A stretch of DNA of 64,000 bases. Origin: Fistulifera solaris (lineage: Eukaryota). The position numbers were made by a program, and so were the translations under genes. Position 1 is the stretch's first letter. Every line of letters starts with the position of its first letter. Positions 1 through 64,000 of the stretch are shown here, piece after piece. The stretch is taken from positions 930,001 through 994,000 of the forward strand of contig AP026127.1 in assembly GCA_030295235.1 (NCBI GenBank), written 5' to 3'. The notes beneath the pieces are model-generated. The model saw only the letters and a program-made list of their open reading frames with translations. It did not search any database and had not been told where the DNA came from.

Positions 1-537
1 GCCACCTAAGCCGGGATCTTTTGAACGATGCAGGGAAGCTGTTTCGTCGTACGGCACTGGCGAGTATTCTTCGACATTGAAAATGCCCAAGAAGGAGTTG
101 GCGGCCGCTCCAAAGCCCGGAGACGCCACATTGACGTGTCCGTAACCCTCATGATCCATTTGCAATGATTCTGCGTCCCAGGTGTATTCATCCCATAAGA
201 AATTCCATTTCTCTGGACTGTATTCTCGCGCGTGACTTTCAATGTCAATGATGGGGATGACGACATCACCATACTCTTGCAACAGGTCACCCTTTCGGAA
301 ATCTCTACCAGCGTACATACCCAAACCAGCGCCGGGGATGGTCGACGGGGCTAACCAGATGCCGCACTCGGAATTTGGGTTTGAAGGAAGAGGCACTGTT
401 TCTTCCGAGATGCCTGCTTCGATAAGTGCATCTTGAGCCAGGGATCGAGTCGATGCGGCGTATTCAATCGATGATGCGTGAACGATGGCGAAGGCTCCCG
501 CAACAAGAGTGAGCCACATTTTTAAGCTTGGCATCAT
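1..537 (-). CDS. Secreted SET-domain-like protein of the diatom-expanded type (3' end runs off the window)
   Basis: My own translation from ATG 537: signal peptide MMPSLKMWLTLVAGAFAIVHA, then ECGIWLAPSTIPGAGLGMYAG...GDVVIPIID...LWDEYTW...SPGFGAAANS...LHRSKDPG. Open to base 1. Confidence 0.7.
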   Translation of the reverse strand, partial: MMPSLKMWLTLVAGAFAIVHASSIEYAASTRSLAQDALIEAGISEETVPLPSNPNSECGIWLAPSTIPGAGLGMYAGRDFRKGDLLQEYGDVVIPIIDIESHAREYSPEKWNFLWDEYTWDAESLQMDHEGYGHVNVASPGFGAAANSFLGIFNVEEYSPVPYDETASLHRSKDPGLGG

Positions 538-1286
538 TCACTGATAATTCGAGAGATAACGAATTACAGTGCAACAGTTGTATTCTTTGACTTTGCTTTC
601 GAAATTATTCGGTGGCAATTCCGAACAACAACTTTTGGAACGGATCAATCATCTACACAAATGTATCGAGACTATAATTTTCAACGGTTACTACCGGTAC
701 CCAGCATAGTTTCTACTTAGTCACATCTTGTCCCAGTGTCGTTCCGCTTTAGCAGGGCTTCGATTATTCAGTCATGAGGAGGAGTCATGAATCATTATGT
801 ACTCGTTGAGCCAATAGACCCATTCAACTACAAGGAAGGAGATCAAAACGTAACTTTTTTTAAAGATCGATAGAAATGCTATTCATGTTGGATTCATGAG
901 CTTTAGACATACCCTTACTTAATTCTTTGAATACTGGTAGCCCAACGCGTCGAACACACCACGTACCCGGTAGCACTTGCCCGCAAGTATACAAGAAGGT
1001 GACGGTGAATGCTTTTGATTCCTTTGCGGCTTCATTTACTTCTCACTTTGTGAATTAACGTATCCTGTGCTGGAAACAAGTCCGTTTTCCGTTCAAAATG
1101 GTGGCTTTTTTCTCTGATGCAAAATAGAAATATTACAGAATAGTAAGTATTGACTCATAATAGATTAATTTCTTAGGCTTCTCTATTCACAACAACTGCA
1201 TATCCAAACAAATAATAGGAGTAGCAGTCAAGGCACATGATGCCAGATTGCCAAACAGGATCGCAGTACGAGCGATTTTAGCGAGT

Positions 1287-1907
1287 TTATGAGGAGGCAA
1301 GAGGTGCAACAATTGCGGCTCTCTCTTCGGAAGATTGCGACCACGATTGTAACAGTGATGAATCTACGTCGAAGTCATTGGACTTCGTAGGTAAATTCAG
1401 CATATCCATGTATTTTGTGTTCGCTTGTTCAACCTCCACCAAGACCTCATTCACCTCTTCAGAGGATCGTGCTCCCCACGAGCGCAAAAGTGCGTTTGGT
1501 TTTGGTTCAGTAGCCGTTTCATCCACGAAATTTACCACCGAGGATGCTATTGTAGTGGATGGAGATGATTGCGGCGGGGAAGATTGCGCTCCTGCTAGCA
1601 AGTTCGTGTCCCGGCATGCAGATTGGTCATTGATAAGCGCAGAGCTCGCTTTCCACGAACGCAGCAATGCGTGCTGTCGTGATGCAGGCGTCTCCGTCTC
1701 TAATGATTCCGGCGCTGACGATACGGGGGAGGATTCAGAGGACGCTGATAGCGAAGATTCAACCGCTACGTAGGAAGCCGCATCCGAGTCCGTTTCGCGT
1801 GACACCTCGGATAGTTGCTTCAACCGCTCTTCTTCCTTTTCCTCTCGTCGTCGTTTCTCCCAAACCTTGTATCCGACAACAGCAACAGGTATCAAGAATA
1901 AAACCAT
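1287..1907 (-). CDS. Hypothetical Ser-rich protein with N-terminal membrane anchor
   Basis: 206-aa ORF with a hydrophobic N-terminus and three copies of an LL(R/Q)SW motif. Confidence 0.55.
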   Translation of the reverse strand: MVLFLIPVAVVGYKVWEKRRREEKEEERLKQLSEVSRETDSDAASYVAVESSLSASSESSPVSSAPESLETETPASRQHALLRSWKASSALINDQSACRDTNLLAGAQSSPPQSSPSTTIASSVVNFVDETATEPKPNALLRSWGARSSEEVNEVLVEVEQANTKYMDMLNLPTKSNDFDVDSSLLQSWSQSSEERAAIVAPLASS

Positions 1908-2466
1908 ATTGTTTATATTCTTTGTTCAATGAAGACTTCGCAGCACAGAAGAAAAAAAGGCACTTTGTCGTTGAGATGATGGAAAAGACCGTGTCGTTCG
2001 CTGATGACGGCGCGGAACTTTTTTCGAAGACTTTTCGAACAAGGCGAACTTGTTTCGGAAATGCAGCTGGTTAAGAATACATAGGAAACGCGGTACCCGT
2101 TGTTCCTGTCCGAGACCTAATGACCGAAATTGCTCCTACTGTTTCTACTTCACGTATCACGTATTTAAGACATCACGGTCTTGCCCTATCTATGTATTGA
2201 TGTCTGTCTGTGCTGAAATGTAGGAGCTCGAAAAAACCATCCGAGTTCGTGAGAATACCGCTCAGCTATGCTTAGGATACTCATTTTACTACAGCAGAAT
2301 CCGTGTCCGAAATAATAAGAAACAAATGGCGGCGAAACTCATGTGTGCTATTGTCATGTTGTTGCATCTTCAAGTGCAGCAAGAATTCATTCCATTGAAA
2401 GAACTATCTCTGCGTTGAGGTGGAATTAAACTTGCTGAAGTCAAGCGAAGGAGAGTATTAAATCCA

Positions 2467-3558
2467 ATGCCTCAATATCTGCGAGTACGTCGTCGACGAA
2501 ATGCGTCTACAGCAGCTATGCTTCGTCTCGAAGGACTCATGGACCCAGACGCTGTCAACAACAAGAGGAACAGGGATATTTCGCGAGAAGAAGAAGCCTT
2601 TTCCGGAATGAATTTGTCGGAGGATAGTCAAACTGAGAGTTGCGTTGATTCTTCTGAAGCATCTCTTCCGCAACGGAAAAAGATGAAACGGAGCGCCATT
2701 TGGCGTCACGTAGAATCGACGACGACAGTGCCATCTCCGACGAATGTGCAATTCATTGATGCCGTACTGGAAGATGACGAAATCGCTACTTCCAAGCGAC
2801 GAAGGACGAGTCAAAAGCTTACTTTGATCGACACGAGCACTATCAGTAGTTTCGCCCCCGTTGAAACAACTAAGAAATCATCATATAAAGTACTCAATCC
2901 ACTGGAACGTATGGTTGATGATTCGTTGAAAGAGGTAATTGCTGGCTCGAAGTCGGCATATGTACACTGGAACTGGTGTCGGAATGATAGCAACTTCCTG
3001 AACGATCGCGCGAAGTACATACAGTGGTGTGGACAAGGGAATTTATTGCATGCATGTGCACTTTGGAATAACACGGAGACTGCTAGTGAATTGCTGATGT
3101 GGGCTGCTGCGCAAGGTTCGGTAGAAATGTTAACCCAAGCTGTTGACGCGGAAGGGAACATCCCGTACAGAACAGCTCAACTGGTAGGACACGACGCCGT
3201 TGCCGACGTGATCGCATCATTTGGTGGGGACGACGATTATGTGTACGATGTTTACTGTTTAGACGAAAGCCCTCCCGATGATGACGACAGCAATCTCTCA
3301 TCATTAGCAGAAAATCCTGAGCAAGTAAAACTCTGTCATTTGGAAAACGGGGTTGGGTACTGGGACGAAAAAGGTGAATTAGTTGTAGAAATTCCAGCGC
3401 CCGAAACTGGTTTTCGTCCCATTGACCAAGACGATGGAGACGAAGACTCGAACAGTGAAAACTGGGATGGGAACGACTATCCTGATGACGAAGAGTCGGA
3501 GGATAGCGACGAAGAAGACGATGGTACCTTTCGCAATGCAGCAGCAGATTGGTCTTGA
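2467..3558 (+). CDS. IWR1: IWR1-like RNA polymerase II nuclear import factor with an ankyrin-like insert
   Basis: Iwr1 signatures DYVYDVY and DEDSNSENWDGNDYPDDEE, plus an N-terminal LRVRRRR motif. Ankyrin-like segments LLHACALWNN and DAEGNIPYRTAQLVGH. Confidence 0.7.
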   Translation: MPQYLRVRRRRNASTAAMLRLEGLMDPDAVNNKRNRDISREEEAFSGMNLSEDSQTESCVDSSEASLPQRKKMKRSAIWRHVESTTTVPSPTNVQFIDAVLEDDEIATSKRRRTSQKLTLIDTSTISSFAPVETTKKSSYKVLNPLERMVDDSLKEVIAGSKSAYVHWNWCRNDSNFLNDRAKYIQWCGQGNLLHACALWNNTETASELLMWAAAQGSVEMLTQAVDAEGNIPYRTAQLVGHDAVADVIASFGGDDDYVYDVYCLDESPPDDDDSNLSSLAENPEQVKLCHLENGVGYWDEKGELVVEIPAPETGFRPIDQDDGDEDSNSENWDGNDYPDDEESEDSDEEDDGTFRNAAADWS

Positions 3559-3642
3559 AGTACAGTGGGTGTGAAGGCAAGTTGCATTTGTGTATCTGCC
3601 GGTTAACCTGGTAGCGTGGTTTTACATTAGCAATGCCTTTCT

Positions 3643-5094
3643 TTACCAATTCTCCATGACTGCAACACAGTCGCCAACCGTCGCGGCCCCTCCTGTTAAT
3701 CGTTGCGCCATTTCTGTGACTTGTGGACGATTAGTACGTAGCAATAGATCGGCTTCGGCGTAGGCCCATTGAAGTAAATCCTCTCGTTCTTTTGGATTGT
3801 TTCTCCACCAGAGATCGGGACTGTTGGCTAGTTCTGGTAATTCTTCCAAACGATCCAAAAAACCAGCTGCCTCCCGGGGATCTGACATGATTAACTGAGG
3901 GTAGAAAGCACTTTCCATTGCCACTGGCGCCATGAGCCATACCAACATACGTAAAATTCCCGAACTGGTGAGGAGTGAGTCGACCGGACTGTCTTCTTGA
4001 ATGGATTCAACGACGAGCACGGAACTTTCGTATGCGTTTGGTCGAAACGCAAAGCAGGGTAGTCCGAGAACATAAGCAGCGTATAAAGCGGCCGCTTCGC
4101 ATCTCGATTCACGTTCGGCGTCTACGGTCAGCAGCCGTGTCAAGCCCCGTACAACGTTTCCCGTCCACTTTCCTGAACCCAGTCCCAAGGGAAGCGTGTC
4201 TTTCGCAGGCAATTTCCAATCATCCTTATCCATTTCTTTGGCAGCCCACTGCGTTGCTTGGGTGAGAATATCATAGAAATTATCAACAACACCAACCGAA
4301 ATCGCTCCCCACAATAAAACATTCGTTAGTGGCGTAATATCGCTCATACCCAACACGTTCGTGGTAGTGCAAACCGCAAGAAACGTCCCAAATGACAACG
4401 CTGCCGTTGTTTCTTCAACACGATTATCGGATGGTACGGCATCGACACTTTGCAATCGTTCTCGCCGAGTTTTGACAGTGCCGTCGGGGCATTTTACCGT
4501 CGTCGTAGGCGTGGCGGGAAGTAGCAATAGATCCGCCTGTTGTGCACCGTACTGAGCAATCCCTTGGCGATTACGTCGACACAACGAGAGCACTGCCGCC
4601 ATAGTGGGAGCGTCTTGTGTTTTGACCGTAGACTATAACATCGAATGGGAAAGAGGTGTTGAATGTGAGCGTCCATTCAGCGTCTTCATTTTTTAACAAC
4701 AAAACTTACATCAACAAGCGCCATTAAAGATCGAGGGCTAGCTGGAATATTTTTCTCGTTCATTTCTTGCACCAACTGCATCGGATCCTGCAAAGCTTGT
4801 TTATCGAGATTGTTGCTTTTGTTGTCATCGAGTAATTTAGCGCACAGCCCTGTCAAGACAGCATCGTATTGATCCGGTAAAGAGAGCGCAGCGAAGGCCG
4901 AAAAACAGTTGCGTCTTTTCTTCGGTGATAGCTAACGAATTGCTGGTAGAGGAATCATCGCCATTCACCGACAATCTTGTGCTCGTCACAAAAGATGTTG
5001 TTTGCGTCAATCGAGGCGAAAAGGCGTAACAGTTCTGGTTTAACAATAATAAGAGCGTCACGCAGCAGTTTCGAAAGAGAATGGACAATGTCAT
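3643..5094 (-). CDS. Plastid-targeted M41/FtsH-protease-like (VIR3-family-like) membrane protein with a degenerate metal motif; homopolymer frameshift near 4905
   Basis: Signal peptide ending in CYA-FSP (diatom ASAFAP-like motif). Downstream ERESRCEAAALYAAYVLGLP...LVWLMAPVAMES...WAYAEADLLL...ATVGDCVAVME matches the family layout. Confidence 0.6.
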
Positions 5095-5435
5095 CGCGAT
5101 AGAATCATGAATCGTTTACAAGTGAGGATTCAATGAGTAATGATGAAAAGCAAGGGAAAAGAATGACGGTCTATTTGCGTGCAAGTTGAACGTTGTGATT
5201 TGTGATGTTTTTTTGCGAGCATCGCAGATAGATCACAAATTAGATGTCACAGTGGCTACGAATGTCTGTCATCCGTACGTATGCAGCACGCAGCCTCCTC
5301 TTTTCGCATCATCGCGAATCGCGATACCTGGTAAGGTTACCAGGCACAGCACGAAGCCAATATATTTTGTTCGACTGTAATTGTTGTTACGGCTGTACTT
5401 CTTCGCGTTTGTTTTACTTTTATTTACTAGACACA

Positions 5436-5831
5436 ATGGGTGGTGGCGGATGGTACTATGTTCCGAAGGTAAGGAGAGGGCGTTGTGCGTAAAGAAGAAA
5501 CGCAGAAGTTAAAGTTGTCGCTTTTTTGCTTGTTAGTACGATAGTACGATTATCCTTCTTCTGACGTGACTCTCGTCTTCACAATATCTTCCATTTGCGA
5601 TTTCATATTATTCATCATTAGGTTTGGTCCCCTGCTGGAGGATGGTGGAACAATCCGGCGAACTGGAAACGAAATACAGGCATCGCCGGTGCCGTAGTAG
5701 GCATTTTGGCAGTGGGTCTCTTTCAATTATCGAGCAGTCGTGAACGGCGTCCCATTCCACCGCCGTGGCATATTCCCAGTCAGTATTGGTGTAGACATGC
5801 TGTAGAAGACGATCCGCGCTTGGCGAAATAA
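5436..5831 (+). CDS. Small mitochondrial complex I accessory subunit (At4g00585/NUUM-like), 80 aa, 2 exons
   Basis: Exon 1 5436-5468 (MGGGGWYYVPK), GT-AG intron 5469-5621, exon 2 5622-5831 (VWSPAGGWWNNPANWKRNT-TM-ERRPIPPPWHIPSQYWC). Not captured by the ORF track. Confidence 0.8.
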
Positions 5832-6120
5832 GAATAGAAACATATGGCTTCGGCGATGCTTCTTTTTTAAAAAAGTCAATTACAACTTTTTATGCTGATA
5901 AATAAGCCAGATCTTTGGTGTTGACATTAACTCATTAGTGTCTTATAATAGGAGCTAGGCGAGAGCATAATACTGGAGTGAATAGTTAGAAGGATTCTGC
6001 AAATAATACAAAGCCATACATCTTTTATTATAATTGTTGCTGAATGTGCCCTAGCCACCTTGACGATAATCCCCCTTTTCCTCCGTCGTCTTTCCTTCCC
6101 TTACTCGATCAAACGTCGCT

Positions 6121-6543
6121 TCACCAGACCTTCCACCATGGCTTTTTCCGAGGCGCACTATTGTCATCTTCATCTTCATATCTATCAGGATCGTAATCAC
6201 CGGCTTTAAACTTCTTCAGCATATCTTGCGATTCTTGTGTTTGCTTCTCTTCCTTTTCGTGTCTTTCTTGTGCAACCATTGCTTCTTGTCGTAAAGACGC
6301 GATCGGGTCGTCGCCGGCAGCGGCTTGTCCGACGGCACGCATACTGTAATAGGCTACACCCCCACAGAAACTTAAAAGAACCACAGCTAAGCCGGCGTTT
6401 CTTACATGTGTACCAGTCGAGACCAAAGCAGTATCTGGTTCGATTGGTGAGGGAGCCGCGCTGCTGCCCTTGAACCGCCGGGCCGTCAAATGTCGTACGA
6501 CGGTTCGCGTCAACGGCGTCAAACGAGCTGCGGAAATTGACAT
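6121..6543 (-). CDS. COA3/CCDC56-like cytochrome c oxidase assembly factor
   Basis: Arg/Thr-rich mitochondrial presequence from ATG 6543, then RNAGLAVVLLSFCGGVAYYSMRAVGQ followed by a coiled coil. Confidence 0.6.
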   Translation of the reverse strand: MSISAARLTPLTRTVVRHLTARRFKGSSAAPSPIEPDTALVSTGTHVRNAGLAVVLLSFCGGVAYYSMRAVGQAAAGDDPIASLRQEAMVAQERHEKEEKQTQESQDMLKKFKAGDYDPDRYEDEDDNSAPRKKPWWKVW

Positions 6544-8748
6544 AGTTTTCTTAAAGAGTGGTACCTGCTTTCGCTGCGAATACAATTGGCCAAAATAATG
6601 AAACGAAAGTGGAATAATAAGGTTCAATAACCACAGCTGATTGCTTAGTTGTTCTGAGTTCTGACCAAGCATTCGAAAGACGAAAAGTGATGCAAAAACA
6701 TGCAAAAATATTGCGATAAAACGTACGACTTGCAGACAGGGGACAAAGCAAAATGCCAAGACGATTTCCCCCTCATTGGGAAACGGGTTCCGGGCTTGCC
6801 CTCCACTAGCACTAGGGCTCTCAAGTCCTAGAACTCACTCGGCAAAATGCCAAATTGGAATCGGAATATTTGTGACAAAAGAGAAAAAACAGTGGAAAAT
6901 TCAGTCGAATGAGAAAATTCATTCGGACTTTAGGAAATTAGGAATAAATATTTAGGATTGTGTTAGTGTTCAAACGTCACAACTCATTCACAATGTCGTC
7001 ATGATGTCATGATTTAGTTCAGTCCCGTTATTCGTTTTTCTACGATAGCCGGTTTTTAACAATCTTCTTGCGAGTAGTCTCTATTCAGGGAGACACGGGA
7101 ACGCACCTCTGCTTGGTACATTTTTCTACGGAAGCCTACGTGAATGTACACTTTTTCCCTAACCTTCCAGGAAAAGTGCTCAATCGAAAGGGAAATAGGC
7201 GGGTACCAGGTAGCAGGTAGAGGTCGTAGATTTTGCTTTCTTTCTCTCTTCGTAGACTAGATATGATGATTTGACATGAAAGCAAAAAAAACGTTAATTT
7301 TGGGAATGAGAAGAACCACTTGCCTCCCAGAAAAGCTAAATTAGCCTTGCCACTTTCGTCATCTTTGGCGTTGACGTCAATCTAGCTGAGGTTTCGTTAG
7401 AAGGAGCAGCCGCAATCAGACTCAAATGTAGAGGATAACCAAGTATGATTGAAAAGACTCACTCTCAACAACAACAATTTGCAATGAAATACTCCGTATC
7501 AAATTATAACTCTAATGTGTTCTCTAATTCACTCTTGGGTAAAAACTACTCCGTACCCTTCGTTGTCGAGAGAGACCTCTACTAGAGAGACTGAGAGCTG
7601 AGACAAGAGTCTCAAGCCTCAAGCATACATGCAAAATACAAGTCACCAATCTACAAGTCTTTAAAGGTCTCTCTCTAGAGCATCTTCGGTCTCCGACGTC
7701 TCCGATCTTCGTTCCGCCTTTGGTCTCACTTCTCACTTCTCACTGGTTGTTTGTTGCTGTGTTGCTGTCATGGTAACTTTAACATTTATTGGAATTCAGC
7801 TACTGTGACTGACATGTGATACGGATATACTTTACGTCTAAGGTTAAACTTCTAAGTCTAAGTCTCAATTGTTAGAACACGGTCTACGATCTACGAACTA
7901 GGACGAAGGACGAAGACCTTGGGGCTGGGGGCGCTGGGGCTGATTGCTGATTGGGAGTTGTGAGTTGTGAGACGAGAGACGAGTCAGCGAGTCAGTGAGA
8001 GCTGAGAGTAAAGACAGCTGTATGCACTTGTATGACGTGAAGTGTAAAGACAGTTGGGAGGAACAAAGATGGCATGCGACGCCGCAAGATTGCGAGTGAG
8101 AGTTAAGCGTTGAGAGTTGCGAGATTTAGTGCTTAGTGTAGGTGGGAGGTGGGAGCGGGAGGCGGGAGCTTAAAGTAAAACGTAAAACGGCCTGGCTAAG
8201 GTGAAGTCTTTTTTTAAAAAAAAATCTCAAATGGAGAGCGTAGACAGAGGTGAAGAGGAGAAAGAGAAAGAGTGAATGGGATTGTGATTGTGAGTTGTGA
8301 GGAATGTAGCGAACAGCGAATAGAAATTTTAGAATACAGTATTACAGTATTACAATGGAGAATAGAGCTAGCTCAATAAGACTGAATACGGCAATGGGAA
8401 TCGGGACTACAGAGCTACTGCTACTGTGCTTCCACTTAACTGTGAGCATTATGAAAAGACAAGGAATAATCGATGAATGGCAGAAACGCACGTACGGAGC
8501 AAGGTCCCCCGTCTACAAAATATCATCTAGTTCATTGAGATAATGTACTACAATCTTCATATTATAAACAATGGCCTTTCGTTGTGTGTTCGCAATTATT
8601 GGACAAGAACAAAGTTTTATTGGGTCTTCGATCTTGCAAACACCGCATCTTTTTTTGGATAGACGAGGCTCCAAGTCTCTTCATAAAAGATCGATGATCC
8701 GTTTTCTAATTTATACTCCGTAATAACTTTCTCCACCGCAAACACATC

Positions 8749-9501
8749 ATGCATGCCTCGGATATCTTGAAATTAAATAACCGCGGCGTTGAATTGCTCC
8801 GACTCGGCAAATTGTCCAACGCCGAGCAACTATTTCGCCAATGCCTGTTGGGAAGCTTAACAGAGTTCATTCCTTGCAATCAAACCTTCCATCATCCTTT
8901 CTGCTCGGCGGCGGGTACACAGACTGCCTTCATTCCACTCGAGCAGCAAGTTGGTCATGAAGAAAACTATTTCGGGAGCAATACTATTCCCCACACGCAA
9001 GGACTTTGTTTGGATGAGTCTGTTTTAAAGATCTACGATGACACTGTTGCCACGCAATCGATTATCTCCGCGATATTCATCTACAACCTTGGCGTAGTCG
9101 ATTTGTGCTTCACTTTCAAACAGTTAACTTCTTCGGGTGCACCAAAGCTCACGCCGTCAAGAAGAGAGCAACTACTCTGCCGCGCCCTGTGTTTATTTGA
9201 AAAAGCCATTTTCATTTTGGAGCGAACAGGAATTGCGGGAGTTACTAATGTGGCCATTGCGGATTTCTTTATGGTGGCTCTGTACAATAATGTAGGCTGC
9301 ATTTTAGTTGAAGTCGGGCAGTTTGCTGCAGCCAAGGTGGCGTTCGGGAAGGTTACTCGAATGGCGATCGCTCTTCAACGCTTTCTGTTGGCGGAAGAGG
9401 AAAAGAATCATGAAATAATGGATTGTATGAAAGGCCATCTTGAAAGCTTCACTCTCAACGCGTTGCTGCATCAAGAGCCTAGTTCAGCAGCCGCTGCTTA
9501 G
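8749..9501 (+). CDS. Hypothetical helical (TPR-like) protein
   Basis: 250-aa ORF with LNNRGVELL, IYNLG and LYNNVGCI helical motifs and a C-terminal AAAA. Confidence 0.6.
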   Translation: MHASDILKLNNRGVELLRLGKLSNAEQLFRQCLLGSLTEFIPCNQTFHHPFCSAAGTQTAFIPLEQQVGHEENYFGSNTIPHTQGLCLDESVLKIYDDTVATQSIISAIFIYNLGVVDLCFTFKQLTSSGAPKLTPSRREQLLCRALCLFEKAIFILERTGIAGVTNVAIADFFMVALYNNVGCILVEVGQFAAAKVAFGKVTRMAIALQRFLLAEEEKNHEIMDCMKGHLESFTLNALLHQEPSSAAAA

Positions 9502-9938
9502 CATTCAGTGTACCCCTATCCATAATCCTGCATCTTAAAAGCTATAGTATCATTTTTGTTTCGTTTACCGTACAAATGTTTCAAATGACAACGCAGATAC
9601 GGGTCGTATATGATGCCAACTGAGAACGAAACTAGGACCGCGCATACTCGGCCATCAGGTCGTCCAGCGCGAACGCAATCCCCCGCAATCGTCAACTTTC
9701 CTCGGTATGATTGATAAGCGGAGAGCCTGGGACAGCAACAAGCTGCAAAGCAGACTGAATTCATGAAATCCTGGTTTCCGTGGTGGGTCCTTAATCATGA
9801 AAAACAGTCGTAGCGTACTCACAAAACCATCCAAGCTTGCTTTTCGAGATCACTTTTTCTTTGATGACCGCTGGGAAGTAGCGTGTGACAGGGCTCTTTC
9901 TCTTCCTTGCCTACTTGTTTCTAGTCCGTGATTTTGTT

Positions 9939-10810
9939 TCATTTGCAAAGATAAGATGTAGGAAACTGATAAGCTCGAACATAGTCGACCGTCATTTCCA
10001 TTGGGAAAACCATTGAAGGATCCACAGTGCCGCCCCAACCACCGACAGCAACATTTAATATGATAAAGAATGGATGATTGAATACCCAAGGATCCGGTGT
10101 AAGAGTCGCGAAATGACGGTCGTCGAGCAAGTAACGCAGCTCAGTGTCCGTCCATTCCAGAGCATAGAGATATGAAAGCCGTCCGTGATGCCGTAAACAT
10201 CCGCATGTTCCGAGTTTCCACCGCTGTATCCCGGTCCGTGCGCAGAACTTCGCGTCGCGTTGCCGCGTGTTTGAGGAAAGCCATAGCCATTGAGATTGTA
10301 GACCCATTCCATGATATCAATCTCTCCGCAACCGGGCCATCCGACGGATTCGAAATTCGCACCCAGCATCCAAAACGCCTGCCACAAGCCCGAAAATTGA
10401 CGCGGAAGTCGAATTCGAGCTTCGATACGTCCGTACTGAAATTCTCGTTTTCCTTTGGTAAGGAGACGCGCCGAAGTATAGGCGTTCGTTTCGTATTGTT
10501 CCTTTCGCACGACGATATGAAGAAGGCCATCTTTAACGAAGCTATTTTCTCGACGATCGGTATGATATTGAAGCTCGTTATTGCCCCATCCCCATCCTCC
10601 TGTATCGTATCCCCAAGACTCCGGATCCGGGGCACCATCGACATCAAATTCATCGCTCCATACTAATTCGGTTGCGTCCTTGTTGAAGCGCGGAAAGTTG
10701 ATCCATTGAGACGAGACGTCGGACGCCGTCGTCAATTCGCTGCGATTGATTGCTTCGATTGCAACACAGCAGCACGATAGATAAAGCCACTGCTTCGCTC
10801 GAATAATCAT
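9939..10810 (-). CDS. GH16 beta-1,3-glucanase (laminarinase-like), secreted; frameshift near 10170
   Basis: Motifs WSDEF, GGWGWGNNELQY, YTSARL and catalytic EIDIME. The C-terminal FNHPFFIILNVAVGG...DYVRAYQ lies in a second frame. Confidence 0.85.
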
Positions 10811-11252
10811 AGCCGAGGACACATGAGTTGCACAGCAGAATTCGTTCGAGGTCACTTGGTAAAGGTTATGCTAGAGGATGAATGATAAATGATAAATGAA
10901 GATGGAGCGCAGTGCAACAGATAAAAAAAGATCGTCCACAACTTCGTGAAAAGTCCAAAGTCCAATCTGGTTTCCGTTGTACTGTACTGTACCAGGTAAC
11001 GGTAAAAAAAAACTCTCAGCAGGCTATATCCTCAGAATGTAGAAGACCTTTGCCACGACTGTAATGTATTTCAGTCCTGAGTATCGATCTACGACGAGGA
11101 AAAAATCGCGTGTTATGCGCGTTGCGCTATTTTGGGGCATAGATATGATGCGATGCGAAATAAGAAAAAGAAGACAACGCTGAAACGCTTTGTTCATTAG
11201 ATGCGGCTTCGTTATTAAACTAAAAAAATCAAATAAATTGAAAAATGAAACA

Positions 11253-14200
11253 CTACAACTTCTCTTTCGAAGCCCCGCGTGTCAAGCGACTGGAAGCGCG
11301 AGCTACGAGATCTTCCTGACTCTTCTCGCTCAAATCACCGTCCTCGTCATTGATCTGCTTCTCAACTTCCGCAAGAAAGCCCTCATCATCCGATAAGGTA
11401 TCGCTGCGGAACATGCGTGAACGTAACGGAACATTGTCGGCATCTTGGATATCATCCAAGCGCACCTGGTGATTGGCGTACTCCGCCGTGTACTTTTCAA
11501 CCAACTTCTCGACAACTTGGTGACCTTGAGCTTCCCATTCGGCGCGGTTTTTCTGAGCGTAGTTCAAGTATTCGTCGCTGGATACACCAAATACACCGCA
11601 TTCCTTCAACTTCTTGGCCAACGGGATGATGTAGAAATCAAAGAAACCGATCTCGCCATTGTACCAGAACTCGGACGGATCTTTTTCAGAACGTCCGTTG
11701 CGCCACGCATCGTACATTTCGTGGAAAAGACGTTCGTTCCACTTGCGGTAGATGTGCCAATGCTGCATGGTATGAGCAATATCGGAAGCTTGAATCAAGT
11801 GCTCGATGACGATCGTTGCCTTGCGATTGTTGTTCTCGCGAGAATCAACCTGATTTTCTTCCGCAAAAGCTTTCTCCCAGCGTGCATTGCGAAGTGCCTT
11901 GAGCTCTTTATCGACGATATCAGTAGCCATGACGGAATTGACGACTAGCTCACGGAAGTGACGCATCTCTTCATCGGTCTCGCAGATCAAGTTTCGGAGG
12001 TCTTTGTAATTCTTGTGCATCAGCAAATCCCACGCAATGTCGACCGAGTTCTGCTCGGCAACAGACTTTCCATCATAAATCTTGGCGACTTCCGCGCCCT
12101 CCTTGACCAGTTGAGCATTGGGAACACCGGAATGGTCCGTGTCGTGGATCAGCGCGGCAAACACACATGCAAACTGGGTCAACGGGTCCGACGTAATGCC
12201 ATAAGTGTGATCGTGAAGAGTAGCCGCATGGTCCTGGTTGTTCGCGTTCTTCGAGTTCACATCAGGAGCGATGATTCGGCTTAGGAGTTTCACCACAGAC
12301 ATGGTTACGTGCGATGCATGTTCAAAGTTGTGGAATGGGTTATCGCGATAGAAAGTTGCAACAAGCATCACATAGTCACGGAGTTGTTTCTGGGCCGCTT
12401 CTCCGAGATCGATACTTTGAGGATCTTCCTGGTACTGGGCTGCCAAAGGGTCATACTCGGGGAGTTCGATGATCTCTTTCACTTCGTCAATGACAGTGCC
12501 GCCAGACTTTATTTCGAGTGTTGCAGGTGTACTACTCGACACGGTTCCTCTCAGCTTCTTGATGGCATTGCGATGCGCAACAATCTGGCGAAGGAGACGA
12601 GCAAGCACGTCCGAGTTCCAATCCACCAAGCGTCGCAGCTTGTCCTCATCCATATCAGTCTTGCTTTTAGCTTTCTCCTCTTTCTTGGCCGCCTTTGCTT
12701 GCTCCAAGTTCTTGGCCTCGAACGGGCTAATGCTCTCTTCAGTTTGACCGTCCGATGCACATGATCCGGTGGGGGCGATGGACGGAGCCTTGACTTCGAG
12801 CCAAAATGTTTGCATATCCCCCTTTACTTTGGTCCTGATGACATCTTCTCTTTTCCTGAGCCAATGACCCTTTCCAGCAGCCTCAAGAAGACTGGCGGTT
12901 TCGGTAGAAAGGTGAATGCGGTTTCTCGAACCAGAACTTTCGATCTTTGAAGCCGTATTGACAGTGTCACCGAACAGCTGGAACCGAGACTTGTCACCGC
13001 GCAACACACCCGCGGTGACAGGTCCACTATGCAAACCGATTCGCATGGAAAGATCACCGGTATCAGGTCCAAGTGTCAACTCGAGTTTCTTGGTCAGATC
13101 ATTCATCCTGTGAAGACAGTCACGAGCAAAGCGAGCCATGACCACAGCATGGTCCTTGCGAGCCTCGGGGAGGCCAGCAACTGCGACGTAACAATCGCCA
13201 ACCGTCTCGACCTTGAAAACACGTCGGCTGCGCGCAATCTCATCGAATGCGTGGTACACAGTCTCAAGGAGTGAGAAAACTTGAGTTGGCTCTCGCACAC
13301 TTGACCATGCAGTGAATCCTGCAATAAAGAAGTTAAAAAAGTGAGTCGATTGTAAAGTATTTTGCGAATATTCTGGTGCAAACTCTGGAAGTGTACGTAC
13401 CAACAATATCTGCAAACTGCGCACGAAGTTATAAATAATTGTTGCAAAATGAGTTGACTGGATCAAAAGTGATGCCTTTGCTTTGAAAATTCAACGACCA
13501 ACGTACCATGACTGTCGCTTCAGGGAAGAGATCTGCAATGGGCTTGCTATCAAACGCGTTTCCGTTTTCGAGAACGTTTTCGTCGTGAACAAAGTCCTTG
13601 AGCTGGGCCTTTGCGCCAAAACCAAAGCTTTTCTTGTTCATTTGAGTTTGAATTTGCTCATCGGCATCTTTTAAAATTCGGTCACGGACGTTTGAAGGGA
13701 AGAGAGCCGTAACAATCTTGTTGGTTCGGCGGGCTGCCTCCACTACCTTTCTTTGTCGAAGAAGAACAAGATAATCGTAAAGAAGAAAGACAAGGGCTGT
13801 GAACACGAAGACGGAAACAACAACGATTGTGTACACAACAGGCTTGTTTGAATGGTATTCGTCTTCGAAAGTTGAAGTAGGGTAGACATGAATGGTGTAG
13901 TCGCAACTCTCTTCGGTATGCGCGAATCTGGAGTGGTCGCCGAATTCAACCGCAAGTCCCATGTAGTCATAGGCTTTGTCATGGAAATCACCGCTTCCAA
14001 CGAAGTAAGCGTCTGGGCCGTTGATCGTGTAGGTGAACTGCTGGCCACATGTGTTGTCCATCACAACATCAATACCATTTACTCCCTCTGGGATCATATC
14101 CAGAAATAGCTCATCAAATGGCAAGACCATGATCAACGAAGCAACGATGTCATGGGATGTATGGCTTTGACCGTCTTTTGTGAACGATCTGAACACTGGG

Positions 14201-15138
14201 TATAACACATACGTGTGAGGGTGCTCGAAGTCATCTTCAATGGCGCCTTTATAGATGAAAGAAAGGTCAACTACTTCAGAAAAGACCGGTTGACTAGTCG
14301 TCTGCATTGCATGGAACAAGCGCTGGATAACGGGATGCGATAGAATGTCGTAATTCACAATTTGTGTGTCATGAGGGGCGGGGCTCTGTTGCCACAGAGG
14401 GGCAAAGTAGTTGACACCATTCAAGTCGAAACCTTCACCATTTTGAACCACGTTCGTTCCCGAGTCGCCATCGGAGAAGCGCCAAACAAAGTCTTCGATG
14501 GGTTCATTCTTTTCCTGGTAGTTTTCTCTGAGCTGGCGTTCTTTCGCGACAGATAGTCCCTCGTCGATCCATTCTTCATTCTGTTGAGCGTAAATCTCCC
14601 ATTCTTCCTTTTCGTCCGCACGAACCATAGGGGCAAGCGATACCTGCAGTGCTTTGGATAAGATATTGTTGTGGTAGCCTCGTAGTTCAAAGTCGGGTAT
14701 GGTGACTTGAGGCCACGCTCCGGAAGAGGCCAGGACAAAGATGTTATTGAAACAGAGAGACTGTTTCCTGCAGCAAGGGCACTATTGGCCTCTTGGATAA
14801 TGATATTGGCAATTTCAACAGCGTATTCACTGAACTGTAGAATCAAAGACTTGTAAGACACGCGATCAACTTCTACTCAATTGTTTTCGCAACTGCAAAC
14901 GTACCTGGTTTTCAAAATCATCTTCTTCTCCATTTCTAGCGAAAACAAATGTCAGAGTTCCCACGAGAACAGCCGCAACCAAGATAACAGCAGCCACAAT
15001 ATATTTGGATCGGGTCACCCGATGTGTGTCGGATCGGCCGAACGAACTCGAGCCCGTTGTGCTCGCATGGGACACGGACGGCTCGCCAGTTTCGAGGCTT
15101 TTCGTATTCAAATCGTCGTCTTCATCGTGAAAAGTCAT
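11253..15138 (-). CDS. Membrane receptor class III (guanylyl-type) cyclase fused to a class I cyclic-nucleotide phosphodiesterase; multi-exon
   Basis: TM, CHASE-like sensor, TM, then cyclase motifs FADIVGFT, KVETVGDCY, RIGLHSGPV and RFQLFGDTVNTAS. PDE motifs FHNFEHA, LIHDTDH and IQASDIAH. Introns near 14900, 13417-13506 and 13319-13400. Confidence 0.9.
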
Positions 15139-16169
15139 GTTTAGCACAACAAGGCGTCTTTCTTTCACTTTTCACGCGATGTTTTGATACAAATGAAATC
15201 CATCAACAGCCGACGAAAAGGTCAGTTGCTTGTATCTTGAAAACGCGGCAACCGAAGAAGCCAAAAAACGCAAGAAAGAAGCCCAAGAGAACATCAGAAG
15301 AACATCATGATCTGCTTCGCTCGATACTTTTTTATAACGAGTTAGATTTCCGAAACATACCCAAGAAGCTTCATTTTCAACACCAATGTACTGTAAACTG
15401 TAATAGGTTCGTGGACGACGACTTTTTTACTTTTTTTGCTCTTTAAGGCATCTTCACGTTTCGCGATCAACTCGGTCATTTGTCATTTGTACATTTCATC
15501 GCGTACGATTATAACGCTTGCATGATTGATTAGCTTCATTTGTGGCCATAGCGAATTCAAATTGAAACATCTTCGGTTCGGAATGACGAAAAACCACGTC
15601 AACGGTACGTATTACAGACAATGTTAGCTGCAGTAAGGTTTAAGGATTACAAGTCTGGGGAATGCGTGAGCGTGAGGGCCTTTTCGCTTGGCCGACGCTT
15701 CCTCATGTCGAGTTTTGCATTCGTATCCGGAACATTGAAATGGAGACGATGAAGGACGAATCGTGTTACATCATTTTCCCGATTTCCTGTTTTGTTTCAA
15801 ACGAGCTCAATGGTAGAGCATGAAACTCATGCAGGTTATACTATAGTCCCAATGTGTAGACGACCTTTTTTCACGATTGAATTTCAGTCATGAATGCATA
15901 TGTTCCGAACCAGACCGCCATTTGACATCCATTCATTTTGCTACCTGGTTGAACCACATTTGTCGTCTACATGTATAAATATTCCTAGCATCATTATAAA
16001 TGCACTACTCGATCCAAATGTTGATTTCTTTGCGCATCATTGCCTTTTAACAGATTACTGTAGGTCCAAAGTGTTGGTTCAAGGTAATCATGACTGGAAA
16101 CCATTCAGTCATGAATAAAAATGATGCAGCATGCAGCACCGTCTTCTTTTCCATTTTCAAGCTAAAACG

Positions 16170-18033
16170 ATGAGTGGTAGACAAATTAGTTGTTATAATG
16201 CTGTATACATTTCAGCATCGCTTTCTTGTCCCTTAGAAGACATCCTTATCCATTCCGACAGGGAGTATGATGATCAAGAGTTTCTAAGGTCGTTGCAACG
16301 CAAAGTATTGTCTTTAAACGAACAAGACGACGAGGATCCAGATAATGTAATTCCGACACTGCTGATCCGCCCCAGCGACGGCTCCCCGGGCTTGTTTGTG
16401 TACCATAATCCTACGAGCAATCGAACCAATCTACCGAATATTCGAGCGACTCGTTTGGCTATGGCGTGTGGTTTGTTTGCGATGCGCTTTCATGGAACCG
16501 TCCTCATCCTTCAACGACCACAGAAAACCGAAGCCCTCACCGCGGCACAGTTAGAAATGGCGTGTTGTGGTAGCCCCGATTTGCGATCCAGTATTTTGTC
16601 TTTGTTAGGAATGAAGAATTGTGAGGCTCCCAAATGGTTATTGCGGGCTGCACAGAGCAATTATCACGATCAGGTTGCGGTGCAAAAACTAGCGTCTGTC
16701 ATGCAAAAGCGCGACGAAAGTAGTGAAGAAGAGGAAGAAAGTGATGATGAAAGACAAACTACTAAAGGAAAGCTACAGCCTTGTGATGAGGGGGGAACGT
16801 AAGGAGTTTGTTACTAGCGTACCTTTGTGTTTGCACTGTCGACGACCCGCGAGCGAGCTTTGTACTGGTTGTCACGGCGTTTACTTTTGCAACGATATGT
16901 GTCGACGAGAAGGGTGAGTCTATTGCTGACCCTTGTTCTTACCCAGAATGAAATTTTCTAACCGAGTGGTGTGCGCGCCTTGTAGATGGCCGCATGAGTG
17001 TTTTTGTGCAACGTTTTGGTTATACACGGAGAGGCGCATCGAGCTGTCCACATTTGATCATATTGACGTATGGACCAGAAGGCTGGTAGGTCGGGAATTC
17101 CAGTTGTCGGACGACCCTTATGCGGAGTTTCTAGCCGAACATGGTATTACGCGAGAAACTTGTTCCTCCTGGTGGAGGACGGAAATGGACGGTTGGGCGG
17201 GTGGGTCCAGTGAAAGTGCCCAAGCAGTCGATGTAACCAAACGAAAGACTTACGAAGAAGGCTTCTACCCTGTTACAATTGGGCTTCCAAAAGAAGAATG
17301 TCTGAACGATAGTATCTTCACCGAGTGGGGAAACAGAAATGAGATTGGCTTTTTGCGACTGCACTCTTGGCAAGATTACTACCGCTTGCGGGAAATTCCT
17401 GAATCCAGCATTGTTGCTTTGCTCATGACCTTCCCTCTGACGTTGTACCATCTCATTGTAGAATATGGCCAAGTGCCATGTACGGTTGCTCGAATGCTTG
17501 ATCGACCACTACGAGTTCACATTGTTGGTGCGGAAAAGGAACTAAACTTTCTGGACATCTTTCGAGAAGTTGTGTTTCTGCTTCCTCAAAATGTCTCCCT
17601 TCAGCTGGTTTTCGTGGTTCGACAAGATATGCTTCCAGATAATGTTAGAGCGAACATGTCGAACGAGCTAGAGATACCCCTTCACGAGCGTCTCGTAGTT
17701 ACTTTGGTTGGTGGAACCTACGGCGATTCGCTGGATCCTGATTTCGACTGTCATGGTTCACCAGACATTGTTGTCGCATTCAATGCCGGCTTGTTCGCAT
17801 ATCCCAGCTGGAGAAACGTTGTGGAATATCTACATCGGAAGCCATCGGTAATCGGAATGTTTACCGACTACAACGAAATGAGCGGCGCCCAGTGTGCCAG
17901 CCTTGGCAATAGTCGGGAATCCGTTCAGATGAACCCGTTCCGTCAACCTCGCGCAATGCCTGTTTACAGTATGAACTTGCCTCAATTCGCGAATGGTTTC
18001 ATTTATGTCTTCAATCCTCAAACATTGGACTAA
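16170..18033 (+). CDS. MYND zinc-finger / MSS51-like protein (intron about 16914-16985; frameshift near 16790)
   Basis: CLHC...CTGC..VYFC..CRREG|WPHEC zinc finger, followed by LMTFPLTLY, VHIVGAEKEL, AFNAGLFAYPSW and NPFRQP motifs. Confidence 0.75.
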
Positions 18034-18121
18034 TCATTGATTACGACAATTGCAGCTAACACGCACGAAGTCTCCATAAAGTCATATAGAATGCTAATTT
18101 TTAACAATACAGCAGTAACCA

Positions 18122-20164
18122 CTAATGTGTTGTTTCCGGAGAAGATGCTGACGACACCGCGTTAAGAATAGGTTGGATTGGCCGAAAAGTGAACAGGACG
18201 TCGTGCACATCATACTGGGGATCGTCAAGATTGTACAATGGCACTAAAAACAATGGTGTAGCCTTTTCGGCAACGATGATTTGCTCGTCTTGTTGCGGTT
18301 GATGATCTCGAATAGCTTGATTCAGAGCCTTTGTAATCAACGCCTCGTTCATCTCACCGCTCCTCAACTTTTGAATCATTTGGCTGGAACGGTGTGGGTC
18401 AAGTCGAAGCCGCTTGGAGGGCGAAGCCGTCGATGTCTGCTCGTCGCCATTTACGTCACCCTCTTCCCGACGCTTGCGCATTCCTTCAAGTATGCCGTGA
18501 AGCGATCGACTGACATCCGGTATATACTTACGGAGTCGGTTGGACCGCTCTTTCGCGTCCTTGAGAGCGGTCCGTTTCACCAAATGAACTTTGAGCTGCT
18601 GACAACAAGACTGTAGCGCGCGTTTTACGGATTGCTGGATTTCGGTAGCATCGTCTCCAATGTATTCCTTGGACGTCCCTTTAAACGGTATTTTGGTACT
18701 CACGATGCTCACATAGACTCCGATTTTGTCCCGTTTGAAATCAATCTTGTACGAAGACCATTTGATCTTGCTATTTGCGACACGCGTTGATACATCCGCG
18801 CCGCTCTCAAACAATAAAGGAATCCGATTGGCAAATCGTACCACTGTAATGCCTTCTTTCATTGTTTTCCCTCCCAGACTGACAGCGGCTTCTACCAAGA
18901 AAGGATGTCCTTCGTAAGCCGCTGGCTTGTCACGAGCCGTGGCAATCAAATCCGGTTTCTGCACGAATTGAATACCCAGATTGAGATTGTATTCTCCCAA
19001 GGGACTCAAGCAACTTCCATCGGGCGCCTTGAAGATCTCCACGCGTTTCAGTAGCTGCACCAATCGAGTAATGTGTGCATCGGTCAATTCACGCGGATCC
19101 ATCTCTTCGTCCACTTCGTTCAACTCCCCAATCAGACGCTTGGCCATCGCCGGACTCACCGAAGCCAGTTCCGTGGACAAGAATTTCACCAAAGTCTTGG
19201 CTCGTGTCATTTGAATCAATTGTTGCACAATGATATTGTTAACCGAGGAGGGATGATGTTTGACGGTAGCCGCCGGTGGAGGCATCTGTTCGGAACGACG
19301 CTGGTATTGAAGTTGCAGATTTCGTTGCGGTTCGGAAATGTTCTCGTAATCGAGTTGCAAATACGCGTACGGCGTGATGATCGCCAGTTGCTGAATGTAC
19401 TGGACGATTCTGGATCGATAGGTCGTCCAATTTCCCGCAATCAACAGTTCCATCCTCGTTCCGATGAAATTGTCCTTGTTGACGTACTTCGTGTGCTCCA
19501 TGATAATGGGTTCATTCTTGGAAATGTCAATATCCAGAACACAAACACTGCAATGCGTCGGAATGTCCGTCCCCGAGCGGCGATGCGCCGTTTGAATCCG
19601 AACCGGCTGCCCACTCGACTTTTTACTCCAAATCAACGCCATCTTGGCTCCGAGTCCGAATTTGCCGCGCGTTTGCCGCACACCGTATTTGCTCCCCGAC
19701 AAGACCTTTCCGAGCAAATGGGGGATCGCGTTGTGTTCCATGCCGCAGCCATTGTCTTGCACGACAATGCGAAAATACGCATCTTGTGAGGCCGTTTTGC
19801 GTTTCTTTGTGGAAGATTCGTTCGTTTCTTGCGTGAGCTGTGATTCGGTGGGGGGCTTTTTGGGAGTCTTGGTTTTCTTATGAAAAAGTTCTCGATCATT
19901 CGCGTTTTTCCGTGGCGATTCGGCGAGTCCGGCGATTTTATTGAATTCTTTTTGCGTGTATTCTGTGACATGAACGGATATTTCCGGCAGAATATTGGCG
20001 GATTCGCAAGCATCGAGGGAGTTTTCCACCAATTCACGGATGCTCGTATACAAGGATTTGCCGAGATTGTCAAAGCCCGCAATTGCTTGATGTTCCGCGA
20101 AGAATTCGGCGGGGCTTTTCTGTATCTGTACTTCACTTGGTGAAGGATCTTTCGATTTCGACAT
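18122..20164 (-). CDS. TOP6B: DNA topoisomerase VI subunit B
   Basis: SPAEFF..IAGFDN, GHKL motifs ELVENSLDA, DNGCGM and GKFGLGAK, and transducer motifs RFANRIPLL and STKIPFKGTSKE. Confidence 0.95.
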   Translation of the reverse strand: MSKSKDPSPSEVQIQKSPAEFFAEHQAIAGFDNLGKSLYTSIRELVENSLDACESANILPEISVHVTEYTQKEFNKIAGLAESPRKNANDRELFHKKTKTPKKPPTESQLTQETNESSTKKRKTASQDAYFRIVVQDNGCGMEHNAIPHLLGKVLSGSKYGVRQTRGKFGLGAKMALIWSKKSSGQPVRIQTAHRRSGTDIPTHCSVCVLDIDISKNEPIIMEHTKYVNKDNFIGTRMELLIAGNWTTYRSRIVQYIQQLAIITPYAYLQLDYENISEPQRNLQLQYQRRSEQMPPPAATVKHHPSSVNNIIVQQLIQMTRAKTLVKFLSTELASVSPAMAKRLIGELNEVDEEMDPRELTDAHITRLVQLLKRVEIFKAPDGSCLSPLGEYNLNLGIQFVQKPDLIATARDKPAAYEGHPFLVEAAVSLGGKTMKEGITVVRFANRIPLLFESGADVSTRVANSKIKWSSYKIDFKRDKIGVYVSIVSTKIPFKGTSKEYIGDDATEIQQSVKRALQSCCQQLKVHLVKRTALKDAKERSNRLRKYIPDVSRSLHGILEGMRKRREEGDVNGDEQTSTASPSKRLRLDPHRSSQMIQKLRSGEMNEALITKALNQAIRDHQPQQDEQIIVAEKATPLFLVPLYNLDDPQYDVHDVLFTFRPIQPILNAVSSASSPETTH

Positions 20165-20639
20165 CTTTCTTTGATTTTATCTGGTTGTTTTCGTTTGAAA
20201 GGGTTAGTCAACAAGCAAATGCGGATGAATTATGAATGTTATTATTTCGCAATAATGCGCGTCTTTTTTTGTGTCATTGCGATCGTCGCGATCATAAAAG
20301 GCAAAACCAATTGGCGGGACTGGAATGAAATTCAGTCGGGGTATATAGACGATACTCTTTACATCATAGTCATAAGATTTCGGCTCGACGGGCGCTCTTC
20401 AACGTTTTCCCGCGCTAAAAAAGTGTACGACTTTGAGCTATTTTTTTCAAACGGAAAATCTCCACCTCCATTTCCCCCACGGCGCGCTCGAGCAAGCCAA
20501 GATGTGGCGCCAATGGACAACTATTGCGAAAGCATAACAATGCTCATTGTTGTTGCAAAACACATCTCTGAAATAAGAAACAGCAAGAGACCGAAAACAG
20601 CAAGTGAACAAAGCAGTGTTGACATTTGAGTTTTACAAG
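20165..20639. promoter_or_regulatory. Bidirectional promoter of TOP6B/POLE with E2F-like sites
   Basis: 475-bp head-to-head spacer containing TTTCCCGC at 20406-20413 and TTGGCGGGA at 20311-20319. Confidence 0.5.
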
Positions 20640-23600
20640 ATGCCAGGCTTTCAGCAGCAGCGGAAAGTCTTCGGGCAATCGATGCAGAAGAAAACGTCCT
20701 ATCAACGTCAGTTTGGTGGCAGTACCTCATATCGATCGGGAGATACCGACGATGCCGCTGCCAAGGCCGCGTTAGCGGCGGAACGAAGAAAGCGGAAACA
20801 AGTTGCTGCCGAAAATGTAGAAAAGGCCTTTGGGATTGATCAGTTTGTCATTGATAAGGAAAAAACGCAACCGAGGCGTGGTTGGCTTTACAATGTTCTT
20901 CCGACGACGGTACGTACGCTATCGAAGGACTCTCCGATGAAGACGTTTTTACTTACTTCTAAACGCAACAACTGATATAAAATTTTCACCTGGTTCGCTC
21001 GTTTTACCACACAGGTACCCGCCACCGACGGATCGATCGGTGAACGCTCGGGCCTTGATTTGTACTTTCTCTCGGAATCCGGCAAAGACAACTTCAAGGC
21101 AACCGTACTTTATCGACCTTTTTCTACATTCTGCCTGATTTAGAGGAGGTTACACAACCCGACATTGCCTTGGAGTTGCTCACGTCAACGTTGATGCGTC
21201 AGTTCGAAGTGCACAGTGTCAACGTCGTTCATCGCATCGATTTGGATCAGCCGAATCATTTGGCCCCCAAAAACAGACACGGACGACCCTTGTTGCAACT
21301 CGTCTTTGACACCGTGAGTCAGCTCACACTAGTTCGCGATCAGCTACGCTCGATTGTGGAAAAGAATGCTCAGCGATCCAAGGCAGTCGTCTCCTTTCAA
21401 ATGAACGACGCATCGTTGCACGACGAAGTTCTCAAAGATCCGCTTTCGCTGTTGAGCGACTTGAGAGAGTACGATGTACCGTACGTGGTGCGCGTCTGCA
21501 CCGATCGCTCGATTCGTGCCGGAACCTGGTACACTGTGCAAGCCGATGAAGAGTACGGAGTCGAGTTGGTCGATGCCGACAAGGAGCACAAAGCCGACCC
21601 AGTGTTTCTGGCCTTTGATATCGAATGTACAAAAGATCCTCTGAAATTCCCCAATGCGGAACGTGATACTATTTTTATGATTTCGTACATGGTCCGTACC
21701 CCCGGGGCAGTCAAGGCTACCTGATTGTCAGTCGAGATATTGTCGGACAAGACATTGCTGATTTCGAATACACACCGGATAAGCAGTATCCCGGTCCCTT
21801 TCAGATCTTCAATGAGCCGGATGAGAAAGCATTGCTACAGCGCTTCTTTTCCGAATACCGAAAGCACGCGCCCCAGATTGTTGTAACCTATAACGGTGAC
21901 TTTTTCGATTGGCCGTTTGTGGAGACCCGCGCAGCCCACCATGGTTTCAATATCTTTCAAGAAATTGGTGTCGAGCGCATCCAAGACGAATTTCGTGGTC
22001 TAAGTTGTGTTCACTTGGATGCTTTTCATTGGGTACAAAGAGATTCGTACTTACCTCAAGGAGCGCAAGGCTTGAAGGCAGTGACCCGCTATAAGCTGGG
22101 ATATGACCCAGTGGAAGTGGACCCAGAAGACATGGTCGAGTTTGCGAGACGTAAGCCGGTTCACATGGCCACGTATTCGGTCTCCGATGCGGTGGCCACC
22201 TACTACTTGTACGAGAAGTATGTTCATTTGTTCATTTTTTCCTTGTGCACGATCATTCCCATGGGACCGGAGGATGTCCTGCGCAAAGGCAGCGGTACTT
22301 TGTGCGAAACGCTCTTAATGACTCAAGCTACGTCGAAGAATATCTTGTGTCCCAATAAGCAAACGGATCCTCTGGCCAAGTTCCATCAGGGACATTTATT
22401 GGAAAGTGAAACGTACATTGGTGGAAAAGTAGAGTGTTTGGAAACGGGTGTGTATCGTAGTGATATTGAATATGATTTTGATCTGAAGCCTAGCGCTTTC
22501 CAGCAACTGATCGACAATATTGACCGTGACTTGGTGTTTGCAATTGAAGTCGAGGGGGGAAAGAAAAAGGAAGATTTTGTCAATTACGATGAGGTATGTA
22601 ATGCACGGCGCCAGGCAATAGCACTTTACGTGGTTCTTCAACTAACGCACTCCTTCTCCAGATCCGCAGTAAGATTGTGGAGGAACTAGAGAAGCTCCGC
22701 GATCGACCTAAACGCAAAGAAACGCCGTATATCTACCACTTGGACGTCGGCGCCATGTACCCGAACATTATTTTGAGTAATCGTCTACAGCCAGGTGCTA
22801 TCGTTGACGACGCTACGTGTGCAGCTTGTGATTTCAATCAATCCAAAAACAATTGCAAACGCCGCATGCCTTGGATTTGGCGCGGTGACTACAACCCTGC
22901 GACGAAAATGGAGTACGATCGTACGAAAGATCAACTGTCGAGGGAAGTATTTCAAGACGGCGTGCCCTTCTCCCAGTTACCGGAAAGCGAGCAAGCAGCT
23001 TTAGTTGCAAGTCGCCTGAAGACATATGCAAATAAGGCCTACAAGAAAACCAAGATCACTGAAGAGAAACTGCGCGAAGATGTTGTCTGTATGAGAGAGA
23101 ACGATTTCTACGTTGACACAGTTCGTCAGTTCCGAGACCGACGATACGAGTACAAAGCTTTGAAAAGACGTGGAGCAAAAGTCGGAAAATGCAACAGACC
23201 CTGCAACGAAGAAAGAATGCGAGGATCGTTTGCTAGTGTATGACTCGCTCCAGGTGGCGCACAAGTGCATCTTGAACAGTTTTTACGGGTATGTGATGCG
23301 AAAAGGAGCGCGCTGGAGATCTATGGAAATGGCTGGTATTGTTACAAAGAACGGAGCAGATATTATCACACAGGCGCGTCGACTTGTGGAACAAATCGGG
23401 CGGCCTCTTGAGTTGGACACCGACGGTATCTGGTGCATCTTGCCTGGTTCATTCCCTGATGTCTATTCTTTCCTCGCGGAGGATGGATCAAAGCTGAAAC
23501 TTGAATATCCATGTGTCATGTTGAACGCGGCATGCCAAGATGAGTTTACCAACCATCAGTACCAAGTCCTAGTTGATCCAGAAAGAGGAATTTATGAGAC

Positions 23601-26600
23601 TCGGAGTGAATGTTCTATTTTCTTCGAGGTCGACGGACCGTATCGATGCATGGTATTGCCAGCAAGCACGGAAGAAGGCAAGTTGCTGAAAAAGCGTTAT
23701 GCCGTCTTCAACTTCGACGGGTCTCTAGCAGAACTCAAGGGTTTTGAGCTGAAGCGACGTGGTGAGCTGGAGCTTATCAAAACGTTTCAATCACAAGTGT
23801 TCGAGCGATTCCTTGACGGTGGATCATTAAAAGAGTGTTACGACAGCGTTGCCGACGTAGCCAACCATTGGATCGACGTTATTGAGACTAGAGGTGAAAA
23901 TTTAGATGAAGATGAGCTTGTCGACCTGATCAGCGAAAACCGCAACATGAGTCGTCAATTGGAAGACTATGGTGGTCAAAAGGAACATCACAAACGACAG
24001 CTCGTCGTCTTGCTGAGTTCTTGGGTGCCGAGCTGATCCGGGACAAGGGACTTAATTGTAAGTTCATCATTTCTGAGCAGCCATATGGAGCTCCTGTCAC
24101 CGAGCGCGCTGTGCCCACAGCGATTTGGAAAGCGTCACCGAACGTAACGCAAAGATATCTACGGAAGTGGCTAAAATCACCAGGACTGGAAGGCGACGCT
24201 CTCGATATTCGAAATGTTCTTGACTGGGACTATTATTTGGATCGACTCGGCAAGACCATCCAAAAGATTATTACCATTCCAGCAGCACTGCAAAATATCC
24301 CCAATCCCGTCCCGCGTCTCGAGCACCCTGCGTGGCTTGGCTCTAAAGTTAATCAAATGAATGACAAGAACAAACAGCAAAGCATCGCAGGAATGCTTGT
24401 GAAGCGTCCTGAACGCAGCGCATTAGTCGACATCGAAGATATAGCAACCAATGGAGGGAATCCAAAGCTTCCAGTCGTCCACAAAAGGGTTCGAAATGGA
24501 TTGTCACGAGAGCGTGATGATGATGCGCCGCCAGAAAAGCGAGTCGAGCTCTCCAAAGAAAACTTTGATGTGTGGCTAAAACAGAAGAAAGCCTCGTGGC
24601 GAAAGGGTAGAAAGGAACGTCGCTCACAACGTTCCTCATCGAATGACGGCGATGCGGAAAAACGAGCCAAGACAGCAACTAGTATGGAAGGATATATCCG
24701 CGAAGCCGCGCTTTCGAAGGCCCGGCGTGAGTGGCAGATCGTAGAAGTGCGAGAGATGACATCCTATGATTCGTTGTCCTCTGGCTCTGGTGAATTTGTC
24801 GTATGGGCCATGGTCGGCACTGACTCTCTCCAGAAAATTATTGTTTCAGTTCCACGAACTGTTTACATATCCTCGAGAACAGAGTTAACTTACTCTTCCA
24901 ACGACATCACGCACTTTCGTCGAGTTGAACGCCATCTTCCCCATTGCAAAGCAGCTCAATTTCTCTATGAAGTATCTTTGCCCGAGCATGTATACAAGAA
25001 AAAGACTTGGGTTGATTGTCTCTACCCAATCGACCCCAGCGTCGAAAAAAGGTCACGCAATTGAAAGTGTATACCAGTCTAAGAGTCCCTCGATGTTGCG
25101 CTTACTCTCCGAGCTTGGCCACGCAGTTCGACTGGAGAGTTCACAAGACGCGATCAACAAGAAGTCGTACACAATTGAAGACTTCAAACGAGTAGGCAAG
25201 CTTTCAGGTGGTGACTATCTGAACGCCCAACTCTCATATCGACGTTTGTTTCTCTACGTGCGAATCAATTCGAGTCTAAAAACAGGACTCATTGCTTTAT
25301 TTGACCTCAAAGGAGGAAGCGGTGCACTTGGGAAGGAAACCAAGAATGGTGACATCACACGACCAACCGATGCCGGGCAAGGCAATTTCGACATCAGCTC
25401 GTTCTGCAACTTGTGGATAGTGAAACCAGGATCCGGTCGAAAAGCGCAGCGCAACGTTTCATTGAAGGAGTGTAAGAATATGTTCAAGGAGCTCGTTGAG
25501 TCTATTCAAAACTCCGCTGGACTCGACTCCGACTACAGTTGCATTTTCCCCGAAAGCCACATTGAAGTTAGCAACTTGTACTTCGTGGACAACGAAGATC
25601 AAGCTCTCGCCGGTGCCAATGAATTAATTTCCTCTGCTGTCAAAAGCAGTACAGGGCCTGCGTTTCTATTGCTCAATAGTAGCAAGGAGCAAAGGCAACT
25701 CCGTCGAATCATGACTTCTTTCAATTCGTGTCCTGTGCTGAGCATGCCTTTCCCTCCCGGTCCAGCGCACAACCCAGCTATTGCATCACTTCCAGCTTTA
25801 AATTGGGAGCAGCCGCTCATTCAGCTGTCTTTGGAAGCTTACTTGTTCATGGTTGTGATCTCGTTCCCGAAAAGGGTTTCGTACGCACGCTATGGGCAGA
25901 TCCCTTTGGGAAACCTTGGAACAGATGAGAACATAACTTTGTTCGACGCAGGCATGACGCGCCTTCTGCAGAAAAATTCCGCTCTTTCATGGGCTAGCTC
26001 GATTCCTGGAAAACCTGATCTCGGAGAAAATTTTCTGCCATCATTTAACGGCGGCACCTTTGCCCAAAACGAGAGCGGTACTGTCCTCTATAGCTTAGAT
26101 GATGCGTGGGAAGATGAAGATGATCTTATTAGCCCAACCATCCGCCGCCCCGGAGTGTATAGATCAGTTTGCGTGGATATCGATGTGCAGGATTTTGCAA
26201 TCGCCGCTTTATCCGACATGTCTGTAGCTATCGCTTCGATTGGCCCAGGAGTTGTTCAGCAGGACTCGACTATAGGACAGAAGCCCGAGTCGCCGACGTC
26301 CGTCGCTGCCTTACAGGAAAGCTTTCAAGCCACAAAAGCCACGGGTCCTCTAGGTGATGAAATGTCCACTTCGATTTCACTTTCAATCATTCGTTCCATG
26401 GTCAGCAACTGGCTTCGAGACGCATTTCACGACGGCAGTCTCGTTGCAGATGAACTCTTGCACCATATATATCGACTCATCTCAGATCCTAATACGCTTC
26501 TTCACGATCCTGCTCTTCACAGAGTAGTGCATGCACTCATGAAATCAACGTTTTTGAGGGTTTTGGGTGAACTTCAACGACTAGGTTGTGCCATCATTTA

Positions 26601-27735
26601 CGCCTCTTTCAATCGCATCACCGTCGCAACCAACAAGATTGATCTCGCGGATGCCGAGGAGTATGTCGACTTTGTGATAAACACAGCCAAGAACAAGTCG
26701 GAAGAAGGCAGTGTTCTTTCCAAAGTCTCGCTTCGTCCGAAGCAGTTTCATACTCATTACATCTTTCTGAACGAGTTCAATTTCGGAACTATACATTTGG
26801 AGAGAGTACCCGCAGACGAAATGGAACCTGACGCCGAACTGGTGTTTGTTGAAAACGGAGGCTCGCATGCCATCGTTCCTTCTGTGGTAACTGGTTGGAG
26901 CCTGACAAATTACCTGGGCAGCCATCTGGCCCAGGAATACTTCAAAGCCATCATTGCTCGGTTTTCTCGCGACGTTTTGAAGAAGCAGATGGAGCTACAT
27001 GCCCACGGAAACTCTGGTTCGTCTTCCTTGCTTACCGGAGATTGCAACGAACTTTCCGCCTTTCAAAAGTCGTTGGTCGAAAGACACTTTTCTTCGTACT
27101 TGACGCGTGCTGTCGATGAGATTATGAAAGAAGGACCGGATGACGAAATTCCGCCACCACTGGTAAACGATGACACTACGCGCTCCAATATGCCGGCGCT
27201 TGAGTTTGTGAAGAACCTCATTGCTGTTTTGGAACTCGACCCCGAGACAACGAAGGAAGTGCACTCTTTGAAACGAAGTCTACTGGCTCAAGTGGATATA
27301 CCCGAGTATGCCCGAGTTGCGCAATGGAAGGATCCATGCCCCACTCTCATTCTCCCGGATGTGTTTTGCAGCGAATGCCAAGACAGTCGAGATGTAAACC
27401 TCTGTTATGTCCCGCCCCGTGACGAAGAGGAAGACACATGGAATCATGAATGGGCTTGTGAAGACTGTGGGACACCGTACGATGTAGTCGCTATGGAACA
27501 CCGTCTGGTGCACATGCTGCAGAAGAAAGTCATGCGCTATCAACTCCAAGATTTGCGTGTACGCAAGACGCGCCGTGTCTCGACTTGGGCTCTGCGTTCG
27601 GATGACTGCGAGACCGACATACCTTCCGATCAAACAATGAACGAGCTGAAGCTCGTGCGAAATCTAGCCGAGTTGCATCAACTCGAAACGCTCAATGAGA
27701 TTACCACTGGCTTGCTTGAGAGTTTCGAAGCTTAG
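20640..27735 (+). CDS. POLE: DNA polymerase epsilon catalytic subunit (2 introns; about five 1-bp homopolymer frameshifts, probably assembly errors)
   Basis: Exonuclease motifs AFDIECTK and [10 protein letters not shown]; polymerase motifs [20 protein letters not shown] and ELDTDG; CysX CAAC..C; C-terminal CSEC..CEDC zinc finger. Confidence 0.97.
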
Positions 27736-27841
27736 TTAGTCACTCCTAAATTTATACATGGAATCAATTACGATATAGCAAGCAGACTAGTGCATTACAT
27801 TGAATTAAAATGTGATATCAAATGTCTCGCGCTTAACCCAT

Positions 27842-28200
27842 CTAAGCGGAACTGTATTTCGCCAATAACGCATCACGATGGGCCTTTGCTTCTTCTGCAT
27901 ACGCCTGAGCGGCGCTGTAGGAACCCCGGACACCGGCTGCCGAAGCTTTGACATCCGCATGCGCCATGCCGTACATCGGCATCTCGATGGCATTTGACTG
28001 ACGCAACAACGAGGGTGTCACTGGAGTACCTGCCGCTATTTTTTCCGCATAAATAGCCGTCCTAACGCAAAAGAAAGAGACAAAGTGGAATAATCAGAAC
28101 ATAAAAAAATGCAAAAGAAACAAACTCATTCTCGACAAACAAACACTCACACTGCAACGCGCTCGCGCATTCCGGCGTCTCTTTCTTGCTGCGGTTCCAT
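27842..28200 (-). CDS. Small (89 aa) two-exon protein of unknown function
   Basis: ATG 28200, donor GTGAGT at 28150, pyrimidine tract and TAG acceptor at 28062. The spliced frame MEPQQERDAGMRERVAVTAIYAEKIAAG...LLAKYSSA* stays open to TAG at 27842. Confidence 0.6.
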
Positions 28201-28636
28201 TCCGCTTTTCCAAAATGACGACATCTGAGCCCAGAATTCTTAAAGGGATGTATTTAATTGAGGACTGCTATTCAATAATAACAACGAATACTGGTAAGAG
28301 GAGGCAAGTGAAACTAAATGCAACTGCCTTGCGACCAGGTATTGCGTTTCTTATTTTCGTTTTGCTGCTCTACAGGTACATGGCGGACCGGTACCTGAAC
28401 GTGTATTCAAGAGTCGTCAAGAGTACCGGTGTGCATTTTCAGCAACAAAGACCAAAGACCATAAATAACGAAAGTTGTTGGCGTCTGGCATTCAACCGAA
28501 TTTGATCCAGACCCGAACCCCAATCGCGAAGCCCATTCCGACCTCCAAAAGAGTTTTTACCGATCGTGCTTTTTTATTATGAGACGCCGTCGCCGTTGAC
28601 GTTTATAAAAAGCAATTCTATCATCTACCCGCCACG

Positions 28637-31138
28637 ATGTTAGAAACAATAAAGCATTTACTGGAAGAAAGACTTCCGGAGTTGGGCTCCGACGTAACAG
28701 ACTATGTGCTTGGCGTATTAGAGGACGGATTGCCGGAAGATGTGGAGGGTTTTCTTTCTCCGCTGTGTGGCGATGACAATGAGACCAAGGAAATACTTTT
28801 GCAGAAGATTCATCAGTTAAGGCAACCAGAATCTGACAATGCTAGGCTGGAATTATCGAGCAGAGTACCGGTCAAGATCAAAGATTGTTTTGAAGACGAA
28901 GGAACAGCTCTCGCACAATCTTTTGAAAAAGCCAGTGTTACCGACAAAGAAACGAATGCAACAAAGACACCCGAACGCCAAAATCGAAAAAGCAAAGCGA
29001 GCAAGCAGACACATCGCTCTCAGAATCAGGAATCAACATCATCATTTGTAGAAGATAATGCCAGTGCATGGGAGCAAACTGTACAAGAAGAAGGAACATG
29101 GGGCGGACGAGGCAAAGGAGGTAGAGGAGAATACGCCGGAGCCGTCAATTCGGTCAAGAGTAATATCCATCTCTCCGATGTATCGATTTCTTTAGACAAT
29201 GGAATGGATCTGCTGCGTAATTCTACCATGGATATTATGCGCGGTCATCGATACGGGTACGTTGCAACAGGTAGAGTTTCCGTTGCCTTGCATTGCCAAG
29301 CGATGGGTTGTTCTGTATCATCAGTCGTTCTTCTAACACTGTTTACTACTTGACACGCTGCTAGATTACTGGGAAGGAACGGTGTTGGGAAGTCAACACT
29401 ACTGCGTAGATTGGTGCAAAAGTCTATTCCAGGCATGCCGCATGATATGCGGATCATTCTGGTACAGCAACAAATTGAGGGATCGGATCTGTCGGCTTTA
29501 CAGACACTAGTAGATGCAGATGTAGATCGCTTACGATTATTGGAAGAGCAGGAAATGATGGAAAGCCAGCTCGAATCGGAAGAGTGCACACCAGACGAGT
29601 TGGCTCACGTAGCGGAGCGTCTCGGCGAAATCGCGGATGAACTCGACGCCATTCGAGCCGATCAGGCAGAAGAACGAGCGGAACAAATACTGAAAGGTTT
29701 ACAGTTTACAGACGAAATGATCCATGGGAAAACTAGTCAATTGTCGGGTGGATGGAGAATGAGACTCGCATTAGCACGATCGCTCTTTCTGCCGTGTCAT
29801 TTACTTCTTTTGGATGAATGTACCAATCACCTCGATTTGCACGGAATGAGCTGGTTGATTGAATATTTACAGAACGAGACGGATCGGACGTTGATTGTGG
29901 TATCACACGATTCGAGTTTCCTAGACGCCGTTTGTACTGATATCGTTGTGTTACAACACCAACGACTTACGTATCATGCGGGGAACTATTCTGAATACAT
30001 TCGTCAGCAGGGTGAAAAAGCGACACGAGAGAGTCAGATTCTTGACGCCGCAGCGCGACAGCGCGCCAAAGCCGAGGCCTTTGTTCAAAAGCAGCAAGCG
30101 AACCGAAAATCGACGGACCCCAACAAACAAAGACAGGCCAAGATGATCAAAGAGAAAAAGATGGATCGAATTGGAAACTACCGCGAAGATGGAAAGCGTT
30201 ACAAGCTACGATCGCTGAAAACACTCGACGAGTCGAGTGTGCGACTTGCTCAAAAAGTAACCATCGAAGTGGATGACCCTCTTATCGAAATCAAATTTCC
30301 TAATCCAGTCTGGCCTCCTGGCGTCGCTCCAGGTGATGATATAGTACGAATAGAGGATTTTTCCTTTGGTTTTACCGAAGATAGGTTGCTTCTGGACAAT
30401 GTGACTTTAAGCGTGACGCGTGGTAGCAAGGTGGCGCTGGTCGGCAAAAACGGATCGGGCAAGTCCTCATTAGTGAAACTCATAACAGGCGATATCGACA
30501 GTGCTTCGGCAAAAGGTACGCTATGGAAACATCCAACTCTCACCATTGGGCATGTTTCCCAGTACTCTGTTGAGGAGCTCGAAAGATATGCTAATATGAT
30601 GGTTGTTGAATATGCGGAAGAGTTCCTCGGTAAGTCAAAAGCCGCCACCAAAGTCATGAAGAAAGGTTCCGGCAATATTCGTCAGTATTTGGGTGCTTTT
30701 GGTCTCGGTGGAAGTCATGCGCTTCAAGCAATTGGCAAACTTTCGGGCGGGGAACGCATGCGACTTTGTTTTGCCACTGTATTGGCCAATGAACCACAAC
30801 TACTGCTGCTCGACGAGTCTACGAATCACGTGGATATTGAAACCCTCGAGTCGCTTTCCGATGCCTTGGATACTTTTGAGGGTAGCGTCCTAATGGTCTC
30901 GCACAATCAAGCATTCCTTAGTGGCTTTTGCAAAGAGCTTTGGGTGTTGGCTGATGGCAAGATCGATGTGATGCACAGTGACACATCATCGTTTGACGAA
31001 ATCTTTTCCGAGTACAGGCATCGCATATCATCGTCTGCAAATGGGTCTTCAAGTGGCAGACGCAGAGAGAAGGCAAAGATGGCGAAGCAGGCGAAACAAC
31101 AACAAGTTGGAACCAAGCAAAATACCGCTCTTTTGTAG
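28637..31138 (+). CDS. ABC-F family translation-associated ATPase (one intron, about 29257-29364)
   Basis: Two nucleotide-binding domains (GRNGVGKS/LSGGWRMR/LLLDECTNHLD and GKNGSGKS/LSGGERMR/LLLDESTNH) and no transmembrane domains. Confidence 0.93.
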
Positions 31139-32964
31139 TCCATCACTCATTTTGTCAGAAAGGCCAAGCTCAAAATTCATTACTTCTTAGCTTTCGTTCG
31201 TCAATATGTTCTTTGTTGCGGCGGTTGTAGATGCTGCGTGGTTCTTACTGAGTTCAACAGCCAAGCTAATGCTGCTTTGCGCTAACCGTAAACTTAGCAG
31301 AGATAAAGTTTAGGGCAAATATTATTTGCCCGTCATTCTTCCATTGTGTTCGTGCACAACACCATCGACGCTTTTCCTGACAGCCGGAAATGAAGGGGGT
31401 CCTAAGGAACCGGGTATGGGCGTACGATACGCTTCGCCTTGCGGGAGAAGGCACCTGTCAAACGCCCGCCTTCATCGTCGATTCTTTTACATAAGAGCGG
31501 CTTTCTGTTTCGGCTTCGCGGACATCACGACCATCAAAACAATTCGCGGCTTCTTTATAGTATACGGCATGGGCACTAGTGCAGTGCAAGCACTAGCAAA
31601 AGAAATATCCGGTTAAGGGGGAAAAGCACCCGCTCCGCGGCCACTCCGACCGAAGTCTTCAAGTGTGCTTGGCAATGACAGTTAATGGAAATGATTGTCA
31701 TCTTTAAGAATATCTTAGAGATCTAGCGCAATATCAACAAACCATCCATACATTAAATGTAGTCTTTTTCCCGTTTAGCGAAGTCCTGGAACGACGGTCC
31801 AGATGTTGTTGATCCTCTGGATTGCATTTTTGGTAGCGTTGGTTTGAATGCTAAACTATTGTAAGACTTTGACTGTGCGCTTTCGGCTTCTAAGAACTTC
31901 CAAAAAGACCCTTCATTGTAGATCAACGCATTTAAAGACGTCGTTACTGGCACTGCTTTCGTTGTGAGTTGCCATGTACGCGGCGGCGGCAAAAATCACA
32001 AGCAAACACGTACATTTATAAGAGAGACAAAACCCTTCCCAAGTCGAATTTCCGAGCGATCTTACGTCGACATCTCTAAGTGACTATCTCCATCCTGAGT
32101 GCAAATGAAATTGGGAAGGAGATTGTCAAATGCCTTCGAAAGGTCGCTCAATGGCACGAAATGAAAGTGAAAAGCAATGGGCCGAAAAAATCCTGTGCTT
32201 ATGCCCTTGCATTTTTGGCCAAAAAGCACGGTTTGGCCACGCTACATCCTTGGAGTACGAAAAAATTAAATGTAGTATTTAGAGTATATTACTTTTCGGA
32301 ACGGTACTCGTAAAATTGTCATTGTCGCAGTGTGCTTGTGAAATGTCGCAGAGGACGCACGGACAGACTGGGCCCACTTTCAGACTCGTGACTCATTGAA
32401 TGTTAAGCATTACTCTCACATTTACTGTAGCCTCATTTTCACGGGACACGAATATTTCTTTGAAATCTCACCCCGCTTTTGCGGTTAGATATTGACTCGA
32501 ACAAAGACCCATGATAATAGTAACTTCTTCTTCAACAGTTAAAATACCTCGGGAAGAGTAAAGAGCCTATTAATACCTTCTGTCGGTTTCAGGTATGGAA
32601 AAGGAGGCTCAGAAGCTTGTGCGAAAGTGTTTTTGATGCAGTATGATCGAGTACACAGAGAATCTGCATACTTGTAACCCCACGTCCAAGGAAAATATCA
32701 ATCTGAGGATACCAGATACCACGGACCACGGGTGTGCGTACTGCGTACACGGCAATACACTAAACACACACCCGTTTCCACACATTTTAATTGACGATCC
32801 CCGCCATGGCAGGCACAGGCATGCTTAACTACGTACGCCCTACGAGACGGACTTTTCCCAAAACTGCAGATCCGTCTTCAAATAACTTATCCGTCGCGTC
32901 ACGAAGCTACGCCATCTCCAGACTTCTTTGCTCACTGCTTTAAGCGTGCTGGAGTTGTGCCGGA

Positions 32965-33049
32965 GGTATGTATACTAACATACCTTGGTATGTATACTAA
33001 CATACCTTGGTACCTGGTACATATACTAACATACCTTGGTACGTATACT
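32965..33049. repeat. Tandem 22-bp repeat with an internal hairpin
   Basis: GGTATGTATACTAACATACCTT twice, a 7-bp insert, then a third near-identical copy and a partial fourth. The unit contains inverted arms GGTATGT/ACATACC. Confidence 0.85.
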
Positions 33050-33173
33050 GTAGGTACATTTTTATAAAAAACAAAATACAAAAGTTGAAGTCCTTTATTT
33101 ACTTTTTTTGACCCCCTACCAGTTGCACTACCCCGTAACTATTATTTCTATTTATCTTTTGCGGACGAGCATG

Positions 33174-33335
33174 TTTTATCATAGCCCGCTGTCCCGGATA
33201 TTTGGGTCACGGGTGTGACGCTATCCCCACAGACGCACGGACCGATAAGGTTTCGCTCCCGCCACCCCGCGCTCCCCGCTTTTATTACTGTATGCGACGG
33301 AAAAAGTGCGAGAACGAAAAAGCTCCTCCGCGCCG
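33174..33335 (+). mobile_element. Degenerate relative of the mini-Helitron family
   Basis: Shares TCACGGGTGTGACGCTATC, CCCCGCTT and GCGAGAACGAAAAA with the copies at 35507 and 60773. Its termini are not intact. Confidence 0.5.
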
Positions 33336-33354
33336 CAAAAAAGCAAAAGAAATC

Positions 33355-34565
33355 ATGAAAATACTAACCTATTCAACAAATGAAGAAGCAAACACAGAGC
33401 GAAACGTTGATAGTATCGTTTTGACCGATTTTTGCTATGTGCGAGACGGTAGCTCTCCGGAAAAATCCCATTTTACGAAGGGAAAGATTTGCATTTGTAC
33501 GAAGCACCCATTTGCTCGTATTGTCTCACAACACCGACAACGAGGCTTCTATGCTGTTCTCGCTGTCATATTGCCTGGTATTGCGATAGTCGGTGTCAAA
33601 AGGCTCATTATAAAATGGAGCACAAAAGTTTGTGCAATGATGTGGCGAAAGACCTGAAACGCGTCGAAGACGAGGCCAGACCTTTACACAACACGCCGTT
33701 TGGCGAAGACCCAGAGCCGCAAAACATCTTTGAAACTCAAGTTGGATACTTTGGCCTGGTACCCGAAACGCATTCGTATCTGAACGCACGCCGATATTTG
33801 GTGGAAACATATATCCACGCGTCCTTTTCCACTGAAATCAAAGATGTCTGGGAGAAAGCTCTCTTTCATGCATTGGGACTTTTGAGGCTAGATATGAACG
33901 ATCCATTTGATATTCAAATGATAATACCCTTCATTCTCTTGCATCTAAACCGTGACGATGATACCTATGATTTTGTTTGCTTTTGGTTGAAAGCCAATAC
34001 TTTCGATCAAGAAAGCCTGGAAAAGATACTATGCCGAAGTCAAGAAGGCGAGTGGATCTATCCACGTGAAACTTCTTCTCGCTTCGATGACGTTTTCGAA
34101 CATAATCCGGCTTTAAATGATCCAGACGTCCACTTGGCTTTCCTAGTCGCCTTCCTCTTTCTCAAAGTTCGGCTTATTGCGACCTATGATGCAACTTGCA
34201 AATCTGTCGACTTTGCACTTCATGAAACAGCACACGGACCACGAATCTTGGAGGTTAGGGACGCTGTGAAAGACATGCTCACGGGAAACATGTATGGGGA
34301 TATTGCGATTCAACGACAACAAGTTGAGCGTCTCGCAGATTTGATTCATCGAATTAACCCCTCCATGCTTCCGTCGTATCTCAATGTGCGTCGTATCTTA
34401 AATCAAAAACGGCCGCGAACGCAAACTCGAGGTGATCCATCGGAAATCTACGATATTCTTAACTATTCGAATTCTTGCTTCCTTCGTATACCGGGTGCTC
34501 AGAATATGCTCGAGGAGCGCTTTGGAGAGAATCCAACCTTCAACGCTCAAATTCAATACACATAA
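33355..34565 (+). CDS. MYND zinc-finger protein, tandem paralog 1 (5' end uncertain or frameshifted)
   Basis: CSYC...CCSRCHIAWYCDSRCQKAHY...H..LC, then a helical domain with PFILLHLNRDDDTYDF. Confidence 0.8.
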
Positions 34566-34704
34566 CTGGAAACTAAACTTGATTTTCATTTTTAGAAAAG
34601 ACTAAATGGCATTCTATCTCTATACCCGAGAACTCTAGGAGATGCGTCCATTATTACCCCATTGTGGTTTTATCGTACCTTAGGAGTAGAGAACAGCAGG
34701 GCGG

Positions 34705-35420
34705 CGTCTTGGAACTCCCAGATTTTCTGGAAACGTCGAAATTCCACTCCCCCAGATTTTCTGGAAATTTCGAAATTCCACTCCTCCAGATTTTCTGGAA
34801 ACGTCACAATACCACTCCCCCAGATTTTCTGGAGACGTCACAGTAAGGTTTACCACTTACCACACCCCAGATTTTCTGGACACTCCACAATACCAAACGC
34901 TCAGATTTTCTGGGGACTAATGTCTTAGGCCAGCACTAAAATTTCCACAGGGCCCCATACCAGCACTTTTAGCAAAAATTAAGGGCATCGACTTGCGAAT
35001 GATCATTACTCCATCAATATAAAATCAAAATCAGAATTACCATTAGTTATTAGCACAGAGACGGATAATGGACAATAAATACTTATAATCCGGCAAAAAT
35101 TCTACGTATTGGTGATTTGGTTGCTCTACAAACGTTAAAGGTCGAAAATTGACCGTCGGCGCTTTAGCGAAGTGCATCTACGAACTCAAAGCAAAAATGT
35201 AAAAAAAAGCTAGCTCACGTTGTCTATTAGATCTTGCTTGAGGTGTAGATAGTAAAATTGCGATCTTCTTAATGATCTTGGTGTATTTATTAACCAAAGT
35301 AGCGCGGAGGGTCGAAAAGTGCTGGTATGGGGCCCTGTGGAAATTTTAGTGCTGGCCTAAGACATTAGTCCGATTTTCTGGACAGGTAGAAGACTGCACA
35401 CGCACACCCGCAGATTTTCA
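34705..35420. repeat. Array of CCAGATTTTCTGG palindromic units, interrupted by a MITE
   Basis: About six copies of (C)CAGATTTTCTGG between 34718 and 34913, spaced about 33-45 bp; the motif resumes at 35372. Confidence 0.75.
34914..35371. mobile_element. Mutator-like MITE, 458 bp
   Basis: Perfect 57-bp TIRs (34914-34970 and 35315-35371, beginning GGACTAATGTCTTAGG) flanked by the 10-bp direct repeat GATTTTCTGG (34904-34913 and 35372-35381). AT-rich non-coding interior. Confidence 0.92.
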
Positions 35421-35506
35421 TCTTTGCGGTTCGCGGCGTTCGGCAGTTCGCACAAAATGTTTTATGATAAGAAAAAGATGATGTAATTACGAGAATTGAG
35501 CATCAA

Positions 35507-35689
35507 TCTATTCTATTTATAATAGCGCGCTGTGTCCGTGTGTGTGTGTGTGTCACGTAACGTAACGCGCTCCCGGGTGTCCAAATCACGGGTGTGACGC
35601 TATCTCCGGGGATCGAGCCCCCCGCTTGCGGGAAGGGCGAGAACGAAAAAAGCCCACTTCGCAGGGCTATAGACGCCGAAGGCGGCTAG
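35507..35689 (+). mobile_element. Non-autonomous mini-Helitron, copy 1
   Basis: 5' TCTAT.. after an A, an internal (GT)n tract, a 3' hairpin CGCCGAAGGCG and a CTAG end before a T. No TSD. A near-identical copy lies at 60773. Confidence 0.85.
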
Positions 35690-35770
35690 TAAACAATAAA
35701 TACATCATGTCGGGTAGAACATTCAACATCCTTTGTAAAAGAAGCAATATTTTCGAAGAAAATAGCAAGA

Positions 35771-36962
35771 ATGACCAGTAATTCCACTTCGTCTTTCATC
35801 GAGGACTTCGTTCACTCTCTCGCAAATCACATTATTGTGGAAAAGATTCGCCCTACGAAGGAATAGATACATGCTTGCAAGAAGAACCATGGTGTGTGAC
35901 CTGTCACAAGAGACCGGAAAGCGGCCTTTTGTGTTGCTCGCGTTGTCATACAGCTTGGTATTGTAATAGTAGCTGTCAAAAGCTCACTACAAATCTGGAC
36001 ATCGCGAGATATGCTTGTCCGTTGCCAGAGATCTGAAGCGCGTAGAAGAGGAGATTATTCCACTCCGCAACACTCCCTTTGGCGACGACCCAGTACCACA
36101 CAATATATTTGAAACGGAAATCGGAATGTTTAGCGAGGGGCCTGAAGCACATCGCTACATGGTGGCGCGCCGTGAATTAGTCGAATCCTATTTTCAGGCA
36201 GCATTTGACGTCGAAATCAAAGAAGTTTGGGAGAAGGCTCTTTATCACGCGTTGGTACAATTGAGAGAGGCTCTTTCGGACCCACGTGGAATGATTTATG
36301 TGACCCCTTTCATTCTCTTGTATTTAAACCGAGACGACGACGCGTTTGACTTCGTTCAGTATTGGGTGAATCTGAAGTACATCCGCGGTAATGAAAGCAT
36401 GATGGAGATAATGAACCGTCACGTCCAAAGCAAGGAGGGCGACTTCTTCTATCCACGTAAGACCAACAGCCGTTTCCTCGACCTCTCCGAGCAATGCCCC
36501 GAGGCGGATGACCAAGATGTGTTCTTGGTCTTTCTTGTTACTATCCTCTTCATCAAACTTCGCCTTGTGGCAGCCTATGATGCTACATGTCAGTCTTTGT
36601 ATGTGGCGTTTGGCGAAACGACAGGCGGTCGGCACATCCAAGAGGTTCGACTTGCCGTAACTGAAATGCTGATCGACGAAAGCTTGGTTAACATTGATAG
36701 TCAACGGCAACAAGTCGAGCGACTTGTCAACGCTATCGACCGGAACAACCCTTCCATGCTCCCCGCACTTCTCAATCCACTTCCGCTTCTGACTCAGAGT
36801 CGACCGCCACCCGATATTCGAGGCGATCCTTCCGAGGCGTTTGATATTGTCAATTACTGCAATCGCTGTTTTAGTCGCATTCCAGGAGCCTTAAAAATGC
36901 TCGAGGAGCGCTATGGACCCAATCCAACCTATAACACAACAATGCGCTACGGATACGATTAA
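35771..36962 (+). CDS. MYND zinc-finger protein, tandem paralog 2 (homopolymer frameshifts near the 5' end)
   Basis: PWCVTC..LLCCSRCHTAWYCNSSCQ upstream of the 315-aa ORF, which is colinear with paralog 1. Confidence 0.8.
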
Positions 36963-37580
36963 TGGCATGAAGGTTTTGCAAATGCTAAGCAAGCGTCGAA
37001 AAAGATCTTCGTACCCTATACAGAATTTGAAAGCAGGGAAGGAATTGCAAGGGGTGAAGGTCGAGTCAGTCGTCAAAATTTTCAGAAAAGATCGACCTGA
37101 GAACGTTGCTCTCCTACGGCACAATGATCAATGGCGAAATGACGAAATGTTGCATTCGATGTACCTTATCAGATCATCGTGACAATGAAAAGGTTCCGCT
37201 CGAGTGATGTTTCCGCCTACATCACTTGCATTCAGAACTCGAATATGCTTAGAAAATAAGCCCGCGTACCCTATCGTGATGATCGTATACAAAGGGCTGA
37301 AACTAAAGCAGAAGCGTGGTTAGTTTCTTTGGCTAAACCTTACTGCCTAGACACGACAGTAGTGGCAAGGGTAGTGGAAACGTAGTTCGAAGCCTCTACG
37401 ACATTGTGCCAAAAGAGACTACTCTATACGATACACTTTTAATACCGCATTGTGGCTTGCCGGCACCCGGACACGGCACTCGTCGGTCATTATTTTCTTT
37501 TCGACCGCCAACTGTGAAAAAATGAAACGCGACCAACACAACGACGCAATGCAAGCATACAAAGCATTCATTCTTAATTA

Positions 37581-38761
37581 ATGTTCTCCGCTCATATGAA
37601 CAAGATGGCAACCATGAGCAGTGTTTCTATTGATCCTGTGAAGGACTTGGTCGATTGTTTAGTAAAACAAATGTCGGAAAGAGAGCCTTTCTATGAAGGG
37701 AAAGATCCGCACTTGCAAGAAAAGCCGTGGTGCGCAACGTGCAACCGTCGACCAAAGTCGGGTCTTTTGTGCTGCTCACGCTGTCATGCGGCTTGGTATT
37801 GTAATAGCATTTGTCAGAAAGCTCATTACAAGCTTTGAAACGCGTGAAAGAATCGGCGGCCCCTCTTCGCAACACTCCTTTCGGAGACGACTCAAGACGA
37901 CAGAACATTTTCGAAACGCAGATTGGATTGTTTCGCGACGATCATATAACTCATCGTTACATGGTGGCGCGTCGTCAGTTAGTAGAGTCGTACTTTCATG
38001 CAGCATCGGCAGTTGATGTCAAGGAGGTTTGGGAGAAGGCACTCTATCACGCATTGGTGCAGTTGAGGGAAGCTATTACCGATCCACGTGGCATGATATA
38101 TGTGACACCTTTCATTCTTTTGAATTTGAACCGAGACGATGAAGCGTACGATTTGGTTCGCTACTGGGTGAGTGTCTATTGTGTCTGGACAACAAGACCC
38201 ATGACCGAGATAATGAGCCGTCACGTCGAGAGTAAAGAGGGTGAGTTCTTCTATCCACGTACAAAGAACGGTCGCTATCAAGACCTTTTCGAAGAATACC
38301 CCGCTGCGGTTGATGAACAAGATATGCTTATGGTTTTTCTGGTCACGCTTCTCATTATCAAACTTCGCATCGTGGCTGCGTATGATGCCGCTTGCGCGTC
38401 TCTCGATTTAGTGTTTCATGAAACAACAGGCGGCCGGCTCATCCAAGAGGTCCGATGCACTGTAGCTGATATGATCATTGATGAACGCTTGGTGAACATC
38501 GATAGTCAGCGGCGACAAATTGATCAACTGGTCGAAATAATTGATCGTCGCAATCCCACGACGCTCCCAGCAATTCTCAACCCTCTTCCGCTCATTAGTC
38601 AACGCCAACCGGCTACCGATGTCCGAGGCGAGCCTTCCGAGGCGTACGAAATTGTCACTTACAGCTATCGCTGCTTTGCTCGTATACCGGGAGCTCGGAA
38701 AATGCTTGAGGATCGCTATGGGCCGAATCCAACTTACAATGCAACGATGCATTATGATTGA
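37581..38761 (+). pseudogene. MYND paralog 3 with a frameshifting deletion of about 37 bp at the end of the zinc finger
   Basis: HYK is followed directly by CT-TTGAAACGC near 37833, where paralog 2 has 13 further codons including the last His/Cys ligands. This is not a homopolymer error. Confidence 0.65.
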
Positions 38762-38839
38762 TTCGAATTAGAACTTTCGATTCATTAATACATAGCTTGA
38801 ATATTTGACCTGCATATAAAATCGATGTAATTGGGGCTG

Positions 38840-39505
38840 TTGCGAGAGGATGCTAGGGACTCACGTGGAATGATATATATCACGCCTTTCATTCTTTTGT
38901 ATTTGAACCGAGACGACGACGCTTTTGACTTTGTTCGCCATTTTGTGAGCGTATTCTACATATGAGACGACGAAAGCGCAAGAGAGTTAATGCGTCGTCA
39001 CCTTGAGAGTAAAGACGGCGATTTCTACTATCCACGCAAAAGAACAGCCGCTTCTTGGACATCCCTGTTGGTTCTTTTGGTCGCTGTCCTCATTATCAAG
39101 CTGCGCCTTGTCGCAGCTTATGACGTCACTCGTAAGTCTATTGATGCGGCTTTTGAGGAAACAACTGGCGGTCAGTTCATCCATGAGGTCAAACCGGCTG
39201 TAACTGAAATACATCTATATGAGAATGTGGTGAACATTGATAGTCAGCGAAAACAAATCGAACGGCTTCTCAATGCTATTGATAACAACATCCCTTCCAT
39301 GCTTCCAGCGATCCTCAATCCGCTTCCACTCTTAAGGCAATTTCGACCGTGTCCCGATATTCGTGGCGATCCTTCCGAGGCGTATGATATTGTCAACTTT
39401 TGCAATCGTTGTATCCTTCGCATACCAGGGGCTCGAAAACTGCTGGAGAAACGCTACGGACCCAATCCGAGCTATAACACTGAAATGCGATACGATTCTG
39501 ATTAA
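38840..39505 (+). pseudogene. MYND paralog 4, 5'-truncated remnant
   Basis: Begins mid-gene (..RGMIYITPFILLYLNRDDDAFDF), has an in-frame TGA near 38963 and an internal deletion after YYPRK relative to paralogs 2 and 3. Confidence 0.8.
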
Positions 39506-39584
39506 TTATATCAAATAGTTAAAGCTTAGCTTGATTCTCTTGAAGTAAAAGTACGAAATAAGTGCAGGTAGTCAAACGGCCGTA

Positions 39585-40295
39585 ATGAAAGAAATTGCGC
39601 GTTCCAGAAATTTTGGAAACTGTTGTGTTTTGATCACTCCGAAAGAAAGTGCGTGTTCCAGAATTTCTGGATTCTGGATACGATGTTTCTGGACATACAG
39701 AAATTCTGTGGTGCTCCAGAAATTTTGGACCAGTTTTTCGATCCCTCCGAAAGGCTGTGCACGTTCCAGAATTACTGGACACGTTGTTTTAATCATAACG
39801 AAAGAAAGTGCGCGTTCCAGAAACTCCGGAAACTGTGATTTTGATCATAACGAAAGAAAGTGCACGTTCCAGATATTCTGGATAGGGGAGTACGATATTT
39901 CGTGTCATACAGAAATTCTGTGGTGGTCCAGAAATTCTGGACCTGTATTTTTCGATCCTATCGGAATGATGTACCCGTTCCAAAAATTCTGGACACAGAG
40001 TTTTGGATCATAACGAAAGAAAAAGCGCGTTCTAGAAATTTTGAAAACTGTGTTTTGATCAAAGAAAGTGCGTGTTCCAGAAATTCTGGATAAGATATTT
40101 CTGATCATACAGAAATTCTGTGGTGGTCCAGAAATTCTGGACCAGTTTTTTCGATCCCTCCGAAATGCTGTGCCCGTTTCAGAAACTCTGGAAATGTTGC
40201 CCTTGATCAAAACGAAAGAAAGTGCGCGTTCCAGAAACTCCGGAAACTGTGTTTTGATCATAACGAAAGAAAGTGCATGTTCCAGAAATTCTGGG
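39585..40295. repeat. Minisatellite of roughly 50-bp units built on the palindrome TCCAGAAATTCTGGA, with a higher-order period of about 200-213 bp
   Basis: About 17 variant cores. The recurrent block CATACAGAAATTCTGTGGTG appears near 39693, 39906 and 40106, and GAAAGAAAGTGC recurs between cores. Confidence 0.85.
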
Positions 40296-40826
40296 TACGA
40301 TATTAAGGACTGAATTTCAGTCGCGGCGAAAAGGTAATCTACACTTGTGCCTACAGTGAATTCGACAGCTAAATTTGTGCAACAAATATTGACATGAAGC
40401 ATCAAGCTGTTCATTGAAAAAACTGCCAGAGGTAACGGCATCATAGTTGTTTTAATTGCAATCTATAAAACGCAGATCGAATGAAAATCGAGTAGCAGAC
40501 TGGCTCGCAAAAGTTATGCCTTATGGCTCATGACTGAAATGCAGTCGCGAAAGCCTTCGTAAACCAACACTTTGCGCTACAGTGGACGGACCACGAAAGA
40601 CGACGATGATGCGTGTCTCGCATGTGTCTCGCCTCATCGCAGCTTTGACTTTTTGATCTTGTGCATCACAAAACATTTGGCTTATTCAGACCCGTGCATT
40701 CCATACTATTCAACGTAAAGATTAACTGAGGCCTTGAATAACTGTTGCCTGCTTCTATTGTGCCTACTACCTCGTGAGAAGATTTTCCGTCAAACGACAA
40801 TTAATCATCTGGAGAACGAAATTATC

Positions 40827-41732
40827 ATGCGCGTCCGTCTTGCTCTCGATTGGGCACCCAACGCCAACCACAGTGGCATTTATGCCGCCGTGAAACACGG
40901 ATGGTACCAAGAAGCGGATGTAGATCTCGATATTCAACACCACGACTTTGCCGAAAGTCCGGCGACCAAGTTGGAATTGGACAAGGCGGACGTGGCGCTG
41001 TGCTCCTTGGATTGTTTGCTGAACTATCGTTCGCGAGCGGAACCGCTTCCGGTCAAAGCCATTGCCGCCGTCTTGCAAGACGACTTGGCCAGTATCGCCG
41101 TACTCGAAAGCAGCGGAATCGAACGTCCGGCTCAGTTGGACGGCAAGACCCACGCCTCGTATCGAGCCTGCAACAAGGACGCCACAATCGAGTGTCTCGT
41201 CCGCAATGACGGCGGAAAGGGCGAATTGAACTTTGCTTATCCCGATCAGGTTACCATTTGGAACACTCTTGTCAAGAACAAGGCGGATTCCATCTGGATT
41301 TTCATGAACTGGCAGGGTGTACAAGCGGAACTGGCCGGCGTGGCTTTGCGTCATTTCAAAATGGGCGATTACGGCATCCCCTTTGGTTACTCTCCCATCA
41401 TGATTGCCAACGAAAACCTCAGTACGGATCAGTCTGCTGCTTTGAAGGCTTTTCTCGCCGCGACAGCCAAGGGCTATGCCTGGGCGGCTGCCCATCCGGT
41501 AGAAATGACGGGCATTCTTTTGGAGTGGGCCGCGGAAGACGACAAGAATAAGCCCTTCCTTCAGGCGGCACAAGCTGCGACGAGTCCTCATTACATTTCC
41601 ACCAAGACTGGATCTTGGGGTCACATGGAATCGGAGAAAGTCGAAGCCTATTTGAAATGGCGTGTGGAGTTGGGTCTCGATCCGGAACCGTTTGCTGTCG
41701 ATAAGCTCGTCACCAACGATCTTCTTGGATAA
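40827..41732 (+). CDS. NMT1/THI5-like (ThiY/SsuA fold) protein, copy 1
   Basis: LALDWAPNANH, GWYQEA, SGIERPAQLDGK, ADSIWIFMNWQG, YGIPFGYSP and FLAATAKGY. 301 aa, intronless, no signal peptide. Confidence 0.9.
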   Translation: MRVRLALDWAPNANHSGIYAAVKHGWYQEADVDLDIQHHDFAESPATKLELDKADVALCSLDCLLNYRSRAEPLPVKAIAAVLQDDLASIAVLESSGIERPAQLDGKTHASYRACNKDATIECLVRNDGGKGELNFAYPDQVTIWNTLVKNKADSIWIFMNWQGVQAELAGVALRHFKMGDYGIPFGYSPIMIANENLSTDQSAALKAFLAATAKGYAWAAAHPVEMTGILLEWAAEDDKNKPFLQAAQAATSPHYISTKTGSWGHMESEKVEAYLKWRVELGLDPEPFAVDKLVTNDLLG

Positions 41733-41775
41733 CAAGGTCATTGTAAACTACTTCTCGTGACACGGTAATATGAAG

Positions 41776-41914
41776 TTGCACTCTCGCTGCGGGAGCTTGA
41801 TGTGGGAAATGATATGCTGAGAGTTTTAAAGTCCGTAGTATTTGGGTGGACTTTGTATCGACCGTTCGAACCTGCTCATGGTAATGCATGCGAAAGGGAA
41901 TGTGGGATGTGCAA
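41776..41914 (+). promoter_or_regulatory. TPP-riboswitch-like aptamer in 3' UTR, copy 1
   Basis: P1 TTGCAC/GTGCAA, P2 GCGG/CCGT, J3/2 GCTGAGA, P3a AAAGTCC/GGACTTT, P4 CCT/AGG, P5 CATG-GTAATG-CATG, then CG..AGGGAA. Confidence 0.85.
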
Positions 41915-42339
41915 TGGAAGATTATCAACTAAATGTTGCTGTGGAGAAGTAGGTTAACAACATAGTAGTGAATGAATGATCTAGCAATTACGGAGTAGCC
42001 AAACAATAGTGACTAGTGATTAACTCATCTGAGACCCGTGTTTTTCGTCCGGTGTGTGCGATGACATCACCGGCGGCACGCGCGATCTTTCATAAGATCT
42101 TTTCTTTATTTTCGTCCTCTCATTTTCGTTTGGAACCTATTTTACGTTTCTACTCTTGCCATTTGGCCTGATCTGAATGTATGGCGCGGGTCTGCAACGT
42201 TCATAAGGTTTCTTCAAGTTGAGGTCTCGATCTGAGAAAAGTCCTGACCGAACGACAGAAACAAGAAACAATCTACATTGTCGCGACAGAAAAGATCTCG
42301 TCGGCACATTTCTGTTCATTCGATCATTCGACGATCATT

Positions 42340-43245
42340 ATGGAACGTCTCCGCTTCACTCTCGACTTCACCCCCAACGCCAATCACAGCGGTGTGTTTG
42401 CTGCGATCCATCACGGATGGTACAAGGAAGCTGGCATTGATCTGGAGCTTCAGCATCGTGACTTTCAGCACAGTGGTATCGCCAAGCTGGAGTTGGGGAT
42501 TGCCGATGTGGCGTTCACGGCAATGCTCGTTCTAGGAAGCTATCAAAAGCAGGATTCGTTTCCGATCAAAGCCATTGCTACGGCGATGCAGAACGACTTG
42601 AGCACGATTGCCGTGCTCGCCAAGAGCGGCATTGAGCGTCCCGCTCATCTCGACGGCCGATCGTACGCATCCTGTCAAGCGGGCTTCAAGAACCCCACGG
42701 TTGCCGCTCTGATCCGTAGTGACGGCGGACAAGGTGATTTGACTTTCACTTATCCCGAGAAGATTAGTAGTTGGGAGGCGCTGGCCGAGAATGAAGCCGA
42801 TTCGGTCTGGATTTATCGCAACTGGCAAGGCGTGCAGGCCGAGTTGGCGGGTGTGGATCTGCGTCACTTCACCTTGGGCGATTACGGTGCACCCTATTGC
42901 TACTCTCTCGTCATGGTCGCCAACACGGACTACATTGCTAAGAAAGCGTCGACGTTGCGTGCTTTCTTGGCGGCAACCGCCAAAGGCTATGCTTGGGCCG
43001 CGGAAAATCCGGACAAGATGGCGGAAATCCTTTACGATTGGGTCGCGGATGCGGATAAGCATTTGACGTTTCTCAAGGCAGCGCAAGCTGCCACCAGTCC
43101 CCACTACATCTCTTCCAAGACTGGATCCTGGGGACACATGGAAGTCGAGAAAGTGTATGCTTATTTGAAGTGGCGCAAGGAACAAGGTTTGGAAACGACT
43201 ACCGTGGAGGCCGACGCGCTCGTCACCAATGAACTCCTTGGATAG
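42340..43245 (+). CDS. NMT1/THI5-like protein, copy 2
   Basis: 301 aa, colinear with copy 1 (LDFTPNANH, SGIERPAHLDG, WIYRNWQG). Confidence 0.9.
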   Translation: MERLRFTLDFTPNANHSGVFAAIHHGWYKEAGIDLELQHRDFQHSGIAKLELGIADVAFTAMLVLGSYQKQDSFPIKAIATAMQNDLSTIAVLAKSGIERPAHLDGRSYASCQAGFKNPTVAALIRSDGGQGDLTFTYPEKISSWEALAENEADSVWIYRNWQGVQAELAGVDLRHFTLGDYGAPYCYSLVMVANTDYIAKKASTLRAFLAATAKGYAWAAENPDKMAEILYDWVADADKHLTFLKAAQAATSPHYISSKTGSWGHMEVEKVYAYLKWRKEQGLETTTVEADALVTNELLG

Positions 43246-43288
43246 ACTAGTGGTATGAAAATACTTCTCGTGACACGATAATACGATG

Positions 43289-43427
43289 TTGCACTCTCGC
43301 TGCGGGAGCTTGATGTGGGAAATAATATGCTGAGAGTTTCAAAGTCTATGGTTCTTGAAAAGACTTTGTATCGACCGTTCGAACCTGCTCATGGTAATGC
43401 ATGCGAAAGGGAACGTGAGTTGTGCAA
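43289..43427 (+). promoter_or_regulatory. TPP-riboswitch-like aptamer in 3' UTR, copy 2
   Basis: Same 139-nt architecture. P3a shows a compensatory change (AAAGTCT/AGACTTT) around a fully different loop. Confidence 0.85.
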
Positions 43428-43960
43428 TGGAAGATTATCACTTTAGTGTTGCTGTGGAGAAGTAGATTAACAACATAGTAGTGAATAGTTTATTAATTGA
43501 AAAGAAACAGCCTCCCTCTAGCTTGTCCTAAAGCGTTCGGAGGCAGCGTGAATGAATGATGAGACGAGTCGTATGTCGTACGTCAGTTGTCCGCGCGGAT
43601 CGGATCTTTTTTGGATCTTTCGTCACATTTCGCACTCGTGCATTAGTTCTGCAAAATACCTTCCAATAAATCTCTGTCCTGCTCAGTCCTCATTATTTTT
43701 GTCAACCCCTTTCACCTTTCACGTCATTCAATTTGAATCTTAATACACTATTCAATCATAACAGATGAAGCGTTGAACTGGCTTAACACCATCCACCCAT
43801 TAGGCCGAAATCCAAAATGGCATCCGATCTTCAAAGATACGCATGAGAAAGTCTTGACGCGGGTCTGACGGAAATCAATGGTGGAGATTATGCACGACGG
43901 CTTTTCACTTCATCCTCGATGTGGTGACGGTGTTGAAGACCCACTTTACAAACAGCCAAC

Positions 43961-44869
43961 ATGGAACGCATTCGTCTTGCTCTAGACTGGAAACCCAACG
44001 TCAATCACAGCGGAATTCTCGCTGCGATTCACCATGGATGGTACAAAGAAGCCGGCATTGAGCTCGAACTCATCGATCGCGAGTTGACGCAAAGTGCCCC
44101 GCAAAAAGTCGAGGCGGGCCTCGCAGATGTCGGACTGACCTGCATTGTCACGTTGGCGAGCTACCGCGAGGAAAAGGATTCGCAGCCTCTCAAAGCCATC
44201 GCGTCGCTCATGCAAGAAGATTTGAGTTCCATGGCGGTGCTCGAAAGCAGTGGCATTGAGCGTCCGGCGCAGCTCGATGGGAAGCGCTTTGCGGCTTGCT
44301 CGGTGGGGGGACGGAACCCGACTATCACCTGTCTCATTCAAAACGACGGAGGAAAGGGTGACATCACCTACATTCAATCCGATCGTGTCAATCTGTATGA
44401 GACGGTGGCAGAGAACAAAGCCGATGCTATTTGGCTCTTTAAGAACTGGCAGGGCGCTCAAGCGGAAGCAGCCGGAATCAAGTTGCGTCACTTTACGTTG
44501 GGTGACTATGGAGTGCCTTATTGCTATCCCATTACCATGTTTACCAGCCCCACGTTCCTCGCCGAACATTCCAAGACTTTGCGCACATTTCTAGCGACAA
44601 CCGCCAAGGGTTATGCCTGGGCGGTTGCCAATCCGGAGAAGATGGTGGACATTCTCCTGGAGCAGGTGCGTGACGAACACAAAGATAAGAAATTCTTGGA
44701 AATTGCCTTTGCTGCGACTCGTCCGTACTTTATTTCGTCCAAGACGGGTTCTTGGGGGCACATGGAGCCCGAGAAAGTCAACGCTTACTTGAAGTGGCGT
44801 GCGGAGCAGGGGCTATCCAACGGACCCCTTGCAGTTGACGACTTTGTCACCAACGATCTTCTTGGATAG
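43961..44869 (+). CDS. NMT1/THI5-like protein, copy 3
   Basis: 302 aa (LALDWKPNVNH, SGIERPAQLDGK, WLFKNWQG). Confidence 0.9.
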   Translation: MERIRLALDWKPNVNHSGILAAIHHGWYKEAGIELELIDRELTQSAPQKVEAGLADVGLTCIVTLASYREEKDSQPLKAIASLMQEDLSSMAVLESSGIERPAQLDGKRFAACSVGGRNPTITCLIQNDGGKGDITYIQSDRVNLYETVAENKADAIWLFKNWQGAQAEAAGIKLRHFTLGDYGVPYCYPITMFTSPTFLAEHSKTLRTFLATTAKGYAWAVANPEKMVDILLEQVRDEHKDKKFLEIAFAATRPYFISSKTGSWGHMEPEKVNAYLKWRAEQGLSNGPLAVDDFVTNDLLG

Positions 44870-44912
44870 ACTAGTGATATGAAAATGCTTCTCGTGACAT
44901 GATAATATGATG

Positions 44913-45051
44913 TTGCACTCTCGCTGCGGGAGCTTGATGTGGGAAATGATATGCTGAGAGTTTTAAAGTCCGTAGTATTTGGGTGGACTTTGTATCGACC
45001 GTTCGAACCTGCTCATGGTAATGCATGCGAAAGGGAATGTGGGATGTGCAA
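44913..45051 (+). promoter_or_regulatory. TPP-riboswitch-like aptamer in 3' UTR, copy 3
   Basis: Identical by eye to the copy 1 aptamer. Confidence 0.85.
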
Positions 45052-45370
45052 TGGAAGATTATCAACTAAATGTTGCTGTGGAGAAGTAGGTTAACAACAT
45101 AGTAGTGAAGGAATTATGGTTTGAAACAGCAAGAGACGTTTATCGATACGATACGAAGAAATTTCGTACGATGAACATTTGAAAGATCGTAACAAATGAG
45201 GTTTGAGCAAGTTAATTACCCTGGCAGCTCTTTAGCCGTACAAGCGTTAGACATCATGTCGTATTAAATAGTATCTAGATGTGATGATTATTTGTAAAAT
45301 CTTACTGAAAATCCCATGATAGCCAAAAGTTGGCGAGAGAACGTTGATTTGTTGTTTCTGGGAAGAAAAC

Positions 45371-47756
45371 TTAATCGACAGTTACTGCCTTGGCAAGATT
45401 TCGTGGAGTATCCGGGTTGATTCCTCTGAAAGAGAAAGTGTAAGTCCAACTACTTCTTCCACACTTGCACCGTAACCACACGAAACGTACCGTAACATGG
45501 CCAACTCGTATGAAATCAACTGTAGTGGAAGGACAGCACCCAACGCGGTCAATGGACCATTGTTGGGGATGATGATTGGATCGTCGTCCAAGTCACGGGC
45601 CAGTTCCGCCTTGTCGGTAATAATTATGACTTGCGCTCCGCGTGCTTTCACTTCTTCTGCCGCGGTACGCATGTGATGCGCGTGCTGATCGTCTAGAATC
45701 AACATGATAATGGGCGTGGCACCAAACTTCCCGTTGTTGTCATCTTCAATTAACGCAAATGGACCGTGCTTCAATGCGCCACCACTGTAGCCTTCAGCAT
45801 GCAAGTAGCACATCTCTTTAATCTTCAAAGCACCTTCCATAGCCACCGGTTCTCCATATCCTTTGCCCAAAACGAAGCAATGCTCCTTCGTATTAAGTTT
45901 TTGAGCCACCTTTTCACATTGTTGACGCGTTTTCAACGCCATACCGAACGTAATGGGCAATCGCATGAGTGCTTCCTTCAATTTGATGGCCTCAATACTG
46001 GGTGGATGACCTTCAATTTTGTCGCGCGTTTGACGGAACCACAGAGCAATCAATGCCAAGACGGTGACTTGTGTTGTGAACGCCTTGGTACTGGCCACGG
46101 CGTTCTCGCGTCCCGCATTGCAGTAGACACCCGCCTTGGTCGTTCGTGCGATCAAACTACCGACGGCATTGACGACACTAAGTACATTGATGCCACGATC
46201 CATGGCCGTATTGACAACACGAGCGACATCTTTCGTTTCACCACTCTGTGACACCACAATGAGTCCGGTGGATTCCGGATTCGACGGACACGGAAAATCC
46301 TTGGGTTCGGTTTCGGCCGCATCCAACGAATATACACTATCAAAACTACCCAATTGCTTCATGAGTCGTTCACCGTACTTGGATGCATTGAGACTGGTCC
46401 CACAGGCCGACAAGACCATGTGTTTGATTTGACTAAATCGATCAAAGTTCCCGTCCAATCCACCGAGGTTGATGTTGTCCGCCCCCAATCGTCCACCAAA
46501 TCCCATGGCCCGGGCAATGGCTTCTGGCTGTTCGTAACACTCCCGGAGTGTCCAGTGCGGATACGGCGCCGGACTGAGTTTGACATCTTGATCCGGTGCC
46601 TTTTGTTTGCGTTTCAAATCCAGTGACCGTCCGTCGGCATGCAACACACCAATTTCTCCATCCTTCATGGAAATGAAATTCTTGGTGTACCGATTGAATG
46701 CCGACGTTTCACTGGCAATGAAACAACGATCATCACCGATGCCAATCACGAGGGGTGAACCATTGCAAGCGACGACCAGTTCATCGGGCGAATCGACACA
46801 CATGATCCCCAACCCCCACGTGCCGTCACACTTTTGCAAGGCCTGTTCAGTGGCATCACGGAGTGTCATGCCGGGATTGTTCGCGTAGACGTGTCCAATC
46901 AATTTGGCAATGACTTCGGTGTCCGTTTGTCCTTCAAATTGGTGTCCGAGTGCTTGCAATTCTCGTCGTAATTCGTTGGAGTTGTTGAGCGTGCCGTTGT
47001 GGACTAACGCAATCTTCCCGGACGAATCGGTATGCGGATGGGCATTTTCGTCCGTTTTTCCACCATGTGTCGCCCAACGCGTATGCGCAATGCCCACCGA
47101 GTGTCCAACCGATGCTTGTGAATGATCACGGACCATTTCAATGGAATCGGCTTTTTCTCCGACACTGGCAAATTTGGTAATGGCCTACAAGAGGGACAAG
47201 AGAGTATGAGAAGAGGGGCGAACATTGAGAAAAGGGCTAGTGCACATGAAAGTAGCTTACCAATTTTCCACCTTGATTGTCCATGGTCGCAATTCCAGCA
47301 CTGTCATAACCGCGATTCTTCAAAATGGTCAATCCATCGACCAAAAAAGTCACTGTCGAAATGATATAAGAAAGAAAGACGAAAAGATATTCAACGTGAG
47401 AGTCCAGCTGAGCAAAAAAAGAAATAAAAAAACGAGAAACACCCGACTCTTTCTCAGTAACGGTTGCTCGCTTCATCACTCGATTCATTCGTTCGTTCGT
47501 TCGTTCGACGTACCGTGCTTCGACGCCTTTCAACGCCACAATTCCAGCAATTCCACAGCATTCGGCTTTTTTGTTGTTGTTCTTGTTGTTGTTGCCATAC
47601 CGCCATGGCCGTAACCGCCGCGGCCGCCATCATCCAAGAGTGATCGTTCTTGTTGTTGTTCGTCGAAGCCAAGGTCGAGAAAGCCGCCAACGTCGTCGGA
47701 CGTCTCGTCGTCATCGACTGGGCGAGCAGTTTTCGCGATGTCAACCAGAATGTCAT
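45371..47756 (-). CDS. GFAT: Glutamine:fructose-6-phosphate amidotransferase with an N-terminal targeting-like extension; 3 introns
   Basis: [65 protein letters not shown] and terminal [15 protein letters not shown]. Confidence 0.95.
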
Positions 47757-48312
47757 TTTCAAAGAGATAGAGAGAGCAATGGCTACGAAGGAGATGATTC
47801 AAGCAGCTAGCCTCTCACACACTGGAAAGGCAACGAATGAGCGAATAAAGATTAGACAACGATAACAATAATTATATCATTAGTCGCACGAAAAGCCAAC
47901 AAAGCCGGCGGGTCATCCTCGCATCCTGTTTCTCCCTCCAATAATGCCTGCATACAAGATACGCGGAGTCCCGAGCCCTTCATTGTACTGTCTTGGATCA
48001 AGTACAAGACGTTTTTCGCTCGACCAGATACAAGAATGTACCGTCCCTGACCGGTGGGATTTTGTTTCGTGATTGATTACCAGGTATTCACTTATTGGCG
48101 TCTGCGCGCTTTTTCGCACGCATCGCGTGACTCAAGAAAAGGTTCATTCACGTAATAAAGTAAAAGTCCCAAAAAATCGGGGTGTGAGGCGTCATCCAGT
48201 TGCCAGAAAGTATAGGACGAGTAGTGCTTTTGATTGTCATTAGTGCTGCAACAGACGTCCGCGCTTTTGCGATGCAAATGGCAAATAATCATGAATTCGT
48301 AAAGGCGCGTGT

Positions 48313-48592
48313 GTTTTTACTATAGGCTAAAGTGTTGGTTTCAGCGCAGTACGACTGCATTTCCGTCATGAATCATGAATCACAATTCGTTTAGGCACGA
48401 CTGCTGACTGCTACCTAACCTTTGTTCACTTTTCAATACAAATATTCTGAAATCGTCCTAATTAGAGAACTCTTTGTTATGCAATCGGCTATGTCTATGA
48501 CGTCGAAAAGGCTTGAAATTCATTGACGTTCGTTTTTACTATAGGCTAAAGTGTTGGTTTCAGCGCAGTACGACTGCATTTCAGTCATGAAT
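48313..48592. repeat. Local direct duplication of about 61 bp in the GFAT/PanK divergent spacer
   Basis: GTTTTTACTATAGGCTAAAGTG...GTCATGAAT at 48313-48373 and 48532-48592, with one mismatch. Confidence 0.85.
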
Positions 48593-48993
48593 GATCCTGC
48601 TACCTAACCGTTGTTAGCAATCAACACTATTAGCAATGCCAGTTGGCGAATCAAGAAGATGGGAAACGGCTTTTAAATCAACTACTTCTGTAATTACTGT
48701 CGGCTTTAAAATGTTGTGTCTCGTAAAGCACGAAGTTCATCTTCCACAGAAATTCTGGGGGTGTGGTGATTTCACTTGTCCAGAAAATCTGGAAATCGAG
48801 CGTGGACGTTTTGTGCTTTGCGGTTGCTGGAGAAAAAGATCGCAAAAGCCGCAACGACGACAATGAAGATCAATTAATCAATTAATTGCGTTTTATCAAC
48901 CTGGTTTATTCGTTCCTTTTTAAATCTCCTCTTGCACTTAATCAAATTCATTCTATCATTGGAGAGCCCGTGTTTGCTGGTGAATGAAATAAT

Positions 48994-51530
48994 ATGAATC
49001 ATAATATAACCAACTCGTTCTTGTCGCAAAGCATCGCTTCACTGACGATTCAAGAGGCACACTGGCCTGAAGCATGTCCCCCAGAAGAAGGGTTTCTTTC
49101 GGTTATTACTGGAAACACGCATTGTAAATTTGCTTATCATGATGGAAGTGATTATCGTCCTCGATCCTTTTGGAGGTACATTGTGTAGCGAGAAAAAGTG
49201 GGTAGCGAAATGAAATATGCATCTCACTCATCAACATTTTTCTCTTTGTTCTTTCTTTCTCATTAGAATTCCCGTCTCATCGTCGTCATCACACAACAAT
49301 CACACAAACAACCGAGACAGTTTTCTGGAATCGATTCCCCATCAAAGCATTGCCGCGCAAGCCTTGTGGAAATCACCAACGACTCCGCTGACCCGTGCCG
49401 CCATCTATCATTATCGCGTCACCGCGAAACGAGTGCCGGCCGTCACAATCTATCTCATTTCGACCAATTCCGTCCACGAAACCATTTTGGGACAATGGTT
49501 GCAAGGATTGCCCGTCCGATGCATACGATTGCGTCCGAAGGATGTCGTGTCCATGCCCTTGCCGTATCCGACCATGGGGATGGATCGATTTGTGGCGGCG
49601 CAAGCCGTTTCCACGTTTCCGGCTCTCATTGTCGACGGAGGAACGGCCTTGACGACTACCGTCATCAATGAAACCGGAAACATTGTCGGTGGAACAATTG
49701 CACCGGGATTGTATGCACAATGTCGGGCTTTGTATATGGGGAATTTGCCACTCTTGACTCCGGACGAATTACAACAGTTTATGGAACGAACCGAGCCGTT
49801 GCCGCTGTGGGCAACTAATACCAAAGATGCCATGTGGAATGGAGTGGTGCGGAGTACGGCGTTGTTGGTGCGAGCGGTGGTGCGAGATTTTTGCGGCAGC
49901 ATTCATTGCCGGCCAAGAATGGTCGAACGACCGCACATGTGATTGTGACAGGGTCGGATGGACCGTTCCTAATGAAATTGTTGAATTCCGAGTCATGTCA
50001 CCGACTGTTGGCGCAAATGCCCCGCGATGATGACTTTGTCTGCGATGACAGCATGATGAAATACAATCCACATATACTGCATGAGGGGATCACGCAGATT
50101 CTTTTGCAGCATCGAGTGAGTACTGATGTCGATGCGCCGCACTCGGAATGGACTGGATTGCGGGTAGCACGGAATGTTGGGCGTGGATATGTGGCTCGGG
50201 TCGAACGCACGGACAACTTGGGACAAGCTTTGTTTCATGTCCTCTATGATCATGGTTATGGCGAAATCTTGGGGGTGCTGGCATTCTACGGTATGTGTCT
50301 ATTGCTTGTTTTGTCGCAATGTATCAGTGTTTCTGACAAAAGGGCACTTCGGTAATTAGATGCTTTAATTCGATACAGTCTCAACGGAGAGAGTATCACG
50401 ACAGTCGACATGACAGAGAGTTCCGCTGTCGAACGAAAACAAAAGAATCAGAACGAGCCGCGGCTTTGCTAGTGGAAAGGTGTGCGGCCGTCAAAGAACA
50501 CAAGGAACGTACTATTGGTTCCCCTCCGGTGTTTAGTCCAGAAAAAGCTGTGCACGGAAATGCGTTATTGCCAGAGTACCTTATACCACACGGGCCACCG
50601 CCAGTATTCAGTCCAGGACGAGCCAATGCGCCACCGACTCGCAAACGCGGTCGACCTCGAGAGAGCTCTCTGTCCCCGCAGCCGCTTCCGAATGGGGCGA
50701 TTGCAACAGGAATGAGCGGAAACGGCTTGTCACCGCAACCAACTAGTATCCCACGTAAACGCGGGCGACCTCGAAAGAACCATCTGTCCCCGACTTCGAT
50801 TCCGAATGGGGCGATTGCTGGAACAAACGGGAATGTTTCGGTATCGCAACTGAGTAACACGCCACGCAAACGCGGTCGACCTCGAAAGAATCCTCTGGCG
50901 CTGCAGCCAGTTTTGAATTCGAATGGAGCGTCTGTACCAGGGACGAATGGGAACGTTTTGTTATCGCAACCGAGTAGTACTCCGCGCAAACGCGGTCGAC
51001 CTCGAAAGAGTTCTTTGTCCCTGCGACCGATGTCTAATCAGAATGCCGTAGCAGGAACGATCGAGGGCGGTGCCTCGCAACCGAATAGTATACCGCGGAA
51101 ACGAGGTCGACCGCGCAAAGATTCGATGCCTACAAATAAGCCAATGCCGAGTCCAAATCGAGCTTCAACAATGGAACCAAATGACGATGCAATGGCGTCG
51201 CAGCAGCAGCAACAGCAGCCGAGTACGCCACGCAAAGTTGGTCGTCGTCAAAAAGATCCTTTGAGTTCAAACAAACAAGATCGAAGGCGAAAAGAGTTTC
51301 GAAACACCCTACCTGACGGTGTCCTACCGACGGATTATGTGAAACGCCACGTAGCTAAATTCTTTGGGGATGAAAACACGCTGTTTTACGGAAAAGTCGA
51401 GTCGTACGATCCGGAGAGTCAATATTGGAAAATCGTTTACGACGACGGAGATGAAGAAGAAATGGAGTTCTACGAACTAGTTGTGCAATTAAAATGCTAC
51501 GAAGAGAATAATGAGCAGAACCATGCTTGA
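48994..51530 (+). CDS. Type III pantothenate kinase (CoaX-like) fused to Tudor-like, 5 AT-hooks and a second Tudor-like domain (2 introns, 2 homopolymer frameshifts)
   Basis: Kinase motifs SVITGNTHCK, GMDRF, LIVDGGTALT, GGTIAPGL, NTKDAM.NG and VIVTGSDG. Then LFHVLYDHG, five RKRGRPR, and VAKFFG..FYGKVESYD..WKIVYDDGDEEEM. Confidence 0.75.
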
Positions 51531-52144
51531 GATGTTGATAGTCTATTCTTTACGACAACAGCTAACCTAGATCGATAGAAGACGAACCTGGGAACTAAAT
51601 CGGAGTTCTCATCTTATTTGACTCTGTTTTAGTTAAATGAGTAGAAATTTTAGTTTGATTTTCACTGAAAGCCTTAGCTCTCTCGCTCGAGTGACCACGT
51701 ATTTTGTCGTCAGGCGCGGAGAGAGTTAGTACCATTTAATTCCCAACGGAAAAGGATCGTGTTAAATAGTCTAAGTCTTACATATCGCTTATAGAGTTCC
51801 TTTCCTGACACTGACTCAACAAGTACCACAGCACATTACTTCATGATTCCGTTCGACCAAAACTCCCCCTTCCGCACAACGTGTTTTCCCACGATCGCTC
51901 CCTACCAGTACGAACGATCCTCGCTGTCACAAAGAAAGAGGTGCAGGAGTGTTTGAGGTAAAAGAGCTATTTTGCTGCAAAACACTTTTATTCCTTTCGA
52001 TTCGAATGTTGAACTCTTCAAGCCAAAAAGAAAGGACAAGGTTGTATAGTGAACATCTCACAAATAGATAGGGTACTTTTTTGCGCACTTGAATGACAAG
52101 CGGAGAGTGAGAGGTGTTATTAACTTCCTTCATCCGCCGACCCC

Positions 52145-53380
52145 ATGTCTGGAAAGAGTTATGTGTGGCGTACGGCTGCGATTCTTGTTGTAATGGGCCA
52201 TGTGATTCTATTCGCAAGTCGATCGTTACCTTTTTTCAGTATACCGCGACAATCGCAGCAACGCCAGCTGTCGACAAACGAATCTCGAACGTGCTCGCTT
52301 TCCGAGGAAACATTACGTTTCCAGTTTCATGAATGGACTAAGACCTATCGTCTCGTCTCGGACGGAACAACCGCCGATGAACGATGGAAATGGACCGTTG
52401 ATAATTCCTTCAATCAATCTGTAGCGAACAAGGGGACAAATATTTCAAATAAGAACGAGACGGACCGACTGTTACAAGCCGAAAACAGCAACAATACGAC
52501 AACGAGTCCGATGACGTTGCGCAGCTTTTCACAAACCAACGGAGCTATTATTGAAGTACGCGCGTGCTGGTGCGCCGAAGCCTATCTGGATCGGCCTATT
52601 GAATATTGCCCCGCCAGTTTTGATACATGTCTCGTACGAGGTGAGGAAGGCTTGGTGTCGTGCTACACGAGTACCGGATCTCATGGTTTTATGAGTAGCT
52701 TTTGGCCATTGGCGTCGTTCTGGATTGTGGCGTTGGGTTATGCTTTGTCATGTACGGACGGAGGTACTTGGGCGCGACAATTTATCCGGCGGATACTGGC
52801 GCATCCTTCGGAAGGGCAAGTCATGTTGGAGGAAAATTTGGATCAGTTGCTGGAGGATCGACCCGAACACGCCGTCTTTTTTATATCGACAAGCAGTCAT
52901 GCGGATACGACAAGCCTATTTGGAACCGAGACGGCGGCGGGAATGGTTTTCAACCTCGAGTGATTCGGATGGATCGCACGCGACGCCAGATGAAGGGGAC
53001 TTTTGGAGGCTCCTCGCGATACATTAATATTGAAAGTCACGACATATGGTGAACCATCGTTTAATGTACAGCGAACGCCATCCGTGGCGAGGAATAGCAC
53101 GACATCATGGCGTCATGATCAAGTTACTTTTCAGCAAATGGACAGTCAAATGGAACAAGGGCTCCGATGTGCCATTTGTTTGGTGCGACTGGAGCAGGGA
53201 GATGTCGTCGGAAATATTCCTTGTGGCCATGTATTTCACAAAGCTTGCTTAAAAAGCTGGTTACCGCAAGCCAATCGGTGTCCCCTGTGTCGGCACCCCG
53301 ATATTGCTACTTTACGGACGCGTCGCCCCACGGCGCAACAAACGTCTGTAAGCGAACTTTCAATTGCTCAAATTTATTAA
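52145..53380 (+). CDS. Membrane-anchored RING-H2 E3 ubiquitin ligase (frameshifts near 52880 and 53000)
   Basis: Signal or TM segment, a Cys-containing lumenal part, a second TM, and C-terminal CAIC..IPCGHVFHKAC..W..CPLC. Confidence 0.8.
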
Positions 53381-54123
53381 ATTAGAACTTTTTTACAAAA
53401 AACTTACAAAAGTAGCGACAAAACTCACAGGGATCAGCCTGTTCGGCGGTTAAATAATGCTAAAAAACTAGGGATAAAAGAGGAAATAAGGAGGAGACAT
53501 CGCGATCTCCTGTCCGTCAACTGCGCGGAACGAGGCTGTTCAGTCGCCTGCCTGGCCACCAGCTTCCAACTTCAACGCGGAGTCGAACCTCAGCCTACGC
53601 CAAGGATCTACCGCAACAGTCAACCACGAGGAGACGATGCTGAAATTTGCGAAAATCTGGATTTACATAAAATGCTAATATTGTCGCTTCTCGTGTCTCG
53701 TGTTGCCGCAATGTGACGTTTGTGACATTTTCTTATGGCATCCTTCACGACTCACGACTAAAATTTTAGGCTTCTGCGCTTAGTACTTCTCATGGCAGTT
53801 TTGGGTCCCGGGTTTCCTTTTTCATTAACGGTCGTCACACGTCGAGATAGTGCAAAGTAAAGTTACTACGGAGTACTACTGTACCGTACCGTACCGTACC
53901 GGGTACCAGTACCGGTACCTGGTACAAGTAGCTTCAAGCTTCAAGGATGGGGGATGGGCTATGACTATGACATGAGAGACGTGACACATGACGATACATC
54001 GATGAAAAAATGAGACCCTTCGATCTTTGCGATTGCGAGCTTGATTTTTGATCTTTGCCCACTCGCCACACGCTTGCCCATTCAATTGTTGATTTTATAA
54101 ATCAAGCTACAAGATCCAGCAAA

Positions 54124-54738
54124 ATGACAATCCGTTCTCTTCTTTTCATTATCCTAGCGTGTGCCCTTCCGAAGCCTGCGGAGCCCGTGCTCTGCGCCAT
54201 TGTCAAACAAAACATCGGCGGAGACAATTTCAATTGTCGCAACCGACCCGACTTAAACTTGTTGGGAGGACCTGGATGTCATGTTTCCTGTTTGGCCAAG
54301 AACTCAACGTGCACGGAGCTAGGAGATGAAGGTGAAGTCTGCGGAAAACTCCGCATACGTGTAGGATTCTATGCTCTAGGAAAGGTCGTTTACCAGTTCT
54401 GCATCATTCCAGACGGCGGCTTCTTGACAGGCTACTTCGGCCGATATTGCTTAACCCTGCGATACTGTGCCGTGCGACGCCGCGCATGCGGTTGCCGTAT
54501 CGTCGCCGATGGGAGACCCTGCCGCTGCCGAATCGAGACAAACAATGGAAATCCTGAGGCTGTTGGCAATTGCCCTTTCATTGACCAGGATAATACGACG
54601 AACATTATGACAGCCTATTTGCCAAGTGATGAAGACATTGAAGAGGATATTGAGATGTATATTACGGATGATGCGGCTGCGGAACAATTCAATGATGCGT
54701 ACGCGTTGTTTCTTGAACATTTGGCCTCGCTCGAGTGA
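54124..54738 (+). CDS. Secreted Cys-rich protein with acidic tail, paralog A
   Basis: Signal peptide, a 14-Cys basic domain and an Asp/Glu-rich C-terminus; paralogous to the gene at 55325. Confidence 0.75.
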   Translation: MTIRSLLFIILACALPKPAEPVLCAIVKQNIGGDNFNCRNRPDLNLLGGPGCHVSCLAKNSTCTELGDEGEVCGKLRIRVGFYALGKVVYQFCIIPDGGFLTGYFGRYCLTLRYCAVRRRACGCRIVADGRPCRCRIETNNGNPEAVGNCPFIDQDNTTNIMTAYLPSDEDIEEDIEMYITDDAAAEQFNDAYALFLEHLASLE

Positions 54739-55324
54739 ATCATCGACTTCCATCTTCCATTGATGTTCTTTGTGGAGCGCAGAATGAAATTAATTGTTAG
54801 GTGTTAGGTAGTTCTGGTTCTTTAGTAGTGAGATGTCTTCTTACACTATTCCGATACAAAATAATGGCGACGCATTAGTTCGTAGCCCGTCGGTCTGGTG
54901 ACTTGGGACCAGAAACCAGAATGAATCGGAGATCCGAGATCCGTGGTCCGTTGTCCGTTATCATTCTACCTCATACCTCTTTCCTCTGCGCTTTTTCCTG
55001 CATTGCAAACTGAATAAAAATAATGCACAGACGGTACGGGTACGGTTTTGTACCGTACGGCGAGAACGCGAGAACTGAGAACGCGATGGCGGAAAAACAG
55101 TTTCTACTCGGATAATAATCTAAAGAGTAGTCTAAAAAGGTAAAGTTTCCAGTGAATTTTTAGAGTACTGAATACTGTCGAACCGAAAACAGACGCCTTG
55201 ACCCGGGTTCCTTTTCTTCGAAGATCATGAACAAAAGGATTGACAAATACTGTAATTGACTGCCCCAGTATTTTTTACTCGACCATTGAAACCACAAGTA
55301 CATTAGCATCACGAAAACTTAAAC

Positions 55325-55948
55325 ATGAAAGTCAACCCCTTCCTCATCCTCCTTGTCACCTTCAGTCGGCTCATCCCGACAGCGTCCGTGGTCTGTCGCC
55401 TCATTGCGGATGATTTCGAAAACGAATTGGTATCGTTCAACTGTCGCAATCGTCCTGACTTTAATCTGTTGGGTGGTCCGGGGTGTCAGTTCACCTGCCT
55501 AGCCAAGAACTCAACGTGTTCCGAACTGGATGGCAATGAAGTTTGTGGCAAGTTTCGTTTTCGCGGCGGGTTCTATGCCTTTGGGAAGACCGTGGCAGAA
55601 TTCTGCCTCATCCCAGACGGTGGGTTTCTGGCGGGGCGATTCGGTCGTTATTGCGTAACTTTTCGAGTATGCCTCCTTCAGGGGGGGTCTCTGTGGTTGC
55701 CGCGTTGTCGCTGATGGACGGCGTTGCCGATGCCGTATTGAGACTGTGGATGGAGAACCCACACCGGTTTCGAACTGTCCTTTTACACCAATGATCCAAG
55801 TCAACCAGAACGTTCTGCGGCGGGATTCTTTCCGAGTGAAAGTGAATTTGAAGAAGAAATGTCATTGATTGTTGATGATGATGGGTTGCAGTATAACATC
55901 GAAGAAGCATACTCGGCTTTTCTCCATCTTTTTGGGTCGAAGAAATAA
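55325..55948 (+). CDS. Secreted Cys-rich protein with acidic tail, paralog B (homopolymer frameshifts near 55685 and 55783)
   Basis: FNCRNRPDFNLLGGPGC..CLAKNSTC is shared with paralog A. The corrected frame ends ..FFPSESEFEEEM..AYSAFLHLFGSKK*. Confidence 0.7.
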
Positions 55949-56329
55949 AATGAATGAATGAGCCCTCGATAATCCTCATCCCTCGCACTCTCGGGGCCGT
56001 TGGCACGCTTTGAATGTCGTCTTTTCATCTTTCACGTTTTGTATCTAAATAATGCATTAGGAGATTTAGGTAATGCTTTCTCAACGGACTTAAAGAAGTC
56101 TCTTTACACTCGATTATAAAGTAGCGGACCACGTATCAAAAAGACGACGTGGAAAGAGCGCAAGAGAAAAAAGATCCACGACCCGGCGACTTCATTCGGA
56201 ACGTTGCGAACACGCGAGAAAAGATCGCTTCATTGTCACGTGTCGCTTATATGCAGCAAAGCATTCGACGTGCTCGAGCAATCGTTCAGCCTATTTCTTG
56301 ATATTATTCAATTGAAATCCCTTAGCACC

Positions 56330-58159
56330 ATGTCAGACGATAGAACGCTTGTCGAATATTTCGCGGAAGTTACCGTCCCCAAGATGGGCGATCGCATTTT
56401 CATGACGCAGCCCATGGGAGGAGACAAGGTCAATACATACACTTTCAAGCAAGTTCTCGAAGCAGCCAAAAAGGTCGCCGGGTACATTGAAGGTTTGCAG
56501 CTGCCTCCAAAGTCGCAAATTGCCATTATGAGCAAGAATTGTGCTTGGTGGATCATTGCTGATTTGGGTATCTGGATGAGCGGGCACGTCTCGGTGCCGG
56601 TGTACCCCACATTGACCGCGGAAACGACCAAATTCATTTTGGAGCACTCGGAGTCGAAGCTGTTGTTTGTAGGAAAGCTCGATGAACACCCGTGGAAGGA
56701 AATGAAGAACGGTATTCCCGACGGACTCCCCACAATCTCGTTCCCGCTCTGCCCCGAGGGTCAATGTGCGGAGAAGACTTGGAAAGAAGCTTTCTCGAAG
56801 GCGACACCGATCGCTACTCCGGTCAAGCGCTCCTTGGATGAAATGGCTACCATTATCTATACTTCGGGTAAGCATTCCGTTAAATACGATTGTTCATGAA
56901 AGTATGCTTAAGAACTCAACTCATTTTTCTTTTTCACAGGATCGACGGGAAATCCCAAGGGGGTCATGACGAGCTTCAAAGCCATGCGCGATACGACCGA
57001 GGGACTTGTAAAGGTCCTCAAAGTAACCAGCAATGATCGTTATTTGTCGTACTTGCCCGTGGCTCACGGTATGGAACGTTGGATTGGAGAAGTAAGTGTT
57101 TGTCTCGTTGCTGTCGTTCAAAGATAGGATCATAAACTCAAGCTTTGTCGTGACTTGCAGTGCATTCCTTTGTATTCGGGAGAACACCTCTACTTTGCCG
57201 AATCGCTCAACACGTTTGTTGCGGATCTGAACCGGTGTCGTCCTACTTTGTTCCTTTCGGTCCCCCGTCTCTGGACGAAATTCCAAGCCGGTGTATTCAC
57301 TAAAATGCCGGAGAAGAAGCTCAGCACGCTGTTGAGCATTCCTTTGATCAGCTTTCTCGTCAAGAAGAAAATCCTCAAGGGACTCGGTCTTGACTGCGTT
57401 CGCTACGCTGGTTCTGGATCGGCCCCAATCCCTGCTGAGCTCATTGCTTGGTATCGTCGCCTTGGTCTTGAATTGTTGGAAGGATACGGTATGACGGAAA
57501 ACTTCAACTACTCGCACGTCAGTCGCCCCGGAAAGTCACGCGTTGGTTATGTGGGTAACACATACGATGATGTCGAGCATCGTATTGCCGAGGACGGAGA
57601 GATTCAGGTCAAGACCCCTGGCAAGATGATGGGATACTTCAAAAACGAAGAAGCCACCAAGGAGGCTATTACGGATGATGGATGGGTCCGCACGGGCGAC
57701 AAAGGAGAAATTGACGCACAAGGGCGTCTGAAAATCACGGGCCGCACCAAAGACATTTTCAAAACAAGCAAAGGAAAATACGTCGTACCTGCTCCCATTG
57801 AGAATCAGTTTGTCGCGAACCATTTGGTTGATTTGGCGTGTGTCTGTGGACGATCGGCCCCGCAACCGCACGCCATTCTCCAATTGTCGGAAGGACCCAA
57901 GGCCAAAGCCGCAAATGCAGCCGACCGTGAAGCTATGGGCAAGGAGCTGGAAGAGTATTTCACAAAGACGATCAATCCGTCGTTGGATGCCCACGAGCAT
58001 TTGGACTTTATTGTGATTGTCAAGGATGATTGGCTTCCCGAAAACGGCTTTTTGACTCCTACTCAGAAGATCAAGAGAAGCTTCATTGAAGATGCCTATG
58101 GCTCGAAAGTGGATGCGTGGTATGCGGAAAAGAAGAAAGTCATCTGGTATGGATGGTAG
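56330..58159 (+). CDS. Long-chain acyl-CoA synthetase (AMP-binding), 2 introns
   Basis: IIYTSG|STGNPKG, YLSYLP.AH, EGYGMTE, DGWVRTGD, TGRTKD..KGKYV.P and LTPTQKIKR. Confidence 0.93.
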
Positions 58160-58465
58160 ATTACTTGCTCTTGACCCGATGGCTTTCCGAGAACCTTTTA
58201 GATATTCGATAATATATGTTAGTAAGTTTGCAGTCGTCATTTAGTCAACAGCTATGCAATTGAAAGGCTAGACATAAAATGGAGCGACAAAAGAACGAAG
58301 GGGGCATCATCCTTAACTCCAATGCACCGCCAGAAAAACATGCTGCGAAAGACATGCGAAACAAAAGATTTTTGCTGTTACTGCCTTTGATTCCCTTCTT
58401 CGTGCATCATCCATTTAATTTTGAGAAACTACGTTATTTCTCACCCTCTCTGTTGTTCGCGAATA

Positions 58466-59729
58466 ATGGCTTTCCCAGCCGAAATCAATAGCGTCTTTGA
58501 CGTTGACGCTGTATCGCAAAGAAATACTTTAAGACGCTGTCCACCTTTCCTGCCTCGCACACTTCATCGACGCTTTCCTGCCCAGAATACAGTTCCGCAT
58601 TCTTTGACAGTTCACCTAGCTACGATAAAGGACCACAAGAGCGTGGTGGAGACACGCTCTTACCAGCGAAAGAGCGATATTCGGTGCACGCTTTGCTCTA
58701 CTCGACCACTTGTGAGTACCAATCGAATTCATCTTATCATTGTTATTGGCCTTAGAAGTCACTTATTCTTTGCCTCAGATGAAAGACAGGCAAGCCTTCT
58801 GGATTCATTGTGCTCGAAAGCATTTAGAATTCAACCCGGACTTAATCAGGTTAAGTGACGGGAATGTAAGTTCGCTTTCCCATGGCGAGGCCAATCTACC
58901 GCTTTTCTTTCACTCAACATTTAGTGGTTTATCTTTCGCTCTTGTCGACCTCAGGTTCGTTTACTTCTTAACCAAAAGAGAAGAGTGTGCGATGACGCCT
59001 TACACCCAAACGAAGGTATCCTCGAGATGAGCTGTCTCCTTTATTGTCGCGATGTGCGCTTGAATCAGTTAGCTGCAATGAAGCCACCGAACAGGGTCAA
59101 CCTGCCAAAGCGTATTTACTACGACTCAGTCTTTAAGGTTCCTCGATCTGACGCTGTGTGGCTAGTCGATGTAGATAGCGACGATGAAGCTAGGGATCAT
59201 ATAAGCTCCCTCGAGGACACGGAAGCTGTACGTGAAAAGATCTATGTGTTGAGTCGACCGTGTGCGGCTTAAACTCACTCTCTCACTTAAACAGGAAATC
59301 AATGATTTCACCGATGTTACTCCGGGGCAGAAACGTTTCATGAAATTGTGGAATCATTTTCTAGCCCATCGAAGTGATGGTGTTACACCCGCCCCGAAGC
59401 AGCTGCCTTCGCTTTGTGTGGATTTTGCGCGGTACTTTGCACAGTGTAGCACGTGCAATGATGATGAAGAGCAATTCATCCGTTGCTTACTCAATCTCAT
59501 GGATGAAAACTATTTGGGAGCCCTGCAAGCGGGTGAAATCATTGCCGTGTATCGTCGAGCGCGAAAAGTGTCCTTACGAGAGAATGCACCCGAGACAGAA
59601 TCCTCCTCTTTGTCCCTACCTACTCGGTCGGCATCAAAACAATTTTCGAACGTGGAATACAGCGACTCATATGCAGCTGACGAGTCGGAGTCACAAATAT
59701 CATCAGAATCGCGAGAGCGAAGAGCCTAA
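58466..59729 (+). CDS. SUZ12: SUZ12/EMF2-like VEFS-box Polycomb (PRC2) subunit, multi-exon
   Basis: PPFLPRTL motif, a C2H2-like finger split by an intron (CTLC...HCARKH), and a VEFS-like box RIYYDS..VDSDDE..INDFTDVTPGQKRFMKLWNHF. Confidence 0.7.
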
Positions 59730-60772
59730 TGCATGAGTTTGCGGAAAGTACAAACAACTATGCAAAATCGCGTCTAGAGGAGTTATGAGCTTTCAGCTTG
59801 TTTAGGATCAATTGTATCCTTTTATGCCTAAAGCCATTTCAAGCAATCGCCATAACGTGGGATGTATTCATCATACACAGAATGCTAAAACAGTCGTGCA
59901 TCTGCAATCTTTCTAAAGATAATGAAAGTTTATTGTTTCGAACTAAATTAGTCTATGCTATGTTTCCGCTATGCTTATAATTGTGTCTGTTGTGTCAATT
60001 AAATGGAACAAAGACGGGCGGCGACTACGCTGGGAGCGGCTCTCGTCTATGAAGAAATTAAATGTGGAAAACCAGTATGGCCTTCTGATCAATCAACGTC
60101 GTGAACCTGCTCGTGACCTTCGGCTATCCTACCGCCGCAGACAAACTAAATATTCACTTGCGAGTATAGGCAATACACCTTTGTGCCTTGGAAATCTATT
60201 CGTATCACGAACCGCGGAATGTGGCGACCAATATCGGCGACCATCAGCATCAGTGCTATTGGATAGAACGCTATCTCTGTAAATCATGTTGCGCCTCGCC
60301 GTTGTGGTGTCAATACTCTCATTCAATTTACTCTTAAGATTTCTTGAGCTGGTTTTCGGCTTTTGTCTCTCCTAATGGCTTTCTGCTATCGTGGCTTTAG
60401 TCAATTGCCGTCCCATTAATTTGTTACGGACTCTCTGGATGGAGCAACGCCTTCAAGCAAAGGCAGTGATCAACCCACTCAGTTCATAAAGTTTTAGTAG
60501 CCGATATCAATGAAGCATAGTCTTAGCAGTTGCAACACAGAAAGGTCTGAGAAAGGTGAAATCACCGGAATGACGACATTAATAATCGTCATCGACAGCC
60601 GAAGCGCTGATTATAACGGATGACACGTGCCTCTACATCTCCCGAATCCCTTTCCTCATTCTCAACTTCTTCACTCAACTTCTCCTTTAGATTATCTAAG
60701 CGCAAGCATGGGAGCCAGGATATTTCCTCCGATATATAGTAATAAGCTTTGTTGATGCGCGACAAAGCAAAA

Positions 60773-60952
60773 TCTATTTATAATAGCGCGCTGTGTCCGT
60801 GTGTGTGTGTGTGTGTGTGTCACGTAACGTAACGCGCTCCCGGGTGTCTGAATCACGAGTTTGACGCTATCCCCGGGGATCGAGCCCCCCGCTTGCGGGA
60901 AGGGCGAGAACGAAAAAAGCCCCCGCAGGGGCTAGACGCCGAAGGCGGCTAG
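60773..60952 (+). mobile_element. Non-autonomous mini-Helitron, copy 2
   Basis: A|TCTATTTATAATAG...(GT)n...GACGCCGAAGGCGGCTAG|T. The flanks are unrelated to those of copy 1 and there is no TSD. Confidence 0.85.
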
Positions 60953-60985
60953 TGAAAAATAATGAAGCCGTCGTCTCGAATTTTG

Positions 60986-61320
60986 CCTTACAATCCCCTT
61001 GCAAAAAGTCACGGATTTCACATAGTAAAATGGAAGAATTTTACATGGATTTTATTTAGCTGTCTGAAACCACTGCTGGACTATAATTAATTGTGTAGAG
61101 GGTAAACCATAAAGGGGAACTGGTTTTTCTCATTGGATTAAGGTTATCTGGCTTAAATGCTCGATAACCTTAATGCCTTCGAGGACACCAAATTCCCTTT
61201 ATGGTTATAAACTCGACACAATCACCTATAGTCCGACAATGGTTTTCGAATGAATGCTAAATAAAAACCATGTCGCTCTGCCAAGTGAAATCCGCAAAAT
61301 TTTGAAAGGGGATTGTAAGG
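60986..61320. mobile_element. Older MITE with imperfect TIRs of about 36 bp
   Basis: CCTTACAATCCCCTT..CGGATTTCAC paired with GTGAAATCCG..AAGGGGATTGTAAGG. Possible TA TSD at 60989 and 61316; the boundaries are uncertain. Confidence 0.7.
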
Positions 61321-61415
61321 AAAAAATCATCGAGCATCGAGCCCTTTGCGCCTTATGTTGCGCCTCATCGAAAATAGAAAATCACGATCAACCGCATAAC
61401 AAATAATTTGACACC

Positions 61416-62515
61416 ATGATGTTCCTAAGACCCCCACAAATTCGTCATATACAAAAGACAAATGGAGCAATCATTCGCGTGCGTTTGATGGGATCTTACA
61501 GTCGAATGCTGGACATGGGCGGAGTTCCCAGTAGCATGCACCAAAAAACTGGCAGCATCAACGCCAGCAAAAACTGCAAAGTGCAAGCCATCTGTTTCGA
61601 CTTTGGCACTTTGACAGGATCGATCTCCTTAAAAGAAAAGGAAGAAGTTGTTTCAGCAAAAGAGATTCGTGTCGGGAACGAAGAGCAACGTCAAGGGCTG
61701 GGGTCGATCATGCCGGATGTCGGAAAAGTCACACAAATAGCCGATATATTGAATGTGAAACTGGGAAACGAAGAAAGGATATCTTCGAATCGCACATTAT
61801 CTTCCAAGGAAGACGCGGATTTGTCCCGGCTGATGGAAGTCGATCCTTCAAACGAGACTAAAGTGGTTGAAAAGCAAACAAATCCTCTGCTACAATTCGA
61901 TGTCCGTTCAAAATACGCAGCCCGGTTGGCGAAAAAGGTGTAGGCTTAGCTGGAGTTGATCGCATGAAGCAGCAATTAGAAGACGAAAAATCAAATACGA
62001 GAGGAGACGCTGCTAGTCATTTTGTGGCACGAAAAATGGCAATGAGTGAGCCAGCGACGGCCGGTGGGGACAAGTGGATGGCTCTGACTGGTACGGGGAC
62101 ACTGTTGCAATATCTCACGCAAAGGTCGATGAAGATCTGCTTACTTCCAAGTCCTAAATCATTTAAAATAGTAAATACGGAAGAAGGAGATAGGATGGAA
62201 CAGATGAAGGCTCAGCTGAATGATGTAAATTTTCACTCATTAATCAAGACGGGTGGCGATGCTGAACAAGTTTTGCAAACTGCTTTGCGTGACCTTGCCT
62301 TGGACAGTCCTTTACGGATTCTCGTGGTTTCAGATCGGGATGAATACATTCGAGTCGCCAAAGAAAGTGGGCTGGTTACTTGTCGTATCATTCCGCCAAA
62401 TGCTCGTCGGGGTAACGTTTCGGCTCATTATTCTGTCTCCTCTGTCCCAGATGTGAAAGACGTAGTCGATGAAATCAATGGCATCTCATTCAACGCTGTA
62501 TTGCAAGGAAGATGA
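61416..62515 (+). CDS. HAD-like fold protein (homopolymer frameshift near 61935)
   Basis: Degenerate motif I (AICFDFGTL) and a motif IV-like ILVVSDRDEYIRVAKESGLVTC; two adjacent ORFs in shifted frames. Confidence 0.6.
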
Positions 62516-62552
62516 AAGCCTATTAACTAGTCCCTCGTTTTTATTAGCCGAA

Positions 62553-64000
62553 CTAAAATTTTTGTAAAACACGATCCCACCATTTCTTTGAAGTCATTTC
62601 TGTCAAGCGACTGATTGCTCTCCTGTAAGCATGAGGCTTGTCTCTACGCACACGCTCTACGTCTCCGATCAAAGCATCTGAGTCCATAGTCCATTCCTCG
62701 TTCAAATTTTGTGAAATGTTTCCAGTTGAGGGCACGGAAGCAAAAATATCGTTGGGTTTGACGACACTGGAGCAAAGCAGTGCTCCGCGCGCTTCGTATA
62801 ATTCGTCCATGAGTATGACAAAGCGTCTGGCCGGATCGATGTCACGCGTATCTGCAAGATCGAGTATCGGTATATCCTTGAGAACTAGAATCGGAAAGTG
62901 GCGAGCAATCGCGCGAAATTCCAAGGTACCATAATCGTTGTCGCGACATAATTCATCAAATGTAAATTGTCCTACCCCGGTTCCCTTGACAGTAATCAGT
63001 CGCTGGAAACCAACGTTGAGATCGACAGGCGTGGAAGGATCGGAGCTAAACTCTAAAAGTAGATTTTCCGTTATCAATTCCATTCGCTCCGCTTGACATT
63101 GAAGATTGTCATCGTCAGGAAGCAGATACATGCTCTCTTCGTTCAGCAGACTTGGCAAGGTCCGATAGTCCACATTCGAGTCCAAGTAATCAATGATACA
63201 ATGCCGTTGTAAAAGAGCCACGAATCGGGAAAAGAACATGTCGGTGCTACCTTGGTATGACGAAGACAAGTTATCCGGAGGCTGATTGGATGTAGCCACC
63301 ACGACCGTCCCCAAAGTGAGCAAGACTTCCAATAATTGCGTTAATATGTAGGCATTGCCAACATCGGTCACTTGTAGTTCATCCAGGCATAATACGGTTG
63401 TTTCATTTGCCATTTGTAACGCTACATGCTGTACAGGATTGCTGATGTACTCCTCGGGCCGAACAATGTCATGTTCATCCGGTGCGTCGTGATCGCTGAT
63501 TGTTCCATGCACCCGCGGTTGCTTCCGTACTTCGTGAATCCTTTGGTGTAGTTCGTTCATGAAGGAATGAAAATGGACGCGACGGCCTTTCTTTTCCCGC
63601 TGGTTATACAAATCAAAAAACGTATCCATTAACATGCTTTTTCCGGTCCCCACCGCTCCATGAAGATACAATCCGCGTGGTATTCGAGGGAGCATGGGTC
63701 TTGCTGTGTCGCTAGTAGATTGTTTTTGCACCTCCGGATCCATTTCTTCCTGTTTCTGCTGCTCGTTCCGTCGCTGCTCTATAATACGTTCAATTTGTGT
63801 CTGATGCCATGTTTCAATAATCGGCAAATTAGAGTACCCAGTCAATGCTTCCAGAAGTCGATCAAGCCGTTTCGCAGCTCTCAATTGAATTCGATCAGTG
63901 GATAGCTCCCCCAGCGCAACTCTTTCTTGTAGCTGATCAACTACGGAACCAAGAGGACGAAAACAGAATATTGAGGCATTGGACGGCGGAAGAGTTCGTT
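62553..64000 (-). CDS. AFG1/ZapE-like (LACE1) ATPase, 5' end outside the window
   Basis: RGLYLHGAVGTGKSMLMD, RVHFHSFM, LCLDELQVTD, VATSN.PP and ARRFVILMDELYE. The frame stays open upstream of 63884. Confidence 0.92.
   Translation of the reverse strand, partial: RTLPPSNASIFCFRPLGSVVDQLQERVALGELSTDRIQLRAAKRLDRLLEALTGYSNLPIIETWHQTQIERIIEQRRNEQQKQEEMDPEVQKQSTSDTARPMLPRIPRGLYLHGAVGTGKSMLMDTFFDLYNQREKKGRRVHFHSFMNELHQRIHEVRKQPRVHGTISDHDAPDEHDIVRPEEYISNPVQHVALQMANETTVLCLDELQVTDVGNAYILTQLLEVLLTLGTVVVATSNQPPDNLSSSYQGSTDMFFSRFVALLQRHCIIDYLDSNVDYRTLPSLLNEESMYLLPDDDNLQCQAERMELITENLLLEFSSDPSTPVDLNVGFQRLITVKGTGVGQFTFDELCRDNDYGTLEFRAIARHFPILVLKDIPILDLADTRDIDPARRFVILMDELYEARGALLCSSVVKPNDIFASVPSTGNISQNLNEEWTMDSDALIGDVERVRRDKPHAYRRAISRLTEMTSKKWWDRVLQKF

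Follow-up and report, generated by a model that had tools for sequence, protein, structure and literature searches.

The window analysed here, 64 kb of the Fistulifera solaris contig AP026127.1, carries three tandem genes for NMT1-domain proteins, each followed in its 3'UTR by a TPP-like aptamer that sits within a larger conserved module. In window coordinates, the features are as follows.

40827-41732, + strand: gene 1, NMT1-domain (THI5/ThiY-like) protein of 301 aa without intron or N-terminal extension (ORF, stop TAA; Pfam PF09084, E = 3.3e-44; X2-X4 contigs colinear over 40778-41804)
41746-41972, + strand: 3'UTR module of gene 1, made up of the long P1 strands around the aptamer and a 20-nt conserved tail (three-way 3'UTR alignment; MFE fold; 205-nt element in Table S1c of PMC9544697)
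41779-41917, + strand: TPP-like aptamer 1, J4/5 C at 41875 (RF00059, 40.6 bits, E = 1.3e-5, model positions 1-105; Table S1b hit 31)
42340-43245, + strand: gene 2, NMT1-domain protein of 301 aa (ORF, stop TAG; PF09084, E = 2.5e-48)
43259-43485, + strand: 3'UTR module of gene 2 (alignment, fold; Table S1c row FisN_2Hh420)
43292-43430, + strand: TPP-like aptamer 2, J4/5 C at 43388 (RF00059, 42.7 bits, E = 4e-6; Table S1b hit 30)
43961-44869, + strand: gene 3, NMT1-domain protein of 302 aa (ORF, stop TAG; PF09084, E = 3.3e-47)
44883-45109, + strand: 3'UTR module of gene 3 (alignment; last 198 nt identical to 41775-41972 of the gene 1 module)
44916-45054, + strand: TPP-like aptamer 3, J4/5 C at 45012 (RF00059, 40.6 bits; Table S1b hit 29)
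45123-45126, + strand: polyadenylation site of the mRNA from gene 3 (X2 contig record 16: 44986-45126, then 22 A's absent from the genome)

All three proteins match the Pfam NMT1 domain (PF09084, E from 3e-44 to 2.5e-48), and their uninterrupted ORFs align end to end with bacterial relatives of 302 aa. No splice joint was found on genes 1 and 3 in the colinear X2-X4 contigs, which bears out an earlier, sequence-only reading of three tandem intronless NMT1/THI5-like genes. Among PDB structures, the gene 2 protein gave full-length matches to 4nmy_A (E = 1.3e-30) and to the FAMP-binding ThiY of Bacillus halodurans (3ix1_A, E = 2.2e-21), proteins of the same fold family, and a much weaker one to THI5 (E = 1.6e-5). 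In the alignment, the positions of THI5 Lys62 and His66, the role of which is described in PMC10848271, are occupied by C/C in gene 1, T/V in gene 2 and T/T in gene 3, in contrast to fungal NMT1, which is a true THI5 enzyme. Unlike ThiY, with which they share only about 25-30% identity, the three proteins have no signal peptide or lipoprotein leader, and no ABC transporter genes were found near their genes. Their closest named relatives are signal-less Bacteroidota proteins of 302 aa (40% identity), and in a published analysis the F. solaris THI5-like proteins cluster with those of green algae (Fig. S1 of PMC9544697). One bacterial locus (L051) has the order TPP riboswitch, TonB-dependent receptor, NMT1-like gene and PnuC-like gene; a TPP riboswitch lies nearby in only 1 of the 16 bacterial homologue loci and the neighbours are otherwise not conserved, so that the link of this protein clade to thiamine is thin.

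None of the three aptamers is matched by Rfam at the gathering score of the TPP family (RF00059, 54.3 bits), while an E-value threshold returns three full-length matches of 139 nt (E from 4e-6 to 1.3e-5) and, at E <= 0.1, no further TPP match in the 64-kb window. These E-values, together with an identity among the three copies of 90-98% in the 227-nt module against only 62.5-66.4% in the coding sequences, place the aptamers beyond chance. The length and 3' position first read for them hold, whereas the distance from the stop codon is 46 nt by Rfam coordinates rather than 43 nt. Each aptamer keeps GCUGAGA, reads CCUG-C-UC (C at 41875, 43388 and 45012) and contains GCGAAAGGG, as the sequence-only reading had it, and both changes had been placed correctly in the pyrophosphate-sensing P4/P5 junction. 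The ligand-contacting motifs CUGAGA and GCG and the P4/P5 helices are all retained, with the J4/5 A as the sole exception. Aptamer 2 is set apart from the other two copies by changes in the P3 and P3a loops and on the 3' side of P1.

The conserved module begins about 14 nt past the stop codon, and its extended P1 is a long interrupted helix of about 40 nt per strand with the aptamer at its tip. In the MFE folds CUUCUC, GUGACAC, GAUAAU and GUUGCAC pair with GUGCAAU, AUUAUC, GUGUUGC and GAGAAG; one pair of the long P1 varies among the aligned 3'UTRs (C-G in copy 2, U-A in copy 3, C.A in copy 1), and by eye GUUGCAC/GUGCAAU is replaced by AUGACAC/GUGUCAU in the FOLR module of Table S1c. The module MFE z-scores are unremarkable (-1.14 and -0.54). 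The MFE fold also pairs C 41875 with G 41892 of the GCG motif, a predicted pair that, if formed, would shut the ligand pocket. If the 5' flank is left out of the folding, the P1 3' strand (AUGUUG...) can find a local partner in the CAACAU of the conserved tail; the resulting alternative hairpin is weak, and its energies of -10.3 and -11.7 kcal/mol do not surpass those of shuffled sequences (z = -0.21 and -1.03). A P1 of about 40 bp would be expected to be stable whether or not ligand is bound, which speaks against a classical P1-based switch.

The 4-fold degenerate sites of the three genes are only 34-44% identical (JC distance 1.0-1.6) and their 5' flanks 21-28%, while module copies 1 and 3 share an identical tract of 198 nt. 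These comparisons indicate that the three module copies have been homogenised by gene conversion, the 198-nt tract being a recent event. The three copies consequently amount to about one observation, and conservation within the window overstates selection because gene conversion by itself could hold the copies alike.

That transcripts might end before the aptamer, as the sequence-only reading had considered, is not the case for gene 3, whose mature mRNA includes the whole module. A single contig from a single run (X2, presumed RNA) carries the 22-A tail past 45126, which puts the poly(A) site 14-17 nt beyond the module end. For gene 1, X2 record 10 (41354-41804) links the CDS to the 5' part of the aptamer, and the intergenic bins 41932-42239 and 43318-43779 have no X2-X4 depth. 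The contigs, which are unable to reveal minor isoforms, show a single 3' end.

The gene and aptamer cluster is already published, as the F. solaris THI5-like genes FisN_2Hh419, 420 and 421 (Llavero-Pasquina et al., 2022, New Phytol 235:1853, PMC9544697). Our three aptamers are letter for letter hits 29-31 of its Table S1b (FisN_2Hh421, 420 and 419), hits 26-28 being the second-subgenome copies; hits 29-31 also agree with ours in lying in the 3'UTR, in having a long P1 and in the J4/5 column, which reads 'GCT'. The corresponding rows of Table S1c (supplement 2) match the window letter for letter and record the 'GCT' junction along with the long stems of P1. The paper reports no F. solaris experiment and does not discuss the J4/5 C; what we add is the poly(A) site, the gene-conversion tract, the counts of the C outside diatoms, the bearing of published thiM A61U data and the absence of K62/H66 from the proteins. 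The other diatom aptamers, on THIC, SSSP and FOLR (Llavero-Pasquina et al., 2022; Croft 2007 and McRose 2014 per Table S1a), likewise have the 3'UTR site, GCGG in P2, the P3a stem, conserved P4/P5 and the long P1, and Tables S1b/S1c hold none on a diatom THI5-like (NMT1-domain) gene outside F. solaris. Further afield, single-exon PF09084 genes with a 3'UTR TPP riboswitch are known from other lineages (PMC4260697, 2014; compared here at the gene level), and the plant THIC (Wachter et al., 2007) and fungal NMT1 (Cheah et al., 2007) riboswitches are likewise eukaryotic TPP aptamers that serve thiamine pyrimidine genes, according to PMC9544697. The plant THIC riboswitch is described there as likewise lying in the 3'UTR and acting on 3'-end processing. 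Plant and fungal riboswitches use alternative splicing, whereas the diatom P2 GCGG is reported without an AG acceptor and no joint occurs in the F. solaris contigs.

The sequence-only reading had further proposed a pyrophosphate pocket reshaped by A>C in J4/5 together with an additional A in J5/4, so that the RNA senses thiamine, TMP or some product of pyrimidine salvage and not TPP, having co-evolved with THI5/ThiY-like proteins for the same class of ligand. A ligand change of this kind has a precedent within thiamine metabolism in the HMP-PP ('thiS motif') riboswitch, which is related to the TPP class, recognises another ligand and has a much reduced architecture; the F. solaris aptamers keep the full TPP architecture. 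The premise that the J4/5 A matters finds published support in E. coli thiM, where A61 is described as coordinating Mg2+, stacking on G60 and C63 and hydrogen-bonding C77, and where A61U lowers TPP affinity about 3000-fold (0.74 nM to 2200 nM) while ligands independent of the pyrophosphate pocket still bind (bioRxiv 10.1101/2025.01.21.634073). In the same source A61G does not impair function and A61C is unreported, so that any effect of the C in our aptamers is an extrapolation. The C is rare in bacteria, occurring in 3 of 133 Bacteroidota aptamers, and only one of those three, a high-scoring TPP riboswitch upstream of a TonB-dependent receptor (L143, 73.2 bits), has it in an otherwise canonical pocket. 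Among 41 environmental aptamers with the same P5 none carries the C.

CCUG-C-UC occurs in 11 of the 40 validated diatom aptamers of Table S1b (six F. solaris THI5-like, two F. solaris FOLR, T. pseudonana THIC, A. glacialis THIC and one unannotated), against a majority of AU (18/40) and AA (11/40), and J4/5 CU stands in 10 of 32 rows of Table S1c, on THI5-like, FOLR and THIC genes. A 4-nt J5/4 (CGNN: CGUG, CGAA, CGAU, CGAG) is common in diatoms. Co-evolution with the THI5-like proteins is therefore unsupported, the same C being found on THIC and FOLR and the window's three copies being one homogenised lineage. The J4/5 C and the 4-nt J5/4 represent variation within the diatom aptamer family rather than an adaptation to these proteins, and in F. 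solaris both belong to one 3'UTR module family that is also present on FOLR genes.

In P. tricornutum and T. pseudonana, thiamine or HMP is reported to change neither transcript level, splicing nor polyadenylation, and mutating the PtTHIC aptamer left thiamine levels undisturbed (PMC9544697), in agreement with the sequence-only reading, which had named diatom 3'UTR aptamers as unresponsive to thiamine in at least one species. The unresponsive aptamers include P. tricornutum THIC, with a canonical GAU, and T. pseudonana THIC, with GCU, so that unresponsiveness does not track A>C.

The explanation that we consider probable is that of a published F. solaris THI5-like cluster, each gene with a diatom-type TPP-like aptamer in its 3'UTR. 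A doubtful alternative is a former riboswitch that has lost its ligand sensing, the module being kept as a protein-binding site or as an element for stability or 3'-end processing and spread by duplication and gene conversion. It accords with the proposal in PMC9544697 that thiamine regulation was lost and some other function retained, with the scant room that the long P1 leaves for ligand-driven switching, with the sharing of the module, flanks included, by unrelated F. solaris genes (THI5-like, FOLR) and with the recent conversion tract. Against it, differences among copies are confined to the P3/P3a loops and P1 and the ligand-contacting core is intact in 6 of 6 THI5-like copies from both subgenomes, the pattern expected from selection on a binding pocket; moreover, the 32 diatom aptamers, on four gene families, keep their association with thiamine-related genes (PMC9544697).

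We regard as unlikely a working canonical TPP riboswitch, in which TPP would alter poly(A) site use or mRNA decay and lower THI5-like expression when thiamine is plentiful. The retained core, the poly(A) site just beyond the module and the pairing of the P1 3' strand with the CAACAU tail, a possible alternative structure beside the cleavage site, would suit it, as would Micromonas RCC299, where riboswitch-bearing genes respond strongly to thiamine depletion and an intronless SSUA/THI5-like gene has a 3'UTR riboswitch (PMC4260697). It is opposed by PtTHIC, which showed neither a thiamine response nor alternative splicing or polyadenylation, the unresponsive TpTHIC, the single 3' end and the weakness of the alternative hairpin. 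The specificity-shifted, co-evolved aptamer is very improbable in view of the C on THIC and FOLR, the common 4-nt J5/4 and the equally unresponsive GAU aptamers, even if the thiM A61 data, the rarity of the bacterial C, the pocket-closing pair, the lack of thiamine response in diatom aptamers and a TPP binding that is only predicted for diatom aptamers (PMC9544697) would agree with it.

For the favoured THI5-like cluster with its diatom-type aptamers, the module may or may not switch with ligand; same-family aptamers were unresponsive to thiamine in both diatoms tested. The signal-less NMT1-fold proteins would have a cytosolic role in binding or processing a compound of the thiamine pyrimidine type and would not produce HMP-P by the THI5 route, and the module would work in cis from the 3'UTR, binding TPP or something closely related and influencing 3'-end formation or mRNA stability rather than splicing.

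Three tandem genes for NMT1-domain (THI5/ThiY-like) proteins lie on the forward strand of the window, each followed in its 3'UTR by a TPP-like aptamer embedded in a longer conserved module. All three proteins carry the Pfam NMT1 domain PF09084 (E 3e-44 to 2.5e-48), their NCBIfam matches to the SsuA family are weak (28-44 bits, where the cut-off is 163.5), and the genes flanking the trio, among them GlmS-like and pantothenate kinase-like ones, are unrelated.

Genes, 3'UTR modules and aptamers of the trio
40827-41732, + strand: gene 1, ORF of 301 aa
41746-41972, + strand: module of gene 1, 227-nt conserved block
41779-41917, + strand: TPP-like aptamer 1, RF00059, 40.6 bits, 139 nt, C at 41875
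42340-43245, + strand: gene 2, ORF of 301 aa
43259-43485, + strand: module of gene 2, 227-nt conserved block
43292-43430, + strand: TPP-like aptamer 2, RF00059, 42.7 bits, 139 nt, C at 43388
43961-44869, + strand: gene 3, ORF of 302 aa
44883-45109, + strand: module of gene 3, 227-nt conserved block
44916-45054, + strand: TPP-like aptamer 3, RF00059, 40.6 bits, 139 nt, C at 45012

At the Rfam gathering threshold (54.3 bits for RF00059) the window contains no match at all; the aptamers surface only at an E-value threshold, and no TPP (RF00059) match beyond these three was found in the window at E <= 0.1. The cmscan alignments nonetheless span RF00059 model positions 1-105, with the full P1-P5 architecture, the pyrimidine-sensor GCUGAGA and the GCG of J5/4 present in each copy, and with C in all three where the consensus has A at the start of J4/5 (A61 of thiM). 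The sequence-only reading had described GCUGAGA, CCUG-C-UC (C at 41875, 43388 and 45012) and GCGAAAGGG, all of which proved exact on re-reading; its placing of an aptamer after each stop codon also stands, the spacing being 46 nt by Rfam coordinates instead of the 43 nt given. The hallmarks of diatom 3'UTR aptamers are present, namely the 3'UTR position, GCGG in P2, a P3a stem, conserved P4/P5 and a long P1, as is UGCGGGAGC, read from the sequence. Two further elements of the window were seen in passing. The minus strand at 53498-53639 matches positions 77-216 of the protozoan SRP RNA model (RF01856), a partial match that at 44 bits stays below the cut-off of 65, and is probably an SRP RNA gene. 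At 39757-40294, some 530 nt upstream of gene 1, a 52-nt unit is repeated in tandem about 10 times with 66% matches, which accounts for the repetitive ORFs on both strands there.

The locus and its aptamers are confirmed, and they are already published. Hits 29, 30 and 31 of Table S1b of Llavero-Pasquina et al. (2022; PMC9544697) are FisN_2Hh421, 420 and 419 of F. solaris, labelled 'THI5-like', and their extended sequences are identical in every letter to the three aptamers of the window with their flanks; the counterpart trio of the second subgenome appears as hits 26-28 (PMC9544697). Because all this is tabulated in print, the locus itself contributes nothing new. The same paper reports multiple NMT1-domain genes with predicted aptamers in F. 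solaris, and our search for later literature on the binding or function of diatom TPP aptamers found nothing beyond it.

The conserved block begins about 14 nt past each stop codon in an alignment of the three 3'UTRs. In minimum free energy (MFE) folds the 5' flank (CUUCUC, GUGACAC, GAUAAU, GUUGCAC, CUCGC) pairs with the 3' flank (GUGAG, GUGCAAU, AUUAUC, GUGUUGC, GAGAAG), and this predicted helix is the long P1 of Table S1c, where the P1 of the trio has about 40 nt in its 5' strand and 50 nt in its 3' strand within an element of 203-205 nt (PMC9544697). Covariation supports the predicted helix: at one P1 pair copy 2 has C-G, copy 3 has U-A and copy 1 has C.A, and relative to the F. solaris FOLR module (FOLR being another diatom aptamer-bearing family) GUUGCAC/GUGCAAU becomes AUGACAC/GUGUCAU, with two pairs altered on both sides. 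This comparison, like those with the second subgenome and with FisN_6Hh163, was made by eye from the text of Tables S1b and S1c. The z-scores of the module MFE are unremarkable (-1.14 and -0.54), and a weak alternative pairing is possible between AUGUUG in the 3' strand of P1 and CAACAU of the conserved tail. MFE folds of the isolated 139-nt aptamers were set aside as evidence of fold, as they do not reproduce the TPP P2/P3 and score no better than shuffles (z +0.74 and +0.77). Copy 1 has GGUAAU in its 5' flank, which was considered as a 5' splice site and rejected, since the other two copies have GAUAAU.

One coded study covers the stretch, with contigs from four sequencing runs (X1-X4) of which none is recorded as RNA; the RNA status of X2-X4 is a guess. 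Run X1 covers all 30 bins, intergenic ones included, and looks like DNA. Runs X2-X4 cover genes and 3'UTRs; their depth is zero across the intergenic bins 41932-42239 and 43318-43779, and no cover was seen over the 3'UTR of gene 2. An X2 contig at 41354-41804 links the coding sequence of gene 1 to the 5' part of its aptamer, and another runs from 44986 to 45126 and then continues into 22 A's absent from the genome. The mRNA of gene 3 therefore passes through the aptamer, rather than ending before it, and through the whole module, and is polyadenylated 14-17 nt past the module, as read from this one contig of a run guessed to be RNA. No joints were seen in the contigs on the window, in which minor isoforms would be invisible. 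Contigs of X2 and X3 on gene 3 (window 43979-44941) share the same 15 mismatches and end where the P3 loop of the aptamer starts; they probably represent the copy of the second subgenome, which would then be expressed too.

The modules are far more alike than the genes that carry them. The coding sequences of genes 1-3 are 62.5-66.4% identical pairwise (34-44% at 4-fold sites, JC distance 1.0-1.6), set against 90-98% identity among the 227-nt modules; copies 1 and 3 have in common an identical run of 198 nt (41775-41972) that includes the normally free P3a loop, while the initial 30 nt of the module instead unite copies 2 and 3. By eye, Table S1c shows other P3-loop letters in the second subgenome, common to all three of its copies. 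Such a mosaic bears the signature of gene conversion, and because near-identical modules with a long identical run and mosaic grouping follow divergent coding sequences, the three copies are not independent. The differences between copies are confined to the P3 loop, the P3a loop and P1, and the unchanged ligand-contacting core still argues for selection on that core.

The C at J4/5 recurs across diatom gene families. The 40 author-validated hits of Table S1b (PMC9544697) were counted in this analysis as follows.

J4/5 in the 40 hits of Table S1b
AU: 18/40, various genes
AA: 11/40, various genes
CU: 11/40, F. solaris THI5-like (6) and FOLR (2), T. pseudonana THIC, Asterionellopsis glacialis THIC, and one unannotated A. 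glacialis hit

In Table S1c the J4/5 column prints 'GCT' for the trio (PMC9544697), and GCU stands in 10 of 32 rows. Since C also occurs beside THIC and FOLR, it is a recurrent diatom variant and no mark of a THI5-like cassette; a 4-nt J5/4 (CGUG, CGAA, CGAU or CGAG) is likewise common among the diatom aptamers of Tables S1b and S1c, so GCGAAAGGG is ordinary for the lineage. Our search found no published discussion of the C at J4/5 in diatoms.

Outside diatoms A is nearly fixed at this position. Among 133 bacterial TPP aptamers (130 in 121 Bacteroidota genomes, two from two further genomes and one from L051, a locus discussed below), with flagged rows checked by eye, 122 begin J4/5 with A, 6 with G and 3 with C, two being unparsed. 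The A-to-C change, whose frequency the sequence-only reading had made its check, is thus not common in bacteria. By eye only one of the three bacterial C aptamers has an otherwise canonical pocket (locus L143, 73.2 bits, upstream of a TonB-dependent receptor). About 10 of the 133 (L123, L124, L227, L237, L242, L243, L245, L248, L250, L252) have no GCG bulge and a nearly continuous P4-P5 helix, e.g. ACCUGGGCAGGUAAUGCUGCCAAGG; most score below or near the Rfam cut-off, with a TonB-dependent receptor downstream of both L123 and L124, and the group may form a variant class without a pyrophosphate pocket. JGI metagenome contigs were searched for the diatom-type P4-P5 while allowing any J4/5, which gave 41 loci, a few of them probably bacterial, with AU in 26, AA in 15 and CU in none, and with CUGAGA upstream in 41/41. 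The ORFs upstream (n=40) matched ThiC (14), TenA (3), SSF, PhyH, DAO and histidine kinase (one each), 19 gave no Pfam match, and NMT1 was found in 0/40. On three metagenome or metatranscriptome contigs (L006, L038, L041) diatom-type aptamers lie 143-215 nt downstream of ORFs of the TENA/THI-4 family, which is absent from the four aptamer-associated gene families named for diatoms in the 2022 paper (PMC9544697).

The C of the window sits at what we take to be the equivalent of thiM A61, aligning CCUG-C-U-CAUG with CCUG-A-U-CUGG of thiM. According to a 2025 preprint, A61 of E. coli thiM coordinates a Mg2+ ion, stacks on G60 and C63 and hydrogen-bonds with C77. The single change A61U weakens TPP binding from 0.74 nM to 2200 nM and leaves ligands that keep out of the pyrophosphate pocket able to bind; A61G is harmless, and A61C has no value reported (bioRxiv 10.1101/2025.01.21.634073). 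In the MFE folds the J4/5 C pairs with a G of GCG (41875 with 41892), and such a pair, which we regard as a lead, would close the pocket. The premise that this position matters is, given these data and the predicted pair, a reasonable one. None of the outcomes that the sequence-only reading had named as refuting its idea was observed.

The proposal built on that premise, a shifted riboswitch co-evolved with the THI5-like proteins, does not find support. The C is common to THIC and FOLR aptamers, the three copies are not independent, and unresponsiveness does not track the junction, since according to PMC9544697 the THIC aptamers of P. tricornutum (GAU) and T. pseudonana (GCU) are both unresponsive to thiamine. 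That C-type diatom aptamers in general prefer a different ligand would be a slim possibility. In its fuller form, which we hold to be improbable, the C-type junction of the F. solaris THI5-like and FOLR genes and of THIC in T. pseudonana and A. glacialis would define a diatom aptamer subclass with a pyrophosphate pocket weakened or closed by the C-G pair with GCG. Its members would sense a thiamine-related compound that carries no pyrophosphate (thiamine, HMP, AmMP or FAMP) and not TPP, and would act on the use of the poly(A) site just downstream.

The proteins themselves resemble both families named for them and depart from each. Among solved structures their closest relatives are 4nmy (1.3e-30), a solute-binding protein of the ABC type, and ThiY (3ix1; 2.2e-21 over residues 2-279), and the match to THI5 is limited to about 100 N-terminal residues (E 1.6e-5). 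They have the sequence relationship to ThiY, but its signal peptide or lipoprotein leader and its ABC partners were not found: in the alignment the proteins begin 2-3 residues ahead of the first conserved strand, where lipoprotein relatives carry 25-45 further N-terminal residues, and no partner ABC permease or ATPase gene was present among the 7 large flanking ORFs scanned in the window. A signal peptide found on other diatom NMT1 proteins is also described as missing from the aptamer-bearing F. solaris ones in PMC9544697. With the THI5/NMT1 HMP-P synthase they share the NMT1 domain, but the active-site residues of THI5, Lys62 (PLP imine) and His66 (substrate) according to PMC10848271, are absent. 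Opposite K62/H66 stand T/V in gene 2 (phmmer alignment to 4h6d), C/C in gene 1 and T/T in gene 3; since both residues are replaced, the THI5 reaction would be excluded for all three.

The nearest named relatives are signal-less Bacteroidota proteins of 302 aa (40% identity). There are at least 593 such bacterial matches, the best 80 of which are nearly all from Bacteroidota, and a clade of NMT1-domain proteins of about 302 aa without signal peptide (loci L042-L121) is 40-48% identical to the diatom proteins. This large clade is in keeping with a bacterial origin of the diatom genes, whereas the 2022 paper has the F. solaris NMT1 proteins clustering with green-algal ones, consistent with horizontal transfer (PMC9544697). 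No conserved neighbour partner was found among 16 bacterial homologue loci, and a TPP riboswitch lies nearby in only one of them, L051, where (1741-6263) the order is TPP riboswitch (58.7 bits), TonB-dependent receptor, signal-less NMT1-like gene, 2OG-Fe(II) oxygenase-like ORF on the other strand and PnuC-like transporter. A fourth F. solaris paralogue, FisN_6Hh163 (protein P0009, listed with P0013), is 58% identical to gene 2 and retains the bacterial-type insert GNDNYTQSPAKK; no aptamer match for it was found in Table S1b, and it may be an older copy and the source of the aptamer-bearing trio.

The account we prefer would be of a diatom-type TPP-like 3'UTR module, transcribed and adjoining a poly(A) site, that is kept by selection on its core together with gene conversion and carried by the genes of cytosolic NMT1-fold proteins, whose function is probably pyrimidine-related. 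The published puzzle is that diatoms retain highly conserved TPP-like aptamers despite showing no thiamine response, and the F. solaris locus is among its clearest cases, with six copies over two subgenomes and with a gene 3 mRNA that bears the whole module directly ahead of its poly(A) site. One base of the pyrophosphate pocket varies between A and C within diatoms and is almost fixed as A in bacteria, and in E. coli thiM a pyrimidine there (A61U) reduces TPP affinity about 3000-fold (10.1101/2025.01.21.634073). If there is such a C-type subclass, it would account for thiamine feeding reading out as 'no riboswitch'.

Follow-up and report, generated by a model that had tools for sequence, protein, structure and literature searches.

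A type III pantothenate kinase fused to Tudor domains and AT-hooks in Fistulifera solaris: a candidate link between the coenzyme A pathway and chromatin

Results and discussion

The locus at positions 48994–51530 (+ strand) of a 64,000-nt stretch of Fistulifera solaris DNA (contig AP026127.1, positions 930,001 to 994,000; hereafter the window) is one intact three-exon gene for a protein of 792 amino acids, which comprises, in this order, a type III pantothenate kinase (PanK), a Tudor domain (Tudor 1), a helix, five RKRGRPR AT-hooks and a second Tudor domain (Tudor 2). From profile and tree comparisons the N-terminal 350 residues are assigned to the cyanobacterial subtype of type III PanK (CoaX). 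This fusion of a PanK with chromatin-reader modules would represent an apparently undescribed placement of a CoA-pathway enzyme, or of a sensor derived from one, on chromatin; a literature search found no published account of a PanK-Tudor fusion, nor of P0002, a 776-aa F. solaris protein that served as the main reference for the analysis. The name of P0002 in the databases, ‘type III pantothenate kinase’, is an automatic NCBI/UniRef annotation.

Gene structure

Exon 1 (48994–49175, + strand) opens with a start ATG that is closely preceded by an in-frame TGA, and encodes the first kinase-domain strands and the PHOSPHATE-1-like motif VITGNT, the GNT of which (residues 40–42) is found at nt 49111–49119. 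In a tblastn search, residues 2–63 of P0002 matched 48991–49173 with 88.7% identity. Intron 1 (49176–49266, + strand; 91 nt in the window) is bounded by GT at 49176–49177 and AG at 49265–49266, and its junction has the same position in P0002. Exon 2 (49267–50290, + strand), to which P0002 was matched by tblastn in frames 2 and 1, carries the type III PanK core with the motifs GMDR (49577–49588), DGGTA (from 49634), GGTIAPG and TGSDG (from 49948), and then Tudor 1 up to its third strand. Intron 2 (50291–50359, + strand; 69 nt, GT at 50291–50292, AG at 50358–50359) lies within Tudor 1; the sequence of P0002 across its junction is LAFYDALIRYSLNGE, and both P0003 and the public model P0001 read through it. 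Exon 3 (50360–51530, + strand) completes Tudor 1 with its last strand and its helix and continues with a long helix, the AT-hooks and Tudor 2, up to the stop codon TGA at 51528–51530; it is spanned by the open frame 50337–51530, and P0002 residues 439–776 were matched to it by tblastn. Because Tudor 1 straddles exons 2 and 3, the sole splice between the two halves of the protein falls inside one domain. The two GT-AG introns proposed in the preliminary description were seen with both pairs of splice dinucleotides in place, and VITGNT, GMDR, VDGGTA, GGTIAPG, VTGSDG and KIVYDDGDEEEM were all present in stop-to-stop translations of the window.

Alignment of P0002 with the window gave four collinear tblastn pieces in frames 1, 2, 1 and 3, with frame changes at about 49888–49906 and 50436–50445. 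The first apparent frameshift coincides with a T-run (49888–49892, + strand) of 5 T in the window vs 6 T in public reads, across which the public 379-aa model P0001 reads VVRDFLRQHSLPAKNG, and the second with an A-run (50441–50444, + strand) of 4 A in the window vs 5 A in public reads, across which P0002 reads AVERKQKEAERAAALLVERC unbroken. A contig from one public run (X1; 1989 nt, depth 18.5) matched 49038–51023 without any other letter and with three single-base additions, namely an A after 49192 (in intron 1), a T after 49887 and an A after 50440; a contig from another run (X2, depth 4.1) also had the extra T after 49887. These contigs retain both introns and therefore represent DNA, not cDNA; the contigs of all three runs compared keep the introns and so bear on neither splicing nor expression, and the runs listed for 48900–51600 included none of RNA. 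Spliced without correction, the window has 26 in-frame stops. Once the T and the A were added and the two introns removed, 2379 nt remained, i.e. 792 codons and a stop, with no internal stops, and this corrected reading was 80.8% identical (616/762 aligned columns) to the uninterrupted P0002. Both frameshifts are thus homopolymer under-calls of the window's assembly, as the single-base corrections of the preliminary description had supposed. With three such under-calls within the 1986 bases (49038–51023) covered by one X1 contig, the other ‘frameshifted’ genes of this assembly are not to be taken for pseudogenes.

That the locus should instead be two adjacent genes or a decaying pseudogene, with real frameshifts and a real stop at 50470 and with the fusion forced upon it, we consider very improbable. 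The two frame changes and the 26 in-frame stops of the window would agree with it, as would the end of P0001 within intron 2; however, the extra T was present in contigs of two runs and the extra A in one, which were otherwise identical to the window, and the third added base sits in an intron, a signature of homopolymer under-calling. The stop at 50470, singled out earlier as a mark of two separate genes, is false because the A-run at 50441–50444 is read one A short, and it was removed by the extra A of X1. Moreover, P0002 is uninterrupted, the first Met of the second frame occurs only at residue 126 (ATGMSGNG), and relatives derived from transcriptomes carry both domains.

The kinase domain and its origin

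The bacterial-type identity claimed for the kinase was borne out by two profiles above their curated cut-offs: the piece at 49268–49939 matched Pan_kinase PF03309 with E = 4.9e-17 and 62.9 bits (cut-off 24.7) and TIGR00671 with 73.8 bits (cut-off 58.2), against which residues 39–318 of P0002 scored 81.3 bits. We used the AF2 model of P0002 as an 81%-identical proxy for the window protein; its pLDDT was mostly above 85 over residues 20–355. In Foldseek the top matches were solved structures of PanK-III (5b8h, E = 2.2e-14; TM by target 0.71–0.74), and each of the 23 best-ranked rows was a PanK-III or a Baf entry (TM by target 0.65–0.76). The modelled domain is thus predicted to adopt the two-lobed, PanK-III-like ASKHA fold. 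The conserved domain (WPxxxP...GNS) begins within the first 25 residues, which leaves no room for a plastid presequence.

In the corrected reading GMDR occupies residues 165–168 and DGGTA residues 184–188; their aligned counterparts in 2h3g are G107-A-D109-R110 and D129/T132. For the roles of these residues we relied on the available text of a secondary source (PMC11315101), by which the motifs kept in the family match the G-A-D-R that binds the substrate, the Asp of the K+ site and the Thr of PHOSPHATE 2 in PanK-III. Among the non-cyanobacterial rows of alignment A1 with a residue in the respective column, GxDR had Asp in 116/121 and Arg in 117/121, DGGT had Asp in 117/121 and TGG had its first Gly in 116/117; GGxIxPG was kept as well.

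Two motifs of the window protein depart from the family consensus, with TGNTHCKF for CGNSxLHW and TGSD for TGGD, so that catalysis may have been lost in this lineage. PHOSPHATE 1 is given as DxGNT, with Asp6 in 2H3G numbering, in the available text of PMC11315101, and the solved PanK-III enzymes read D-V/C-G-N at this position. The window reads V-I-T-G-N-T, with Asn and Thr kept and Ile in the place of the Asp. The relatives in which the motif was aligned (up to 53/125 non-cyanobacterial A1 rows) mostly read S(I/V)xCGNSxLHWALH, and the reading in CoaX of the cyanobacterial subtype is (I/V)GN(S/T)RLHWAWF; Asp was the commonest residue of the PHOSPHATE 1 columns in neither group. VITGNT in place of IDxGNT, from which the preliminary description derived a possible pseudokinase or sensor role, is therefore no special loss, the Asp being absent in the relatives with this part aligned and in cyanobacterial CoaX too. 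In the ADENOSINE motif T-G-G, the window reads T-G-S-D-G, with Ser for the second Gly, as do P0002, P0003, P0020, P0028, P0034, P0046, P0061 and P0113; this second position was Gly in 102/117 long rows.

In each of five cyanobacterial genomes searched, one PF03309 match over the cut-off was found and no type I PanK over the cut-off; a search with PF03630 (type II PanK) returned nothing in these five, but as its control also gave no match in any of 14 genomes, this search is uninformative. Since the Asp-less subtype is the only PanK found in 5/5 cyanobacterial genomes, it is probably active, and for the same reason VITGNT is weak evidence for a pseudokinase.

Cyanobacterial affinity was also evident from the NCBIfam models, of which NF009871 (cyanobacterial CoaX) scored best with both the window piece (76.2 bits) and P0002 (90.4 bits), below its equivalog cut-off of 251 bits, which was passed by 5/8 short bacterial relatives. 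A genome scan with a single cyanobacterial-type protein as query gave no confirmed relatives; an alignment-based scan succeeded with 596 confirmed loci, the best 80 of which, the close relatives of the kinase, belonged almost entirely to cyanobacterial genomes. In the phylogenetic tree, the 45 long eukaryote-type rows grouped in a single clade (SH-aLRT 99) whose sister was that of the cyanobacteria (SH-aLRT 99); jointly (98) the two stood apart from other bacteria. The tree thus indicates that an ancestor of these algae acquired the kinase from a cyanobacterial lineage. That stramenopiles possess a PanK of cyanobacterial derivation has been published before (Fan et al. 2020, PMC7190310), and our tree agrees with the result for this kinase in the available text of that paper.

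Tudor domains and AT-hooks

Tudor 2 (51345–51527, + strand; FYGKVESYDPESQYWKIVYDDGDEEEM), which ends in a C-terminal helix, is of the PTM/DIR17 type: in the frame 50337–51527, PTM_DIR17_Tudor PF21743 was matched with E = 2.7e-12 and 46.7 bits (cut-off 27.2). Its AF2 model (pLDDT 90.1) has four strands and a helix, and Foldseek ranked the complex of the RDM15 Tudor and H3K4me1 first (7de9; probability 1.00, E = 0.019, TM 0.68 by target); most of the rows listed were Tudor domains, with those of SMN, SPF30 and TDRD3 among the next matches. Foldseek E-values are weak for a domain as small as Tudor 2, as the 0.019 illustrates. The cage and acid residues of RDM15 (W616, Y623, Y641, D643, D645 and E647; PMC8184781) map, by sequence offset only, to F22, F29/Y30, Y47, D49, D51 and E53 of the translation of 51300–51527, and in alignment A4 F22, D49 and D51 were invariant, Y47 and E53 nearly so.

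A PDB sequence search also matched Tudor 2 to designed and natural Kelch propellers, with E down to 2.5e-15. Each single repeat had E of 10 or worse, the total being the sum of six chance matches of VESYDPESQYW to the Kelch motif, and the Kelch reading was dropped because the single repeats were insignificant and both Pfam and the fold pointed to a Tudor domain.

Tudor 1 (50152–50400, + strand; split by intron 2) is degenerate: it reads YDHGYGE for YDDGDxE, H and Y replacing the two Asp, and has V at the first cage position. Pfam gave no match for the window's own Tudor 1 piece, and BLASTP of Tudor 1 against Tudor 2 only E = 0.11; the latter comparison was superseded by hhalign of the two family profiles, with a probability of 99.3% and E = 2.4e-20. 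PF21743 matched at the Tudor 1 position in several relatives, e.g. P0011, P0032, P0053 and P0065, and residues 370–421 of the P0002 AF2 model form four strands and a helix with block-mean pLDDT mostly of 79 to 97. Tudor 1 can accordingly be placed, by profile comparison, in the same PTM/DIR17-type family as Tudor 2, and both of the Tudor-like domains first noticed in the translation were retained.

The five AT-hooks were recovered as exact RKRGRPR motifs by a regular-expression scan at 50640–50660, 50754–50774, 50865–50885, 50985–51005 and 51096–51116 (+ strand), with spacings of 38, 37, 40 and 37 aa, close to those previously given. AT_hook PF02178 matched four stretches in the frame 50337–51527 (E = 5.3e-8, 32.3 bits, cut-off 17.4), and a tandem repeat with a period of 120 nt was found at 50829–51045 (77% matches). 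A sixth, degenerate hook, PRKVGRRQK (51231–51254, + strand), follows 45 aa beyond the fifth; F. solaris P0002 reads HKVGRPRK at this position. The hook-equivalent part of the P0002 model has pLDDT below 50 and is predicted to be disordered. AT-hooks are classical minor-groove DNA binders.

The PanK-Tudor family

A phmmer search with P0002 against 1.84 billion representatives gave 191 matches at E<=1e-10. Domains were scanned in 77 of these relatives (P0004–P0080 of 150 listed phmmer matches), of which 54 carried PF03309 and PF21743 together, 15 the PanK only and 8 the Tudor only. Both domains were present in P0013 (Entomoneis paludosa) and P0018, which are derived from MMETSP transcriptomes. 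The nearest Atlas cluster was 100% eukaryotic, with Bacillariophyta commonest; a word-index search with P0002 at near lengths returned only P0002 itself, this index being too coarse for the family. The combination of PanK and PTM/DIR17-type Tudor is thus a wide family with diatom-named members. Repeated AT-hooks, among these sequences, occurred only in the closest relatives; they were added in Fistulifera and these relatives and do not belong to the family core.

Proposed function and alternatives

We propose that this one gene, which joins a cyanobacterial-subtype CoaX to RDM15-like Tudors and AT-hooks, encodes a nuclear protein whose kinase acts at, or reports to, chromatin, a proposal that we judge evenly balanced between right and wrong. 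Tudor 2 would dock on methylated lysine, a mark such as H3K4me1, while AT-rich minor grooves would be held by the AT-hooks, and the kinase domain would still bind pantothenate and ATP and probably still phosphorylate pantothenate; because of this docking of a kinase that stays functional, its action or report would be directed to particular chromatin. The disordered stretch that links the two Tudors has gained the tandem array of five hooks in Fistulifera and its nearest relatives, and Tudor 1 has lost its putative ligand-binding Asp pair there. The product of PanK is 4'-phosphopantothenate, four steps from CoA, and a local supply of CoA would therefore need further co-located enzymes. As a rationale for the fusion, local CoA supply by itself is thus incomplete.

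The protein could instead be a sensor rather than an enzyme, with catalysis (nearly) lost and a pantothenate/ATP switch that alters the engagement of the Tudors and AT-hooks with chromatin or with partners, which we regard as possible but doubtful. It would then be the eukaryotic counterpart of the Mycobacterium tuberculosis CoaX pseudokinase, for which the available text of PMC11626117 describes a kept fold, binding of pantothenate without ATP hydrolysis and regulation of PanB stability, the loss of activity being explained by two Gly-to-R/H changes. Fusions to reader and DNA-binding modules are typical of regulators, and the absent PHOSPHATE 1 Asp and the Ser for the second TGG Gly in the window protein, P0002 and seven further rows would suit this role. 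However, cyanobacterial CoaX, which was the sole PanK detected in the five cyanobacterial genomes, has the Asp-less motif as well; the xGNT Gly, which is Arg in M. tuberculosis (a mapping from residue numbering rather than alignment), is kept, and so in nearly all rows is the GxDR Asp, which we take to be the general base of PanK-III.

It is also conceivable, though unlikely, that the enzyme is real and works off chromatin, with Tudors that recognise non-histone proteins carrying methyl groups or that have a role in assembly, and with a hook array that serves as a nucleic-acid tether or as a nuclear or nucleolar import signal, unrelated to histone marks. Tudor folds do read methyl-arginine on non-histone proteins, and SMN, SPF30 and TDRD3 followed RDM15 among the structural matches; moreover, this Tudor type has been expanded and joined to unrelated domains, as in P0023 from the same phmmer search, which has eight Tudor stretches and HA domains. 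The top structural match of Tudor 2 is nevertheless an H3K4me1 reader, the cage and Asp positions of which are the most conserved columns of the family, and the Pfam-matched AT-hooks are of a kind that binds DNA.

Under the chromatin proposal, and more tentatively, a family known so far from diatoms may long have kept a cyanobacterium-derived PanK coupled to H3K4me1-type readers, such that vitamin B5/ATP status or the committed first step towards CoA is read out directly at chromatin, with the tether rebuilt in Fistulifera from two Tudors to one Tudor and five AT-hooks. If true, it would connect metabolite to chromatin in a manner for which the CoA pathway has no described eukaryotic precedent. 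Type III PanK is insensitive to CoA. Metabolism is known to be coupled to histone acetylation through nuclear pools of enzymes that produce acetyl-CoA; an enzyme of the CoA pathway built into one protein with histone-reader and DNA-binding modules would constitute a new and genetically tractable form of this coupling. Diatoms are an ecologically dominant, oil-producing algal group, and the PanK-Tudor family is large, conserved and present in transcriptomes. The locus also illustrates cleanly how an enzyme gained from bacteria by horizontal transfer is domesticated, here by fusion to chromatin modules specific to eukaryotes.

Comparison with known systems

P0002 shares with the window protein its exon junctions, its domain order including five [RK]GRP hooks, its Pfam domains and the TGNT and TGSD variants; it differs in its uninterrupted frame, in being 16 residues shorter and in a sixth hook that is still of the GRP type. 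Cyanobacterial CoaX (NF009871/PRK13331), the sister clade in the tree, likewise combines the PanK-III fold with GN(S/T)..HW without the PHOSPHATE 1 Asp, and conserves GxDR, DGGT, GGxIxPG and TGGD, but is a stand-alone protein of 250–296 aa without Tudor or AT-hook. In bacterial Baf and BirA-CoaX fusions, a CoaX-family domain is linked to the regulation of genes or joined to a partner that binds DNA, and the Campylobacter jejuni ‘Baf family transcriptional activator’ 2nrh was among the structural matches of the P0002 model; these systems differ in being bacterial and in having a helix-turn-helix repressor instead of histone readers and AT-hooks.

The stramenopile PanK of Fan et al. 2020 (PMC7190310) is the same kind of gene, for which an anciently split cyanobacterial donor was inferred; in the main text of that paper, as far as available, the words Tudor, AT-hook and chromatin do not occur. 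Use of the CoaX fold in regulation, instead of or in addition to catalysis, is exemplified by M. tuberculosis CoaX, with 9b78 and 9cku among the structural matches of the P0002 model. In contrast to the window protein, it acts, according to the available text of PMC11626117, on PanB via the depupylase Dop; it has no reader domains, and its inactivating changes, R8 and H229, are not the substitutions seen in the window protein.

For the Tudor domains, the closest structural parallel is the Arabidopsis H3K4me1 reader RDM15/PDS5C (7de9; PMC8184781), the aromatic cage and Asp-x-Asp-x-Glu of which coincide, by offset, with the most conserved Tudor 2 family residues; the two domains are 25% identical, Tudor 2 has Phe where RDM15 has Trp as first cage residue, and both Asp are absent in the window's Tudor 1. 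The MSH6-Tudor fusions of plants and some algae, which the available text of a preprint (bioRxiv 10.1101/2024.10.15.618488) places in photosynthetic lineages including stramenopiles, resemble the overall arrangement. Although MSH6 is a DNA-repair protein with chromatin itself as its substrate and the window enzyme a small-molecule kinase, the two share the same Tudor type and a disordered linker, and MSH6 is thought, in that text, to be recruited by this means to H3K4me1 chromatin.

Results and discussion

Gene model

The locus at 48994-51530 (+) was first described as one protein, read through GT-AG introns at 49176-49266 and 50291-50359 and two single-base homopolymer corrections, in a T-run and an A-run. 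The splice dinucleotides are present at both introns (GT 49176-77 and AG 49265-66; GT 50291-92 and AG 50358-59), and all the motifs listed in that preliminary description occur in stop-to-stop frames. One public sequencing run contained 96% of the words sampled from the locus, and a 1989-nt contig of this run aligned to 49038-51023 without substitutions; it differed solely by three single-base insertions, each in a homopolymer: an A after 49192 in intron 1, a T after 49887 in the exon 2 T-run (also added by a contig of a second run) and an A after 50440. These contigs represent DNA, since introns are retained. The spliced reading of the uncorrected window contained 26 in-frame stops; with the T and the second A added it ran for 792 codons with none, and showed 80.8% identity (616/762 aligned columns) to P0002, an uninterrupted 776-aa Fistulifera solaris protein carrying PF03309, PF02178 and PF21743. 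By tblastn, P0002 aligned to the window in four collinear segments, whose frames are 1, 2, 1 and 3. F. solaris is allodiploid, and P0002 may therefore be the homeologue of the window gene. The public 379-aa model P0001, 100% identical and from the same locus, crosses the T-run in the 6-T frame. The contig additions, the stop-free corrected reading and the P0002 match therefore establish that homopolymers were under-called in this assembly; both corrections are legitimate and the gene is intact. The three one-base deficits fall within 1986 bases covered by a single, otherwise identical short-read contig, and the same artefact may lie behind other apparent frameshifts of the window.

Pfam placed Pan_kinase (PF03309, E = 4.9e-17) at 49268-49939 (+), and PTM_DIR17_Tudor (PF21743, E = 2.7e-12) and four stretches of AT_hook (PF02178, E = 5.3e-8) in the frame 50337-51527 (+). 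NCBIfam returned TIGR00671, 'baf/type III PanK', at 73.8 bits (cut-off 58.2), with NF009871 as top model. Exon 2 encodes the pantothenate kinase (PanK) together with the first three Tudor 1 strands; the remaining strand and the helix of that Tudor domain are encoded by exon 3, along with the hooks and Tudor 2. As Tudor 1 straddles both exons, the only splice between the PanK half and the hook/Tudor half lies within a domain. With this splice, a second-half frame whose first Met does not come before residue 126, and both Pfam families present in the MMETSP transcriptome-assembly relatives P0013 (Entomoneis paludosa) and P0018, the PanK, hooks and Tudors are one gene.

A motif scan found the five exact RKRGRPR hooks, first described as about 38-40 aa apart and here spaced 37-40 aa, plus a sixth, degenerate one; Tandem Repeats Finder reported a period of 120 nt over 50829-51045. 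A GCA/CAG trinucleotide run of 6.7 copies (51200-51219), encoding QQQQQQ, lies in the linker that joins hook 5 to degenerate hook 6. In the AF2 model of P0002, built on 136 aligned sequences (mean pLDDT 74.2), residues 20-465 and 710-776 are predicted with confidence and residues 470-700 are disordered.

Several neighbouring genes were also identified. An acyl-CoA-synthetase-like AMP-binding enzyme at 56120-58159 (+) is split over two frames, 56120-56899 (+; PF00501 profile positions 7-172) and 57128-58159 (+; positions 226-384 and the C-terminal domain), the split being either an intron or a further homopolymer error. This enzyme uses CoA, and its position 4.6 kb downstream of the PanK fusion is probably coincidental. 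Two tandem open frames at 42223-43245 and 43937-44869 (+) belong to the NMT1/THI5-like family (PF09084, E ~1e-47 to 1e-48 each), which is linked to thiamine pyrimidine synthesis, and a 600-aa open frame at 45385-47184 (-) resembles glucosamine-6-phosphate synthase (GlmS) in carrying glutamine amidotransferase and SIS domains.

Spread of the fusion

When 1.84 billion representatives were searched by phmmer with P0002, 1616 matches had E<=1e-3, of which 191 reached E<=1e-10. A Pfam scan covered 77 of the 150 matches listed (P0004-P0080) and found Pan_kinase with PTM_DIR17_Tudor in 54, Pan_kinase alone in 15 (several of them from short contigs) and Tudor alone in eight. Just two of the 54 carry even one [RK]GRP hook. 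Such hooks occurred in 11 of the 152 proteins examined: five in P0002, one to three in each of the short proteins P0005, P0015, P0024 and P0025 (53-71% identity to P0002 or the window Tudor 2), two in P0145 and one each in five further proteins. On this distribution, the array is a recent gain in the Fistulifera neighbourhood.

The consensus of 25 full-length members has two Tudors, with YDDGDxE in both, and the Tudor 1 and Tudor 2 family profiles matched at 99.3% probability (E = 2.4e-20). Tudor 1 is degenerate in the hook-array proteins (YDHGYGE in the window, YDHGCSE in P0002). The nearest Atlas cluster (66 members, 33% with PF21743) is 100% Eukaryota, Bacillariophyta being commonest among the six members of known phylum. 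Tudors of the PTM_DIR17 type are multiplied in P0023 (1860 aa; eight stretches, with helicase-associated HA domains), P0007 (1186 aa; six, with a PanK remnant) and P0078 (846 aa; four), which suggests lineage-specific expansion of the reader.

'Type III pantothenate kinase' is the automatic name by which public databases already list proteins of the fused architecture. A full-text literature search, with several candidates judged by title or abstract, found no paper describing a PanK-Tudor-AT-hook fusion and none combining 'type III pantothenate kinase' with diatom; pantothenate does not occur in a chromatin-evolution reconstruction paper. For 'pantothenate kinase' and diatom, the only relevant work among the matches listed was that of Fan et al. 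on stramenopile PanK (PMC7190310), whose main text makes no mention of Tudor, AT-hook or chromatin. The parts are known; what is new as a described entity is their combination, how widely it occurs in diatoms and the rebuilding with AT-hooks.

Kinase origin and proposed function

For 67 near-full-length domains, a quick maximum-likelihood tree was computed under LG+G4, with SH-aLRT as the only branch support; we assigned the group labels ourselves, from length, motifs and a few named members. All 45 long eukaryote-type rows fell into a single clade (SH-aLRT 99) whose sister was the cyanobacterial-type clade (99), and the pair (98) stood apart from a small outgroup of 10 other bacterial CoaX (type III PanK); one row labelled 'other bacteria' was placed among the cyanobacterial rows. 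The sister grouping agrees with Fan et al. (PMC7190310), who likewise infer an anciently split cyanobacterial donor.

The best structural match of the P0002 model was the solved type III PanK 5b8h (E = 2.2e-14), followed by 2f9t, 2h3g, 3bf3 and M. tuberculosis CoaX entries (TM by target 0.65-0.76). GxDR, DGGT, GGxIxPG and the first Gly of TGG are kept across the family; by alignment, the conserved motifs correspond to residues that PMC11315101 lists in 2H3G, namely the substrate-binding G-A-D-R, the Asp of the K+ site and the PHOSPHATE 2 Thr. Whereas solved enzymes have D-V/C-G-N at PHOSPHATE 1, the window protein lacks the Asp. Asp is not, however, the commonest residue at these columns in the relatives aligned there (CGNSxLHWALH; up to 53/125 rows) or in short bacterial relatives ((I/V)GN(S/T)RLHWAWF). 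Among candidate loci for the latter, 596/600 were confirmed as relatives, the best 80 being almost all from cyanobacterial genomes with a few MAGs labelled otherwise, and five of eight tested passed the NF009871 equivalog cut-off; they are cyanobacterial CoaX. Five cyanobacterial genomes each had one PF03309 match over cut-off and no type I PanK over cut-off (best 32 bits vs 235), so the Asp-less subtype is very probably a working PanK. A type II PanK search of these genomes gave no match, but neither did its control, which makes the search uninformative.

The reading of VITGNT as a pseudokinase sign thereby loses most of its weight. The main rival, a CoaX domain that is a sensor or pseudokinase, nevertheless has a precedent in the pantothenate-sensing CoaX pseudokinase of M. 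tuberculosis (PMC11626117), and the window protein deviates twice from its own family consensus (TGNTHCKF; TGSD for TGGD); we consider this rival rather unlikely. We favour, with about even confidence, a nuclear protein whose Tudor 2 would tether it to an H3K4me1-like methyl-lysine mark and whose five AT-hooks would tether it to the AT-rich minor groove, while the CoaX domain would bind pantothenate and ATP and probably still catalyse phosphorylation. The conserved WPxxxP...GNS segment begins within the N-terminal 25 residues and so leaves no space for a plastid presequence. Type III PanKs are generally insensitive to CoA, diatoms are expected to carry a canonical type II PanK too, and bacterial Baf and BirA-CoaX tie the CoaX fold to gene regulation. 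The earlier idea that this PanK supports histone acetylation is possible but incomplete, because phosphopantothenate is four steps from CoA.

Tudor 2 as a candidate histone reader

The window Tudor 2 was modelled from 33 sequences (pLDDT 90.1). Within it, 51396-51434 (VESYDPESQYWKI) resembles a Kelch-repeat motif; designed and natural six-bladed Kelch propellers in the PDB reached summed E-values down to 2.5e-15, but each single match was insignificant, and this mimicry is a trap for sequence-only searches. Most of the Foldseek matches listed were Tudor domains, headed by 7de9, in which the RDM15 Tudor of Arabidopsis is complexed with an H3K4me1 peptide (probability 1.00, E = 0.019, TM 0.68 by target, 25% identity) and then those of SMN, PHF1 and 53BP1. 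In RDM15, according to PMC8184781, W616, Y623 and Y641 grip the methyl group, D643 and D645 bind the ammonium protons and E647 binds H3R2. By sequence offset rather than structural superposition, these six residues correspond to F22, F29/Y30, Y47, D49, D51 and E53 of 51300-51527. Among 33 sequences, F22, D49 and D51 do not vary, and Y47 and E53 hardly do.
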